IMG/VR virus record: IMGVR_UViG_3300036783_000100
Location: 1-42,535 of that record
Direction: 5' to 3' (one strand)
Source: a virus
Lineage: Duplodnaviria > Caudoviricetes
Length of the DNA stretch: 42,535 nt
In this document: in pieces, positions 1 to 42,535 of the stretch
Position numbering within the stretch: the first letter of the stretch is position 1
How the letters are laid out: the number at the start of each line of letters is the position of its first letter
Notes under the pieces: model-generated
Told to the model about the DNA's origin: nothing
The model's database searches: none
Seen by the model: the letters and a program-made list of their open reading frames with translations, nothing else
Translations under genes and position numbers: made by a program

Positions 1-351
1 TGCCTCCCTGAGATCGACCACCGACTTCTGCTCGTCCCAGTCGCTGACCGCGACGGCGTGCCGGAAGGCACTGACGACGAGGTTCATCGAGCGGAGGTTG
101 AGGATTTCCTCATTGCCCTCGAGGATCGTATTCCCAGTTACTCCGGCTCCGACCAGCCGCCGCAGCGCGGGGAAGACGACCGTGTCGCCGGATTTGCGGG
201 TGAGATCCTCGCGGACTTGTATTAGGGAGCCCGTGCTGGTCCCCATATATTTTGCGAACTGATTTCGGCGCACATACTCGCTAAAGAAATCACTGTCCCA
301 TATAAGTGGAGTCAGGCCTTGTCTGGCCGGTGTTACATTCATGTCCGCCAT
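1..351 (-). CDS. Major capsid protein, 5' part, intron-less allele (runs off the window edge)
   Basis: Manual translation from ATG 351 (SD AGGAG): MADMNVTPARQGLTPLIWDSDFFSEYVRRNQFAKYMGTSTGSLIQVREDL...DLREA, 117 codons. Amino acids are identical to the spliced copy at 40848-42210. Confidence 0.93.
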   Translation of the reverse strand, partial: MADMNVTPARQGLTPLIWDSDFFSEYVRRNQFAKYMGTSTGSLIQVREDLTRKSGDTVVFPALRRLVGAGVTGNTILEGNEEILNLRSMNLVVSAFRHAVAVSDWDEQKSVVDLREA

Positions 352-605
352 GCGGACTTCTCCTGTCGCTGAGGTTGAGGGGTTGCATTACGGATTTACT
401 TGTCAGCAACGCCCGTAACCTCGGCGGCAGGAGACGCCCGTTAAGCCCGGCGGCGGCTTGCACTGATGACGCGCAGTGCGACGCGGAACGCCCGGTTATT
501 CCCCCGGCGGCGGGGCAGGCACGGCACGCTATTGGTGGGACCGACACACTGGCATGCGCCGGTCCCTAACCAACGGACAGGAGTGACCAAGGCCGTTGGT
601 TATCG
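352..605 (-). ncRNA. Structured capsid mRNA leader (two hairpins, three tandem pseudoknot-like motifs, anti-SD hairpin), allele A
   Basis: Stem-GCCGCCG-stem-linker-GGGCGU occurs 3 times (489-515, 435-459, 410-431). Hairpins 537-566 and 567-602 covary with allele B. Confidence 0.7.
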
Positions 606-1478
606 CTACGCCTGGCGCCGCGCGTGCTGCGGCCTACGCAGGATGTCGTCCATTGAGGGCGGCCCGGTGAACGCCGTTGTGGTCCTACCCGCCATGCTGC
701 GCACGCCGGCGAGCGATGGCGCCATGCCGGCCACTGGCGATGGCCGCTGCGCGCCATTGCCGGGCTGCTGCGCCTCGGCCTCCCACTTCGTACGCTCCTC
801 GGCCACCACGCGCGCGCGGTAGGCTGCCGGATCGTCGCCGATCTCGGCGTGCGCGCGGAGGCGGTCGATCTCCTTGGTCATCCACGCGTAGGGCGACGCC
901 TGGCCATACAGCTTGCCCCACAGGCTCGGATCTTTGTCCGCATGCGCCTTGAAGTCGGCCACGTATTTGTCGAGTTCCGGCTTGCCGATTTTGTCGGTGA
1001 TCAGCGCCTCCGACATATTCAGCCGCTCGTTGAGCAGGTTCCGCTGGTGCTCCATCTGTAGATACCGGAACGCGCCGACCGGATCGATCGCCGGATCGGG
1101 CGGCGGCAGGTATTGCACCTGCGGCTGTGACGGCGGCGGCGGTGCGGCCTGCTGCTTCTGGAACGCCTCCAACTGCTGCGCCAGTAGATCCGCCTTGGCC
1201 TTCTCGGCAGCAGCCTTGGATTTCCAGTCATTGCGCATCTGCACGTGCGTTGCCAGCGGCACGGTGCGGTCAGCCATGTGTTCAGCAATTGCCGCGTCCT
1301 CGTCCGGCTCCTTAGCCTCGCGCGCCGGCTCTGGCGTGGGCGTGGGCGGCTTCGGCTCGCCGGGTTGTGGTTCGGGTGCCGGCGTCGGCTCGGCCGGCTG
1401 TGGTGGCTCCTGGGGCGTCTGCGGCATGGTCTCGCCGGGCGCGGCCAGAAACTGGTCGAGTGCTGCATTCTCTGCCAT
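606..1478 (-). CDS. Capsid scaffolding protein
   Basis: 290 aa, Pro/Gln-rich and helical, located between portal and capsid genes. Confidence 0.75.
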   Translation of the reverse strand: MAENAALDQFLAAPGETMPQTPQEPPQPAEPTPAPEPQPGEPKPPTPTPEPAREAKEPDEDAAIAEHMADRTVPLATHVQMRNDWKSKAAAEKAKADLLAQQLEAFQKQQAAPPPPSQPQVQYLPPPDPAIDPVGAFRYLQMEHQRNLLNERLNMSEALITDKIGKPELDKYVADFKAHADKDPSLWGKLYGQASPYAWMTKEIDRLRAHAEIGDDPAAYRARVVAEERTKWEAEAQQPGNGAQRPSPVAGMAPSLAGVRSMAGRTTTAFTGPPSMDDILRRPQHARRQA

Positions 1479-1491
1479 GGGGGTGGTCCTG

Positions 1492-3717
1492 TTACTGCGA
1501 GGGCGTCGTCTGCCCCGGCTGCGGGATCGGCGTGCGTGTGAGCCGGTTCGTCTGCACCATGGTGTTCGCGGCCTGGTGCAGCGTGTGGAACGTATCCGCC
1601 TGCGTCGCCGCGGTCTCGTGCGGCACCTGCCCGATCTTCGCCGCCTGCAGCGCCGCGTCAGCCTGCGTCTTCTGCACGTTGGCCTGCGCCTGCTGAATGT
1701 CCGCGTGCTTCTTGGCCAGGTCCGCGATGTGGTGCGCCAGCGCTACGTCCGGCGGCATCTGCGCGCCAGGATCGGACGCGCCCGGCGGGTTGTCCGGCGC
1801 CACGTTCGGCTGCCCGTAGGGGTCGGCGCTGAAGTCGGCGTGGATGTCGTGGACACCGCGCGCGGCGTTGACCTTGCGCTCCTGTGCCAATGCCATATTC
1901 GCCGCCGCCTGGCCCTGGTCCTTGGCGATGCCCGCCTGCGCCTGCTGCGCCTTCACCTGCGCCACCTGCTGACCCATCTGCGCCTGCTGCTGCTGGTGCT
2001 GCTTCATGCGCTCCAGGATCGCGTCCTTGTCCCGCAGGCTGCTCGCGGCAATCAACACGTCGCCCGGTATCAGGCCCGGCTGAATGCTCGCCAGTTGCAC
2101 CAACGTTTGGAAAGTTTCGGCCTGTAGCGCCGGCACGTCCTGGCCCTCGGCGACGGTGATATCCACATCCATGTCGGTGATGTCGTTCTGCACGCCGACC
2201 ACCTGCTGCAACCGCGGATCGCCCGGCTGGAGCTGCATCTGCTGCATCGCCATCGCGCGCTGCTGCTCCGGCATTTCCGCCAGTTTGTCCTGCAGCGTTA
2301 CCTGCCGATTAATGCCGACCCATCTCGTTTCATTGAGATCGTCCGTCACCCGCACCCACTTGCCCGCGGTCCAATATTCCCGCGCCGCCTGCCAGCACAT
2401 CTCGTAAACCCGCCGCGCCCACATGCGCAGGCTGTCAGCCAGCGGCTCGTTCTGCGTCGCACCGCCGGCCTGCTGTGCCAGGATCGCGCGCCCGCTCAGC
2501 TCCCGCGGGTCAGTGCCGCTCATCGCAGCATTCGGCCCGCTCAGCTGCATCTCCTGCACCGCGTGCTGCAGCAGTTGGAACTGGCCCTGCGCCACCACGT
2601 TGCCGTCCGCCACCTCGAATTTCATGCCGGGCGTGACTTCGACGTAGCCGTCCGGCCGCGCCACCTCGCGCCGCGCCTTGTCCACGTCCTGCACTGCGCC
2701 CTGCTCGGCAATGACCTGATGCACCGCCATCTGGTGAATGGCCTTGGAGAACGCCTTATTGATCATGTCCTGCGGCGAGATCAGGTCGCGCATCATGCCG
2801 TAACGCGTGTTGTCCAGCGCGGTGTAACTGCTCTGCAGGATCAGCGGGCAGCCGCTCTTGCCGTGCCGGTCTTTGAACCGCGACCGCTGCGGCTCGGTCA
2901 GGTAACCCGAGCGCGTATACGTCGCACTCCACCACTCGCCACGCTCCGACCAGTGGCACTGAACGACGCGGCACCGCGTGCGCTGGCTGTCGGTCCACGT
3001 CAGATATTCAGGCCGATCGTCGTACTGCGTCGCGTCGTTGTGTGAGAACGATGTGTCGATGACATCGCCAGCGTCTGGATACAGCTCCAGCAGCTGGTCC
3101 TTGTCCATCCAGATGACGATGCCCTTGTAGCGCGCATCGAGGAAATCATCCTGCCGGCTGTGCGGGTCATACCAGATGCGGTCCCACGGCACCTGCTTCA
3201 GCGTTATGTCCGCGCCGCCCTTGCCATCGTCCTCAAGCCCGACCTCGAGGCCGCCGAACCCCTCGACCAGCATTTCATTGAACACGTTGCTGCGCAGCGG
3301 CTGAAAGTCGTTGTTGTCGGCGATGTAGCGCAATGCCTGCGTCGCGGCGTCGGCGCGGTCGTCCTCGGTCGGCGTGCGCGGGAACGCCTTGGGATCAGTG
3401 CGCGCCTTGCGTTCCAGGCCGCACAGGATGTCGATCTTGCGCCGGCAGTGATTGAACGTGATCGGTGGCTGATGGCGGTCGTTGAGGGTTTTTAGTTCGG
3501 CGTCGGTCCACTGCACGCCGTCGACGTATTGGCGGCACAGCTCTGATTGCCGGCGGCTGTCCATGCTGGCGCGCTCGGCCTCTTCGAACCACCGGATCAG
3601 GCGGGTAAGCTGCTCGTCGAGGCCGCGCGGAAAGTCCGCGCCGTCGCCGTTGTATTCGGCGACAGCCACGGGCCAGTCGTTGCGGCGGCCGGCGATAGCT
3701 GGGAGGGATTGCGACAT
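1492..3717 (-). CDS. Portal protein (P22-like)
   Basis: 741 aa; YVDGVQWT...PPITFN, G(M)MRDLISPQDMINK, SGRAILAQQ motifs and a Gln-rich barrel; follows the terminase gene. Confidence 0.9.
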   Translation of the reverse strand: MSQSLPAIAGRRNDWPVAVAEYNGDGADFPRGLDEQLTRLIRWFEEAERASMDSRRQSELCRQYVDGVQWTDAELKTLNDRHQPPITFNHCRRKIDILCGLERKARTDPKAFPRTPTEDDRADAATQALRYIADNNDFQPLRSNVFNEMLVEGFGGLEVGLEDDGKGGADITLKQVPWDRIWYDPHSRQDDFLDARYKGIVIWMDKDQLLELYPDAGDVIDTSFSHNDATQYDDRPEYLTWTDSQRTRCRVVQCHWSERGEWWSATYTRSGYLTEPQRSRFKDRHGKSGCPLILQSSYTALDNTRYGMMRDLISPQDMINKAFSKAIHQMAVHQVIAEQGAVQDVDKARREVARPDGYVEVTPGMKFEVADGNVVAQGQFQLLQHAVQEMQLSGPNAAMSGTDPRELSGRAILAQQAGGATQNEPLADSLRMWARRVYEMCWQAAREYWTAGKWVRVTDDLNETRWVGINRQVTLQDKLAEMPEQQRAMAMQQMQLQPGDPRLQQVVGVQNDITDMDVDITVAEGQDVPALQAETFQTLVQLASIQPGLIPGDVLIAASSLRDKDAILERMKQHQQQQAQMGQQVAQVKAQQAQAGIAKDQGQAAANMALAQERKVNAARGVHDIHADFSADPYGQPNVAPDNPPGASDPGAQMPPDVALAHHIADLAKKHADIQQAQANVQKTQADAALQAAKIGQVPHETAATQADTFHTLHQAANTMVQTNRLTRTPIPQPGQTTPSQ

Positions 3718-3898
3718 GGGACCCGATAAGGAAACCAGGAAGCGGTTAGAGAAGGTAATGCAAGCCAGGGATCAGCTGCTGGAAGACCTTGAGCATCCGG
3801 ATATTCAAGAACTGATGCGGTGGCGACCGCTGCTGGCGCCAGACCGGCTTGAGGCTCTCAAGGAGTGGCTGCGCGGCCTCTGCATCAAGGAGGACTGA
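3716..3898 (+). CDS. Small hypothetical protein antisense to the packaging operon (60 aa)
   Basis: GGGAGGG SD before ATG 3716; MGPDKETRKRLEKVMQARDQLLEDLEHP... fills the otherwise empty gap before the portal gene. Confidence 0.5.
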   Translation: MGPDKETRKRLEKVMQARDQLLEDLEHPDIQELMRWRPLLAPDRLEALKEWLRGLCIKED

Positions 3899-4079
3899 TC
3901 GTTGGCACCTGCTTGCGTGCCGCCTGCATCACATCCGCAAGCCAACCGCGCAGCCATTCGCGCTCGAGCTTGTGGCCCTCGCGCGCGGCAGAGGCCAGCA
4001 TCTGGTCGGTCCAGCTATCAAGCTCCGCGCCGACAGCGCGCTGGAACTCGGCGCCCGACATCGGGTGTTCCTCGGTCAT
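3885..4079 (-). CDS. Hypothetical protein
   Basis: ATGA overlap with the terminase stop; MTEEHPMSGAEFQRAVG... Confidence 0.6.
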   Translation of the reverse strand: MTEEHPMSGAEFQRAVGAELDSWTDQMLASAAREGHKLEREWLRGWLADVMQAARKQVPTISPP

Positions 4080-5530
4080 GCAACGCGCCATCCTCTCGGT
4101 TCGTCATCTTGCCCTGCTCTGGCAAAAGCGGCATCCCAACTGTCGCGCACCACCGGCTTCGCCGCATCCTGCACGAACGGACGCGACATACATGCGTATC
4201 TACACGCATCGACCGAGTGATCTTCCGCATCCGTATCGATATCTTCAGGCCTGGCATCATCGTGCTGCATCGCGGGAAGCGTACGAATGAGATCACGCGC
4301 CGTCGAGAAGAACAGGATCATGGGCTTACCGTCCGCATCGCCCACCAGCCGCGAGCGCACCTGATCCCAGCCCCCCATCGCACCACGCTGCGGCACCCGT
4401 TTGTTGTCCGCCGGGCGGAAATACACGCCCTGGCCCATCATCCTCTGCGCGATCGACGGGCCGCCGTCCTCGGCGAACATCGCGGGATCAGCAACGCCGG
4501 TCATCGTGCCGGGGTCGTCGCGCTCGCGTTCCCGTATCCCCGAGGCGACGGCCTCCGCGGTCATCTTCAGCCCAACGTTGGGCTCGTTTGGTTTCATCCC
4601 ATACCATTCGCGATACAGCACCAGCGCGCCGCGGGCGATGTCGGGCAGGCTGCCATCGGACACCGCCCACCACTGGCAGCAGAACGGCCGCGCAGATCCC
4701 CAGTCGAAGCTGCGAAACCGCGCCCAGTGCCCGGGCAGCGAGCGCGGTGCAATGACGTGACGCTCCATGCTGAACTCGGGGAAGAAAGCGCCGCTAACAA
4801 CGGACCAGTCGCCCTCGAGCCAGGCGCGCACCAGCTCGGGACTGCCGCTGGCCTTGAGGCGCTGCACATAGTCGGGGCCGAGATAGGCGTTGTCCGCCAC
4901 GCGCGACGGGATGTATGTGCGCTGCAGGCCAGTCTTAGTGTCGCGGATCAGCTTCCAGCCACGTGGTGCCGGGTCGATGTACCTACTGCGCACCCACTGA
5001 TGCCCAGGCCCGCCAGGGTTGCCCGTTAACCGCATGCCGACCGGAACCCCTGCGCCTGACCTGAGCGTGGCCATGAGCTTCATGATCGGCGCCAACGAGG
5101 GGAAGTTGCCCGCCTCCTCGACGTACACACGAGTGTATGACGCGCCCTGATGCACCTCGGCATCAGCGTCGCGGTCCAGATAGGCATAGGTGATGCGCGC
5201 GCCGTTGGGCATGGTGAACCGCATCGGGTTGATCGTCGCGGTGGCGCCGAGCTTGCTGTAGATCACACGCGCACGTTCGAACGTCTCCAGCAGTTCGGTG
5301 CGGGTGCGGCGTACCATCAGGCCGATTGCGTTCGGGCCGTGCTCGGCGGCGTGGCTGACCCACTCTCCCAGCACAGCGTCGGTCTTACCGCCGCCGCGGG
5401 CACCGCCGAAGAACACTTCAAAGACGGTGCAGGCGCAGAACGCGGCTTGTGGGCCTTGCTGCGGCGTCCAGGCAGTGCCGTGGCCGTCGTCCTCCGGCTC
5501 AGCAGCCGATATCCCCGTCAGGCTCAGCAT
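4076..5530 (-). CDS. terL: Terminase large subunit
   Basis: Walker A GGARGGGKT, Walker B VYVEEA, LTGNPGG coupling motif, nuclease motifs FDWG and EDHSVDACRY. Confidence 0.95.
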   Translation of the reverse strand: MLSLTGISAAEPEDDGHGTAWTPQQGPQAAFCACTVFEVFFGGARGGGKTDAVLGEWVSHAAEHGPNAIGLMVRRTRTELLETFERARVIYSKLGATATINPMRFTMPNGARITYAYLDRDADAEVHQGASYTRVYVEEAGNFPSLAPIMKLMATLRSGAGVPVGMRLTGNPGGPGHQWVRSRYIDPAPRGWKLIRDTKTGLQRTYIPSRVADNAYLGPDYVQRLKASGSPELVRAWLEGDWSVVSGAFFPEFSMERHVIAPRSLPGHWARFRSFDWGSARPFCCQWWAVSDGSLPDIARGALVLYREWYGMKPNEPNVGLKMTAEAVASGIRERERDDPGTMTGVADPAMFAEDGGPSIAQRMMGQGVYFRPADNKRVPQRGAMGGWDQVRSRLVGDADGKPMILFFSTARDLIRTLPAMQHDDARPEDIDTDAEDHSVDACRYACMSRPFVQDAAKPVVRDSWDAAFARAGQDDEPRGWRVA

Positions 5531-5960
5531 TGGCTTCGATAACGTCCTGTGGCGCGTAAAGTTTGAGCCAGTCCTGTGCGCTCTCGATCGGCGACGGCGT
5601 GCGCACGACGTAGCTGATCGGCCGGTTAGGATCGCTGCCCAACTCGACGTGGTCTTTCTGGCCGAGTAGTTGCTTGCCGAGCCAGATCAGCATGGTGGCG
5701 TTGCCGTTGTTCGCTTGCTGCCACTGGAGGCGACGCAGTGTGGCGCGGCCGTGGTTCAGTCCCTCCTCGATATCGGCGCGCAGCGTCTCGTCCGCCTTCA
5801 ATGCGTTGTAGAGCGTAGCTGGCGAGACGCCGAGGACTGCGGCGATTTCGTCGCGGGTGCAGCCGATCGAGGCGGCGCGCTTGGCGACCTCGGCGTCGAT
5901 GACCTTGGGCGGTGCGCCGCCTTCGCCCGGTAGTGGGCCACGTCGCTTGACGACTGGCAT
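5499..5960 (-). CDS. terS: Terminase small subunit
   Basis: N-terminal HTH (EIAAVLGVSPATLY), GNATMLIWLGKQLLGQKD motif; directly upstream of terL. Confidence 0.85.
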   Translation of the reverse strand: MPVVKRRGPLPGEGGAPPKVIDAEVAKRAASIGCTRDEIAAVLGVSPATLYNALKADETLRADIEEGLNHGRATLRRLQWQQANNGNATMLIWLGKQLLGQKDHVELGSDPNRPISYVVRTPSPIESAQDWLKLYAPQDVIEANAEPDGDIGC

Positions 5961-5963
5961 CGG

Positions 5964-6665
5964 CTACGCGGCCTCTTGCGGTTGGAGCGTGTGGGTCGGT
6001 GCTGCCCCGCCGCCGGGCGCGGGGTGCGCGTCCGTCGCCTGCTTCACACGCTTTGGATAGGGCTTTGCCAGGGGCGCGATGCGTGCGCGCATTTCGGCAT
6101 CGAGGGGGAGTAAATAGCGGTGCTTAACCCCTGCAACAACACGCGCCGCCCTAGCGTCCACATGAGCGCGAAGCCACGGAACTGACTGACCACCAATCCC
6201 GTATCTAGAATGCAGCGTCTTGGGATGCACCATCACGCCACGCACACGATAAGCGTGTGTCTCGCTGCCTCCTGAGTAAAGCCACCCAGCAGCTTGATAT
6301 ATACCGCCGTGGTGACCTTGTGCTGTATCAGCAAACGACACGATTAGCCTAATTCCTGGGCAACGAGTGCGCAACATCGAAACGGCTATTCGGATAACCC
6401 GAGAAACAGCTGCACTATGCCGTGTCAACGCAATGCGCGTTAACTCGCACACCTGGGTTCCGTTCAGGCCGTATGGTCTGCACAATTCTGGCGTGGCGCC
6501 TTGGCCAAACATCACAGCGCCAACGAATTTGCCATCTTCCCACACGCCTAGCCTAACGGCCTTAAAGACGGGCGTTCTGCGGGAGTAGTGCCAACGCTCG
6601 CAGGCATATCGAGCAGCCGCGTGGCTACACCAATCAAGCCTCAGCTCAAGCTGGGCTGAAGACAT
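5964..6665 (-). CDS. Mom-family DNA (adenine) modification protein, GNAT fold
   Basis: WHYS, ELTRIAL and IVSFADTAQGHHGGIYQAAGWLYSG resemble phage Mu Mom. Start chosen at MSSAQLELRLDW. Confidence 0.75.
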   Translation of the reverse strand: MSSAQLELRLDWCSHAAARYACERWHYSRRTPVFKAVRLGVWEDGKFVGAVMFGQGATPELCRPYGLNGTQVCELTRIALTRHSAAVSRVIRIAVSMLRTRCPGIRLIVSFADTAQGHHGGIYQAAGWLYSGGSETHAYRVRGVMVHPKTLHSRYGIGGQSVPWLRAHVDARAARVVAGVKHRYLLPLDAEMRARIAPLAKPYPKRVKQATDAHPAPGGGAAPTHTLQPQEAA

Positions 6666-7173
6666 GGCCGCACTCTGGGCAGGTAACTGGCGCCCGCTCA
6701 TCAAGCCGCCCCTGTTGATCCTCGCCGACAGGAGCAAAGTCAGGTTCATTCAGTAAATCCGCTAGTTCATCATCGCTGAACCCGATCAGCGACACGTCGA
6801 AGTCCAGGCCACGCAGTGCGTCCAGCTCGCCGGCCAGCAGCGCCTCGTCCCAGCCGGCATTCAGCGCCAGCTTGTTGTCGGCGAGGGCGAGGGCGCGGCG
6901 CTGTGCGTCGGACAGGCCGGCGAGCGTGATGGTCGGCACCTCGGCCATGCCAAGGCTGCGCGCGGCCTCAAGGCGGCCGTGGCCGGCGATGATGGTGGCG
7001 TGCTCGTCGATCAGGATCGGGTTGGTCCAGCCGAACTCACGGACGGAACGAACCAGTTGCGCGATCTGGGCCTGCGAGTGCGTGCGGGCGTTGCGATCGG
7101 CCGGCGCGATTGAAGTAATAGGTGAGTAAATCACCGTAAGTCTTTTAGAATGCTCCAAGAAGTTGCCGCTCAT
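6646..7173 (-). CDS. ParB/Srx N-terminal domain protein with C-terminal Zn-ribbon half motif
   Basis: RNARTHS..QIAQL..S.REFGWTNPILID...IIAGHGRLEAA...ADNKL, ending CPECGHVF. Confidence 0.85.
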   Translation of the reverse strand: MSGNFLEHSKRLTVIYSPITSIAPADRNARTHSQAQIAQLVRSVREFGWTNPILIDEHATIIAGHGRLEAARSLGMAEVPTITLAGLSDAQRRALALADNKLALNAGWDEALLAGELDALRGLDFDVSLIGFSDDELADLLNEPDFAPVGEDQQGRLDERAPVTCPECGHVFSPA

Positions 7174-7340
7174 ATCCGCCCCAGCAACAGCAGAATGAGC
7201 AGCACGACCAGCACCACGCCAACCAATCCGATACCGTAACCGTAATACGGATATCCCCCATAGCCGCCGCGGTATCCCCAGCCGCCGCCCACGACGACGA
7301 GGATGAGCAACACGACGAGGATCAGCATGAGCGGGCTCAT
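7170..7340 (-). CDS. Small two-TM membrane protein (DUF3309-like), 56 aa
   Basis: Not in the ORF track. Manual translation MSPLMLILVVLLILVVVGGGWGYRGGYGGYPYYGYGIGLVGVVLVVLLILLLLGRI; GAGGTGAGGT SD; ATGA overlap with the ParB-like gene. Confidence 0.8.
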   Translation of the reverse strand: MSPLMLILVVLLILVVVGGGWGYRGGYGGYPYYGYGIGLVGVVLVVLLILLLLGRI

Positions 7341-7373
7341 GGCGTGGTCACCTCACCTCCGAAAATAGTGTGC

Positions 7374-7419
7374 GTCACGTGACTTTATCCTTGACTGTCA
7401 CGTGACGATACGCTATGTT
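7374..7419 (+). promoter_or_regulatory. Sigma70-type promoter with two palindromic operators GTCACGTGAC
   Basis: TTGACT (7391-7396), 17 bp, TATGTT (7414-7419). Perfect 10-bp palindromes at 7374-7383 and 7397-7406. Confidence 0.7.
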
Positions 7420-7455
7420 CTGGTCATCGAAACAGAGCAACCCGGAGACAGACAG

Positions 7456-7728
7456 ATGACAAAGTTCAACGTTGGCCAGACCTACTCTGACCGTTCCATC
7501 GGCGACTACAACTGCATTTTCTCCTTCACCATCCTCGCTCGCACTGCGAAGTCGGTGACGGTGAATGTTTCGGGCAAGACAGTACGGCGCGGGCTGTCGG
7601 TATGGAACGGCGTGGAGCAATTCAAGCCTTTCGGTTCCTACTCGATGTGCTCGGTGGTCAGTGCCGACGCCAAAGACCTGAGCAAGCGGCGGCCTGAGGG
7701 CCGCTTCCTTTCCCCCAACGCGGAGTAA
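7456..7728 (+). CDS. Hypothetical protein (moron gene 1)
   Basis: GGAG SD; MTKFNVGQTYSDRSIGDYNCIFSF...; downstream of the promoter. Confidence 0.7.
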   Translation: MTKFNVGQTYSDRSIGDYNCIFSFTILARTAKSVTVNVSGKTVRRGLSVWNGVEQFKPFGSYSMCSVVSADAKDLSKRRPEGRFLSPNAE

Positions 7729-7733
7729 CGAGC

Positions 7734-8021
7734 ATGAGCGAGCGCGTGACTGATCTGCGGCAGGCGTCGGTTAACGAGATGCTGCGGCATCTTGGCGGTC
7801 TGGTCGAGGCGATCCAGCGCAGCAACGAGCGGTTTATCCGCCAGGATCGTGAGTTGGGCGAGCTCCACACCAAAGTCGACCGGCTGCTGACGGAGATGCG
7901 CAACGGCTTTCGGGATGTGCGATCCGATCTGGTGGCGATGGAGAACCGGCTGCTGACTGCTGAGCACAAGGCAGCGCGTTCCGAGCTTCTGCCGCGCGCG
8001 GGTGACGACGATGCCGCGTAG
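7734..8021 (+). CDS. Coiled-coil hypothetical protein (moron gene 2)
   Basis: GGAG SD; heptad-like helical sequence. Confidence 0.7.
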   Translation: MSERVTDLRQASVNEMLRHLGGLVEAIQRSNERFIRQDRELGELHTKVDRLLTEMRNGFRDVRSDLVAMENRLLTAEHKAARSELLPRAGDDDAA

Positions 8022-8223
8022 GGCGTTGGGCGATCGCCCGCTGACGGGCGCGGAGCGTGAGGCGCGGCGGCGTGCGCGGGTGGCGGCCGAGGTGCGCGGG
8101 CTGCGTGCGGCGCTGCTGCTGGCCTCGGCGGCGCTGGCGTCACTGTCGCGGGACGAGGCTGCTGATGGGGACGCGGACGTTGCGCAGGGCCCCGAACAGC
8201 ATGAAGGCGACGCGGGCCTCTGA
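8011..8223 (+). CDS. Small basic putative DNA-binding protein (moron gene 3)
   Basis: MPRRALGDRPLTGAEREARRRAR, a T.AER..R.R-type basic helix seen in small phage regulators. Confidence 0.5.
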   Translation: MPRRALGDRPLTGAEREARRRARVAAEVRGLRAALLLASAALASLSRDEAADGDADVAQGPEQHEGDAGL

Positions 8224-8706
8224 GCCGGAGACGGACACCACGACGCCGGGGTGGCCGGCCAGGGCACCGTGCCGGGCCACACACGCGGCTCCAGGGGCCC
8301 ACAGCTCGCCGGGAGGCGTGAGGGTGCGGCGGGATGCCTCGCCGGCCTGTATCGCCTCCACGGCGCCCGCAGGGGCCATGTTGGGTTTTCCTCCGCTCAC
8401 GATCAGTCGCAGCACGCCGGGGCAGTAGCGGATCGGGGTCCATTGGCCGGTGCCGATGGCCACGAACAGGTAGCCGGTGAAGAGCGGGCGCTCGGTGGTG
8501 TGCCACAGGGTGGGCACTGCGCGGTCGCGGCGGCGGATGGCGATGAGGGGGAGGTAGGTCTGATAGCCGCGGCCGGTGAGGTTGGTGTTAGCCCAGCGCT
8601 CGGCCTGGGGATAGGACTGGACGACGGCCCAAATGCGGCTGCACCCGACGTTAGCGCGGGCTGTTGGCGAGGCTACCGGCACGGATGCGTGAGCGTCAAG
8701 CGGCAT
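8140..8706 (-). CDS. NusG/RfaH-family transcription antiterminator
   Basis: NGN motifs WAVVQS, YLP, PLFTGYLFV, PGVLRLI; KOW-like GALAGHPGVV...ARVAFMLFG. Sits upstream of the late genes. Confidence 0.85.
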   Translation of the reverse strand: MPLDAHASVPVASPTARANVGCSRIWAVVQSYPQAERWANTNLTGRGYQTYLPLIAIRRRDRAVPTLWHTTERPLFTGYLFVAIGTGQWTPIRYCPGVLRLIVSGGKPNMAPAGAVEAIQAGEASRRTLTPPGELWAPGAACVARHGALAGHPGVVVSVSGSEARVAFMLFGALRNVRVPISSLVPRQ

Positions 8707-9133
8707 GGTCATGGTCGTTTGCGGTGTCGGCCGCGGCGTGGGGTTTGGCTTTGCGGGATGGTTTGGGTGTTCGGAGCTTGCGAAGGGCGTCGAGGCGTGC
8801 GGCGGCCAGGGCTTTGAGGCGTTTGATCTCGGCGGCGGCGGCGTCGAGTTGTTGGCGGTACTCGCCGCCACGTGCCCATACGTCCCAGTGGCCGAGCATG
8901 TGATCGGCGACGTCGAACTGGCCGCAGCTGTGGTTGGATCGGGTGGCGGCGTGGATTGGCTGGACGCTGCAGGTGCCTGGCCATCCGACGGCGGTGATGA
9001 CGTGGCCGAGCTTCGCCAGATGGCGGCTGAGGCGGTAGAGGCTGAATGTTTCGCCCTGGTACGGCGGCTGCCAGTTTTCCGGCTGGTTGGGCATCCAGTG
9101 GCGGCACTGGATGCAGTCCCCGTGGTCAGGCAT
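8696..9133 (-). CDS. Hypothetical Cys-rich protein
   Basis: CIQCRHW...GTC...HSCGQF pattern typical of small phage Zn-binding proteins. Confidence 0.65.
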   Translation of the reverse strand: MPDHGDCIQCRHWMPNQPENWQPPYQGETFSLYRLSRHLAKLGHVITAVGWPGTCSVQPIHAATRSNHSCGQFDVADHMLGHWDVWARGGEYRQQLDAAAAEIKRLKALAAARLDALRKLRTPKPSRKAKPHAAADTANDHDHAA

Positions 9134-9229
9134 GGGTCACCGATGCGTGAGCGTCAAGCGGCATTGCCGCCTGCGCCAATTGCGCCAATTCCGCGCCAAT
9201 TCCCCGCCAATTCCGCGCCAATTGGTTGG

Positions 9230-9538
9230 TCATGGGGATGGCCTCTTGGCGAAGTCGACGCGGAGGGCCTTGCGGAGATTTTTCACGGTACGCCCCGGTC
9301 GCCGGTGGGTCTCGCAGAAGCGTGGAGGTTGGCTGAAGCGTGGAGGTTGGCTGATCGTTCTGCCCGTCGCGAAGGTGAAGGCGCTGCCGCAATAGAAACA
9401 TTCAGTTTCCCACTCGATCACGAATGCCGCTTCGCCGTCGTTGCGGACGTATGGGCGCGTGGCTACCGGGCGGTAGATCTGGCCGTCGTGGATGATGCTG
9501 AACCAATCCGGCATGGTGGCGTGAGCGTCAAGCGGCAT
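9230..9538 (-). CDS. Hypothetical protein with CxxC and a duplicated SQPPRF
   Basis: IEWETECFYCG...RFCETHRRPG; 18-bp tandem repeat at about 9317-9354. Start is 9538 or 9514. Confidence 0.6.
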   Translation of the reverse strand: MPLDAHATMPDWFSIIHDGQIYRPVATRPYVRNDGEAAFVIEWETECFYCGSAFTFATGRTISQPPRFSQPPRFCETHRRPGRTVKNLRKALRVDFAKRPSP

Positions 9539-9559
9539 TGAACCGAGCCGGCTGCCCGC

Positions 9560-9708
9560 TGCGCCACATGCGCCACAAACTGCGCCACAACCGGCTAAGG
9601 AATCGGGTGTGCTGCGCCACAAACCCGGCCTTTAGGCCGGTTGTGGCGCAACCCCGACCAACGCCGCCGAAAGTGCGCCACAAACGCGCCACAACATGCG
9701 CCACAAAA
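9560..9708. repeat. Iteron-like array (GCGCCACA), candidate replication origin
   Basis: About 7 direct copies plus one inverted copy (TGTGGCGC) immediately downstream of the helicase gene. Confidence 0.6.
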
Positions 9709-9711
9709 TGG

Positions 9712-10959
9712 TTAGACATGGCGATCACCGGGACGCTTGAGGTGGTTGACGGAGAGCCCCGAGCGGTCTTTCCGCTGTGCCTTGTCGAAATATTCCTCGC
9801 GAACCAGCACGCCGGACTGCACCCAGGTTGCGAGCATGTCGGCGGCTTGTTTGGGTGTGACGGCGAGCGCCTCGACCAGGATATGTCCGGCCCAGCGTGT
9901 GGCGGGATGGCGCCGGCTGTCGGTATAGCGCCCACCGTCAGAGGTGCCGGCGTCGATCCGGTCCAGGACGGTATTGAGGTCGGGGACGCTGGCCTGCTGC
10001 CAGACGTTGGGCGGCTGCCAGGCGGCGATTGCGGCCACGTTATCGCCGTTGGGATAGCCGGCGCAGCCATTGCCGAGCGGCACCTGGCAGAGCTGAAACC
10101 ACTTGGCGCCGTTGGCGGGTGCCATGTTGCGCTTCACGTCGTCGAGCCGGACGTATTGCGAGCGGTTTTCGTCGCTGATGCCGAAGGTTTCGGCCTCGGC
10201 CGCGGTCATCGTGGTGAGCAGCAGCCCGACGCGGGCGCTGTCCGTCAGGGCCTTGGCACCGCGTGCGGCATCGATGGTGGTGGCGTCGCCTTTGCGCACA
10301 TGGTGGACGAGCAGCACGGCGCAGCCGGTGGCGCGAGCGACGCGGCGCCAGGCAGCGGCGGCCTTCACCATGTGCGGGTTGCTGTTCTCCTCGAGGCTAT
10401 GGCTCTCGGCGAACGGGTCGCACACCACTACACCGATGTTGTTCTCAAGGATCTGGTCGATCAGTGCCTGTTCATCCGGGTAGGCGACAGTGAAGCCGTC
10501 GCTGTCGAGGGATGCCAACTTGAGGCCGCGGGCTTCGCCGTCGTGCAGGAACAGCCGGCCCTCGAGTTCGTGGCGCCCGATGCGGTGGTGGATCATCAGC
10601 GCGGCGACGCGCCGATCCAGTTCCTCCATTGGGTCTTCGAGGTTGAAGATTGCGCCGTTGACCCGTGAAAAGACGTGGTTTCCGAGCAACCGCCGATGCG
10701 CCACCAGTTCCATCACGATGGCCATGGCGAGCGCCGATTTGCCGGTGCCTCCGGGTGACACCAGCACCGAGACGTAGCCGCGAATGAGGTGCGAGCCATA
10801 GAGCCACTGCCGCGGCGGGATGGTGCGGGGATCTGGCAGGCGTGCCGGATAGAGCTTGAGCGGCGGCAAGGTTGCGTCGTGCTCTTGGGAGCCGACGACC
10901 GCGAGCCGGGGCCTGAAGCCGCCTTTTTCGTAGGCGGTGACAATCGGATCATCCGGCAT
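9712..10959 (-). CDS. RepA-like SF4 helicase (AAA_25)
   Basis: Walker A SPGGTGKS, NLEDP, VVVCDPF, LLVHHVRK, ARGAKALTDSAR, KRN motifs. Confidence 0.9.
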   Translation of the reverse strand: MPDDPIVTAYEKGGFRPRLAVVGSQEHDATLPPLKLYPARLPDPRTIPPRQWLYGSHLIRGYVSVLVSPGGTGKSALAMAIVMELVAHRRLLGNHVFSRVNGAIFNLEDPMEELDRRVAALMIHHRIGRHELEGRLFLHDGEARGLKLASLDSDGFTVAYPDEQALIDQILENNIGVVVCDPFAESHSLEENSNPHMVKAAAAWRRVARATGCAVLLVHHVRKGDATTIDAARGAKALTDSARVGLLLTTMTAAEAETFGISDENRSQYVRLDDVKRNMAPANGAKWFQLCQVPLGNGCAGYPNGDNVAAIAAWQPPNVWQQASVPDLNTVLDRIDAGTSDGGRYTDSRRHPATRWAGHILVEALAVTPKQAADMLATWVQSGVLVREEYFDKAQRKDRSGLSVNHLKRPGDRHV

Positions 10960-11386
10960 GGCGGCGCCCTCCCGAGGGTGCCACCGGCAGGGCGAAGTAC
11001 ATTTCGCGCCTTACCATGTCCGTCACCTCCTCCTCGGCTAGAGGGAAGTCATCGGCGCCGTTCACGTCGTGGGCCTCGGCGAACAGCACGTTGGACGGCC
11101 GGCGCGACGCGATGAGCGGTCGCAGTCGCTGGCGGATGCGGTATGCGGCCAGGTCGCGACGGCGTTCCAGCGCCTCGAGGTGCAGCGAAAGAATGTGCTG
11201 CAACCCCTTGACCATATTGGGCGCGGTGAGACCGCCAAGGTCGCCGGTGCGTTCTGCTTTGACGGCCTCGGCGATCAGGCTGGCGTGGGCGTCGCCGAGC
11301 GACATCCAGCCGCGCGCCACCGGGCGGGCCAGCGAGGCGGCCAGCGGGACGAGTTCGGCAGGTTTCATGGTGGCCAGCATGGGCAT
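10949..11386 (-). CDS. Hypothetical replication-associated protein
   Basis: 145 aa helical ORF coupled to the helicase gene. Confidence 0.6.
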   Translation of the reverse strand: MPMLATMKPAELVPLAASLARPVARGWMSLGDAHASLIAEAVKAERTGDLGGLTAPNMVKGLQHILSLHLEALERRRDLAAYRIRQRLRPLIASRRPSNVLFAEAHDVNGADDFPLAEEEVTDMVRREMYFALPVAPSGGRRHAG

Positions 11387-11478
11387 ACCCCTATTGCTTC
11401 GGCCCAGGGGCTATGCAATGAAGGGGTGTCACGGCCCTTCATTGCGCCATTCCCCGGCGCCGGTTCAAACAAGTTACA

Positions 11479-11516
11479 GGCCCCGAACGGTTCCCGCCGT
11501 TCGGGGTCTTTGCTGT
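11479..11516 (+). terminator. Strong hairpin with T-rich tail (possible terminator)
   Basis: GGCCCCGAACGG-ttcccg-CCGTTCGGGGTC followed by tttgctgtt. A second hairpin GCAATGAAGGG/CCCTTCATTGC lies at about 11415-11455. Confidence 0.45.
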
Positions 11517-11554
11517 TATGCGCGCGTGTGGGTTGAGTCGCAACGGTCATGCCG

Positions 11555-12085
11555 TCACACGCCGCCGCGGAGAATGCCGGCCTCGCGCACACAATTGCCC
11601 CAGGTCAGTTCCAGCGGCGCGCGACCCAGCGAGACTTGCTCGCGCGACCATTTGGCGAGGATCTGCACCTCGCGGGCTTTACGGGCTTCCTTCTCCTGAG
11701 CCCGCTCAAGGTTGAGGGTCGCCCTGGCGTGCTCCTCGGCCTTGAACGCCAGCGGTGCCAGGCGATGCAGAATGACCCGGTTATTCGGTCCTAGTACCAG
11801 CCGGTCGGGGTCATACGGCACCAGCCGACCCTCACCGAACAGATTCAACTGCGCCGGCGGGTCATCATCGTCATCGTCGTCATGATCGTCGCCGCGCAGA
11901 AGCCGCAGATCCTGCATCGCCTGCCGCATCTGCATGACACGGATATCGACCTTCACCGCGTCGGCCATCTTCTCGGCCACCTCGTCCTGATCGAACGAGC
12001 CGTCGTCCGCAGGCTTGAGCTTTGCAGTCGCAGAGTTGTAGCGAGCCAATGCGCGCGCGCGCATCTTCCAGTGGATGCTGCTCAT
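11555..12085 (-). CDS. Hypothetical protein
   Basis: 176 aa with an acidic tract; TAATG-coupled to the upstream ParB-like gene. Confidence 0.7.
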   Translation of the reverse strand: MSSIHWKMRARALARYNSATAKLKPADDGSFDQDEVAEKMADAVKVDIRVMQMRQAMQDLRLLRGDDHDDDDDDDPPAQLNLFGEGRLVPYDPDRLVLGPNNRVILHRLAPLAFKAEEHARATLNLERAQEKEARKAREVQILAKWSREQVSLGRAPLELTWGNCVREAGILRGGV

Positions 12086-12882
12086 TACCCCCCCTTGTTG
12101 ATAAGTTCCGACAAATGGCTGATTGCTGTCGTGATCTCTGTCAGATCGATGCCGGCCAACACATCGCGATCGCCCAGTGCAGCGCCGGTCATGACCAGGG
12201 CAACCTGCACCGGAAAGTTCTTGATGTTGACGACGGCTTTCCTGGCCGCCTCGATCCCTGCCTCAGTCTGCATCCTGCGGGTGCGCAACTCGGTCATGCC
12301 AGCCTCGAGCGTCAGCCGCTCGTCATCGACCAACGCCGCAACGTCCGGCGCATCCGCGCGCAACTCAGCCATCTTCGCATCAGTGGACTGGCTCGCGCGC
12401 CGCTCCTCCTCAACAGTTTTCAGCGCCTGATCGAGACTGGTGCGATGCCCCAGAACATCCTCGGCCAGCGCGCGGGAATGATGCAGGACGGCGCGAGCCT
12501 GCGATAAGCGGGATCGGTCGAATTGTTTAGTTTCTAAACCTTTCATTTTGCCGCGCGGATGGCTATGCGGCTCCGGATAGATCATCGCCAGAGCAACCGC
12601 CTGCTGGCCTTTGGTCAGGTTCCGACGTTCCAGATTGGCCGACACGATGAACGCCGCCGCATCATGGCCATTCAGCGCGGCAAAGGTCGGTGCCACCCCG
12701 GCGATCTCGCACGCCCGCAACCGGTTGCGGCCGTCGATCAGCACACCGGCATCATCAAGCACGATCGGATGCAGTAGCCCGTTTTCCCTGATGTCATCTG
12801 CGAGATCCTGCAACTCGTCATCCGTCATCATCGGAAAGACAGCAGCGAGCGGATGAACCTCTATGATCCCTGTCTCGCTCAC
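12085..12882 (-). CDS. ParB N-terminal domain protein
   Basis: HPLAAVFPMM...LADDIRENGLLHPIVL...LIDGRNRLRAC...SANLERRNLTKGQ; GTG start after GGGGAG. Confidence 0.85.
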   Translation of the reverse strand: MSETGIIEVHPLAAVFPMMTDDELQDLADDIRENGLLHPIVLDDAGVLIDGRNRLRACEIAGVAPTFAALNGHDAAAFIVSANLERRNLTKGQQAVALAMIYPEPHSHPRGKMKGLETKQFDRSRLSQARAVLHHSRALAEDVLGHRTSLDQALKTVEEERRASQSTDAKMAELRADAPDVAALVDDERLTLEAGMTELRTRRMQTEAGIEAARKAVVNIKNFPVQVALVMTGAALGDRDVLAGIDLTEITTAISHLSELINKGG

Positions 12883-12901
12883 TGCACGATCTCCCCCGAC
12901 A

Positions 12902-13303
12902 TCATGTACACGTCGCACTGAGCGGCACGCCGCATTCGCGCAGCGCCGCCTCCACGTCCGGAACGGAGCGGCACAGCATCACGTCCGCCCCGGCATAGAT
13001 CAGCTTGTGCATGGTTTCGCGCTGCGCCGCGGACACCACGCCGGTGCGGGTCTTCAGCTCGATGAACAGCGCCCTTCCGCGATACACCACAGCGATGTCG
13101 GGAATGCCGGCCACCAGCCCGGTGCCATTCAGCCGCGCCGCCACCTTCTTGCTGCGCAGGCCACCATTCGGCACTGCGTATGCAACGCCGTCGTGCGGTA
13201 GTGCCAGACGTAGATACGCGATGACGGCACGCTGCAGCGTTTCTTCTTCGTGCCTGCGCCGCACCACCGACCGCTGCGGCAGCATGTCCAGAACCGCGCT
13301 CAC
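12902..13303 (-). CDS. VRR-NUC domain nuclease
   Basis: EETLQ, AVPNGG, GLVAGIPDI, FIELKT...S..Q (PD-(D/E)xK). Confidence 0.85.
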   Translation of the reverse strand: MSAVLDMLPQRSVVRRRHEEETLQRAVIAYLRLALPHDGVAYAVPNGGLRSKKVAARLNGTGLVAGIPDIAVVYRGRALFIELKTRTGVVSAAQRETMHKLIYAGADVMLCRSVPDVEAALRECGVPLSATCT

Positions 13304-13575
13304 CAGGTCAAAGCCCCAGGCCGGTAAAGCGGCGCCTGCCCGCGCTCGGCGCGTGCGCACGCCAACTCCCAGGCCAGCGCCTCGCGCGCAGCGGCCAACT
13401 CGTGCGGCATACTCGGCCGGGGCGGCGGCGGCGGCGGCCCCGCCATACGCTGCAGCTTCATCTTCACCGCCAGCCTGGTACGCCCCAGCGCGTCGGCGAT
13501 GTCCTCGAGCGACACGCCCTCCGTGAGGCGCCGGCGGGCGCGCAGCACCTCAGCACCGGTCCACGGCCGGCTCAT
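13300..13575 (-). CDS. Small HTH protein (GcrA N-terminus-like)
   Basis: MSRPWT....GVSLEDIADALGRTRLAVKMKLQRM. Confidence 0.65.
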   Translation of the reverse strand: MSRPWTGAEVLRARRRLTEGVSLEDIADALGRTRLAVKMKLQRMAGPPPPPPRPSMPHELAAAREALAWELACARAERGQAPLYRPGALTW

Positions 13576-14015
13576 GCCGCGGCCTCCAGCCGCGACACCG
13601 GCCGGCGGACGTAGGCCAGGCGGACATGCACAGCGCAATACGGGCAGCCCGCCAGCGCCGGCGCGTCGCAGAAGCGGAACCCCTTGGTGCGCGGCTCACC
13701 GGTAGGCCATTGGCACGTCCGCACCACGGCGGGCACCGGCGCCGCGGGCTTGGGCGGCGCCTTGGGCGGCTTCTGCGGCTTGCGGGCCAGCGACCGCCGA
13801 TGCGCCTCCGCCAACTCCGCAGCGCCCCGTGGCGGCGGCGGTGGCGGCTGTGGCATGACGGCGCGCGGCGCCAGGTGCAGCCGGTGGACTTTGCCGAGCA
13901 CGGCGTTCTTGCTGTAGCCGAGCTGCGCGCCGATCGCCGCGGCGGTCAGATCCGTCTCCCACAGCGTGCGCAGCGCATCGCTCGCGTGCTCGGGCCACAG
14001 CACAGGCGCGCTCAT
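13572..14015 (-). CDS. gcrA: GcrA cell-cycle regulator homologue
   Basis: W...LRTLW...TAAAIGAQLGYSKNAVLGKVHRLHL and C-terminal CQWPTGEP...FRFC...PYCAVH...AY. Confidence 0.85.
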   Translation of the reverse strand: MSAPVLWPEHASDALRTLWETDLTAAAIGAQLGYSKNAVLGKVHRLHLAPRAVMPQPPPPPPRGAAELAEAHRRSLARKPQKPPKAPPKPAAPVPAVVRTCQWPTGEPRTKGFRFCDAPALAGCPYCAVHVRLAYVRRPVSRLEAAA

Positions 14016-14103
14016 GGCCGCCCCCAGCGCCGGTTGAACCGCTTCGCCCGCCGCATCGCGCGGCGCAGGACCACGGCAAAATACAGGCGCTCGAGCCACG
14101 CCA

Positions 14104-14337
14104 TTAGGCGACCGCGCGTTGGCGTTTGCGCTGCGCAGCCGCCTCGATCTTCTCCTGCTGGCGAATGTATGTCCGGACCCGCGCGAAGGTGGCCAGGGTG
14201 AAGTTGGCGCCCTCGCGCAGCTTGCCCATGAACTTGCCGTCGTTCACCGCACGCCGGCCGAACGTCGTCTCGGCCACTGGGTGGGTGGCCAGGAACGCCT
14301 CGATCTCGGCCAGGAGCTGTTGGTGGGGCGTCGCCAT
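14104..14337 (-). CDS. Cro-like regulator
   Basis: LLAEIEAFL...AETTFGRRAVNDGKF..LREG; divergent from the repressor gene. Confidence 0.75.
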   Translation of the reverse strand: MATPHQQLLAEIEAFLATHPVAETTFGRRAVNDGKFMGKLREGANFTLATFARVRTYIRQQEKIEAAAQRKRQRAVA

Positions 14338-14355
14338 GGAAGTGTCACGGTAGGG

Positions 14356-14913
14356 GGGAACCCTCCCGTTGTCTACGCGAAGATTCCCCTAGAAAAATGT
14401 CCTATGGCGCGCGACACCTAATTATGGGAGTGTTCCCAAACATGAGCAAGTTATCCACAACCGCGAGTCCGGTGGCGCGGGAAATCCACCGCCGCATGGA
14501 GGCGCTTGAGATGAGCCCGACGCGGCTCGCCCTCAGGGCCGGCGTCAATGCGACGTACGTGCGCGACCTGTTTTCCGGCAAGTCGCAGAACCCACGCCAC
14601 GCCCACGTTCAGCGCATCGCTGTTGCCCTGGGCTGCACGATCCTGGATCTAATTGACCCAAGGCCACCCGGCGAGCGCGTACAGATATCTGAGGTGGTCG
14701 ATCGCCCGGACGAGCTTGCGTTCCTCCGTTTCTGGCGCGCACTCAGCTCTGAGGGGAAAAACCAGTTCCTCCAGCGAGCCATCGAAAGCGCGCCCAGCCC
14801 GCCGCTGGAAAGGCAGAATCGTCGCTGACACACACTGCCCAACGCCATGCGCCGCCGCCCGGCCTCTTGAGGCGCCTGCCCCATAAATAACGTTTCCATT
14901 GGGAATGTTCCCA
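14356..14913. promoter_or_regulatory. Putative repressor operators GGGA-N4-TCCC flanking the cI-like gene
   Basis: GGGAaccCTCCC 14356-14367, TGGGAgtgtTCCCA 14425-14438, TGGGAatgtTCCCA 14900-14913. Confidence 0.6.
14442..14828 (+). CDS. cI-like XRE-family HTH repressor
   Basis: MSPTRLALRAGVNATYVRDLFSGKSQNPR...IAVALGC HTH. No S24 peptidase domain seen. Confidence 0.8.
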   Translation: MSKLSTTASPVAREIHRRMEALEMSPTRLALRAGVNATYVRDLFSGKSQNPRHAHVQRIAVALGCTILDLIDPRPPGERVQISEVVDRPDELAFLRFWRALSSEGKNQFLQRAIESAPSPPLERQNRR

Positions 14914-15259
14914 TGGACATGAAGACAATTCCCATCTAAAGTGCCTCCGTCAACTCGGAGGCCGGCGTGGCTTTTCATTCAGTTTCCCCTCTCTATCTGC
15001 CCGACCTTGTGTGCGGGGATAGTCGCCGTGCTGCAATCAGGCCGACACATCGTCTTCCCGCCGAAGGTGTCGCGTCAAATGGTAATTTGCGAGCAATAAC
15101 AGTCGCTCGTGAATGCATCGTGAATGCAGGCGCGGAACATTCTGCCGAGCGGGTGCGTTATTATCTGAGCATTTCCGCGCAACCCTATACCGCTGCTGCG
15201 ATCCCGCCCCCGCGGTTCCCCGTGAAGCTGCCCCACGGCTACCTGCCGGGAGTGGTGTG

Positions 15260-15472
15260 ATGGATCAGCTGCTGCGGGACATCCGCGGCTACCGTCTCAG
15301 AGACATGCTCGCAGCGATCGCCGAGTGGTCCCACGCCACCGGCACCGAGCGCGACTTCTGGCGCGCGACAGGTCTGAACCGCATCCGCGAGTTCCGCCGC
15401 CTGCACCTCAACCCCGAGCGCGCCGCCTTCGAGGCCGCCGTCGCTCGTAGCCAACTTAGGAGGGCAGCATGA
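15260..15472 (+). CDS. Hypothetical protein
   Basis: GGGAG SD; MDQLLRDIRGYRL...; coupled to the next ORF. Confidence 0.6.
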   Translation: MDQLLRDIRGYRLRDMLAAIAEWSHATGTERDFWRATGLNRIREFRRLHLNPERAAFEAAVARSQLRRAA

Positions 15473-15699
15473 CCAAGCGACTTTGCCTGTCGGTCGTCGT
15501 GGAGATGCCCGACAACCCGTTCGATGCATCCGACGTATTCGCCAAGCTCAAGCAGCCATGGTCGGATCTGCTCAACAGCCTGACGCAGAGCGGCGTGAAG
15601 CACGACTTCAAGGCCGATGAAATGGAGGTTAGCGCCAAGCGTGGACGCCCGCGCAAGCCCCGCATCGCCGCGGTGCCGCCGTCCGGAGAAGCAGCATGA
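15469..15699 (+). CDS. Hypothetical protein with AT-hook-like motif
   Basis: AGGAGG SD; KRGRPRKPR. Confidence 0.7.
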   Translation: MTKRLCLSVVVEMPDNPFDASDVFAKLKQPWSDLLNSLTQSGVKHDFKADEMEVSAKRGRPRKPRIAAVPPSGEAA

Positions 15700-16169
15700 G
15701 CATCCCCAGCAGCTACCGGCTGCAGGAAGCGATGAGCCACGCCATGCAGCTCATCGCGGAACTCCCTGATGATGAACGACTGCGGGAGGATACTGTTGCC
15801 GGGGAAACGGATGCGCTCGAGATGCTCGACGCCTACGCCGAGCAGGCGTTGGCCGATGCGGCACTGGTCAAGCAGGCCCGCGAACGCGCCGCCAGGCTCG
15901 AGGCCCGCGCGCAGCGCAACCGCGCGATTGTCTCGGCGATCCTGCAGGCGTTGCAACTGAAGCGCGCCGAGCGGGCGCTGTTCACCGCAAGCCTGAGCCA
16001 GCGCACCGAAGTTGCTGAAGTTCCAACCAACGAGGCGCTGCCGGCGGCGTTCGTGCGCAGCGCCCCAGACAAGGTGCTGATCGGCAAGACGCTGCGCGCC
16101 GGCGATCAAGTGCCCGGCTATGAGTTGCAGATGAAACCAGATGTCACGCTGACGCTCCGGGTAGGGTGA
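15696..16169 (+). CDS. Siphovirus Gp157-like protein
   Basis: Coiled coil, LPAAFVRSAPDKVLIGKTLRAGDQVPG C-terminus; next to the ERF gene. Confidence 0.75.
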   Translation: MSIPSSYRLQEAMSHAMQLIAELPDDERLREDTVAGETDALEMLDAYAEQALADAALVKQARERAARLEARAQRNRAIVSAILQALQLKRAERALFTASLSQRTEVAEVPTNEALPAAFVRSAPDKVLIGKTLRAGDQVPGYELQMKPDVTLTLRVG

Positions 16170-16218
16170 TGCCCAAAGGTTCGCCATCGCCGCAACTGGC
16201 GGCACGTAGAGGTATGAT

Positions 16219-17271
16219 ATGAACGACCTAGCCCCCATGCCTAACACCGCGCTGATGTCGTTCATCGAACGCGCCAGTCGCGACGACCAGTTCTCGCTCG
16301 ATAAATTCCGAGAACTGATCATGATGCAGCGCGAAGCTGAGCAGGCGTCTGCAAAGCACGAGTTCAATATCGCCATGTCGCGCGTGCAGTCGGAACTGCA
16401 GTCCGTCACTCGCGACCGCAGCAATCCCGCCACCCGCAGCCGATACGCCACGATGCAGGCGATCGATGCCGAGGCGCGGCCGGTCTACACGCGCCACGGC
16501 TTCTCTGTGCGCTTTGGCACCGGCACCGCGCCGTGGGAAGGCTGGGTGCGTGTGACGTGCGAGCTTGCCCACGTCGGCGGCTACAGCGAAAGCCACCATC
16601 TCGACGGGCCGTTGGACAACAGCGGAGCCCAGGGCAAGACGAACAAGACCGGCATCCAGGCGATCGGCAGCACAGTCAGCTACTTGCGGCGGTATCTTCT
16701 GCTGCTGGTGCTGAACCTCGTCACCACCGACGAGATGGACGACGACGGCGAGGCCACTCGGCGCACGCCGGCCAGTCGCCGCGATGAAATCAACGCCGAG
16801 ATCCCGATCCCCGGCGAGCCGCCGCCGCGCCCCAAGGGTCGCACCGCGCGCGAGTACCTGGCCGAACTGCACCAGCGCATGGCCGACGCCGAGGACCAGG
16901 CCGCGGTGAATGCCATCATCGCCGAGCCCGGCACGCAGCGCGCCATGGCCACATTCCAGAACGGCGCGAAGGCCGAACTCGACGGCATCATTGCCTATGG
17001 CATCGGCCGGTTCGGCGGCGAGCCGGCGACGGACTGGACCGACGAGGAAGCGCCCCCCTCCCCTCCCCTGGAGGGCGAGGACAAGCAGGTGACGCTCGCC
17101 ATCCAGCGCATGCAGCGCGACAGCCGGCAGCTACTCGAGCAGACCAACGCGCTGTCCGGGCACCAGACCTGGCTGCGCAGCCTGCCGCAGGCGGAGTATG
17201 ACCGCTACGCCCGCGCGCTGGAGGCACGGTATGCGGCCCTGGCGGCGGCACAGCGGGAGCCGGTCGGGTAA
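16219..17271 (+). CDS. ERF-family single-strand annealing protein
   Basis: SRYATMQAID...HGFS...HVGGYSE...IQAIGSTVSYLRRY...DDDG. Confidence 0.9.
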   Translation: MNDLAPMPNTALMSFIERASRDDQFSLDKFRELIMMQREAEQASAKHEFNIAMSRVQSELQSVTRDRSNPATRSRYATMQAIDAEARPVYTRHGFSVRFGTGTAPWEGWVRVTCELAHVGGYSESHHLDGPLDNSGAQGKTNKTGIQAIGSTVSYLRRYLLLLVLNLVTTDEMDDDGEATRRTPASRRDEINAEIPIPGEPPPRPKGRTAREYLAELHQRMADAEDQAAVNAIIAEPGTQRAMATFQNGAKAELDGIIAYGIGRFGGEPATDWTDEEAPPSPPLEGEDKQVTLAIQRMQRDSRQLLEQTNALSGHQTWLRSLPQAEYDRYARALEARYAALAAAQREPVG

Positions 17272-17306
17272 TTATACAGACTAGGGGAGGTCCCGCTAAC
17301 GTCCGT

Positions 17307-17615
17307 TTGACGGAGTGGCCGGTGACTGAGACGCCGCCCGCCAGCCCGCCGCAGGAGTGGCCGATGCTCACCGATGACGATGTGACGTTGGTGGAATCCC
17401 TGCTTCGCGAGATCGGCCCGCTGCTCGACGACAAACCGCCTGCCGTCCAGGTCACGGCGCTGGCCTATCTGCTCGCTATGTGGTTGGCCGGACACGTCAA
17501 CCTGGACAGCCAATGCGAGACCGCTGCGTCGCGGGAGGAACTGCTGACGCTGCACGTCGAGACCGTGCGCGCGCTGGTCCCCGAGAGCGCGAAGGCGATG
17601 GGGCTGCCGCATTGA
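17307..17615 (+). CDS. Hypothetical protein
   Basis: ORF in the plus-strand early operon; start uncertain. Confidence 0.6.
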   Translation: MTEWPVTETPPASPPQEWPMLTDDDVTLVESLLREIGPLLDDKPPAVQVTALAYLLAMWLAGHVNLDSQCETAASREELLTLHVETVRALVPESAKAMGLPH

Positions 17616-17719
17616 TCCATGCTGTCAGAACTGCCAGGTAGCCGCCTGGATTTGCTTATCACGCCTTATGCAGCTTCGCCACATTTGCTCTAAAGCATTG
17701 AAATCACGGATGGATAACT

Positions 17720-18475
17720 TTGGCTGGCCGTAACATAAGGCGCGAACCTCTCTCCCTGTTTCCGGAGCCACTGCGGCAGTGTTCGAGGTGCAAGGATCAC
17801 CTGCCTCTTGAGGCATTCCGCGCCGGTAGCAAGAACAAGGACGGACTGGAATCACGCTGTCGTAAATGCATTGCGGCAAAACAGGCCGCTTATAGAGTGG
17901 CCAACCTCGAGAAGGAAAAGGCCCGCCAGGCTGCTTGGGCGAAGGCCAACGCCGAGAAGCGGCGAGAACTCCGCCGGGAGTATTACCGCAAGCATCTCGC
18001 GGAAAAGGCGGCCGCCGACTACGCTGCCGATCCCGAGAAGTACCGCGAGATACACGCCCGCTGGCGTCGGGCGAATCCGGAGAAAGAACGCGCCCGCCAC
18101 CTTGCCTACAAGGCTGCCAACACCGAGAAGGAAAAGGCACGCCATGCCGCTTGGGCGAAGGCCAACCCAGAGAAGGCCGTGGCCAAGGCGCAGCGCCGTC
18201 GAGCCAGAAAGCTCGGCGCGTCTGGCGATTATACGATCGACGACATTGCGCGGTTAAGGATTGCGCAGAAAGGCCGTTGTGCCTTTGCGTCTCTCCGGTA
18301 TTCGTGGTGCGACCGAGCACTAAGCAAATCCTGCCACATAGATCACATCACCCCTCTCTCCAAAGGGGGCACGAATTATCCGCGCAACCTGCAACTCCTA
18401 TGTCGACCGTGTAATGTGCGAAAGCATGACGCGCATCCGGTTGACTTCGCGCAGGCTAATGGGACGCTGCTATAA
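17720..18475 (+). CDS. HNH endonuclease with N-terminal Zn finger and helical repeats
   Basis: CSRC...CRKC; repeated NxEKEKARxAAWAKAN; HIDHITPLSKGGTNYPRNLQLLCRPCNVRK. Confidence 0.9.
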   Translation: MAGRNIRREPLSLFPEPLRQCSRCKDHLPLEAFRAGSKNKDGLESRCRKCIAAKQAAYRVANLEKEKARQAAWAKANAEKRRELRREYYRKHLAEKAAADYAADPEKYREIHARWRRANPEKERARHLAYKAANTEKEKARHAAWAKANPEKAVAKAQRRRARKLGASGDYTIDDIARLRIAQKGRCAFASLRYSWCDRALSKSCHIDHITPLSKGGTNYPRNLQLLCRPCNVRKHDAHPVDFAQANGTLL

Positions 18476-18573
18476 TGCCCCCCGCTGACCCGATCGGCGC
18501 CGCGCTCGCGTTGTGGATCGCCGGCCTGATCGCCCTCGGCCTGATCGTCTGGCTGGTCGTGCGCCGCTGGTGA
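18475..18573 (+). CDS. 32-aa single-TM peptide
   Basis: Manual translation MPPADPIGAALALWIAGLIALGLIVWLVVRRW; overlaps the HNH stop and the next start. Confidence 0.55.
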   Translation: MPPADPIGAALALWIAGLIALGLIVWLVVRRW

Positions 18574-18824
18574 GCGCGCCGCAGTATTGGCTGTTCACCC
18601 GGCCCGATGGCAGCATCACGGTGCATCGCGGAGGCTGTGGCATGGCCGTGCGCAGCCGCTACCGTCACCGCCGCCTGGACGACCGGCGTCTGACCGGCCC
18701 GCTGACCGCCGAGCTGGTCACCCTGCTGCCTGCCTACCGGGTGTGCCGGGTTTGCATGTCGGAAAAGTTTACACTCTCGCGTGCCGCCACCGCCGCGCGG
18801 CTCATAAGTCGCGGAAAAGACTGA
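18570..18824 (+). CDS. Hypothetical protein (H..C / CxxC)
   Basis: GTGA overlap; TVHRGGC...VCRVC. Confidence 0.55.
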   Translation: MSAPQYWLFTRPDGSITVHRGGCGMAVRSRYRHRRLDDRRLTGPLTAELVTLLPAYRVCRVCMSEKFTLSRAATAARLISRGKD

Positions 18825-18898
18825 CCCCCCAAAGTTGGGCGCGATCTTGCATCCCGGCCGAGTGGCCGATCTAGACGGCCAAACGACGGAGAAACGCA

Positions 18899-19426
18899 AT
18901 GAAAACCCTCCTCCTCGCAGCGGTCGCCAGTATCGGCCTCGCTGCCTCCGCCCAGGCGGTGCCGATCGCCAGCGGTAGCGTGCTGAACATCGTCGGCAAT
19001 GCGCATTTCGATGCAACGAATGTCAACTTCACGAACCCCGCGAACCTGGTCATTGGCAGCGGCGACTTCGCACTGCTCGGCACCTGCACGGGCTGCGTCA
19101 CGATGACGACGCCGCTTGACTACGTGACGCCGACCACCGGCCAAGCATACACCGCGAGCAATCTCGGCCTGACCACGAGCTTTGATATCGACAGCGGCGG
19201 GAAGATCTCTGGCGCGGGCCTGACGACGCTGGGCCTGCAATTCGCGGGCACGGCGTTCCTCACCGGCTTTGACCCAACGCCGGGGCTTTGGATCGTCACC
19301 GTCAATCAATTTGGTAACCTCGTCGGCAGCTTCTCTGCCAGCACGATCGCCACGCCGGAGCCGGCCTCGATGCTCATCCTGGGCGCCGGGCTGGTCGGCC
19401 TTGGCATGCTGCGCCGCCGCAGCTAG
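18899..19426 (+). CDS. PEP-CTERM sorting-domain surface protein
   Basis: Signal peptide MKTLLLAAVASIGLAASAQA; C-terminal TPEPASMLILGAGLVGLGMLRRRS (PEP, TM helix, Arg cluster). Confidence 0.9.
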   Translation: MKTLLLAAVASIGLAASAQAVPIASGSVLNIVGNAHFDATNVNFTNPANLVIGSGDFALLGTCTGCVTMTTPLDYVTPTTGQAYTASNLGLTTSFDIDSGGKISGAGLTTLGLQFAGTAFLTGFDPTPGLWIVTVNQFGNLVGSFSASTIATPEPASMLILGAGLVGLGMLRRRS

Positions 19427-19452
19427 GCTGCGCCGATTACCGAACACACACT

Positions 19453-19486
19453 AAAGGCGGGCACCCCCAAAAGGCCCGCCTTTTTC
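19453..19486. terminator. Rho-independent terminator between convergent genes
   Basis: AAAGGCGGGC ... GCCCGCCTTTTT. Confidence 0.8.
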
Positions 19487-20806
19487 TTACGCGATCAGCA
19501 CGCGCGCGCTACCGTCCAGCATCGAGATGATGAACCCCGCCTCGCTGACCTGCAGCGGCTCATAGTTCTCCGTCACCCGCTCCGCCGCCAGCCGGCCGAT
19601 GTCGTATTCCTCGATCCGCCGCGTCGGCAGTGACGGGAACTCCAGCGTGACCGCGAGTGGCTCACCGCCGGGCTCCGGCATCGAGCGCCACAGCACGACG
19701 AAGAACGTGCCATCGCTGGCCTGATAGAGATCGTGGCTGACTGAGGCGTCGGCGCCGGCGACAGTGTATTCCAGCCGCCCCGGCGCGAAGGTCAGTCGCT
19801 CCTCACCAGGGTCCGCACAGATCGCGCACAGCGCCCGCAGCGCGTAGGCGACCTCGCGAGGATCGTCGGCATTCGTCGGATAGAGGCCGCAGCGATACGT
19901 CGAGCCATAGTCCAGCAACGCATACCACCACAGCGGCACCTCGAGCCGGGCGCAGCGGAACAGCGTCAGCAGCGTGTAGTACGTGTCCAGCGTGCCTGAC
20001 CAGCCGGCCTGATCGGGTTTGTGGCCCTCGGCATTGTACAACGTCGGGTGGAACTCCGTCACCGCGATCGACGCCTCGTAGACCGCGCTCAGCCCGGAGA
20101 CATACGCCACAACCGAGCAGTCATCGCCCGGCAGATCGGGGCAGTGCGGCGGGTAAAAGTGGCCGTTGCCGAACCCGATGAGCGCGTTGTGCTCATCAAT
20201 CTGGTCGCCGAAGTAGCCGGTGATCCATCCCTCGGGATGCGGCATCCCGGCGACGACCGATGCGCCCATGACTTGCCAAGCGTCCGTGTCGTCGCACATC
20301 CTCTGGATTGCCATCGTGGTCTCGACCGGCACTGTGCCGCCGCCGAAATCCGTGTTCGGCTCGTTCAACCCTTCGACGTATTCAATGCCACACGCCACGT
20401 CGCGTTGCAGATCGAGCATCGTCGGCACGTCGGCCGTCGAAGCGTTGGCTCCGGGGCAGATCGCGTTGCGCTGATCGGGGAATGCGGCATGCACCGCCGT
20501 GAGCCACTCGCGCTGCATGTCCGTTCGCGAGGCGTAGTGATACTCCCGCACCGCGATCGTGTGCCCAGTGTCCCCCACGATCCAGCGCAACGCCGCGATC
20601 ACGGGGGCGGGGCGATAATCCGCTGGCCATGAACCCCATACGTTATGTTCATCGAGGCTGCTGAACGTGTTCGTGCCGAACGGAAACAGCGCCATGACGC
20701 GCTTAGCCTGGGTGCCGCCAGCGACCGGCGGTTCGGCATCTTCGAGCGCAGAGACGCGCATTTCCAGAGCGGCGAAGTCATCCCATGTCGGTACGGTGGC
20801 TGGCAT
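19487..20806 (-). CDS. Putative clan GH-A glycoside hydrolase with N-terminal shared peptide
   Basis: EGLNEPN (acid/base), NGHFY and VTEF (nucleophile) pattern of TIM-barrel GH-A enzymes, then a beta-rich C-terminus. Confidence 0.65.
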   Translation of the reverse strand: MPATVPTWDDFAALEMRVSALEDAEPPVAGGTQAKRVMALFPFGTNTFSSLDEHNVWGSWPADYRPAPVIAALRWIVGDTGHTIAVREYHYASRTDMQREWLTAVHAAFPDQRNAICPGANASTADVPTMLDLQRDVACGIEYVEGLNEPNTDFGGGTVPVETTMAIQRMCDDTDAWQVMGASVVAGMPHPEGWITGYFGDQIDEHNALIGFGNGHFYPPHCPDLPGDDCSVVAYVSGLSAVYEASIAVTEFHPTLYNAEGHKPDQAGWSGTLDTYYTLLTLFRCARLEVPLWWYALLDYGSTYRCGLYPTNADDPREVAYALRALCAICADPGEERLTFAPGRLEYTVAGADASVSHDLYQASDGTFFVVLWRSMPEPGGEPLAVTLEFPSLPTRRIEEYDIGRLAAERVTENYEPLQVSEAGFIISMLDGSARVLIA

Positions 20807-20815
20807 CTATGCGGC

Positions 20816-21097
20816 CTATTCGTTGTGCGGTAGCGGTTTGATGTTTTGGATCTGCCATAGCACGGTGACGCAGCGATCCAGCACAGCGACGAAGGTGCCA
20901 CCGGTCATCATCACCACGCAGTTTGTGCCCTTCGCAAAGTGCGTCTTGTTCATCGATCGCGGCTCCCGGATGCTGGTGATCTCGTGGGTGTTCACGTAGA
21001 TCGCCTGGCCTTCCGGGCCTTTCAATTCGATCAGCGTCTGCGCGACGGCTGGCGTGATGACCAGGCAGGCCACCAGCGGGATCAAGAGCACGGTCAT
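20816..21097 (-). CDS. Small secreted protein resembling the FlbD/SwrD family
   Basis: ATGA overlap; signal peptide MTVLLIPLVACLVITPAVA, then LIELKGPEGQAIYVNTHEITSIRE...VVMMTGGTFVAVLD. Confidence 0.55.
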   Translation of the reverse strand: MTVLLIPLVACLVITPAVAQTLIELKGPEGQAIYVNTHEITSIREPRSMNKTHFAKGTNCVVMMTGGTFVAVLDRCVTVLWQIQNIKPLPHNE

Positions 21098-22812
21098 ACT
21101 GACGACGGCGCTGCGATCGCCCACTTGCGATGGAGGTAGCGTGAATTTGGATGCCCCTGCATCTGCTCGACCAGCCAGTCGTAGCACTCCTGGGCACCGT
21201 CGCAGCCGGCGCGTGCCGCCATCGCCAGCGCACCCATCGCATACGACGGATAGGTCAGGTCCAACGAAGCCGGCAGCGTGTCCGCATCATCGTAGGCACA
21301 TTTGTCGGGCAAACAACGCGCATTGATCACCCACGCGCCTGCCCAGGTCTCGACGCTTGGTCCGCTAGGCTCCGTGCGCGTCATCATCTGGTAGAGCGTC
21401 GGCACCGCGCGCACCCACCCGGACGTGCCGCCGGTGCGCGCCGCAACATCGCGCGTCTTCCAATCCAGCACCGGCTGCCAATCGGAGTGACCCATCGCCA
21501 CGACCCAGCCGAGCACGCACGTCAAGAAATCTTCCATCCAGATCGAAACATATGTGTTGGCCGGCGGCACGGAGGTCGCTGACCCAGGCGCGTTTTCCGG
21601 TGTCTGCAAAATCCACAGGTCAGAGCACGGCTTTGTCGTGCCGTTGACGTATTTGCTCATGAACCAGTCGCGCTCGTCGTCTAGCCGGTCCTTGAAGATA
21701 CCCTTCGGCAGCAGCCACGACGGCAGGTCATCCGGCGTGACCGTGGCTGCTTGCACGAGAGACCGTAGCGCCCACGCGACGGCGCGGACGGCGTTGCCTA
21801 ACGAGAAGTTCTGCCTCGCCCCCGGCGACAGACAGACCACGTTGTAAACCGCGACAAACTGTACCCATTCCAGCATGTACGGATCGCCGGACAGCACGAA
21901 CGGCACGAAGCCGAAAGACCCCATGTGGGCCGCGTCCAGCGTGACCGGAGAGTCCGGCCCTGGCGGGATGTATGGGTCCGCGCCGTTCGGCGAATACATC
22001 GTTGCATTCGGATACTGCGTCCAGTCGAGCGGCGCACCGGTCTTCTCGTCGCGGAAATACAGCGGGATCGAGCCGGCCGCTTCTCCCCACGCCTGGACGC
22101 TGCGCCAGGACTGCTCCGAGCCGGTGCAAAGAAACTCGGCCTGCCCCTCGGTGATCGGGCCGATCTCATCGCGCTCGCCGGTCGAGGGGATGTAGGCCGT
22201 GATACCGGCGAGGTCCATCGGCCCGGCGTAGGTGCGCGGGAGGCTCGGCGGGATCACCGCGCCGAACAGCGTCTCGCTGTAGAGCGGCAACAGGCCGCCG
22301 AGAAAATCAGGGGCGGGATAGATGATCGGCCGTGGTGCGGACTGCCAGCGCCAGCGCGCGTGCCAGTAGTGCACGGGTGCTTCCACGCACGCCAGCTGCT
22401 CGGAGCCACGGAAGATTGTCGCGGTGTAAGCCTGCATGTTTGCCGGCACGGTGCCCCACAGACCACCGAGTTCAAACACGACCTCGTCGCGCGCACCGTC
22501 CGTATCGCTGCGGAAATACACCGCGAAGCCGACCAGATCAGGCAGCGTGCAGCGGATGCAGTGCTGGGTGAAATGCCCGCCCGGCTCGTGATAGTCGCCG
22601 AGGTCCACGCCGGCTTCCTCGGAGAAAACATAGCCGACGCCTTCGTAGTCGATGCGCACGGACAGGCCATCACCGGCGGGAGGCGGCGTGGGTGTCGGCG
22701 TCGGCGTAGGGGTGGGCGTTGGTGTCGGGGTGGGCGGCGCGGCGCCTTCCAGCGCGGCGACGCGCGCCTCGAGGGCAGCGAACTCGTCCATTGTCGGCAC
22801 GGTGGCTGCCAT
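21094..22812 (-). CDS. Large putative glycan-active alpha/alpha protein with PT linker and N-terminal shared peptide
   Basis: AAGGA SD before ATG 22812; MAATVPTMDEFAALEARVAALE, (PT)n linker, TGERDEIG, DAAH...PFVLSGDPYMLE, RAVAWALR. Confidence 0.6.
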   Translation of the reverse strand: MAATVPTMDEFAALEARVAALEGAAPPTPTPTPTPTPTPTPTPPPAGDGLSVRIDYEGVGYVFSEEAGVDLGDYHEPGGHFTQHCIRCTLPDLVGFAVYFRSDTDGARDEVVFELGGLWGTVPANMQAYTATIFRGSEQLACVEAPVHYWHARWRWQSAPRPIIYPAPDFLGGLLPLYSETLFGAVIPPSLPRTYAGPMDLAGITAYIPSTGERDEIGPITEGQAEFLCTGSEQSWRSVQAWGEAAGSIPLYFRDEKTGAPLDWTQYPNATMYSPNGADPYIPPGPDSPVTLDAAHMGSFGFVPFVLSGDPYMLEWVQFVAVYNVVCLSPGARQNFSLGNAVRAVAWALRSLVQAATVTPDDLPSWLLPKGIFKDRLDDERDWFMSKYVNGTTKPCSDLWILQTPENAPGSATSVPPANTYVSIWMEDFLTCVLGWVVAMGHSDWQPVLDWKTRDVAARTGGTSGWVRAVPTLYQMMTRTEPSGPSVETWAGAWVINARCLPDKCAYDDADTLPASLDLTYPSYAMGALAMAARAGCDGAQECYDWLVEQMQGHPNSRYLHRKWAIAAPSSV

Positions 22813-22862
22813 GGCGGATATTCCTTGCAATCTCATACAGAGTGTATTACAGCGGGCACAGA

Positions 22863-22948
22863 GCGCGGCCTCTCCCGTCGAGGCCGCGCTCCGCCGCCGC
22901 GTCACGCGGGCGCGGCCTCTCCCGTCGAGGCCGCGCTCCGCCGCCGCG
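22863..22948. repeat. Tandem 39-bp direct repeat, each unit a GC-rich hairpin
   Basis: GCGCGGCCTC-TCCCGTC-GAGGCCGCGC-TCCGCCGCCGCG at 22863-22901 and 22910-22948. Confidence 0.9.
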
Positions 22949-22950
22949 GC

Positions 22951-25900
22951 TCACCGACGCAATAGCTGATTGGGGATGACGCGCGGCGCCGGCGGCGATG
23001 CCAGGCCGGGCGGCGTAGGGGGCAGCGTCTGTTGCTGGGTCGGACGCAGCGGCGAGGTCAGCGCCAACGCCTGCAACTGCCGTCCGAGCCGCTGCCCCAA
23101 TGACTGCGCCGCGGGCAGGCTCGCCGGGTATTTCTCCAGCATCGTCCTGGCGATCTCGGGATGCATCATCATCTGCTCGACCAGGTCGTTGACCTTCTGC
23201 AGCCCGTTCTGCCGCATTGCGTTGAGGATCGGCACGCCGATCATGCCGGCCACCCTGCCGAGCGGCCCGAGAGCGTGCCCGGCCGCCTCGCCGACCCCCT
23301 CCATCGCGGCGAGCATGCCGACCGTCGACGGGTGACCACCGCCATGCTGCTCGCCGGCCGCAAGGTCTTGTGCGGTGTTGGAGCCGCCCGGCAGCTTGGT
23401 GCCACTAACCGAGCGCTGGGACCGCTGCAAATCAATCGCGGTGTTCTGGATCGCCTCGACCTGCTCGGGCGAAAAAATCTTGCCGAGCGCGCGAGAACTG
23501 TTCTGGATGAACCGCGTGAACTTGTCCGGCTGCAGCATGCGCTCCTGGCCGACCACGGTGTTGCTGCGCAACTCCTGCAGGATGAAATCCACCGCGCCGC
23601 GTTGCAGGCCAGCACGCGCCGCCGGATTGTTGGCTGCGCGCTGCGCCAGGTCAGCCATCGTCGCTTCCGCGGTGTCGGAGCGGAGAATGCGGCCAATCGT
23701 GATGGTCGGATCGGCATCGCCCAGGAACCGCCGTGCCGCCGAATCCTCGATCGCGGTCCTCGCTGCCTGATGCCGGACCACGGCGTCGTCGACCAGTTGC
23801 CGCTGTTGCGCGGCATCGGCAAACCGCGCCCTCAGCTCAGGGAATGCCGACAGCGCCTCGTCATGCGCAGCCAGCCAACGCTGGGCCCTGGCAGGGCTGA
23901 GCGTTCCGTCCGCCTCCTCGGCGGCGTGGCGCAGGCTGAACGCGGCATAATCCTTCAGATCGCTGACCAGCGCCGGGCTGCTGCCGCCGGCGCGCATGAA
24001 CGCCTGCACGCGCTCCGCGGCGCCCTTGCCGCTGTTGAAGAGTGTAGCCGCCACCTGGCTGTCGCCCAACCGCCATTCGCCGGCCCGTCGTCCTGTGCCA
24101 AGCACCGCGCCGACGCCGGGGGCCTCGTCATAGGTTGCCACGCGCTCGGCGTGCGCCGCATTGGCGTCGCGATACCGCGCGATTGCCTCTGGATCGTAGT
24201 TAGGCTCGAGCGGCGCTGACCTGCCGGGAGCGAGGCCCCATTTCTGGGCTAGAGCTGCTGCCGCAGCCGCCACATCGCGATTGCCTCCAGATGGTCCTGG
24301 TAGCCCTCTCGGCGTGACCTGGTTTCCAGCGCCGCCAGGTATTTGAGGCGCGCCGCCGGGTCCGTGATAGCCGCCAGGTTGACCTCCAGCAGGTCGAGGT
24401 ATGGCGCCTTGCCCTGGGAATACAGGATTGCCAACGCCTCCGACCTGCTGTGTGCCATCGCCCTGACCCGCCTTCAGACGGCCCAGCATAGTCTGTTCGG
24501 GAGTGGCATGACCAGCCTGGACAGCCGCGGCGTCGGACGCGGCGCGCTGCTCGACGCCGCCGGACAGGGTGTTGTCGACCGCCTTCTGCAACTGAACCAG
24601 CGTCCGGTAGGTCGTCGAGCGGCCGTTATTGTAGAGTTCCTCCCGCATCGCGTCGGTGATGCGCGAGCGCAGCGCCGCGGCCTCGCCAAACAACTGCGTT
24701 TCGGGCAGGCCCTGGGCGGTGCGGAAAATGCCCGCGGCATCGCCGCTTAGTGGTGCGGCATTGGCAGGTCGGGCACCCACGATGTCGTTGGCGGCCTGCC
24801 GGATCGGCGTCATGCCGAGCGCCAGCGTGCCGTCCGGGTCAACGTCCGTGTAGAGCTTCGACACCTGCGCGCGCGTCCCGGTGTTGAGCGCATCGAGGCC
24901 GGCGCGCAGGCGCTGGCCAAACCCTTGAAGCACCGAAGTTGAATTGGCATCGCCCAGCGGCGCCGCGCCGCCCAGGTTGTTGACGGCCTCGCGGGCGCCG
25001 GTGCGTGCCGCATCGATCTGCGCGGTGTGGGCCGCGTCGATGTCGGACAACTGCTGACGGAAGAACCCGCCGACGGCATCGGGCGATGCGGTCTCGGGCG
25101 CCATGCCGCCGATGGCGTTGACCCGCGCCTGGTTCTGCTCGCCGAGCCTGGCCATCCAGACATCCGGGCTGTTCTTGGCGACCACGCGCTCGAGGTTGCC
25201 GAGGCCCTGGTCGCCGGTCAGTTGGAAGGTGGTGGGCTGCGAGCCAGGGACGAGCGGCGGCTGGTCCTCGGCAAGTGTGGCGCGCACCTCCGGCAGATTG
25301 CTGGCGGCCCCGCCGACCCGCGCGGCCGCGAGCCGTTGCTGTCCCGTCGCATACATCGGCGCCACGTAGTCGCCGATCTTCCCGCCGAGGGTGTTGACGG
25401 CTGTTCTGCCGGCGCCGGCCGCGAGGCCGGCCACCCCGCCAGCCAACAATTGGCCGCCGAACTGTGCGAGCGGCTTATACGGTTCCGGCACGGCATTGGC
25501 GGCGATCTGACCACCAGCGCCGGCAGTGCCGCCAATGACCGCCTGTGACGGCGCACCACCGGCCCCGAAGGACCGCTGGAAGGCCCCGGGAATGCCGGCC
25601 AGCACTGGCAAAGCGCGCGCGACGCCCCACGGCAGGATCATTGAGGCGGTGCCCCCGCCGGCGGCGCGCGCGATCTGCTCGGCCTCGTCGCCTGGCACGA
25701 TCGTCCGGGGATCGGCGCCGAGATAGCCGAACGCCGATTTCCACCACTCCGACCCGCCCACCGGGTTCTGGATGGTGGGATGCTGCGTGTCGGTTGCCGC
25801 GTTGATAGCGCGCGGCACGAGGTTGATGGCGCCGGTCATAAGATCGACCGGCAGGCCGAGAAATTCTGCGGTTTTCTCACTGGTGCCGGCGCCGTAATTG

Positions 25901-26046
25901 GCAATCAGGCCCGTTGTCCGCGGGTCTTTCGGCGGCGGTTTGGCCGCCTCCTCAAACGAGAATGTGCCGGGCGCTGGCGCAGGCGCGCCAGGTGCTGGGG
26001 CAGCCGCGCCACCCTGCGCCTGCTCAAACGAGAAGGTGCCGGACAT
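22951..26046 (-). CDS. Large internal virion/DNA ejection protein
   Basis: 1031 aa Ala/Gly-rich helical protein with hydrophobic segments; last of three ejection-type genes. Confidence 0.7.
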   Translation of the reverse strand: MSGTFSFEQAQGGAAAPAPGAPAPAPGTFSFEEAAKPPPKDPRTTGLIANYGAGTSEKTAEFLGLPVDLMTGAINLVPRAINAATDTQHPTIQNPVGGSEWWKSAFGYLGADPRTIVPGDEAEQIARAAGGGTASMILPWGVARALPVLAGIPGAFQRSFGAGGAPSQAVIGGTAGAGGQIAANAVPEPYKPLAQFGGQLLAGGVAGLAAGAGRTAVNTLGGKIGDYVAPMYATGQQRLAAARVGGAASNLPEVRATLAEDQPPLVPGSQPTTFQLTGDQGLGNLERVVAKNSPDVWMARLGEQNQARVNAIGGMAPETASPDAVGGFFRQQLSDIDAAHTAQIDAARTGAREAVNNLGGAAPLGDANSTSVLQGFGQRLRAGLDALNTGTRAQVSKLYTDVDPDGTLALGMTPIRQAANDIVGARPANAAPLSGDAAGIFRTAQGLPETQLFGEAAALRSRITDAMREELYNNGRSTTYRTLVQLQKAVDNTLSGGVEQRAASDAAAVQAGHATPEQTMLGRLKAGQGDGTQQVGGVGNPVFPGQGAIPRPAGGQPGGYHGPGGAPQIPGGAGNQVTPRGLPGPSGGNRDVAAAAAALAQKWGLAPGRSAPLEPNYDPEAIARYRDANAAHAERVATYDEAPGVGAVLGTGRRAGEWRLGDSQVAATLFNSGKGAAERVQAFMRAGGSSPALVSDLKDYAAFSLRHAAEEADGTLSPARAQRWLAAHDEALSAFPELRARFADAAQQRQLVDDAVVRHQAARTAIEDSAARRFLGDADPTITIGRILRSDTAEATMADLAQRAANNPAARAGLQRGAVDFILQELRSNTVVGQERMLQPDKFTRFIQNSSRALGKIFSPEQVEAIQNTAIDLQRSQRSVSGTKLPGGSNTAQDLAAGEQHGGGHPSTVGMLAAMEGVGEAAGHALGPLGRVAGMIGVPILNAMRQNGLQKVNDLVEQMMMHPEIARTMLEKYPASLPAAQSLGQRLGRQLQALALTSPLRPTQQQTLPPTPPGLASPPAPRVIPNQLLRR
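24249..24458 (-). CDS. Possible overprinted 69-aa ORF inside the ejection protein gene
   Basis: The alternative frame reads as an ordered helical protein, while the host frame here is Gly/Pro low-complexity. Confidence 0.35.
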   Translation of the reverse strand: MAHSRSEALAILYSQGKAPYLDLLEVNLAAITDPAARLKYLAALETRSRREGYQDHLEAIAMWRLRQQL

Positions 26047-28814
26047 TACTGCAGCGCCCCAAGCTGTGCGCCAACGGCGCCGGGCGACAGCGGGGCGGCT
26101 GGTGGCTGTGGTGCAGCCGCAGCCTGTGGTGCTGGCTGTGGTGCTGCTGCAGCCGGTTGCGGCAGCGGCTCGAACGCCTTGCCATTCCAGCGCGCCGGGC
26201 CTTGCGAGGTATTGTAAATCACATTCGGGATCGCCGCCTCTTGGGTTTTAGGCATCGGATAGGGCACGATCCTGGAGGCATAAGCCTCGATCGGCGCGAT
26301 TTTCTCAAATGCGGGGAGCATGCCGCGGATCGAGCCGTTATGCGTCGGATCGGCAAGCCACTGCTCGCGGAAGTTTGCGATGTCCTGGTCGCGCTGTAAG
26401 CCCTGGCGCTCTGAGTTGATAATGACCTGGAAGCCGCCCTGCGACATTTCGATGTTGGGTTGGAAGCTCTTGATCTGCGAGAACACCGACGCAGCCTCGC
26501 GGGAGCCAAGCACGCGGGTCATTTCGGAGGCGAGGAAGCCGCCTTCCTTGCCGATTGTCTCGCCGGCAGCGGCGCCGTTGGCCAGCCATGCGGGAGGCGA
26601 GATGCCCATACCCTGCAACACGTCGGTCATCACCTTGGCGCCAGCCAAGCGCATAGCGGCCGTGCTTCCGGGCCGAAATGCGGTTGCGGCATTCTCCAGC
26701 ACGTCGAGGCGCTGCAAGCTGACCGGCGCCTTGGCAGCGGCGTCGATGATTCCCTTGCTCTGATCGCCATAGGCTTTCGACTCGGCCTCGGCCTCGGGCG
26801 AGAGTGTTGACGTGACGGGTTGGCCGCCAGGCCCCAGGGTGGGCGAAAACGTGCTCGGGCCGCCGCCCAACCCCGGATAGGCGAAGCCCGGCATCTTGGC
26901 GCCGCCAGGCCCAATAGTGTCGGTCTGGTAAGGCTGCGGCACGAGGGTCTTCGAGCCATCCGGGTTTATCAGGAAGCCACCAACTCCGCGCACCTCGAAA
27001 TTGCTGTTGATCTCCTGCGCTCGCTTCACGGCGCCCTGGTAAGCCGGGTCCGCCTTGTAGCGTTCCAGGTTCGAGTTGGCCTGCGCAACTGAGAGTTGGC
27101 CCTGCGAGACGGCGAGTTGCTGCGTTTGTATCCAGTCGGAGAATGCCTTTTGCGCCAATGCGGTGTTCTGCTGGCGGTAGGTGTCCTCCATCTTCAGCCG
27201 GTCCAGGCCGGAGAGGCGTCCTGACGCGCCGAGGGTGGTCACCTGCATCTGCTGGTGTGCGGTCAGGCCATTCTCGTTCAGCACGGGCAACGCCGGCGCC
27301 GACACGGCGGCCTGGGACTGTGGCGCTGCCGGCGGAGGTGCCGCAGGTCCGTTCTGCCCACCCGGCAGCACCTGGTTCGGTGGCGCAGCAGGAGGGGCCG
27401 CCGCTGCCGCTGTGGAGCCTGCTGACGCCCCTGCGGCTGGCCCGGCCGCGGCGGTGCCACTGAGCCGCACAGCCTGCCGTAGCGGCGCGTAGCTGGCCGG
27501 GTGGACCTGATCGCCGGAGAGCGTCGCCTGGTCGACCGGCACGAACCGCGCGCCATTGCGTTCGGCGATCTGAGCCAGCAGCGGGTTGGCCCCGGCAATG
27601 TCCGGCCGTGTGCCGACGCCGACCACCGTCACCGACTTCGCACCGCCGTCCTTCGCCGCCTGGATCTGCTGCTCGGCGAGTTGCGTGGCTGACGGATCGT
27701 TTGACGCACCGGTCGAGATCACCACGTCCTGGCCACGCAGCGCGCCCGACTTGGCCTGCTGCTGGATCTGGGTCAGCACCTCCTGCGGTCTGGCTCCCTC
27801 GCGAGCGGTCCCGAGTTGGCCGCCTAACCCCACAGCGAGGCTATCGCCGACCACCACCGGCCCGGCGGGCTGCTGCTGGCCGCCCGCGGCAACCGTGCCG
27901 CCGCCGCTGCCTGGAGGCCTGGCATATCCGATGTTGTAGAAATTGTGCTGCCCGATCACCGTTGGCGTACCGGTCGCCCAGGATGGCGGTGGGCGCCCCA
28001 GCGCCGCCTGCGCCGTCGGGCTGTAGAAGTGCGTCGCACCGGCAGTCGGGTCTGCGCTTTGTCCTGCGAGCGCTGGGCGCACCACGTTATTGAGGATACG
28101 CTGATACTGCGCCGAGTTCGGATCGATCCCCTCGAGCTTCGCGCGTGTCGCCGGGTTGTTCCACGGCTCGAACTGGTTCGGCGCGAACACCACGGACTGC
28201 ACGTCGCCGCCGGACTGCTTGATGCGGTTGTTGATGACGTGCGCCACGGCCGCCTGGCCGATGGTTTCCTGGTTGCCGGCCTCGCCGATGACGGTGCGCA
28301 CGGCCTGGTCCTCGGCGGTGCTGACACCTTCCGGAAGATTGGGCGCGATGTATGGCGCCAGCGGCGCGCCAGCCGGCGCATAGCCTGGACCTGACGGCGG
28401 AGCCGTCGCCGGCGCCGCCGCCCCACCCGCTGCCGCAGGTTGTGGGGTCGACAACGCCTGGTTAATCCCACGGTTGGCGGCGAACTCCGCCTGCTTCTCG
28501 CTCGGCGTGCCCATCAGGGCAATCTGGTGCAGCACGGCATCGCCCGGATACTGCGCCGGCGCGTTCTTCGCGATACCCTGCTGCTGCAACCACGCCAGAC
28601 GACCCGGATACGCCGCCGCCCGCGATGCCTCGTCGGGATATCGCGACGGATCGAGCAGATCCTGTGCAGCGCGCGCCTGATACTCCATGTCCAGGCCGCT
28701 GATGCCAAGCTGATTGGCCTGCATCTTCTGCGCGTCGAGCTTTGCCCCTACCGGATCGAGCAGCACGTTCGGCGTCGCATCGAACGCGCCGAGCGATGAC
28801 GAGAACGTCGCCAT
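26046..28814 (-). CDS. Ejection protein with SleB-like (Hydrolase_2) cell-wall hydrolase and SGNH hydrolase domains
   Basis: RTVIGEAGNQ..GQAAVAHVINNR...VVFAPNQFEPWN...DPTAGATHFYSP...IGQHNFY; then VVGDSLAVG...STGASND...DQVHP. Confidence 0.8.
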   Translation of the reverse strand: MATFSSSLGAFDATPNVLLDPVGAKLDAQKMQANQLGISGLDMEYQARAAQDLLDPSRYPDEASRAAAYPGRLAWLQQQGIAKNAPAQYPGDAVLHQIALMGTPSEKQAEFAANRGINQALSTPQPAAAGGAAAPATAPPSGPGYAPAGAPLAPYIAPNLPEGVSTAEDQAVRTVIGEAGNQETIGQAAVAHVINNRIKQSGGDVQSVVFAPNQFEPWNNPATRAKLEGIDPNSAQYQRILNNVVRPALAGQSADPTAGATHFYSPTAQAALGRPPPSWATGTPTVIGQHNFYNIGYARPPGSGGGTVAAGGQQQPAGPVVVGDSLAVGLGGQLGTAREGARPQEVLTQIQQQAKSGALRGQDVVISTGASNDPSATQLAEQQIQAAKDGGAKSVTVVGVGTRPDIAGANPLLAQIAERNGARFVPVDQATLSGDQVHPASYAPLRQAVRLSGTAAAGPAAGASAGSTAAAAAPPAAPPNQVLPGGQNGPAAPPPAAPQSQAAVSAPALPVLNENGLTAHQQMQVTTLGASGRLSGLDRLKMEDTYRQQNTALAQKAFSDWIQTQQLAVSQGQLSVAQANSNLERYKADPAYQGAVKRAQEINSNFEVRGVGGFLINPDGSKTLVPQPYQTDTIGPGGAKMPGFAYPGLGGGPSTFSPTLGPGGQPVTSTLSPEAEAESKAYGDQSKGIIDAAAKAPVSLQRLDVLENAATAFRPGSTAAMRLAGAKVMTDVLQGMGISPPAWLANGAAAGETIGKEGGFLASEMTRVLGSREAASVFSQIKSFQPNIEMSQGGFQVIINSERQGLQRDQDIANFREQWLADPTHNGSIRGMLPAFEKIAPIEAYASRIVPYPMPKTQEAAIPNVIYNTSQGPARWNGKAFEPLPQPAAAAPQPAPQAAAAPQPPAAPLSPGAVGAQLGALQ

Positions 28815-29437
28815 CAGAAGAAGGCCATGGCTGAGTTCATCAGTTGATTGCTCTGGCTGGACAGCCCCTTCGCCACGTTGCCGTAGATCGACGCCAGCGC
28901 CGCACCCGCGCTCGCGTCAGTCGAGGCTATGCCCTGGCCGGTTGCCGTCGCGGCCGTCCCGGTCTGCCCCGCGGCGGTCTCGCCCAGCGTCGAGAGGCCC
29001 ATGAGCCGGTTGTAGTAGTTGCCGAACTCCTGATCCGCCAACCCGGTGCCGAACGTCTGCTCGGCCTTCAGCGTGGCGCCCGAGCGCAACAGGCCCTTCG
29101 CCGCCGCACCGGCATCGACACCGCGCAAACCTTGTTCCAACTGAAACTGATACCCCGGCGAGGACTGGAAGTTGCTCATCGCCGCATCGGCCGCCGGCTG
29201 GCCATTCAAACCGAGCAAATCTTCCTGCGCCTGCAGCGGCGCCAGCCCTGCCTCGCGATACGGCCCGAGGTCATTGCGCGTCTGCTGGTACATCTGCATC
29301 TGCGCGGCGTTGGCGGCGTCACGCCCCGACGTGACCGCGTTCGACCCCATGACGCCGCCTAACACCGTCGCGAGCGGCCCGAATGCCACCATCTCGGCGA
29401 ACCTATGCGTGGGCTGGCCGCCCTCGGTCCATCTCAT
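28814..29437 (-). CDS. DNA transfer/pilot ejection protein (P22 gp7-like)
   Basis: LGPYREAG...FQSSPGYQFQLEQG...AAAKGLLRSGATLKA..FGTGLADQEFGNYYNRL. Confidence 0.75.
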   Translation of the reverse strand: MRWTEGGQPTHRFAEMVAFGPLATVLGGVMGSNAVTSGRDAANAAQMQMYQQTRNDLGPYREAGLAPLQAQEDLLGLNGQPAADAAMSNFQSSPGYQFQLEQGLRGVDAGAAAKGLLRSGATLKAEQTFGTGLADQEFGNYYNRLMGLSTLGETAAGQTGTAATATGQGIASTDASAGAALASIYGNVAKGLSSQSNQLMNSAMAFF

Positions 29438-29871
29438 CGTGCTGTCCTTTCAGCTAGACACACCATCCGCCCTGAGATTTCGCACGGCGGGCGCAGCATA
29501 AACCCCAGCCACTTCAGCCACCGCAGTTCCCGCGCACGGCCGGCGCCCTCCGCTGTGCGCAATACCGGAAACAGTGCCTGCATCTCCTCGACAATCTGCC
29601 GCGTCGCCCGGAGATAGAATTTTCGATCGCGCCGCCAGTCGGGGGTGGTCATCATCCACGCCACACCGTTCGCCGTCACGCCTGCCACCAGCATCGGGAT
29701 GCCGTCCACCAGGCCGCACCAGCACCGCACTGACATCGCCAGCGCCGCCATTGCGTCGGCCTCGTCGCCCAGCGCCTCAAGCTCCTCGCGGTCTTCCGGC
29801 GATAGCCGCTCAAGCACTGTGCGCAGATCGTCTTGCGTTGCGATGGGCATCAGCACGGACGGCTGGATCAC
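29434..29871 (-). CDS. GNAT-like protein (T7 gp13-like)
   Basis: RLSPEDREELEA, AWMMTT, RWLKWLGF; sits immediately before the ejection genes. Confidence 0.65.
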   Translation of the reverse strand: MIQPSVLMPIATQDDLRTVLERLSPEDREELEALGDEADAMAALAMSVRCWCGLVDGIPMLVAGVTANGVAWMMTTPDWRRDRKFYLRATRQIVEEMQALFPVLRTAEGAGRARELRWLKWLGFMLRPPCEISGRMVCLAERTAR

Positions 29872-30389
29872 CGTGCTCTACGCGCGCTGATCGTACCGCT
29901 GGCCGTCGCCGAACTGGTGGTCCCGACCTCTGCCACCAGTGTCACGGCCGTCGCCACCGTGACGTTGTAGCGCCGCGTCGCCGTGCTCATCGCCTGACCC
30001 ATCGCCGTCGTTGGGAAGGTCGCGGTGAACAGCGTGTCGACCGAGCCGATGCCGGCCGCGAAGAACGTATGCGTCCCGGCCGCGGCATTGAAATTGACAT
30101 TGCCCGTCACGTCCCAGTCGCCCGCCGTCAGGCTCAGCGTCGCCACGGTGGTCACGACGTTGTTCGCCAGGCCGATGCCCGAGCCGCTCGCCGTGAGGTA
30201 TTCGCCGATCTGGCCCGCCGCGGCATCCGAGCCGTCGGTGACGCCCTGGAACTTGCTCCAGATCGCCTGCAACCGGTCCTCGACCGACTGGTGGTATTCG
30301 CTCCAGGGCTGCGTCGTGGTCCGTGTGTCGGCCCCGGTCACTGCCGCCAGGAACGGCGGATCGATGCGAACGCCGGGGGGCGTCGCCAT
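29868..30389 (-). CDS. Tail-associated protein (needle/plug-like position)
   Basis: Start MATPPGVRIDPP is coupled to the hub stop; beta-rich C-terminal domain shared with the tailspike. Confidence 0.65.
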   Translation of the reverse strand: MATPPGVRIDPPFLAAVTGADTRTTTQPWSEYHQSVEDRLQAIWSKFQGVTDGSDAAAGQIGEYLTASGSGIGLANNVVTTVATLSLTAGDWDVTGNVNFNAAAGTHTFFAAGIGSVDTLFTATFPTTAMGQAMSTATRRYNVTVATAVTLVAEVGTTSSATASGTISARRAR

Positions 30390-31864
30390 CAGGTGGCACC
30401 CCCGGCGATGTCGGCATCGACCGCATACAATGACGTGCAACCGTGCGTGGTCAGCCGATAGATGCGCTGGCGGAAGCTGCCCAGGCGCGTGGTGAACACC
30501 CGCCGCCGGTCGCCATAGAATGCCCCGGCACTCATCGTCCGCGGCCCGCCGTCCCAACTCTGCCCGCCGGTATCGGACCAGTCGAGCGTGACATCGCCGG
30601 TGGGCGATTGCGCGCCGACCTCCATCTCGACCTCGAGGCGGGCACAGAACGCGCGCCGCGTGTTGGCCCAGAGCGGTGGCAGGATAGCCTGGCGAATGAC
30701 GTTGTAGCCGTCACCGTCGGTCGGCTCGTTGCGGATCGGCAGAAACAGTCGCCCCGACAGGCTGTCGCCCAGCAGATACGAACTGCCGAACGGGCAGGCG
30801 CAGTTGATCTTCCACCGCGCCGTACCGTCGGCCGAACTCGACCGCTCGTGCCAGACCTTGGTGGCGCAGTTGTACTCGAAGGTCCGGTTGCCCTGGGTGA
30901 TGCAGTAGAACGTATGGCCGCCCCAGATGTAGGCGAAGGCCACATCACAATCGCTCAGCACCGCCTCGATGGCGTGGGTGCTGACGCGCTGTGCGTTGTA
31001 GCTGTTGGATCGGTAGACGATGCCATCCACTCCAAGCCACCAGACAGAGCTATCGATGATCACCTCGGATCGTGGGGTAAAGGAGCCGTGCGAGATCACC
31101 GCACCAGGCTGGCGGCGGAACGGAAAGAACGAGGTTCCCGGCGTAGTCTCCAGGCCGGACGATCCGGCATCATACCAGACCTCATGGCCGGCCTGGCCCA
31201 TAAGCCAGAACTGCCCGCGAAACCCCAGGATGCGCTCGAGCACGTTCGGCATCGCATCGGAGTAGGCGAAGTCGAGGGCGTCGAAGTCGGTCGGGTCCAT
31301 CAGCCGTGAGATGAACCAGCGCGCCGGGTCGGCGTAGTCGCTGAACGCCCAATAGTTGTCCATCTGCGCCACTGAGGCGGCGCCGGTGAACGTGCCACCC
31401 AGTTGCTGCAATGGATCGCCGCCGATGGCACCGGTGGTGTTGTGGCCGCAGGTGTAGGCACGCGGCGGCACACAGACCACGGTAGCGGTCGAGCCGGTGC
31501 CGATGGTGATCATCTTGTTGGGATCGTCCGGCACGCCGATATCGCCCATGTCCTCGATACCGGCGGCAGGGTCGGGGGCGAAGATGCAGCGGTAAAAGTG
31601 CGTGCCTGAGACGACATACAGCCGGCCGGGTTGGGAAAAGTCGAGCGCCTTGATCGGGCCGGTGCCCACCGTCAGGTAGGTCTGCAAGCCCGGCGTCGAG
31701 ATCAATGCTGCCGCGGTGCGTGCGTCCTGCGGCTCCTGTTCGGCCATAAGGTTAACTAATTTCTTGGCCGACAGCGGCAGCGACGGGTGCTCGTAGCTTT
31801 CCAGCGGGAACGGGATGCGTTGCATGCCGGTCGCTGCTGGCGATTGCTGTGTGGTGGCGGACAT
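30389..31864 (-). CDS. Tail hub / DNA stabilisation protein (P22 gp10-like)
   Basis: VNLMAE...LISTPGL, FDALDFA, RVSTHAIE, GHTFY, WHERSS, WSDTGGQSW, RLGSFRQRIYRL. Confidence 0.85.
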   Translation of the reverse strand: MSATTQQSPAATGMQRIPFPLESYEHPSLPLSAKKLVNLMAEQEPQDARTAAALISTPGLQTYLTVGTGPIKALDFSQPGRLYVVSGTHFYRCIFAPDPAAGIEDMGDIGVPDDPNKMITIGTGSTATVVCVPPRAYTCGHNTTGAIGGDPLQQLGGTFTGAASVAQMDNYWAFSDYADPARWFISRLMDPTDFDALDFAYSDAMPNVLERILGFRGQFWLMGQAGHEVWYDAGSSGLETTPGTSFFPFRRQPGAVISHGSFTPRSEVIIDSSVWWLGVDGIVYRSNSYNAQRVSTHAIEAVLSDCDVAFAYIWGGHTFYCITQGNRTFEYNCATKVWHERSSSADGTARWKINCACPFGSSYLLGDSLSGRLFLPIRNEPTDGDGYNVIRQAILPPLWANTRRAFCARLEVEMEVGAQSPTGDVTLDWSDTGGQSWDGGPRTMSAGAFYGDRRRVFTTRLGSFRQRIYRLTTHGCTSLYAVDADIAGGAT

Positions 31865-31874
31865 GGAGGCTCTT

Positions 31875-32075
31875 ATGCTGAGTGTCTTGGTGGCGTGGGT
31901 GTTGGCAGCGTCGCCGGTGGATCATATGCCGGCCGACGCTTACCCGACTTACTGGCGCGAGTTGGCGATGGAGCGCGCGCGGCAGGATATGGCGCGTCGC
32001 CGCGAGGAGATGCTGCGTAGCACCGTGCCGTCAGGTAGCCTGCCGCGCCCCGAGGAACCCGGTGGCGCTCACTAA
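31875..32075 (+). CDS. Small antisense protein with signal-like N-terminus (66 aa)
   Basis: GGAGG before ATG 31875; MLSVLVAWVLAASPVDHMPADAYPTYWRE...; fills the spike-hub gap. Confidence 0.45.
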   Translation: MLSVLVAWVLAASPVDHMPADAYPTYWRELAMERARQDMARRREEMLRSTVPSGSLPRPEEPGGAH

Positions 32076-33875
32076 GCCGCTGGCGAAGTTGGCCTGCGCC
32101 ACGAGGTAGATCACCGTCGAGGTGGTAACGCTGATGCGGGTCGTGCTGGTGGACAGGGCGTTCGTGGTGTTGGCGGTGAATGCCGCTGAGAGCGACTGCT
32201 GGCCGCCGGCATCGGGCGCCCCTGAGAAACCACCAGACGTTCCGCTCACGCCCGCCAGCAGCGCTGTCGGCGCCGCTCCGCCGGATGCTGTGAATACCAC
32301 CCGGCCATGCACATCCCAGTCGCCCGGTGTCAGCGTAATCTGCGCCGCATTTGCCGCCGCCCCGCTGGTGATGCCTCCGCCGCCGGTGCCGGTGAGATAG
32401 CCGCCGACGCCGCCGTTGTTGCCGATGTAGGCGCCGACAGAAGCGGCTGGCAGCGACATGCCCCAGCCATACGCCGTGTTGCCGACGATGCGATGCAGGT
32501 TGTCGGTCGGGACGTTGAGGAACGTGCCGCTGCCGCTGCCGATCTGTGGCGAACGACAACCGGTCAGTGTGAGATAGCATCCACTGCCCGCCCCAAGAGT
32601 TATCGTTGGCTGCGTGTATGCGGTGTTCGGCGAGCGGTTGAAATGGCAGTTGGCGATCTGTGTCTCGGCTACACCGCTCCCGGCAGCATTGACCACGACC
32701 GAGGACACGTCGGCGTTGTTGTGCTCAAAGCTGCAATTGTCGAGCAGCAGCCGCGCTGACTGCCCGGTCGCCACGTTCACGTTGACAAACCCGACCGCGC
32801 CGGCGTTCGCCTGTCCGAACCAGCAGTTGTCAATGTAGACGGTTCCTTGGGTAAGGCTGACCGCGGTGAAGTTCGTCGCGGTCGCCGTGAAGTAGCTGCC
32901 GGTGACCTGGAACCGACCGCCGCCGGCTTGGCTGATCCCGTTGAACCCATCGAACGCGCAGTTAACGGCAGAGCCGAACGTGTAGCCGCTGGCGCCGGCA
33001 AACAGCGACAGGTCGGAGTAGAACAGGAACAGGCAATCTTCGAGCTTCAGGTCATCGCAGCGGCCCGACGCGATGCAGGTGGTGCCGAGGCTTTGCGCAA
33101 TGGAAAGCTGGTTGGCTGTCATCTCGAAGCCGGCGCAATGGAAGTCACGGATGCGCACGCTGTCCACGCTGCCGTCGATATAGATGCCGTATGTGTAGAA
33201 CGACGCCTGCAGGTCGCGGATCATCGCGCCGCCGGCATTCCCTCCCATGCTGATGGCAGTCATCGCGTTGACGATCGCCATCTCTTCCAGAATGAACCGG
33301 GGCTGGCCGGTGGCATTGATCGCAGGCGGATATGCTGTCAGCGCCGACCGGGTTGCAGTATTGGGCTGGATGAAGCGTATTTTGAAGCTCTTGAGGTAGG
33401 CGGCAGGCTCGCCGCTGGTGAAGACGAAGACGCCCAGCGCGGACATATTGAACGTGGAGTTGGCGACGACGGCAGTGAGCGCGCGCCCGGCACCCTCGAT
33501 GAGTTGGCCAACGGTGGCGCAGATCAGCGCGTCTTTCACCAGGTAGGTGCCGGCCGGCAGGTAGACCGAATTGCCGGTATTGATGGCGGCCTGTATGGCG
33601 GCGCGGTCGTCGGTGGTGCCGTCGCCTGTCGCGCCATAGTCCTTGACGCTGACGATGTCGGCCATCTTGCTGTTGTAGGCGCGGGCGACAGCGCCGGTGC
33701 CTGGCGCCGTGAACGTCAGCTTGGGGCCGACATAGGTGGCTATCGCTGGCGCCGCGAAGCGCCCTGATCCGGAGAGTTCGCCAACGACTGAGCTGCTATC
33801 GGTGATAGCGCCGAGGTCCGGCATATCGACAATGCGAATGCCGTCGGTGACGATGGTTGGGATGGTTGTGGACAT
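32031..33875 (-). CDS. Tailspike with pectate-lyase-3-type right-handed beta-helix
   Basis: VSVKDYGATGDGTTDDRAAIQAAI...VYLPAGTYLV; repeated NCxF turns. Confidence 0.85.
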   Translation of the reverse strand: MSTTIPTIVTDGIRIVDMPDLGAITDSSSVVGELSGSGRFAAPAIATYVGPKLTFTAPGTGAVARAYNSKMADIVSVKDYGATGDGTTDDRAAIQAAINTGNSVYLPAGTYLVKDALICATVGQLIEGAGRALTAVVANSTFNMSALGVFVFTSGEPAAYLKSFKIRFIQPNTATRSALTAYPPAINATGQPRFILEEMAIVNAMTAISMGGNAGGAMIRDLQASFYTYGIYIDGSVDSVRIRDFHCAGFEMTANQLSIAQSLGTTCIASGRCDDLKLEDCLFLFYSDLSLFAGASGYTFGSAVNCAFDGFNGISQAGGGRFQVTGSYFTATATNFTAVSLTQGTVYIDNCWFGQANAGAVGFVNVNVATGQSARLLLDNCSFEHNNADVSSVVVNAAGSGVAETQIANCHFNRSPNTAYTQPTITLGAGSGCYLTLTGCRSPQIGSGSGTFLNVPTDNLHRIVGNTAYGWGMSLPAASVGAYIGNNGGVGGYLTGTGGGGITSGAAANAAQITLTPGDWDVHGRVVFTASGGAAPTALLAGVSGTSGGFSGAPDAGGQQSLSAAFTANTTNALSTSTTRISVTTSTVIYLVAQANFASGLVSATGFLGARQAT

Positions 33876-33885
33876 TATGGCCCCT

Positions 33886-34269
33886 TCAGTCTGTCGCGAT
33901 GTATCGCGACTCGATCCTGGCAATGCGTGTGGTGAGAGCGTTGATTTGAGCGGTCAGGCTCGCGATGGCGGCCGCGACGAAAGCGGTGGTCGCGAGCTGC
34001 GTGGTATTGGTTCCAGGTGCGGCCGTAGGCGCTGTGGATACCCCTACCAATACCAGTGCTCCGGTCATCGTGGCGCCGGACTTCGCCACGAAAGCGCCGC
34101 TACCGGCGATCGGGACCACCAATGTAGCGCTGCCACCCGGGCCGGCGGTGCCCTGTCCATAGTAGAGCGTGGAATCCACCTCGTTGTAGGCGATTTCGGC
34201 ATTGGCGAGCGTTGCCGGGGCGCCCGGTGCACCTGTCGGGCGTCGCTTTATGCGAAGTACGTCGGCCAT
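33886..34269 (-). CDS. Short fibre-like protein, paralogue of the 34799-37051 N-terminus
   Basis: MADVLRIKRRPTGAPGAPATLANAEIAYNEVD..., one APTAAPGTNTTQLATTAFV repeat, C-terminal coiled coil. Confidence 0.75.
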   Translation of the reverse strand: MADVLRIKRRPTGAPGAPATLANAEIAYNEVDSTLYYGQGTAGPGGSATLVVPIAGSGAFVAKSGATMTGALVLVGVSTAPTAAPGTNTTQLATTAFVAAAIASLTAQINALTTRIARIESRYIATD

Positions 34270-34277
34270 GTGGCTCT

Positions 34278-34799
34278 CTATGCGAAGATCGGAATATCGG
34301 TATCGGTCAGCAGCGGCTGTAAGACCGGCGGCACCGCGGGCGGGCCGAACGCACCGCTGCGGATCTGCAGCACACCCTGGAACAGCAGATCCGACTTCTG
34401 GCCAGACCAGCCCAACTGCACCGCCCAGCCGCATCGCCACGGAAAACTTTGCAACGTGCCGGATGGCAGGAAGAAGTCGAACGAGCCGAGGCCGACTTGC
34501 GGCGCGCCCATGCCGGACCACAGCACTGAGCCACCGGCGGTGAGCGGGCGGTCGTAGTCGCAGCCGCAACCGTAGCTGCCCCAGCCGTTGGCGGCAGGCC
34601 GATAATCCGCCCAGATCACCAATTGCGCTGCTGGGCCGCCGATGCCGTCGGTCAGCGTCAGCATCTGTGCGGCCGGGTTATCGCTCTCTACCACGGTGAC
34701 ACGCAGCGTGAGGCTGTCAGTCGCATAGGCCACGAGGTCGCGGCGCATGTCGTGCAACGGTGAGGAGCGGAGATACGGCGCGGTGATGGTTTGCTGCAT
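34278..34799 (-). CDS. Hypothetical structural protein
   Basis: 173 aa beta-rich ORF coupled to the fibre gene. Confidence 0.65.
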   Translation of the reverse strand: MQQTITAPYLRSSPLHDMRRDLVAYATDSLTLRVTVVESDNPAAQMLTLTDGIGGPAAQLVIWADYRPAANGWGSYGCGCDYDRPLTAGGSVLWSGMGAPQVGLGSFDFFLPSGTLQSFPWRCGWAVQLGWSGQKSDLLFQGVLQIRSGAFGPPAVPPVLQPLLTDTDIPIFA

Positions 34800-37051
34800 C
34801 AGAACGTCCCCATGTCGAAGGTTACGCCGTCGATCGTGCCGCCCGTGATCGCCACCGCGTTCGCGGCTTGCAGCGCCAGCGAACCCAGCCCGGTAATAGC
34901 GGCGTTCGGGATGCTCGCCGAGGCGGTGAACGCGCCGGTGCCGTTGCCGAACAGATAGCCGCTCAGCGTCGTGGCGCCGGTGCCGCCGCGGGCAACAGCA
35001 ATGGTGGTGGCGTTCCAGGTGCCAGTGGCAACTGAACCCAGCGTGACGATCGAGGTCTGCCCGACATACGCCGCATCGATGTCGACGCCGGAGCCGACCA
35101 GGATGCGCCCGGCAGTACCGACGGCACTGATCGTGTTACCGACTTTTGTGAGACCGTTGCCGGCGGTGATCGTCGCGGCCTGGGAGAACTGCACCCAGGT
35201 GATCGCCGTCGTGCCAAGCACGCCGCCCGCGACCGAGGAACACGTCCACGAGCTGTTGATATTAATATTGCCGCCAGAGACGAACACATAGGCCTGCGGC
35301 ACCTCGGCCCAGGTGTCCATGTCGGTGGCGCGCGTCCAGGCGGTGGTCGCGGCTATGTATATACCGTTGTTCTGCTGGAGCGTCTGGTCTTTGACCAATA
35401 CCCGATCGCCGGCAAGGGTCGTGTAACCATCGATCGTCTGCAAGCCGCTCAGCGTGATGTTCGCACCAGCCGTCGCCACCACCACCGCGCCCTTGGCCGA
35501 CAGTCCCTGCGCGGTCGTGTCGACGTAGTGCTTGGTTGCGGCATCCTGCGGATTGAGCGGGTCCAGCAGGTTGATCAGATATTGGTTGTTCCACGACACC
35601 GACGCAGTCGGCACTGCCTGCTGGTCCTGGCGCACTGCCATTGCGAACGCAGTGGTGGCGAGTGCCAGGGTGTTGTTGCCGCTGGCCTGAGTGATACCCG
35701 TCGTGCCGGTCGGCAACGTTGGCGTGCCGGTAAACGTCGGCGACGCCAGCGGCGCGTATCCCGTGATGACCGCACCGCCAGGGATCGTCACCGTGCCGGT
35801 AAATGTCGGGTTATTGACCGGTGCGCGCGACGTGTCGACCGGATGTACGTGATCGACGCGCGCCCAGGTGGTGCCGACGCCGATCGATGCCGCCCCGTCC
35901 ATCAGCGGCAGGACGGAGGCAGCGATCGGCACCGCGTTCAGCACGTAGGCGGTCGTGGCAATCTGCGTGGTATTGACGCCTACGCCAGCCGTAGGCGCGG
36001 ATGGAACGCCGGTGAATGCGGGTCCGGCCAGTAATGCGCCGCCGACCCCCGTCACGTCGGCAACCGTTAGAACCACGGCGCCGCTGCGCGTGTTGAATGT
36101 CTGCACTCCGGCGGCGGCAGAGGCAGCCATCGCGAAAGCGGTGGTCGCGAGTTGCGTGGTGCTTGTGCCCGGCGCGGCTGTCGGCGCTGTTGGTACGCCG
36201 GTGAGGGGCGGTGAGGCCAGCGGAGCATAGGGCGCCAGCAGAGCGGTAAAGCCTGCACCGCTCACCGTACCGGTGGAGGTAAGGCTCGCCAAGGTGACGG
36301 TGCCAGTGAACGTCGGCGAGGCCAATAGCGCGCCGCCAGCCCCCGACACGTCGCCCGCCACCATAGTCACCGCGCCGCTGCGGGTATTGAACGTCTGCAC
36401 ACCTGCGGCGGCAGAAGCGGCCAGCGCAAACGCGGTCGTCGCCAACTGCGTGGTGTTGGTGCCTGGTGTGGCCGTAGGCGCGGTGGGGATGCCGGTGAAT
36501 GCAGGCGCGGCCAGCAATGCGCCGCCAGCCCCCGTCACATCGGCCGCGCTTAGTGTCACGGCGCCGCTGCGGGTATTGAATGTCTGCACGCCGGAAGCTG
36601 TGGCGGCGGCCAGCGCGAACGCCGTCGTGGCGAGTTGCGTGGTGTTGGTGCCAGGCGAGGCAGTCGGCGCCGTTGGTACGCCGGTGAATGTGGGCGCGGC
36701 CAGTAATGCGTAAGGCCCGAGCGTGGTGGTGATCTGAGCTGCGGTCTGAAATCCAGACGGGTTGCTGGCAGCGTAACGGGTGGTATCGGTCGGATGCACG
36801 TGATCGCCGCGCGCCCACGCTGTGGCGACGCCTGCGGCCGCAACGCCATCCATCGCCGGCGTAAGGCCGGACGCTATGCCGGGACCGCCGACCGCGACGA
36901 TGACCGACGCGGAGCCGCCGGAGCCGCCGGTGCCCTCGCCATAGTAGAGGACATGATCGACTTCGTTATAGGCGAGCTCTGCGTTGGCGAGTGACGATGG
37001 CGCGCCAGGCGATCCGGTTACCCGCCGTTTGATGCGAAGAACGTCGGCCAT
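34799..37051 (-). CDS. Tail/head fibre protein with about 63-aa internal repeats
   Basis: Repeats of LLAAPxFTGxPTAPTAxPGTNTTQLATTAF..GVQTFNTRSGAV; DAATKHYVD; ITLSGLQTIDG...GDRVLVKDQT...NGIY. Confidence 0.8.
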   Translation of the reverse strand: MADVLRIKRRVTGSPGAPSSLANAELAYNEVDHVLYYGEGTGGSGGSASVIVAVGGPGIASGLTPAMDGVAAAGVATAWARGDHVHPTDTTRYAASNPSGFQTAAQITTTLGPYALLAAPTFTGVPTAPTASPGTNTTQLATTAFALAAATASGVQTFNTRSGAVTLSAADVTGAGGALLAAPAFTGIPTAPTATPGTNTTQLATTAFALAASAAAGVQTFNTRSGAVTMVAGDVSGAGGALLASPTFTGTVTLASLTSTGTVSGAGFTALLAPYAPLASPPLTGVPTAPTAAPGTSTTQLATTAFAMAASAAAGVQTFNTRSGAVVLTVADVTGVGGALLAGPAFTGVPSAPTAGVGVNTTQIATTAYVLNAVPIAASVLPLMDGAASIGVGTTWARVDHVHPVDTSRAPVNNPTFTGTVTIPGGAVITGYAPLASPTFTGTPTLPTGTTGITQASGNNTLALATTAFAMAVRQDQQAVPTASVSWNNQYLINLLDPLNPQDAATKHYVDTTAQGLSAKGAVVVATAGANITLSGLQTIDGYTTLAGDRVLVKDQTLQQNNGIYIAATTAWTRATDMDTWAEVPQAYVFVSGGNININSSWTCSSVAGGVLGTTAITWVQFSQAATITAGNGLTKVGNTISAVGTAGRILVGSGVDIDAAYVGQTSIVTLGSVATGTWNATTIAVARGGTGATTLSGYLFGNGTGAFTASASIPNAAITGLGSLALQAANAVAITGGTIDGVTFDMGTF

Positions 37052-37582
37052 TTAAAAATTCCCCGCGTCCAGAAGATCTTCGGTGATCGCCAGCACGCGG
37101 GACCAGGCGGCGTCCACACGTCCGTAGGTCAGATGGTCCATTGGCGCCTCGGCGAAGCCCACGCCGGGCGGCCCTGGAGGCCCCACGGCTCCCGGTGGCC
37201 CAGGACCACCGGACGGGCCTGGCGGGCCTGGCGCGCCTATCGGGCCAGGGGGTCCGCCTGGGGTTCCCGGGTCGCCCTCCGGTCCCTGCGGCCCGGCTGG
37301 GCCGGTGGCGCCTGGTGGCCCTGGCGGCCCGCGCCAGTCATCGTCAATCGGGTCGGGCGGCACATCTGGCGGCAGCGGATAGCCGGCGAAGTCGAGGCCG
37401 TCTTCGGTGACCGGCTGCGTGACGTACGAAGGGGGCGGCGAGGGAGTTGCGGGAGTGCCGGGATACCCGACAAAGTCCAGCCCGTCATCGAACGAATTGG
37501 CAGGCGGCGGTGCTGCTGGTGGCGTGGGCGGCGTGGGCTGCGGCAGTGGGCCGCCGAAGTCCAGGCCGTCATCAATGCTCAT
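37052..37582 (-). CDS. Collagen-like protein
   Basis: Three (D/E)DGLDF motifs, Gly-X-Y run, [11 protein letters not shown] tail. Confidence 0.75.
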
Positions 37583-37793
37583 CACGCATCTCAGTGCCCA
37601 CGCCATTCCCGCGCGATCGGATCTGCTCGGCAGAGGCCTGCGCCTGCTGCATGCATTGGCGCTGTATGCCGTCCACCAGCGGGCCGTAGAGCCGCAGCGG
37701 CTCGCTCAATTTGTCCAGCACGACGTTCCACTGCGCAGCCGTCAGCGTTACGGTCAGCGGTACGTCATTCGGTATTTGCGCTGCGTCGCTCAT
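37572..37793 (-). CDS. Small fibre-associated chaperone-like protein
   Basis: [20 protein letters not shown]...IQRQ; directly follows a fibre gene. Confidence 0.6.
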
Positions 37794-37800
37794 CCGGTCC

Positions 37801-39474
37801 TCACGCTGTTGTCGAGTCCGTCACCAGCCCATACGCGGCGAGCGCGGTCAGCAGCGACGCCAGCGCCGCGTTGGAACCTTTGGCGCCAGTGACTGTGGGT
37901 TTCGCAATGGGGACGGTGTTATTGAAGCCGATATTGGACTGCACGCGCACGCCACCCGTCCCCTGACAGAGCAGGTTTAGGTTGACATTGGCATCGACCC
38001 CCACGGTGGAGATTAGTGGCGTGCCACCTGCTACCGTCGGGGTGATACGAACGACGTTGTTGCTGGCAACAGGACCGCCCGCCTGGATTATCGACGTGCC
38101 GCCGGTGGACAGCAGGCCGCCAACCGCCAATGCGCCGCTCGTGGCGATGGCACCAGTCGCTCGCGTGATATTTATAGGTGTGAAGAGAACTGCTCCGGTG
38201 TCGTCGTAACAGTTTAGGTTGAAGTTGCCTCCCGTATTGCTGCCGGTCTCGGCGTTCACCATCCCCATATTCCAACGCTGGCCGGAAGCAGCGGAGGTGT
38301 CGGAATACCATCGAATTTGCCGGGCACTCGCGTTCGTGCCGAGTATCGTCAAAGCAAGCGTAAGGGCCTGCGTATTGCCGCCGCTAGTCAAACCTGCTGC
38401 ACCTAAGATATTGCCGGATGCTACGACGTTATTCGTCACGGTCACTGCCGTTCCCGCCGCTGAGAATGTCACAGCACCGGTAAACGTCGGCGCACCGGCA
38501 AACGATCCGGTCAACGTGCCACCACCACTCAGGGTCACTGCACCCGAGTAGGTGTGTGTTCCAGCAAAGGTGCCGGTGAATGTGCCACCAGTAAGTGTAG
38601 CACCGGTAATCGATGCGCCATTGGCCATCGTGACCAGGCCCGTCGCCCTGGTAACAGTGAGCGCATTGCTGACAAACGCTCCGGTATCGTCATACCGGCG
38701 CAGCGACAAGTCCGCTCCGGCATTACCCGTGCCCGTCTCGGTGCCTACCAGCATCAAAATCCAACGCGATGCTGCGGTCGGTCCGACAGTCTGAAGGTTG
38801 GTTGTCCATGTGATCGAACGTTGACTGCTAGGGGCGCCGTTGATGGTGATACCCATCTGCCCGCCGACTTGCGAATCCAGTCCAAAGGTGGTGCGTGCCT
38901 GGTACGGGATGGAGACTATGCCATCCGATCGGCGAATCCAGAACGGCGACCCGGTATAGGTTCCGGTATCGTCGAAGCGGTTAAAATACAAATCGCCATT
39001 GGCCTGTGCGCCGGTTTCAGCCGCCGTGCTAATTAACATCTGCCAGCGCCGCGAGCCATTGGTACTCCAGCCGAGCGTGCGATCCACGCCCGTGGGTCCG
39101 TCTATCGTGATGGCCGAGTTATTCCCTATGAGGGACGGTATTGGGCTTGCAACTATCAACGGCGCTGTCGCAGTCAATGGCCCGCTTAGTGTGCCTCCGC
39201 TCAGCGGCAACACCTGGTTCCACGCGGCATTCAGCCGCCCGTAAGCTGTGCCGTCGCTCGGCGCGTCGGCCAACGAAGGTGGGCCTTGGGGACCGACAGG
39301 ACCGGGCTCTCCCTGGGGCCCAGCGGGACCGAGAGGACCAGTCTCTCCCGGCGGGCCTTCGGGACCGACAGGACCAGTGGGCCCCTGCGGACCTGGTGGG
39401 CCCACCCAGCGCTCCGGATCGGGCGGGCCCGTGTCTGTTCCTGGGTAGTCGCTATAGTGGATCTTGTAGGCCAT
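37801..39474 (-). CDS. Collagen-containing tail fibre
   Basis: Gly-X-Y repeat, [11 protein letters not shown], three RW...ETG.N.G..L..YDDTG...I.R.TG repeats. Confidence 0.8.
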
Positions 39475-39486
39475 CCCGAGAGCACC

Positions 39487-40131
39487 TCAGAAGTACGTTG
39501 CTCGCACCGCCTCGCCACTGCTGGGCATCGCGATGTAGCGGTAGATCGCGATCATCGCCGCAGCGGTATCGCGGGCGTCGGTGTCCATGCCGAACAGCGG
39601 TGCCAGGCGATCTGCTGCCAGCACGGCGTAGCTATTGCCGACCGCATCGGGGATATCCAGGCTCGTCCATCGCGCGCAGCCGCGCATCACCAGGTCGTCG
39701 TGCACCGCTTGCACCGCTTGCTGCGCGTTGTCGTCGGCCGACAGCACCATCGCGCCCTTCTTCACCCGCGCCTCGAGCAGCGCCACCAGCGCCGGATCGA
39801 CCTGCTTGCCGAAGCTGCTCGCCGCAACCGCAGCCGTCAGCTTCACGTACTCCTCGGCAAAGGCGCGTGGCATGGCAGTGCTGTCCCACCAAACGACACC
39901 CTGGGCATCGAGCGCCGCATGCACGCTCGCCACCTTGTCCACCACCAGCGCCTGGTCGCTGGCCGACGGCGTTTCGTCCGACGCGATGACGCCCAACTCC
40001 ACGAGTGCCGCGGTGGCGATCGTTGCCGAAGGCACCATTTCGGTCAGAGTTGGGCTGTCGTCGAGCGGCACCACGCGCACGCCCAGCCGACGCAGGGCCT
40101 GCTGGGCGATTGTGGAGACGCTGACGGTCAT
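39487..40131 (-). CDS. Head-tail adaptor (P22 gp4-like) with internal duplication
   Basis: TIAQQALRRLGV / TIATAALVELGV and two L...G..W....P......LAA....FG halves. Confidence 0.65.
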   Translation of the reverse strand: MTVSVSTIAQQALRRLGVRVVPLDDSPTLTEMVPSATIATAALVELGVIASDETPSASDQALVVDKVASVHAALDAQGVVWWDSTAMPRAFAEEYVKLTAAVAASSFGKQVDPALVALLEARVKKGAMVLSADDNAQQAVQAVHDDLVMRGCARWTSLDIPDAVGNSYAVLAADRLAPLFGMDTDARDTAAAMIAIYRYIAMPSSGEAVRATYF

Positions 40132-40328
40132 GGCGCGGCCCCGGTAGCCGCCCAGGCTTGGACCCCTGGACGGCTCCGTCCTACCGCTTCACAATGCGTA
40201 CCTGGACTTTCACCAGTATGCGCACCAAGATTAACGGCAGGAACTTCAGATGGGTGCAATCCATCCTCGTTCCTCCGGAACGCCGTCGGATCAGCCCGGC
40301 GGCGTTTTCCGTTTAGCACGTCACTCAC
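40128..40328 (-). CDS. Hypothetical protein
   Basis: 66 aa; overlaps both neighbouring genes. Confidence 0.45.
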   Translation of the reverse strand: MSDVLNGKRRRADPTAFRRNEDGLHPSEVPAVNLGAHTGESPGTHCEAVGRSRPGVQAWAATGAAP

Positions 40329-40837
40329 CGATGCGCGGCCTGGCCGCCGCTCATGCTGTCGGGCGGCTGGATCGGCACATCGGCCGGCTCGGTGATAAGC
40401 CCCGCGGCGAGGCTGGAGACGCGCGAGGCGGCCCCAGCACCGGGCTGTGCGTGTGCCGCCGAGATGTCGGCGTTGGCCTTGGCCTGCGCCTCGGCTGCCA
40501 TCTGCCGTGCCTTGCGCACTTCCATCGACGGCGGGGGCCCGGACGGCGACAGAGGATCGAGCCCGAGCGCGATCAGGTGCGCATCGCGGGAGACGGTGTT
40601 CTCCTCGATGGTGCCGCCGGCGCCACCGCGTGCGCCTAGCGAGCCCTCGCCGTTGTAGTCGAGGATGATCTGCGCGCCGATGCTGCCGAACGCCTGCGTC
40701 TCCCGCAGCTCGGCCCTGGCCTTGTCGGATGCCTGGCGCTCGGCGGCAGTGGGTTGCTTCGGCGCCTGCTGCTGGCGCTGTTCGCGCTCGTGCCGTTCGC
40801 GCTCGTGCTGCTCGTTGTCGTGCTTGTCGTTTGCCAT
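40325..40837 (-). CDS. Hypothetical protein downstream of capsid
   Basis: AAGGAGG SD; MANDKHDNEQHERE... Confidence 0.7.
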   Translation of the reverse strand: MANDKHDNEQHERERHEREQRQQQAPKQPTAAERQASDKARAELRETQAFGSIGAQIILDYNGEGSLGARGGAGGTIEENTVSRDAHLIALGLDPLSPSGPPPSMEVRKARQMAAEAQAKANADISAAHAQPGAGAASRVSSLAAGLITEPADVPIQPPDSMSGGQAAHR

Positions 40838-40847
40838 TGCTGCCTCC

Positions 40848-42210
40848 TTATGCGTCGGCCACGGCGGTGGTGAAGATGGTGAATATGCCGTTGTCGACCG
40901 GCTTCGTTGTGTCCACCGTCGGATCAACACCGAAGCGCAGTTTGCCGATGCCGCGGATTTCCTGCAGACCGACGCCGTGCATATATCCGTAGTCACGGGT
41001 ATTGGTCGTGGACTTCATCCGCTGCGCCCATGCGCAACCCAATGCCTGCGCGCCGCACAGGAACGAGGCCGCGACATCGACGCCGCCGGCACCGGCACCG
41101 GAAATGGTGACCAATTCGGGGATCTCACGGATGATGATGCCGTCGTAAATCAGGTCGCCACCGGTAAACAGCGGGTTATCCGTCCCGCGGTTCCACGCAT
41201 ATTGCAGCGCGTTGGTCAGCACCGGGTCGAGCAGCAGATCGCGAAACACCAGGCTCGGCATGAAGCAGACGAACCATTCCTCGTCGTCGTTGACGGTGAT
41301 GGGGCGGATGCGCGGATTGGCGGTGCGTGCCATGCGCTTGGCCAGCGTGAGGATCGCGGTGCTCATGCGGTCGCCTGGCGATGCCAGTGTGAGCAGCGCG
41401 GTCGCCATGACGCCGGATGCCGCGTTGGCCTTCTGGTGGCCGAACAGCACGCGGTCGGCGTTGTTGACCATCCACGTATTGCGCTGGCCGGCGGTGGCCG
41501 CGCCGTAGCTCACCTGCACGTTGTTGTCGGCGGTCATCGCCCCGAACGAGGTGATGATGTCCGTCCGCATCTTCTCGAGTTCCCAGGTCATCAGCGCCTC
41601 GCGCGCTGCCTCCCTGAGATCGACCACCGACTTCTGCTCGTCCCAATCACTCACCGCGACGGCGTGCCGGAAGGCACTGACGACGAGGTTCATCGAGCGG
41701 AGGTTGAGGATTTCCTCATTGCCCTCCAAAATGGTGTTGCCAGTAACGCCCGCGCCAACCAGCCGCCGCAGCGCGGGGAAGACGACGGTGTCGCCGGATT
41801 TGCGGGTGAGATCCTCGCGCACCTGGATCAATGATCCGGTGCTGGTTCCCATGTATTTCGCGAACTGATTTCGCTTTGCCTTCGCGCCGGATCGCTAGTC
41901 CGACACCGCCCTGCCGGGGCTGCTACCGATCGCTCGGTAGATGAGACCATATCACCACCCACTTGGGGTGCCGGGCGCTTCGGGCCGCTTGGCCCTACGA
42001 GCTTTCGCTCTGGTCGTTGCACCTTCCGCCTTGCGGCGGCTTGGCTCAGGATTGTCTGCGAGAGAGGTTCCCTGAGTTCACCCGGTTATCGACATCCATT
42101 ACTGGACGAAGGCGCCGAAGCAGTTAACGCACATATTCGCTAAAAAAATCCGAATCCCATATAAGTGGAGTTAGCCCTTGTCTGGCCGGCGTCACGTTCA
42201 TGTCTGCCAA
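40848..42210 (-). CDS. Major capsid protein (N4-gp56/DUF4043-like), split: exon 1 42127-42210, exon 2 40848-41873; 369 aa spliced
   Basis: IQVREDLTRKSGDTV, LEGNEE, RHAV, NPLFTG, LCGAQA motifs. Joining the exons reproduces the 1-351 allele exactly (TTG start, AAGGA SD). Confidence 0.92.
41874..42126 (-). ncRNA. Group I self-splicing intron (253 nt, no ORF, with P7.1/P7.2, IA-like)
   Basis: Exon ends in U and intron ends in G. P1 with U.G, P10, P3 CCGGGUG/CGCCCGG, P4 CUCAGG/CCUGAG, P7 GACCA/UGGUC, P8 and P9 can all be paired. Absent from allele A. Confidence 0.93.
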
Positions 42211-42455
42211 CGGAGTGTTCCTTTACTTCGAGGTTACGGGGTTGCTTCGGATATTTACTTGTCGGCAACGCCCGTAACCTCGGCGGCAGGAGACGCCCGT
42301 TAAGCCCGGCGGCGGCTTGCACTGATGACGCGCAGTGCGACGCGGAACGCCCGTTGCCCCCGGCGGCGGGGTAGGCACTTAGGCGAGGCCGGCGCCGCGC
42401 CAACAGCAGCCGGCCTCTAACCAACGCGAGGGAGTGAAGCCCGCGCTGGTTTTCG
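42211..42455 (-). ncRNA. Structured capsid mRNA leader, allele B
   Basis: Same three motifs (42348-42371, 42294-42318, 42269-42290). Flanking hairpins are diverged in sequence but keep their pairing. Confidence 0.7.
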
Positions 42456-42535
42456 CTACGCCTGGCGCCGCGCGTGCTGCGGCCTACGCAGGATGTCGTC
42501 CATTGAGGGCGGCCCGGTGAACGCCGTTGTGGTCC
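42456..42535 (-). CDS. Scaffolding protein 3' end (duplicate of 606-685)
   Basis: Identical to the end of the scaffold gene. Confidence 0.85.
   Translation of the reverse strand, partial: TTTAFTGPPSMDDILRRPQHARRQA

Follow-up and report, generated by a model that had tools for sequence, protein, structure and literature searches.

The window, by which the whole stretch of 42,535 nt analysed here is meant, is the 42.5 kb record of a tailed phage (IMGVR_UViG_3300036783_000100), whose minus-strand genes encode a terminase, a portal protein, a scaffold-like protein and a capsid protein of PHROG 334. The ends of the record overlap with differences, which provides two alleles of the capsid leader (A and B). 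In allele A, the 5' part of the major capsid gene (1..351, minus strand) follows the scaffold-like gene (606..1478, minus strand; 290 aa), which lies between the portal and capsid genes and was assigned by a family profile. Two variable hairpins 3' of the scaffold stop codon (537..602, minus strand) are, by comparison between alleles and relatives, not conserved together with the array described below; they appear to resemble the flank of HNH genes that are inserted there in relatives. In allele B, the capsid start codon lies at 42210, and the gene is interrupted by a group I intron of 253 nt without an open reading frame (41874..42126, minus strand; Rfam match), after which exon 2 resumes at 41873; the same junction is also present in the runs X1 and X2. 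At three other loci (L024, L032, L079), the capsid match exceeds the expected length by about 200-270 nt, which suggests insertions at another site than that of the window intron. A GcrA-like regulator gene (13572-14099, minus strand) hints at an alphaproteobacterial host, and ParB-like and Mom-like DNA modification genes precede the small terminase gene (5964-7173, minus strand).

The profile of the scaffold family, whose alignment is too variable for scanning loci, matches the annotated scaffolds of the cultured phages Pam1 and Pam5. The structural model of the window protein is all-helical (pTM 0.46) and gives weak matches to scaffolds; against the PDB, it had no match at E<=0.001 and no match to an RNA-binding fold.

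The leader between the two genes carries four small structures in direct succession. The initial annotation had described one unit occurring three times on the minus strand, with an invariant loop and tail and variable but paired stems, and these units are present as written at 515-488 (PK1; first stem, S1, of 4 bp, a 7-nt loop, linker and tail), 459-434 (PK2; S1 of 5 bp) and 431-409 (PK3; the weakest S1, 3 bp). Each was recovered by pattern and model match and is referred to here as type A. The units recur in allele B at 42371-42347, 42318-42293 and 42290-42268, and across the array the alleles differ in the linker of unit 1 only while the flanks diverge, as had been stated. The GCACUG/CAGUGC pairing between units 1 and 2, which had been taken for a hairpin, is more plausibly stem 2 of a further H-type pseudoknot, the fourth in the leader, with CGCG/CGCG as S1 (type B; 460..485, minus strand; S1 485-482/473-470, S2 479-474/465-460), both stems of which covary freely in relatives. 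Since the spacer is itself a knot, the window leader reads A-B-A-A, back to back, as does the array of four pseudoknots in allele B (42268..42371, minus strand). All six matches of the loop-tail pattern in the window fall into the two capsid leaders (100 shuffles: mean 0.22, maximum 2), and a model built from 80 units, one of them from the window, ranks the six sites first among 19 matches. The pairing between loop and tail can be read as 5 bp, joining the loop CGCCG to a tail made of C, a bulged G and GGCG; the C before the tail is found in 177 of 185 distinct type A units. Immediately 5' of unit 1 (518-529, minus strand), most close relatives share a conserved GUGCCGUGCC stretch, which is shorter in allele B. 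No sigma70-like promoter was found near the array in the window.

That the unit folds into an H-type pseudoknot, as had been proposed, is supported by compensatory changes of S1 and of the loop-tail stem (S2) in homologous sequences. When 55 distinct leaders, retrieved by the capsid protein alone, were scanned with a structure-first descriptor, 151 matches were obtained, comprising 140 with consensus loop and tail, 8 variants and 3 unrelated ones; three times as much coding sequence yielded no consensus-type match. In the alignment of 80 units, all four pairs of S1 show changes on both sides, 92% of the cells are paired, and the structure scores above all 500 shuffles and every slid control. 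Six rows of this alignment are misaligned by three columns, so that one of the three both-side changes in S2 and three U-G cells are artefacts. Real changes in S2 are G-C to A-U in 4 and C-G to U-A in 1 of the 185 distinct units, in a table in which several invariants are imposed by the descriptor and units were selected for complementarity. Of 80 loci scanned for the A-U variant, 29 have it in a unit whose stem closes, and 7 of these lie before scaffold or capsid genes and represent 5 distinct contexts; in one distant phage, both units carry it. The evidence for S2 thus comes from few events, and the count covers compensated variants alone. A type B knot was detected in 42 of 69 spacers of at least 20 nt (42/47 of those with at least 26 nt, 0/22 of those with 20-23 nt), with a search whose observed score is equalled by shuffles in about 4% of cases. 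The last unit of a leader tends to have the weakest S1 (median -2.9 vs -4.7 kcal/mol). Taken as predicted from these comparisons, the type A unit is a small H-type pseudoknot, a module of 25-30 nt. In some capsid leaders (L057, L058, L069-L072, L075, L076), the consensus loop is found in hairpins that lack a tail downstream and follow a stretch containing GGGCUG; these are possibly a variant or permuted knot.

A named RNA family had not been recognised in the leader, and this holds in a scan of Rfam 15, in which nothing in the leader matches at the gathering threshold, GP20-a, GP20-b and riboswitches included: the group I intron alone passes, and the best leader matches are miRNA models far below threshold. 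Likewise, no description of the type A motif was found in the literature searched. The closest candidates by position are GP20-a and GP20-b (RF02991, RF03003) and the csRNAs DNAVirus_3698 and DNAVirus_865, which, like type A, stand immediately upstream of phage genes as candidate cis-elements (PMC10690425). The two csRNAs are listed there before capsid_maj_N4 genes; compared by this listing alone, DNAVirus_865 (62 nt, soil and freshwater) could be the type A motif (PMC10690425). Likenesses to the loop pairing of the ZTP riboswitch and to luteoviral frameshift knots were dropped, as the order is reversed or the coding context absent, and the motif has no Rfam match.

Type A arrays are associated with head genes well beyond the window. 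Among 197 clusters with a downstream open reading frame, which are partly redundant because loci overlap between scans, 96 precede a capsid gene, 39 a scaffold gene and 62 other reading frames, the last being mostly single chance units, loci with short flanks or leaders interrupted by HNH genes. They recur in many unrelated phages, where the scaffold or capsid gene that follows belongs to one of three or more capsid families, and some phages carry them before both genes (L216, L281, L283). With a second pattern, 34 of 80 loci lay at the scaffold or capsid gene of the family of the window phage, and others before head genes of PHROG 1357 and of 371/133 capsids, at a locus GC content of 34-66%. 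Among cultured phages, Pam1, Pam5 and Pan3 have two units before the gene in scaffold position and CBW1004C-Prop1 has one, while model scoring gave no unit in KPP25, GP4, KLEP18-1 or RHph_Y1_10. Among the matches listed for short BLAST queries against cultured phages, only those in Pam1, Pan3 and one uncultured genome (two records) were intergenic. A loose tandem pattern was discarded because chance accounts for most of its matches (two structured units remained at 9 of 120 loci); a pattern scan of GTDB left 1 of 120 matches after the two-unit filter, and the 66 loci read for a third viral pattern contained 12 stem-closed units, 1 of them clearly at head genes. In Ralstonia phage GP4, a relative without the motif, a CsrA-like regulator is annotated shortly before the capsid gene (L455:1685-1882), a possible alternative form of post-transcriptional control.

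Units are also found in chromosomes. Three genomes of one alphaproteobacterial family contain at least 14 (G001), 12 (G928) and 41 (G931) model matches, counts that are lower bounds because only 150 candidates were scored; 145 of 151 alphaproteobacterial genomes have no match, and the 4 weak single matches that were read overlap long reading frames. The chromosomal arrays start about 15-25 nt after sigma70-like hexamers, as read by eye. They are followed by a capsid module, by a head-closure module or by DUF6371/DUF3987 primase-helicase genes that lie among ordinary genes. A switch that would sequester the AUG is not supported for these copies (3/21). The scaffold gene of the chromosomal cluster has no unit before it.

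In the capsid leader, the last unit faces a competing structure. The 5' strand of PK3, together with 434-432, is complementary to the Shine-Dalgarno sequence, and in allele A unit 3 cannot coexist with a rod of about 24 bp, formed by 434-406 with an anti-pseudoknot strand at 386-359 (359..386, minus strand) that includes the Shine-Dalgarno sequence at 364-360. The rod is predicted from folding and has a z of -5.7, with 0 of 100 shuffles as good. By calculation, it is about 27 kcal/mol better than the rest of a PK3-compatible fold, compared with about -13.5 for the stems of PK3 before loop penalties; because the rod outweighs PK3 by so much, PK3 could exist only as a kinetic or strongly liganded state. 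Holding PK3 lowers the cost of opening the ribosome-binding site in allele A from 20-21 to 9-11 kcal/mol. In allele B, the diverged downstream region still pairs with unit 3 and the rod is kept, yet the cost hardly changes (8.0-10.5).

This competition was examined in 104 distinct leaders, from which 18 with a mis-called start or last unit were dropped (L004, 017, 023, 024, 057, 058, 069, 071, 075, 076, 079, 080, 175, 234, 235, 240, 259 and the scaffold leader L216); several of these have variant 3' units, which lie outside the rod comparison. In 29 of the 52 capsid leaders, the last unit pairs with the region before the capsid start more strongly than in 99% of shuffles, while 23 miss this 1% cut; at a 5% cut, 36 pass and 16 miss, and the 52 leaders are mostly of one clade, so that all these counts overstate independence. 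In scaffold leaders, the corresponding number is 0 of 27. The rod has at least three sequence solutions (L001-type, L002-type and L217/L278-type), in which clades pair different parts of the unit. The median cost of opening the ribosome-binding site with the last unit free vs held is 16.2 vs 9.5 kcal/mol in 54 capsid leaders, and 5.7 vs 4.9 kcal/mol in 28 scaffold leaders. The spacing differs as well: the chain of knots ends 36-58 nt upstream of the start in 47 of 52 capsid leaders and 4-17 nt before it in 24 of 25 scaffold leaders. The latter is reached because long scaffold spacers are filled by a type B knot (11 of 12, with 2.2 expected), and in 4 of these 12, including that of Pam5, the Shine-Dalgarno sequence overlaps S2 by 3-4 nt. 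The array is intact but lies about 570 nt away from the capsid ribosome-binding site at 10 loci, where an antisense HNH gene stands between the two; such insertions between array and capsid start may be recent. In one clade, HNH-like antisense genes directly after the last unit were noted at L026, L027, L031, L035, L042, L044, L060, L066, L225 and L285, and in another clade, from leader sequence only, before the first unit (L001, L002, L007, L018). The flanks of the array look like homing hot spots.

Judged by its sequence, the leader seems to behave like known pseudoknot elements of translation but cannot, on present evidence, be assigned to any of their families. Its capsid layout resembles the 5' pseudoknot standby site of the E. 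coli tisB (+42) mRNA, an H-type knot upstream of a sequestered ribosome-binding site that is needed for standby of S1/30S at that site (PMC7708055). Such an arrangement is found in allele A and in the 29 capsid leaders with a rod, and neither in allele B nor in scaffold leaders. In timP, the pseudoknot form is translated and an alternative pairing locks the message off (PMC13000454, PMC11228461). However, the knots of tisB and timP are single, diverse in sequence and part of toxin mRNAs under antisense RNA control, whereas here a near-invariant unit belongs to a row of four knots in the leader of a phage head operon, for which no antisense RNA was found. The scaffold layout fits another group, in which a pseudoknot at or in the ribosome-binding site docks on the 30S subunit or serves as a protein operator: the rpsO pseudoknot docks on the 30S platform and is repressed by S15 (PMC3858243), and the operator of T4 gene 32 belongs here as well (PMC10690425). 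A structure that abuts or overlaps the ribosome-binding site is present in 24 of 25 scaffold leaders, while the window's own scaffold-like gene has no type A unit before it. In contrast to the capsid leader, which would act with the opposite sign, rpsO and gene 32 have repressive single operators for a known RNA-binding protein. Phage P22 likewise has its terminase, portal, scaffold and coat genes in this order and faces a like problem of stoichiometry, and its scaffolding protein is subject to translational autoregulation; as far as the accessible part of that account goes, no RNA structure is described and activation of coat translation is not included (bioRxiv 2022.12.13.520362).

Sequence comparison shows that the units exist and covary, that they stand before head genes, and that the last unit and the start region are complementary to each other in a conserved manner. 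The best explanation, which is favoured tentatively and falls a little short of an even chance, is a leader that controls translation in cis and whose last knot serves as a metastable ON latch. PK1, the type B knot and PK2 would form the platform for ribosome loading and protection. PK3 would fold first during transcription and hold the anti-Shine-Dalgarno strand, and 30S subunits would load before the rod, which would close from its inner GUUGC/GCAAC helix onwards, displaces PK3 and covers the ribosome-binding site; as in tisB standby, this loading would probably involve protein S1. Ribosome traffic would then keep the site open, and a lapse of traffic would lock the message off. We infer in particular that PK3 folds first, that this leaves a window for 30S loading and that opening depends on traffic. 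At scaffold genes, the chain ends 4-17 nt before the start without a rod, in the manner of the rpsO pseudoknot on the 30S platform. The latch is supported by the rod of the capsid leaders with its several sequence solutions, by the lower cost of opening the ribosome-binding site when the last unit is held and by the weak S1 of that unit. Against it stand the large energetic advantage of the rod over PK3, the nearly unchanged cost in allele B, the capsid leaders that miss the shuffle cuts, the intact arrays cut off from the capsid start by HNH genes and the chromosomal copies with no sign of a switch. A role that is independent of the gene fits the promoter-proximal chromosomal copies and the freely varying type B knots. 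However, S1-binding pseudoknots are described as diverse (PMC7708055), and the near-invariant sequence of type A is not explained by them.

Invariance of this kind is among the points in favour of a protein sensor of opposite sign, in which free scaffold or another head protein would stabilise type A, block its own ribosome-binding site and hold the capsid latch open, thereby balancing scaffold against capsid. This is rather unlikely, as is, to the same degree, its extension to a scaffold-sensing homeostat that would be common to several capsid families and would have been taken over by a domesticated phage cluster and by dozens of helicase cassettes in alphaproteobacterial chromosomes. It would account for a near-invariant, multi-copy unit, for the opposite geometry at scaffold and capsid genes and for arrays before both genes in some phages, and the autoregulation of the P22 scaffold also speaks for it. 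Moreover, among 20 loci scored with the model, all 6 strong matches to the scaffold profile (100-169 bits; L462 is in the profile itself) carry units and all 12 with no or weak match lack them, a co-occurrence that is confounded by kinship. However, units also precede scaffolds missed by the profile (L461 and about 9 further loci), L526 has a 78-bit scaffold and no unit, and chromosomal copies stand before helicase cassettes without a switch, while the scaffold gene of those chromosomes lacks a unit. The scaffold model has no RNA-binding fold match, and the energy gap between rod and PK3 is too large for an equilibrium switch. The units may, as the initial annotation suggested, be repeated binding sites for a ligand or protein. 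As units occur before non-matching scaffolds, other capsid families and helicase cassettes, a host partner or an intrinsic role fits at least as well as a phage protein. For a small-molecule or ion riboswitch, the least probable of the readings considered, the layout of aptamer and anti-Shine-Dalgarno strand would be apt, with tandem aptamers serving one expression platform and an invariant loop and tail with a bulged G. Yet Rfam gave no match, only a single GTDB match passed the two-unit filter, and the chromosomes (151 alphaproteobacterial genomes, GTDB pattern matches) show no metabolic gene theme; a small-molecule ligand is unlikely because no metabolic gene context was found.

Two further explanations place the leader in mRNA decay or processing. 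The array could be nothing but a nuclease roadblock, with tandem knots that stop 5'-to-3' decay by RNase J or scanning by RNase E, so that scaffold and capsid RNA outlive portal RNA and the rod is incidental or secondary. xrRNAs of flaviviruses likewise occur in tandem copies. RNase J is mostly absent from bacteria of the gamma/beta class, and units were found in 3 of the 8 alphaproteobacterial genomes with a window-type capsid that were scored, in 0 of 3 genomes of the gamma/beta class and in 0 of 2 such cultured phages, although these host numbers are tiny. The arrays sit at portal/scaffold and scaffold/capsid boundaries and where transcripts apparently begin, HNH insertion leaves them intact, and their invariant bases suit a tertiary fold. 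Like type A, the xrRNAs of plant viruses and flaviviruses are compact stem-loops plus a pseudoknot with conserved bases; they need the pseudoknot and block RNase J1, and a ring of 15-16 nt around the 5' end defines them (PMC8374639). The capsid-specific rod is left unexplained by a roadblock, which is regarded as unlikely. It is the rod, in turn, that a processing stem for RNase III would explain, since it is the minimum-energy fold by a wide margin: cleavage would free the Shine-Dalgarno sequence, as phage leaders of T7 and lambda are processed by RNase III, and the third pseudoknot would be a relic. However, the rod has several internal loops, and none of the type A features is lost from unit 3, whose S1 covaries and whose tail is present; this reading is regarded as very unlikely.

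Beyond P22, little is understood of how tailed phages adjust scaffold against capsid output after transcription. Here, a module of 25-30 nt is present in the cultured phages Pam1, Pam5 and Pan3, and its two layouts predict opposite effects. Should a leader controlling translation in cis act intrinsically, it would represent a portable leader of mini-pseudoknots with which genes could be highly expressed or mRNA protected; should it be sensed by a protein, phages would possess an ON switch that resembles a riboswitch and responds to a virion assembly protein. The many promoter-proximal copies in three related chromosomes point, moreover, to an unstudied domesticated phage system. In the latter (G931:C4:208000-234000, G928:C34:361000-388000 and G001:C884; L473, L557, L560, L696, L697), a terminase-portal-scaffold ... 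capsid-cement-adaptor-head closure cluster is broken by ordinary genes and adjoins a MATE transporter gene, with a promoter and a pseudoknot array before the capsid and head-closure modules. An earlier reading of the capsid module as lacking a scaffold was wrong for G928 and G931, where terminase, portal and scaffold lie upstream; in the fragmented G001, the scaffold was not found. The cluster looks domesticated and is possibly GTA-like. In addition, a DUF6371/DUF3987 primase-helicase gene forms a cassette with a promoter and a pseudoknot array at many dispersed sites (L527-L556, L558-L564, L491-L494), with no integrase nearby in the stretches scanned. Several copies of the cassette without the gene keep repeated short motifs, which may be origin iterons.

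Follow-up and report, generated by a model that had tools for sequence, protein, structure and literature searches.

In the rpsO operator of Escherichia coli, the leader RNA interconverts between a pseudoknot and a hairpin form, and S15 binds the pseudoknot only and represses (PMC3985624). The phage capsid leader described here shares such an interconversion, but its pseudoknot is predicted to free the Shine-Dalgarno sequence (SD), its pseudoknot units are smaller and arranged in tandem, and its hairpin is far more stable than that of rpsO. The gene 32 operator of phages T4 and T2 contains a pseudoknot, 67 nt upstream of the start codon in T4, and represses by cooperative coating; a 2010 review, in its section on this operator, regards it as possibly the sole viral example of a pseudoknot in translational autoregulation (PMC3014915). 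In the present leader a pseudoknot is likewise found tens of bases upstream (its tail ends 58 nt upstream of the start), but the gene 32 leader as outlined in that section has a single pseudoknot, an unstructured A+U-rich spacer and no SD-hiding hairpin. A gene 32-type operator was rejected for the present locus because the spacer is not unstructured here, but forms a -36 kcal/mol hairpin together with the unit.

Translational ON riboswitch platforms use a small pseudoknot aptamer and strand invasion; their last structured unit overlaps the anti-SD helix, and nucleation takes place 3' of the pseudoknot. The leaders studied here differ from them in having no Rfam match, in preceding structural rather than metabolic genes, and in carrying arrays of two to about seven units. 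Among phage head genes, the scaffolding protein of P22 has been implicated in translational autoregulation as a negative control (bioRxiv 2022.12.13.520362, passage on P22). This ties translational control to head assembly, as may be the case here, where the commonest site of the motif is a scaffold leader; however, that passage describes negative control only and mentions no RNA operator. The GP20-a and GP20-b motifs and csRNAs located upstream of GP20 or capsid genes are treated, in the relevant part of PMC10690425, as candidate cis-regulatory RNAs; they resemble the present leaders in preceding phage head-related genes, but give no Rfam match to them. The leader reported here resembles the pseudoknot-versus-hairpin operators, yet it belongs to none of these systems in the tests applied. 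To our knowledge, protein-activated translational switches are rare among phages, and the matching of capsid to scaffold output in tailed phages is poorly understood.

The window analyzed in this study is the whole 42,535-bp stretch of IMG/VR record IMGVR_UViG_3300036783_000100. Its layout is that of a podovirus-like phage with genes on the minus strand, comprising terminase, portal (phrog_156), a scaffold gene and the major capsid gene (phrog_334, PF13252); the features under discussion are listed in Table 1. The scaffold gene gave no match in PHROG and Pfam searches, and its assignment comes from phmmer. The two ends of the window are diverged copies of one scaffold-capsid junction, 1-685 (allele A) and 41607-42535 (allele B), which are ~85-98% identical by segment. 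This diverged end repeat points to either two strains joined in one contig or one recombinant genome with terminal redundancy. The capsid gene of allele B contains a group I intron after codon 28, with a 5' exon ending in U and an intron ending in G, and allele A has no intron. In three of 11 loci scanned, related capsid genes carry a group I intron at another site, close to their 3' end (L024, 3372-3594; L032, 3349-3568; L079, 3353-3578). The hairpins that follow the scaffold stop have a structure common to both alleles, while their sequence differs in the alignment of the two copies. Elsewhere, the window contains a Mom-like DNA modification gene (phrog_1384; 5964-6749, minus strand) adjoining a ParB-like gene and the small terminase, three copies of a ~22-nt repeat close to small genes (family D12; 8665-8706, 9123-9164 and 9497-9538), and a 47-nt tandem pair with a hairpin (D17; 22863-22956).

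Table 1. Features of the two scaffold-capsid junctions in the window
Feature	Position	Strand	Evidence
Major capsid gene, allele A, 5' part	1-351	minus	phrog_334
Small hairpin with start AUG (351-349) in its three-base loop, allele A	343-357	minus	folding
3' arm of competing hairpin, ending in SD AGGAG (364-360), allele A	360-386	minus	folding
UUGC immediately 3' of the unit 3 tail, predicted toehold	406-409	minus	92% column identity in 16 leaders; toehold role putative
Last pseudoknot unit (unit 3), also 5' arm of competing hairpin; CUCCU is the anti-SD	410-433	minus	motif pattern, folding
Pseudoknot unit 2	435-459	minus	motif pattern
Variant pseudoknot unit: 4-bp stem, loop ending GCACUG, tail CAGUGC	460-485	minus	direct reading of sequence
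Pseudoknot unit 1: P1 stem, loop GCCGCCG, tail CGGGCG	489-515	minus	motif pattern; covariation across relatives
Two stable hairpins between scaffold stop and array	537-602 (allele A), about 42385-42450 (allele B)	minus	z -4.2 in A, -2.9 in B
Scaffolding-protein gene, 290 aa, upstream of capsid leader	606-1478	minus	phmmer to annotated Pam5 scaffolding protein E 6.9e-11, Pam1 E 1.2e-4
Major capsid gene, allele B, 3' exon	40848-41873	minus	phrog_334, PF13252
ORF-less group I intron, 253 nt, in allele B capsid gene	41874-42126	minus	Rfam RF00028, 60.5 bits; ends from alignment of both copies
17-pair hairpin, allele B; destroys unit 3, ends upstream of SD (42223-42219); start UUG 42210-42208	42229-42282	minus	folding
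Pseudoknot array, allele B	42269-42371	minus	alignment, motif pattern

The first-pass annotation of this DNA had placed three tandem pseudoknot units in the leader. All three are present, and a fourth, sequence-variant unit is readable between units 1 and 2. Relatives contain a variant akin to it, whose loop is ACCGCUG and whose tail is CAGCG. The unit consensus consists of a stem, a loop G(C/U)CGCCG, the second strand of the stem, a linker and a tail CGGGCG. Searches with the capsid yielded 160 loci, in 155 of which a capsid start with usable upstream sequence could be placed; with alleles A and B, these gave 92 representatives. The majority of the representative capsid leaders hold an array of this kind, and the units cluster within 250 nt before the capsid start, with 427 in sense and two in antisense orientation. 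In 203 distinct units the closing pair of P1 is C-G (115), U-A (40), U.G (24), G-C (13), A-U (3) or A.C or C.A (2), and P1 positions 2 and 3 are Watson-Crick in 169 and 165 of 198 units. In P2, where the counts admit at most one departure from consensus per strand, pairing is kept in eight of nine variants between loop base 4 and tail base 5 (A-U 3, C-G 2, G.U 3), in six of eight between loop base 5 and tail base 4, and in just one of six between loop base 6 and tail base 2. The unpaired first base of the loop, G1, is fixed in 201/203. Read from the sequences, these pairing changes in P1 and P2 support an H-type pseudoknot on the mRNA strand. A DNA site for a protein was considered for the units and rejected, because their spacing varies and the P1 pairs covary, U.G included.

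The units belong to no Rfam 15 family tested (riboswitches, GP20-a/b, STAXI, ToxI and others). In the whole window the group I intron was the sole family match; the region 300-650, searched to E 10, gave only generic hairpin matches far below threshold, and twelve related loci searched to E 1 gave one sub-threshold match, outside the units. Comparison of the leader with cultured phages by blastn returned only short pieces at the level of chance. A literature search found no description of the motif within its scope, which lay outside the supplement of Weinberg 2017 (PMC5737381) and three files of Fremin 2023 (PMC10690425) that could list the unit. By eye, variant pseudoknots are apparent in the capsid leaders of the cultured phages RHph_Y1_10 (L172, about 1270-1399), KLEP18-1 (L174, about 1300-1402) and KPP25 (L175, about 1250-1381), and a long hairpin over the SD is predicted in that of KLEP18-1.

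In allele A, unit 3 pairs with the strand that contains the SD, as had been claimed. The 15 of 17 outer pairs and an 8-pair inner stem form a hairpin of 25 pairs (433 to 360, minus strand) with a minimum free energy (MFE) of -36.3 kcal/mol and z of -5.96, and none of 200 shuffles was equally stable. The helix consumes P1, the loop and the P2 tail of unit 3, so that pseudoknot and hairpin are mutually exclusive, and AGGAG is paired within the predicted hairpin; on both points the earlier reading stands. ViennaRNA folds no pseudoknots, and the held state was represented by forbidding the unit bases to pair; the predicted cost of opening the SD window then drops from 13.2 to 4.5 kcal/mol. However, the hairpin lies ~23 kcal/mol below the pseudoknot state (-46.1 versus about -23.0), which makes an equilibrium switch implausible, and any switch must therefore be kinetic. 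No intrinsic terminator was found on the minus strand of 300-1700, and the hairpin is followed by purines. An intrinsic terminator or attenuator was rejected because of the missing U-tract.

Allele B presents a different situation. Its downstream strand, although different in sequence, still pairs as had been noticed, and the resulting 17-pair stem (z -5.98) destroys the unit. The additional pairing of UCCU with the SD AGGA that the first-pass annotation had described appears only in transcripts ending before about codon 2; when 15 nt of coding sequence are included, the fold favors CUGCC with the start-codon region instead. Holding the unit makes no difference to how costly the SD window is predicted to be to open (3.9 versus 4.5 kcal/mol; 10.2 versus 11.3 kcal/mol for the window from -15 to +6). 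The proposal that both alleles keep an alternative fold that hides the ribosome-binding site is thus borne out in two different degrees: a unit-destroying stem exists in A and B, but burial of the SD is predicted for allele A and not for allele B.

Is the competing pairing a property of the family? We examined 64 representatives with at least two units whose last unit lies 55-80 nt from the start. The last unit pairs with the downstream strand at z < -2 in 44 of these, compared with 22 of 64 for the penultimate unit. The predicted ON gain could be calculated for 67 of the 92 capsid leaders (the remaining ones have no unit in range) and for 44 of 60 scaffold leaders. It reaches at least 5 kcal/mol in 25/67 capsid leaders versus 1/44 scaffold leaders. 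Burial of the SD is thereby predicted for roughly one third of the relatives; the gain is smaller than 5 kcal/mol in 42 of the 67 capsid leaders and below 3 kcal/mol in 29; among the cases with no gain are allele B (-0.5) and L018 (-1.1). The median for capsid leaders, 3.9 kcal/mol, falls to 0.6 kcal/mol when the spacer is shuffled, and seven of 67 shuffled-spacer controls still reach 5 kcal/mol. Two exclusive folds with a hidden SD, as expected of a riboswitch or a protein-responsive ON control, are hence predicted in allele A and in those 25 leaders, but not in allele B.

The SD is hidden in three different layouts, with the anti-SD in the 5' strand of P1 (A type, 16 of 92 leaders), in the linker (7), or in the loop and the 3' strand of P1 up to the start (5); the remaining leaders are of a weaker GCGAC type (29) or other (35). 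These types mix on a capsid tree that was built quickly, has very long branches to the outgroup and omits nine representatives with short sequence; it serves only to show this interspersion. An identical capsid protein was found with two leader types, suggesting leader exchange. Units generally fit the arms of their own type: the mean duplex of A-type units is -34.9 on their own arms versus -16.6 on linker-type arms, and that of linker-type units is -28.0 on their own arms versus -20.5 on A-type arms. L025-type units, in contrast, fit L153-type arms (-27.5) better than their own (-25.4). In locus L024, loop, tail and 3' arm are altered together. Apart from the SD, the outer 3' arm seems to serve no purpose other than this pairing, yet its identity across the 16 A-type leaders is 92%, whereas the hairpin loop reaches 63% and the spacer from SD to start 49%. 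Columns 11 and 23, which are paired in the pseudoknot and mismatched or bulged in the hairpin, are invariant in all 16. Similarly, in eight aligned linker-type leaders the P1 5' strand and the loop lie outside the hairpin, yet they are 95% identical. Covariation within the A-type hairpin does not exceed that of shuffles (2 of 17 pairs change both sides, and 92 to 335 of 500 shuffles match the observed value), because the unit hardly varies. The conservation pattern and the cross-type fit thus favor both folds, while formal covariation within one type stays at shuffle level. From these comparisons both folds look selected, on the mRNA strand.

In L026, an opposite-strand insert (1022-1549), identified as an HNH-AP2 endonuclease gene by Pfam, directly follows the tail of the last unit. 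Similar inserts between array and capsid gene occur in L031, L035, L042, L060, L066, L084, L089, L091, L109, L133 and L136, the Pfam check having been made on L026 alone. These 12 loci mostly lose the pairing (-11.4 to -21.1 versus -15.7 to -31.5 in six hand-picked relatives), and capsid can therefore apparently be made without the switch. The loss of complementarity fits a local role for the 3' arm, and the insert itself may have replaced that arm. In RHph_Y1_10 and KLEP18-1, too, an HNH gene lies ahead of the capsid gene. The capsid start codons of the 92 representatives are AUG (47), UUG (23), GUG (16), AUC (5) and CUG (1). Codon 4 is AUG in all 90 capsid genes checked, and codons 2-3 vary synonymously.

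The unit is also found before scaffold genes. A pattern scan of viral contigs returned 122 loci out of an estimated 2000 or so stretches, chance matches included; this loose tandem pattern yields mostly chance hits, with two or more units in 16/122. In 41 of the 122, the next open reading frame is homologous to the scaffolding proteins of the window and of Pam1/Pam5, and at least seven lead to capsid genes. We also assembled a motif-blind set, selected solely for similarity to the Pam5 capsid since the scaffold alignment was too diverged for seeding, and in it the unit is present in 48 of 60 distinct scaffold leaders versus one of 63 capsid leaders. In 23 of the 48 unit-bearing leaders, a unit tail lies within 20 nt of the scaffold start. 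The capsid gene in this set usually begins within ~15 nt of the scaffold stop. Each of the cultured phages Pam1 and Pam5 has two units in front of its scaffold gene, and CBW1004C-Prop1 carries variants. In the clade of the window, scaffold and capsid genes are separated, the capsid gene is preceded by an array of its own, and most scaffold genes have no units; L139, L140, L148 and L150 have units before both genes. The array is thus placed before the scaffold gene where capsid is tightly coupled to it, and before the capsid gene where it is not. The scaffold leaders, which look ancestral, have the motif without an SD-hiding hairpin. The scaffold proteins are 18-39% identical, while the unit sequence is nearly constant. 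Among 52 scaffold leaders in L428-L507, 16 have a terminator-like hairpin with a U-tract no more than 60 nt upstream of their first unit, so that a promoter would hardly fit in between. A small CGU-N-ACG hairpin separates the last unit from the SD in several scaffold leaders.

Sequence and comparison provide the unit, its pairing variants, its placement ahead of scaffold and capsid genes, its overlap with the hairpin and the conservation pattern of both folds. On this basis our leading, still tentative, interpretation is that the capsid leader acts as a translational ON switch under kinetic control, in which the last unit is held by a candidate bound factor, and we put its probability at roughly 45%. 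By the predicted order of folding, the last unit would form first during transcription; the nested hairpin would then nucleate at the predicted toehold UUGC/GCAA and invade through the P2 tail, P1 and the loop as far as the SD, whose opening energies are likewise predicted. A candidate factor bound to the unit would stall this zippering long enough for ribosomes to load. In length-stepped folding, which uses a rough pseudoknot estimate of -6 to -9 kcal/mol, the unit is preferred as long as the transcript stops short of about 34 nt (allele A) or 26 nt (allele B) before the start codon; in longer transcripts nested folds win. As to the ligand, we infer that it would most plausibly be a phage head-assembly protein, for example free scaffold, which the units next to scaffold SDs and the precedent of P22 make a natural candidate. 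However, the near-constancy of the unit in the face of such diverged scaffold proteins is explained no less well by a host factor or by a role that is purely structural. The riboswitch-like platform releasing capsid translation that the first-pass annotation had envisaged is accordingly retained in part: two competing folds that look selected and burial of the SD in a subset of leaders speak for it, while allele B, the 42 leaders with little gain and the energy gap of allele A speak against it.

Part of this evidence could also be accommodated without a ligand, if the pseudoknot merely delayed the hairpin so that ribosomes load on the nascent mRNA and the hairpin later shuts the message, limiting the capsid made per transcript. 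The conservation evidence suits such a timer equally well, and the large energy gap, the graded hairpin strength between lineages and the frequent weak capsid starts (UUG, GUG, AUC and CUG) would all be accounted for. We nevertheless consider it rather unlikely, since it leaves unexplained why there should be several near-identical units with fixed unpaired bases such as loop G1, and there would seem to be no reason to damp the most abundant virion protein without a signal. A role in mRNA processing or stability, in which the pseudoknots act as obstacles that protect the head mRNA against scanning by RNase E, while cleavage of the long hairpin by RNase III frees the SD or triggers decay, seems improbable. 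According to the relevant part of PMC9943677, RNase E scanning is impeded by H-type pseudoknots of 8-15 coaxial pairs, and conversion to a hairpin nearly abolishes the effect; the units studied here, with ~8-10 pairs, stand at the short, least protective end of the series given there. The array does track the capsid-bearing message, the near-perfect 17-pair stem of allele B does spare the SD, and the modeled helix length in A and B would be compatible with a candidate RNase III site of about two turns, but many hairpins are short or much interrupted, and cleavage would not need the SD to be targeted repeatedly by different arms. A now functionless remnant of an inverted duplication of the last unit is a very unlikely source of the complementarity: the shuffle-level covariation of the A type and the weak or absent effect in many leaders would agree with it, but three different pairings reach the SD, and the 3' arm is far more conserved than the adjoining loop and spacer.

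Selection of the hairpin on the opposite strand, as antisense RNA or single-stranded DNA, was raised by the caveat that the two allele A mismatches are C.A on the mRNA strand but would be G.U on the other. As a description this is correct (plus-strand MFE -60.1 versus -48.8 in allele A), and in relatives the plus (antisense) strand has the lower MFE in 58 of 64 leaders, with 36 C.A and four G.U among the single mismatches of the 31 best-paired leaders. The argument weakens after shuffling: the downstream strand is rich in C and A, shuffled controls reproduce most of the strand bias (-3.2 of -4.9 kcal/mol), and z is alike on both strands (mean -3.23 sense versus -3.44 antisense, with antisense lower in 38/64). 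The recurring C.A positions are largely the same two inherited sites, opposite unit loop bases 2 and 6, of which base 2 alternates between C and U among lineages. Mismatches at these two bases may be favored, since a fully complementary strand would base-pair with the loops of the units farther upstream as well. The sense strand pairs better in L020, L024, L064 and L153, linker- and loop-type leaders among them; the closing pairs of unit stems, with U.G in 24 but A.C or C.A in just two of 203 units, likewise argue for the mRNA strand, and a search of both strands of 300-1700 for sigma-70-like promoters found none. We therefore judge selection on the opposite strand highly improbable. Type III antitoxin repeats are pseudoknots, and the array could in principle be a ToxI-like decoy against type III toxin-antitoxin defense. 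Type III antitoxins are indeed RNA repeats, but the units have no Rfam match, their spacers vary and their position is fixed before the start codons of head genes, and we give this explanation next to no credence.

The switch interpretation has one possible extension, which we regard as unlikely: that a single motif is wired both ways, as a site for a head-assembly protein that represses at the scaffold SD and, through the anti-SD hairpin, activates capsid. Nature provides variants in which the hairpin is kept, absent, rebuilt in three ways or split by an HNH gene, and the motif is present in cultured phages. If the capsid leader is controlled by a ligand, it would represent a new phage riboregulator with a binding module of ~30 nt; otherwise, it is still a new conserved leader family. 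If the two-way wiring were true, free scaffold would lower its own synthesis and raise that of capsid, and the resulting RNA circuit would determine the stoichiometry of the procapsid throughout a large podovirus family that includes Pam1 and Pam5.

What the first reader, a model, noticed from the sequence alone, without database searches (positions are those of the whole stretch)
41874..42126. ORF-less group I intron in a phage major capsid gene, with the intron-less allele in the same contig
Seen: a 253-nt insert between codons R28 (CGU) and R29 (CGA), starting with an in-frame UAA and ending in G. IGS UUCG-GCGC pairs the 5' exon GCGU (U.G at the splice site, P1) and the 3' exon CGAA (P10). 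Also present: P2 with GUAA loop, P3, P4, P6b CCGCC-GCAA-GGCGG, P7 GACCA/UGGUC, P7.1 GAGC-GAAA-GCUC, P7.2 GGGCC/GGCCC, P8 CACCC/GGGUG and P9 CUACCGA-GCGA-UCGGUAG. The intron-less allele has CGC, not CGU, at the site (267/268). Known: phage group I introns are reported mostly in DNA-metabolism, terminase and lysin genes of lower-GC phages. One in the most abundant virion protein gene of a GC-rich alphaproteobacterial-type phage is unusual, and capsid synthesis would depend on splicing.
Basis: partly seen in the sequence, partly recalled or inferred. Interest (0 to 1): 0.82.

Follow-up and report, generated by a model that had tools for sequence, protein, structure and literature searches.

The report
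Site-hopping intron in phage capsid gene
A 253-base group I intron with no gene of its own interrupts the major capsid gene of this uncultured soil phage and likely splices itself out; capsid introns are already known, but almost the same ribozyme core sits at two other positions of this gene in close relatives, likely through DNA recombination between co-infecting phages.

Summary
The intron is real. Window 42126-41874 (minus strand) hits Rfam RF00028 at 60.5 bits (cut-off 50), every named helix pairs, 26 of 67 pairs covary in 12 relatives, and removing it restores a 369-codon capsid frame. Contigs from public DNA runs bridge both junctions with no differences. Splicing is untested (no RNA data). 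The 'intron-less allele in the same contig' is most likely a second strain merged at the contig ends. The claimed novelty fails: capsid introns are published (LittleE with RT-PCR, Tuc2009, crAss-like phages), 70 of 87 related cores found here lie in capsid genes, and this scan has noted the kind on other DNA several times. The window's core is 143/145 and 144/145 identical to introns at two other sites, while third codon positions of the host genes are only 68-70% identical. One of these introns is a clear mosaic, and the nt-973 intron travels with a downstream free-standing HNH gene (11 independent pairs, median p 0.016). This is a sharper case of a published pattern (B. cereus prophage TMP introns). 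New member of a known kind.

The parts
42127..42210 (-). Exon 1 of the major capsid gene (28 codons, TTG start; the other strain has ATG)
   Evidence: contiguous with exon 2 in intron-less relatives; phrog_334 positions 7-28 in the intron-less copy
41874..42126 (-). 253-nt ORF-less group I intron (IA2-like) at CDS nt 84 ('site A'); first base 42126, terminal G 41874
   Evidence: RF00028 60.5 bits; splice restores frame; covariation; junctions bridged in DNA runs X1, X2, X3
42112..42119 (-). Internal guide sequence: P10 half (intron nt 8-11) and P1 half (nt 12-15)
   Evidence: 4 of 4 P1 pairs in 22 of 22 curated introns, with three different exon/IGS combinations
42093..42108 (-). P2 hairpin with GUAA loop
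   Evidence: 6 pairs, 3 with changes on both sides, 100% of cells paired
41944..42085 (-). Catalytic core P3-P4-P5-P6-P7-P8 with P7.1 (41999-42010) and P7.2 (41982-41995); G-binding G-C pair at 42015/41945 after a bulged C
   Evidence: intron nt 42-186 are 143/145 identical to L024 (site D) and 144/145 to L031 (site C)
41884..41940 (-). P9 (41923-41940), P9.1 (41908-41920) and P9.2 (41884-41906)
   Evidence: 5 of 7 P9 pairs and 4 of 7 P9.2 pairs change on both sides
40848..41873 (-). Exon 2 of the major capsid gene (341 codons plus stop)
   Evidence: PF13252 E 2.2e-48; phrog_334 E 8.9e-65
40971..40972 (-). Unoccupied site D (CDS nt 986) in the window's own capsid gene; same 4-nt 5' exon and first two 3' exon bases as site A
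   Evidence: 3 such contexts in the CDS: nt 84, 878, 986; occupied in L024, L179, L176
1..351 (-). Intron-less 5' third of the same capsid gene from a second strain, cut by the contig start; empty site A at 268|267

Best explanation
This is an ORF-less, IA2-like group I intron in the phage's major capsid gene that likely self-splices from the late mRNA to restore the 369-codon frame, and it belongs to a pool of related introns that likely spreads and swaps cores at the DNA level among co-infecting phages. Shown: group I structure with covariation; exact frame restoration; four occupied sites in this capsid family (CDS nt 71, 84, 973, 986), each with a matching guide sequence; cores 98.6-99.3% identical between the window and sites C and D; a mosaic intron (L031); co-occurrence of the site-C intron with a free-standing HNH gene just downstream. 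Inferred from established group I chemistry: exogenous G bound at P7 attacks the U.G splice site in P1, P10 aligns exon 2, the exons ligate, and the in-frame UAA ends translation of unspliced mRNA after 28 codons. Inferred for spread: nuclease genes flanking the capsid gene cut its ends and co-convert nearby introns (collaborative homing), and recombination between introns at different sites replaces cores while the site-specific ends stay. The window's allele has no nuclease gene beside it, so it is likely a passive passenger now. How site A was first colonised is not resolved. My odds: real and spliced about 0.92; DNA-level core swapping or hitch-hiking as the main route of spread about 0.7.
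For: RF00028 above cut-off. Structure: 97.5% of 793 cells paired, 26 of 67 pairs with changes on both sides against 16.5 +/- 2.2 in shuffles (0 of 500 as high); slid controls 33-43% paired. P1 complete in 22 of 22 curated introns across three exon/IGS combinations. Spliced product equals the other strain's protein at 116 of 117 positions, the exception being the start codon. Junctions bridged with 0 differences: X1 piece 42053-42172 and X2 piece 41800-42008; diverged site-A variants in X1 and X3. Core identity to other sites 143/145 and 144/145 against 123/149 (L024 vs L179, both site D) and 116/150 (L031 vs L069, both site C); host genes 86-87% identical, 68-70% at third positions. L031 sides with the window at 27 of 27 informative core sites and with site-C L069 at 25 of 28 outside (Fisher p 1e-12); monophyly of site-D introns rejected, p-AU 0.003. 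Site C with downstream HNH: 18 of 21 informative loci against 14 of 66 others; 13/15 vs 10/50 after clustering at 97% (p 5e-6); 11 independent pairs, median p 0.016; control with the upstream nuclease p 1. The four sites form two pairs 13 nt apart near the gene ends, chance about 0.002-0.005 in simulations designed after seeing the data.
Against: No RNA evidence: the one RNA run listed (X12) holds only a related intron in another context, not this phage. No nuclease has been shown to cut the capsid gene. The window's allele has no nuclease gene within the scaffold-capsid gap or just downstream. The 5' association is weak: site B 3 of 3 informative loci, but 2/2 vs 17/58 after clustering, p 0.10; with site A added 2/3, p 0.23. 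The one informative site-D locus (L176) has no downstream HNH hit, 3 site-C loci lack it (L194, L195, L233), and 14 loci without the site-C intron have it. The independent-pairs p ranges 0.004-0.125 over pairings. Monophyly of site-C introns is not rejected on whole introns (p-AU 0.08). All sequences are metagenome assemblies, and L024 and L031 carry the same assembly number, so assembly blending of similar cores cannot be fully excluded. P6a pairs poorly in the alignment (64-79% of cells; indels).
Confidence: 0.7

Rival explanations
1. Site A was colonised recently by RNA-level transposition: an excised site-D intron reverse-spliced into a look-alike sequence in the same capsid mRNA and was fixed through host reverse transcription and recombination.
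For: The window's nearest relative is the site-D intron of L024 (218/232 over intron nt 17-247; tree support 96/96). Site A shares its 5' exon tetramer and the first two 3' exon bases with site D in L179/L176, whose P1 guide is identical to the window's, and with the window's own empty site D. No nuclease gene lies beside site A. Site A was absent from all 80 capsid loci kept.
Against: No reverse transcriptase among the 39 larger ORFs scanned (smaller ORFs not scanned). The first six intron bases match the site-B introns 13 nt away, not site D, which points to an older 5' resident overwritten by recombination. L031 shows that cores are swapped without a change of site. Site-A variants with 5-14 differences exist in runs X1 and X3, so the insertion is not brand new. 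Hausner et al. 2014 state that the RNA route has no direct experimental evidence (PMC3984707, passages).
Confidence: 0.2
2. The near-identical cores are an assembly artefact (collapsed repeats), and the window's intron is simply an old, vertically inherited resident.
For: Short-read metagenome contigs; a 145-nt core exceeds common k-mer sizes; the window itself merges two strains; L024 and L031 share an assembly number.
Against: Each contig has matching 5' and 3' exons for one site, not a cross-site join. The three cores differ from each other by 1-3 bases. Loose ends in runs X1, X2 and X4 show a site-C-type P2 joined to a window-like core in separate studies. Vertical descent does not fit 12 changes of the site-C label on the capsid tree.
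Confidence: 0.07
3. The intron is a dead relic; the capsid is made from Met 41852 or this allele is non-viable.
For: No RNA or peptide data. Exon 1 starts with TTG rather than ATG.
Against: All helices and the G-binding pair are intact. Exon 1 has only silent differences from the other strain apart from the start codon. Met 41852 lacks a purine-rich site and would drop profile positions 7-34. The allele and its variants occur in three runs of three studies.
Confidence: 0.05

Closest known systems
TMP-IVS1 and TMP-IVS2 group IA2 introns of Bacillus cereus group prophages (Tourasse and Kolsto 2008, PMC2504315; passages and section 8 part 1 of 2 read)
   Same: Related IA2-type introns at different sites of one phage structural gene, core more conserved than ends, P1 adapted to each site; that section also describes HEG-less phage introns found in different phages.
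   Different: There 80% overall and 90-92% in the core; here 98.6-99.3% in the core, four sites in a capsid gene, a demonstrable mosaic, and a measured link to a flanking free-standing HNH gene.
Capsid intron of mycobacteriophage LittleE and the 265-bp ORF-less tail intron of BAKA/Optimus (Pope et al. 2013, PMC3706429; passages)
   Same: Intron near the start of a highly expressed capsid gene in a phage of a high-GC host; a 156-bp segment 98% identical between introns in different genes.
   Different: The LittleE intron encodes an endonuclease and splicing was shown by RT-PCR. The BAKA intron is not detectably related in sequence to this one (local score 19 against a shuffle mean of 22).
[quoted passage not shown]
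   Same: ORF-less introns near the end of a conserved gene beside a free-standing nuclease gene; statistical co-occurrence at site C.
   Different: No cutting shown here, and the window's own site-A allele has no adjacent nuclease gene.
T4 td intron (group IA by the record's note; IA2 from recall) and the unannotated intron-like insert in the DNA polymerase of Ralstonia phage BOESR1
   Same: 27 of 32 identical bases over J4/5-P5-P4 with td (score 44, highest of 200 shuffles 28); two hairpins after P7 as in td; 73% over 162 nt with BOESR1.
   Different: td carries I-TevI and sits in a DNA-metabolism gene; this one is ORF-less, 62% GC, and in a capsid gene.
Group I introns in MCP genes of crAss-like phages (Yutin et al. 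2021, PMC7886860; passages)
   Same: Group I introns in major capsid genes, several per gene.
   Different: Detected there through encoded endonuclease domains, in gut Bacteroidetes phages.

Membership tests
Group I intron (RF00028) | Covariance-model score above the family cut-off | tested here: met
   60.5 bits against 50; 9 of 20 relative loci scanned also pass
Group I intron (RF00028) | P3-P4-P6-P7-P8 core with covarying pairs | tested here: met
   All core pairs standard in the window; two-sided changes in P3 (2), P4 (1), P7 (1), P8 (1)
Group I intron (RF00028) | U.G pair at the 5' splice site in P1, and P10 | tested here: met
   P1 4/4 and P10 4/4 in the window; P1 4/4 in 22 of 22 introns; P10 only 1-4 of 4 in relatives
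Group I intron (RF00028) | Terminal G and G-binding G-C pair in P7 | tested here: met
   Terminal G at 41874; G-C pair invariant in 12 of 12 rows
Group I intron (RF00028) | Guanosine-dependent self-splicing with exon ligation | not testable with these tools
   No RNA run holds the phage
Subgroup IA2 | P7.1 and P7.2 hairpins between P7 and P3, bulged C in P7 (definition recalled) | tested here: met
   P7.1 4 of 4 and P7.2 3 of 5 pairs change on both sides; similar segment in T4 td
Subgroup IA2 | Best score with subgroup-specific models | not testable with these tools
   No subgroup models are held; PMC11878797 (passages) calls IA2 heterogeneous
Mobile (HEG-containing) group I intron | Endonuclease ORF inside the intron | tested here: not met
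   253 nt, stops in all three forward frames
Collaborative homing pair | Free-standing endonuclease gene next to the intron-bearing gene | tested here: not met
   Not met for the window's allele; met for 18 of 21 informative site-C loci and 3 of 3 informative site-B loci
Collaborative homing pair | The endonuclease cuts the intron-less allele at or near the insertion site and not the intron-bearing one | not testable with these tools
   Needs a cleavage assay

The most novel reading that the evidence does not exclude
The capsid gene of this soil phage clade records group I intron transposition in progress: one ribozyme core occupies three sites of the same gene at 98.6-99.3% identity, site A is a sequence look-alike of site D, and the window's guide already fits the empty site D of its own mRNA. 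That would be among the closest natural traces of an ORF-less intron moving to a new site, and a ready substrate for testing reverse splicing against DNA-level capture. The wider lineage appears specialised on capsid genes (70 of 87 cores).
Probability: 0.22. Interest if true: 0.62.

Novelty: new member of a known kind. Interest (0 to 1): 0.33.

Why it matters
As a single intron it is ordinary, though such inserts truncate capsid gene calls in metagenome annotation. The comparative set is more useful. How ORF-less group I introns reach new sites is described as lacking direct evidence (PMC3984707). Here one small gene family offers four sites, near-identical cores, a clear mosaic and candidate partner nucleases, so core swapping, collaborative homing and reverse splicing can be tested side by side with short natural sequences.

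Tried and rejected
1) RNA evidence: 1 of 24 listed runs is RNA (X12, share 0.06); it holds a related intron in another context and 43 nt of capsid-like sequence, so it says nothing on splicing here. 2) 'Guide memory': the base after the window's P1 guide would pair with site D but not site A; it is the same C in all 22 introns, so it is no evidence of origin. 3) The window's HNH gene (17720-18475, +) as partner: it resembles the downstream-of-capsid HNH family mainly in its C-terminal part (27-42% identity) and lies about 23 kb from the intact capsid gene on the other strand; not supported. 4) More site-A copies in viral contigs: a junction pattern gave 2 hits, neither related to the intron; an exact P7.1 pattern gave 9 hits, none at site A. 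5) Relation to the BAKA intron: none. 6) Cultured phages: 0 of 218 matching records cover 80% of the intron; where the best matches are annotated they lie mostly in polymerase, primase/helicase, terminase and psbA genes. 7) Promoter/terminator scan around the gene: 0 promoter-like and 2 terminator-like sites, at chance level. 8) Automatic splice-site calls were wrong or truncated for L078, L149, L177, L229, L161, L220 and L187; L078, L187, L177, L229 and L161 were reset by eye, and L149, L220 and L077 were left out of the 22-intron set. L176 was mislabelled B and corrected to D. L149, L176, L181 and L157 were dropped from the clustered tests and the tree for short capsid sequence. 9) A custom covariance model was not built (one search failed on a length slip). 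10) A search for the recalled T4 intron domain-shuffling report found 0 papers; not used as evidence. PMC10580990 (passages) was not relevant.

Full report
Setting. The window is a whole 42.5-kb virus record of a podovirus-like phage: P22-like portal, terminase, ejection and tail proteins, a Mom-like gene, GcrA. GC is 66%. The two best-holding runs are soil metagenomes (shares 0.89 and 0.68). The ends overlap imperfectly: 1-685 against 41607-42535. In the coding part 311 of 351 bases match and 35 of 40 differences are at third positions. I infer that the assembly went round a circular map and switched strain; runs X1, X2 and X3 each show intron-less alleles as loose ends at the site beside intron-bearing pieces. 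So the two alleles coexist in samples, not necessarily in one genome.

The observation. Window 42126-41874 is a 253-nt insert after codon 28 of the capsid gene. RF00028 scores 60.5 bits against a cut-off of 50. Removal gives a 369-codon frame, contiguous in 69 of the 80 best relatives kept out of 121. On 12 of the 22 curated introns, 97.5% of 793 cells pair and 26 of 67 pairs change on both sides (shuffles 16.5 +/- 2.2; 0 of 500 as high; slid controls 33-43% paired). P6a pairs poorly because of indels, and the structure was drawn on the window's sequence, which favours it over slid versions. Whole-region folding is only modestly better than shuffles (z -2.6; 3 of 200 as good). X1 bridges the 5' junction (42053-42172, 0 differences) and X2 the 3' junction (41800-42008, 0 differences); X1 may be the source sample. 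X1 and X3 hold diverged variants at the same site. No RNA run holds the phage, so splicing is inferred. P7.1 plus P7.2 and a 27/32 match to T4 td suggest subgroup IA2 (definition recalled, no subgroup model run).

Is a capsid intron unusual? No. PMC3706429 (passages) confirms splicing in the LittleE capsid gene and cites Tuc2009. PMC7886860 (passages) reports introns in crAss-like MCP genes. PMC2504315 (section 8 part 1) reports IA1/IA2 introns in tape-measure, tail-tube and terminase genes. Three core patterns gave 161 loci and 87 distinct cores: 70 in major capsid genes (25 SU10-type, 21 of this family or similar to it, 24 in phrog_3437, 544, 283, 371, 1357, Gp10A or PF19821 types), 4 tail sheath, 2 terminase, 1 each DNA polymerase, RNA polymerase and nrdB, and 8 unassigned. 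The patterns select the window's sub-lineage; the nearest matches in cultured phages are mostly in DNA-metabolism genes. Earlier notes of this scan record the same kind in other genomes.

Four sites in one gene. Relatives carry this family at CDS nt 71 (site B: L077, L078, L149, L187, L220), 84 (site A: window), 973 (site C: 23 loci) and 986 (site D: L024, L179, L176). P1 is complete in 22 of 22 curated introns with three exon/guide combinations; P10 is 1-4 of 4. The sites form two pairs 13 nt apart near the gene ends (post-hoc chance 0.002-0.005). Only 1 of 75 relatives examined (L004) has the four exon bases that the window's P1 needs at site A.

Near-identical cores. Intron nt 42-186 match L024 (site D) at 143/145 and L031 (site C) at 144/145, while same-site pairs are more distant (123/149; 116/150; 130/147). 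The three capsid genes are 86-87% identical and 68-70% at third positions, so the core moved after the genes diverged. L031 is a mosaic: window-like at 27 of 27 informative core sites, site-C-like at 25 of 28 outside. The window follows L024 from about nt 10 to 247 (218/232 over nt 17-247), but its first six bases match site B. Site-D monophyly is rejected (p-AU 0.003); site-C monophyly is not (0.08). Loose ends in X1, X2 and X4 show a site-C-type P2 on a window-like core. Assembly blending is a residual risk.

Partner nucleases. An HNH gene starts about 70-230 nt after the capsid stop in 18 of 21 informative site-C loci, against 14 of 66 other informative loci. Clustered at 97%: 13/15 vs 10/50, p 5e-6; at 90%: 9/11 vs 7/29, p 0.003. 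On the capsid tree (97 rows), 11 independent pairs go the same way in 7.8 and the other way in 0.3, median p 0.016, range 0.004-0.125; the control with the upstream nuclease gives p 1. An HNH-AP2 gene lies upstream in 3 of 3 informative site-B loci, not significant after clustering (p 0.10). Detection used three query nucleases and a 600-nt limit, so other families would be missed. The window's allele has neither: its upstream sequence runs straight into the 3' end of the 290-aa gene that precedes the capsid gene, and its only homolog is at 17720-18475.

Mechanism. Most likely the ribozyme splices from late mRNA by the standard two-step, guanosine-initiated route (established chemistry, untested here). 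The pool likely spreads by hitch-hiking in conversion tracts of flanking nucleases and exchanges cores by recombination in mixed infections (inferred). Site A may be an old 5' resident overwritten by a D-type body, or a recent jump from D to a look-alike site. The second reading is attractive because the window's own empty site D has the same 5' exon tetramer and first two 3' bases, but no reverse transcriptase was seen among 39 ORFs scanned and the RNA route lacks direct evidence (PMC3984707).

Novelty. Six literature searches found precedents for each element: capsid introns, related introns at different sites with retuned P1 (PMC2504315: 80% overall, 90-92% core), 98% shared segments between genes (PMC3706429) and collaborative homing. 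They found no report of this phage clade or of 99% cores at three sites of one gene; the library lacks most subscription papers and supplements were not opened. Verdict: real, probably functional, new member of a known kind, with a useful comparative twist. Interest 0.33.

Noticed in passing
window 42230-42369 and 371-510 (minus strand): GC-rich, hairpin-forming element in the leader of the capsid gene, better conserved between the two strains than its flanks; blastn hits in 25 of 100 capsid loci; no Rfam match above cut-off. Possible regulatory RNA or DNA site.
   Followed up: partly
L161 and L177, 3' ends of the site-C introns: Both introns appear to end in A instead of the terminal G if the capsid frame is to be restored; boundaries set by eye.
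   Followed up: partly
L081, L084, L121, L129, L140, L143, L147, L175, L204, L211: Loci of other phage groups with two or three related intron cores within about 1.5 kb, mostly in or at capsid genes.
   Followed up: partly
L097/L247, L083/L246, L128, L207: Related introns near the start of tail sheath genes; L097 has a NUMOD3-bearing putative nuclease gene just upstream; L097 and L083 share the window's P7.1 hairpin exactly.
   Followed up: partly
L245 (Ralstonia phage BOESR1, OR367448) 1201-1371: An intron-like insert 73% identical to the window's splits the annotated DNA polymerase into two CDS; the record does not annotate an intron.
   Followed up: no
window 17720-18475 (+): Free-standing HNH gene on the strand opposite to most genes, related in its C-terminal part to the HNH genes found behind the capsid gene in relatives.
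   Followed up: partly
window 5964-7173 and 13572-14099 (-): Mom-like DNA modification gene beside a ParB-like gene, and a GcrA-like regulator.
   Followed up: no
window 42208-42210: The intron-bearing allele starts with TTG where the other strain has ATG; an in-frame ATG follows at 42201.
   Followed up: no
L005 2417-3523: An in-frame TAA at codon 25 of an otherwise intact capsid gene; sequencing error or defective copy.
   Followed up: no
L256 (DATEPG010000593.1): A 2-kb contig filed in a Polyangiaceae MAG carries this capsid family with a site-C intron; too short to take as host evidence.
   Followed up: no
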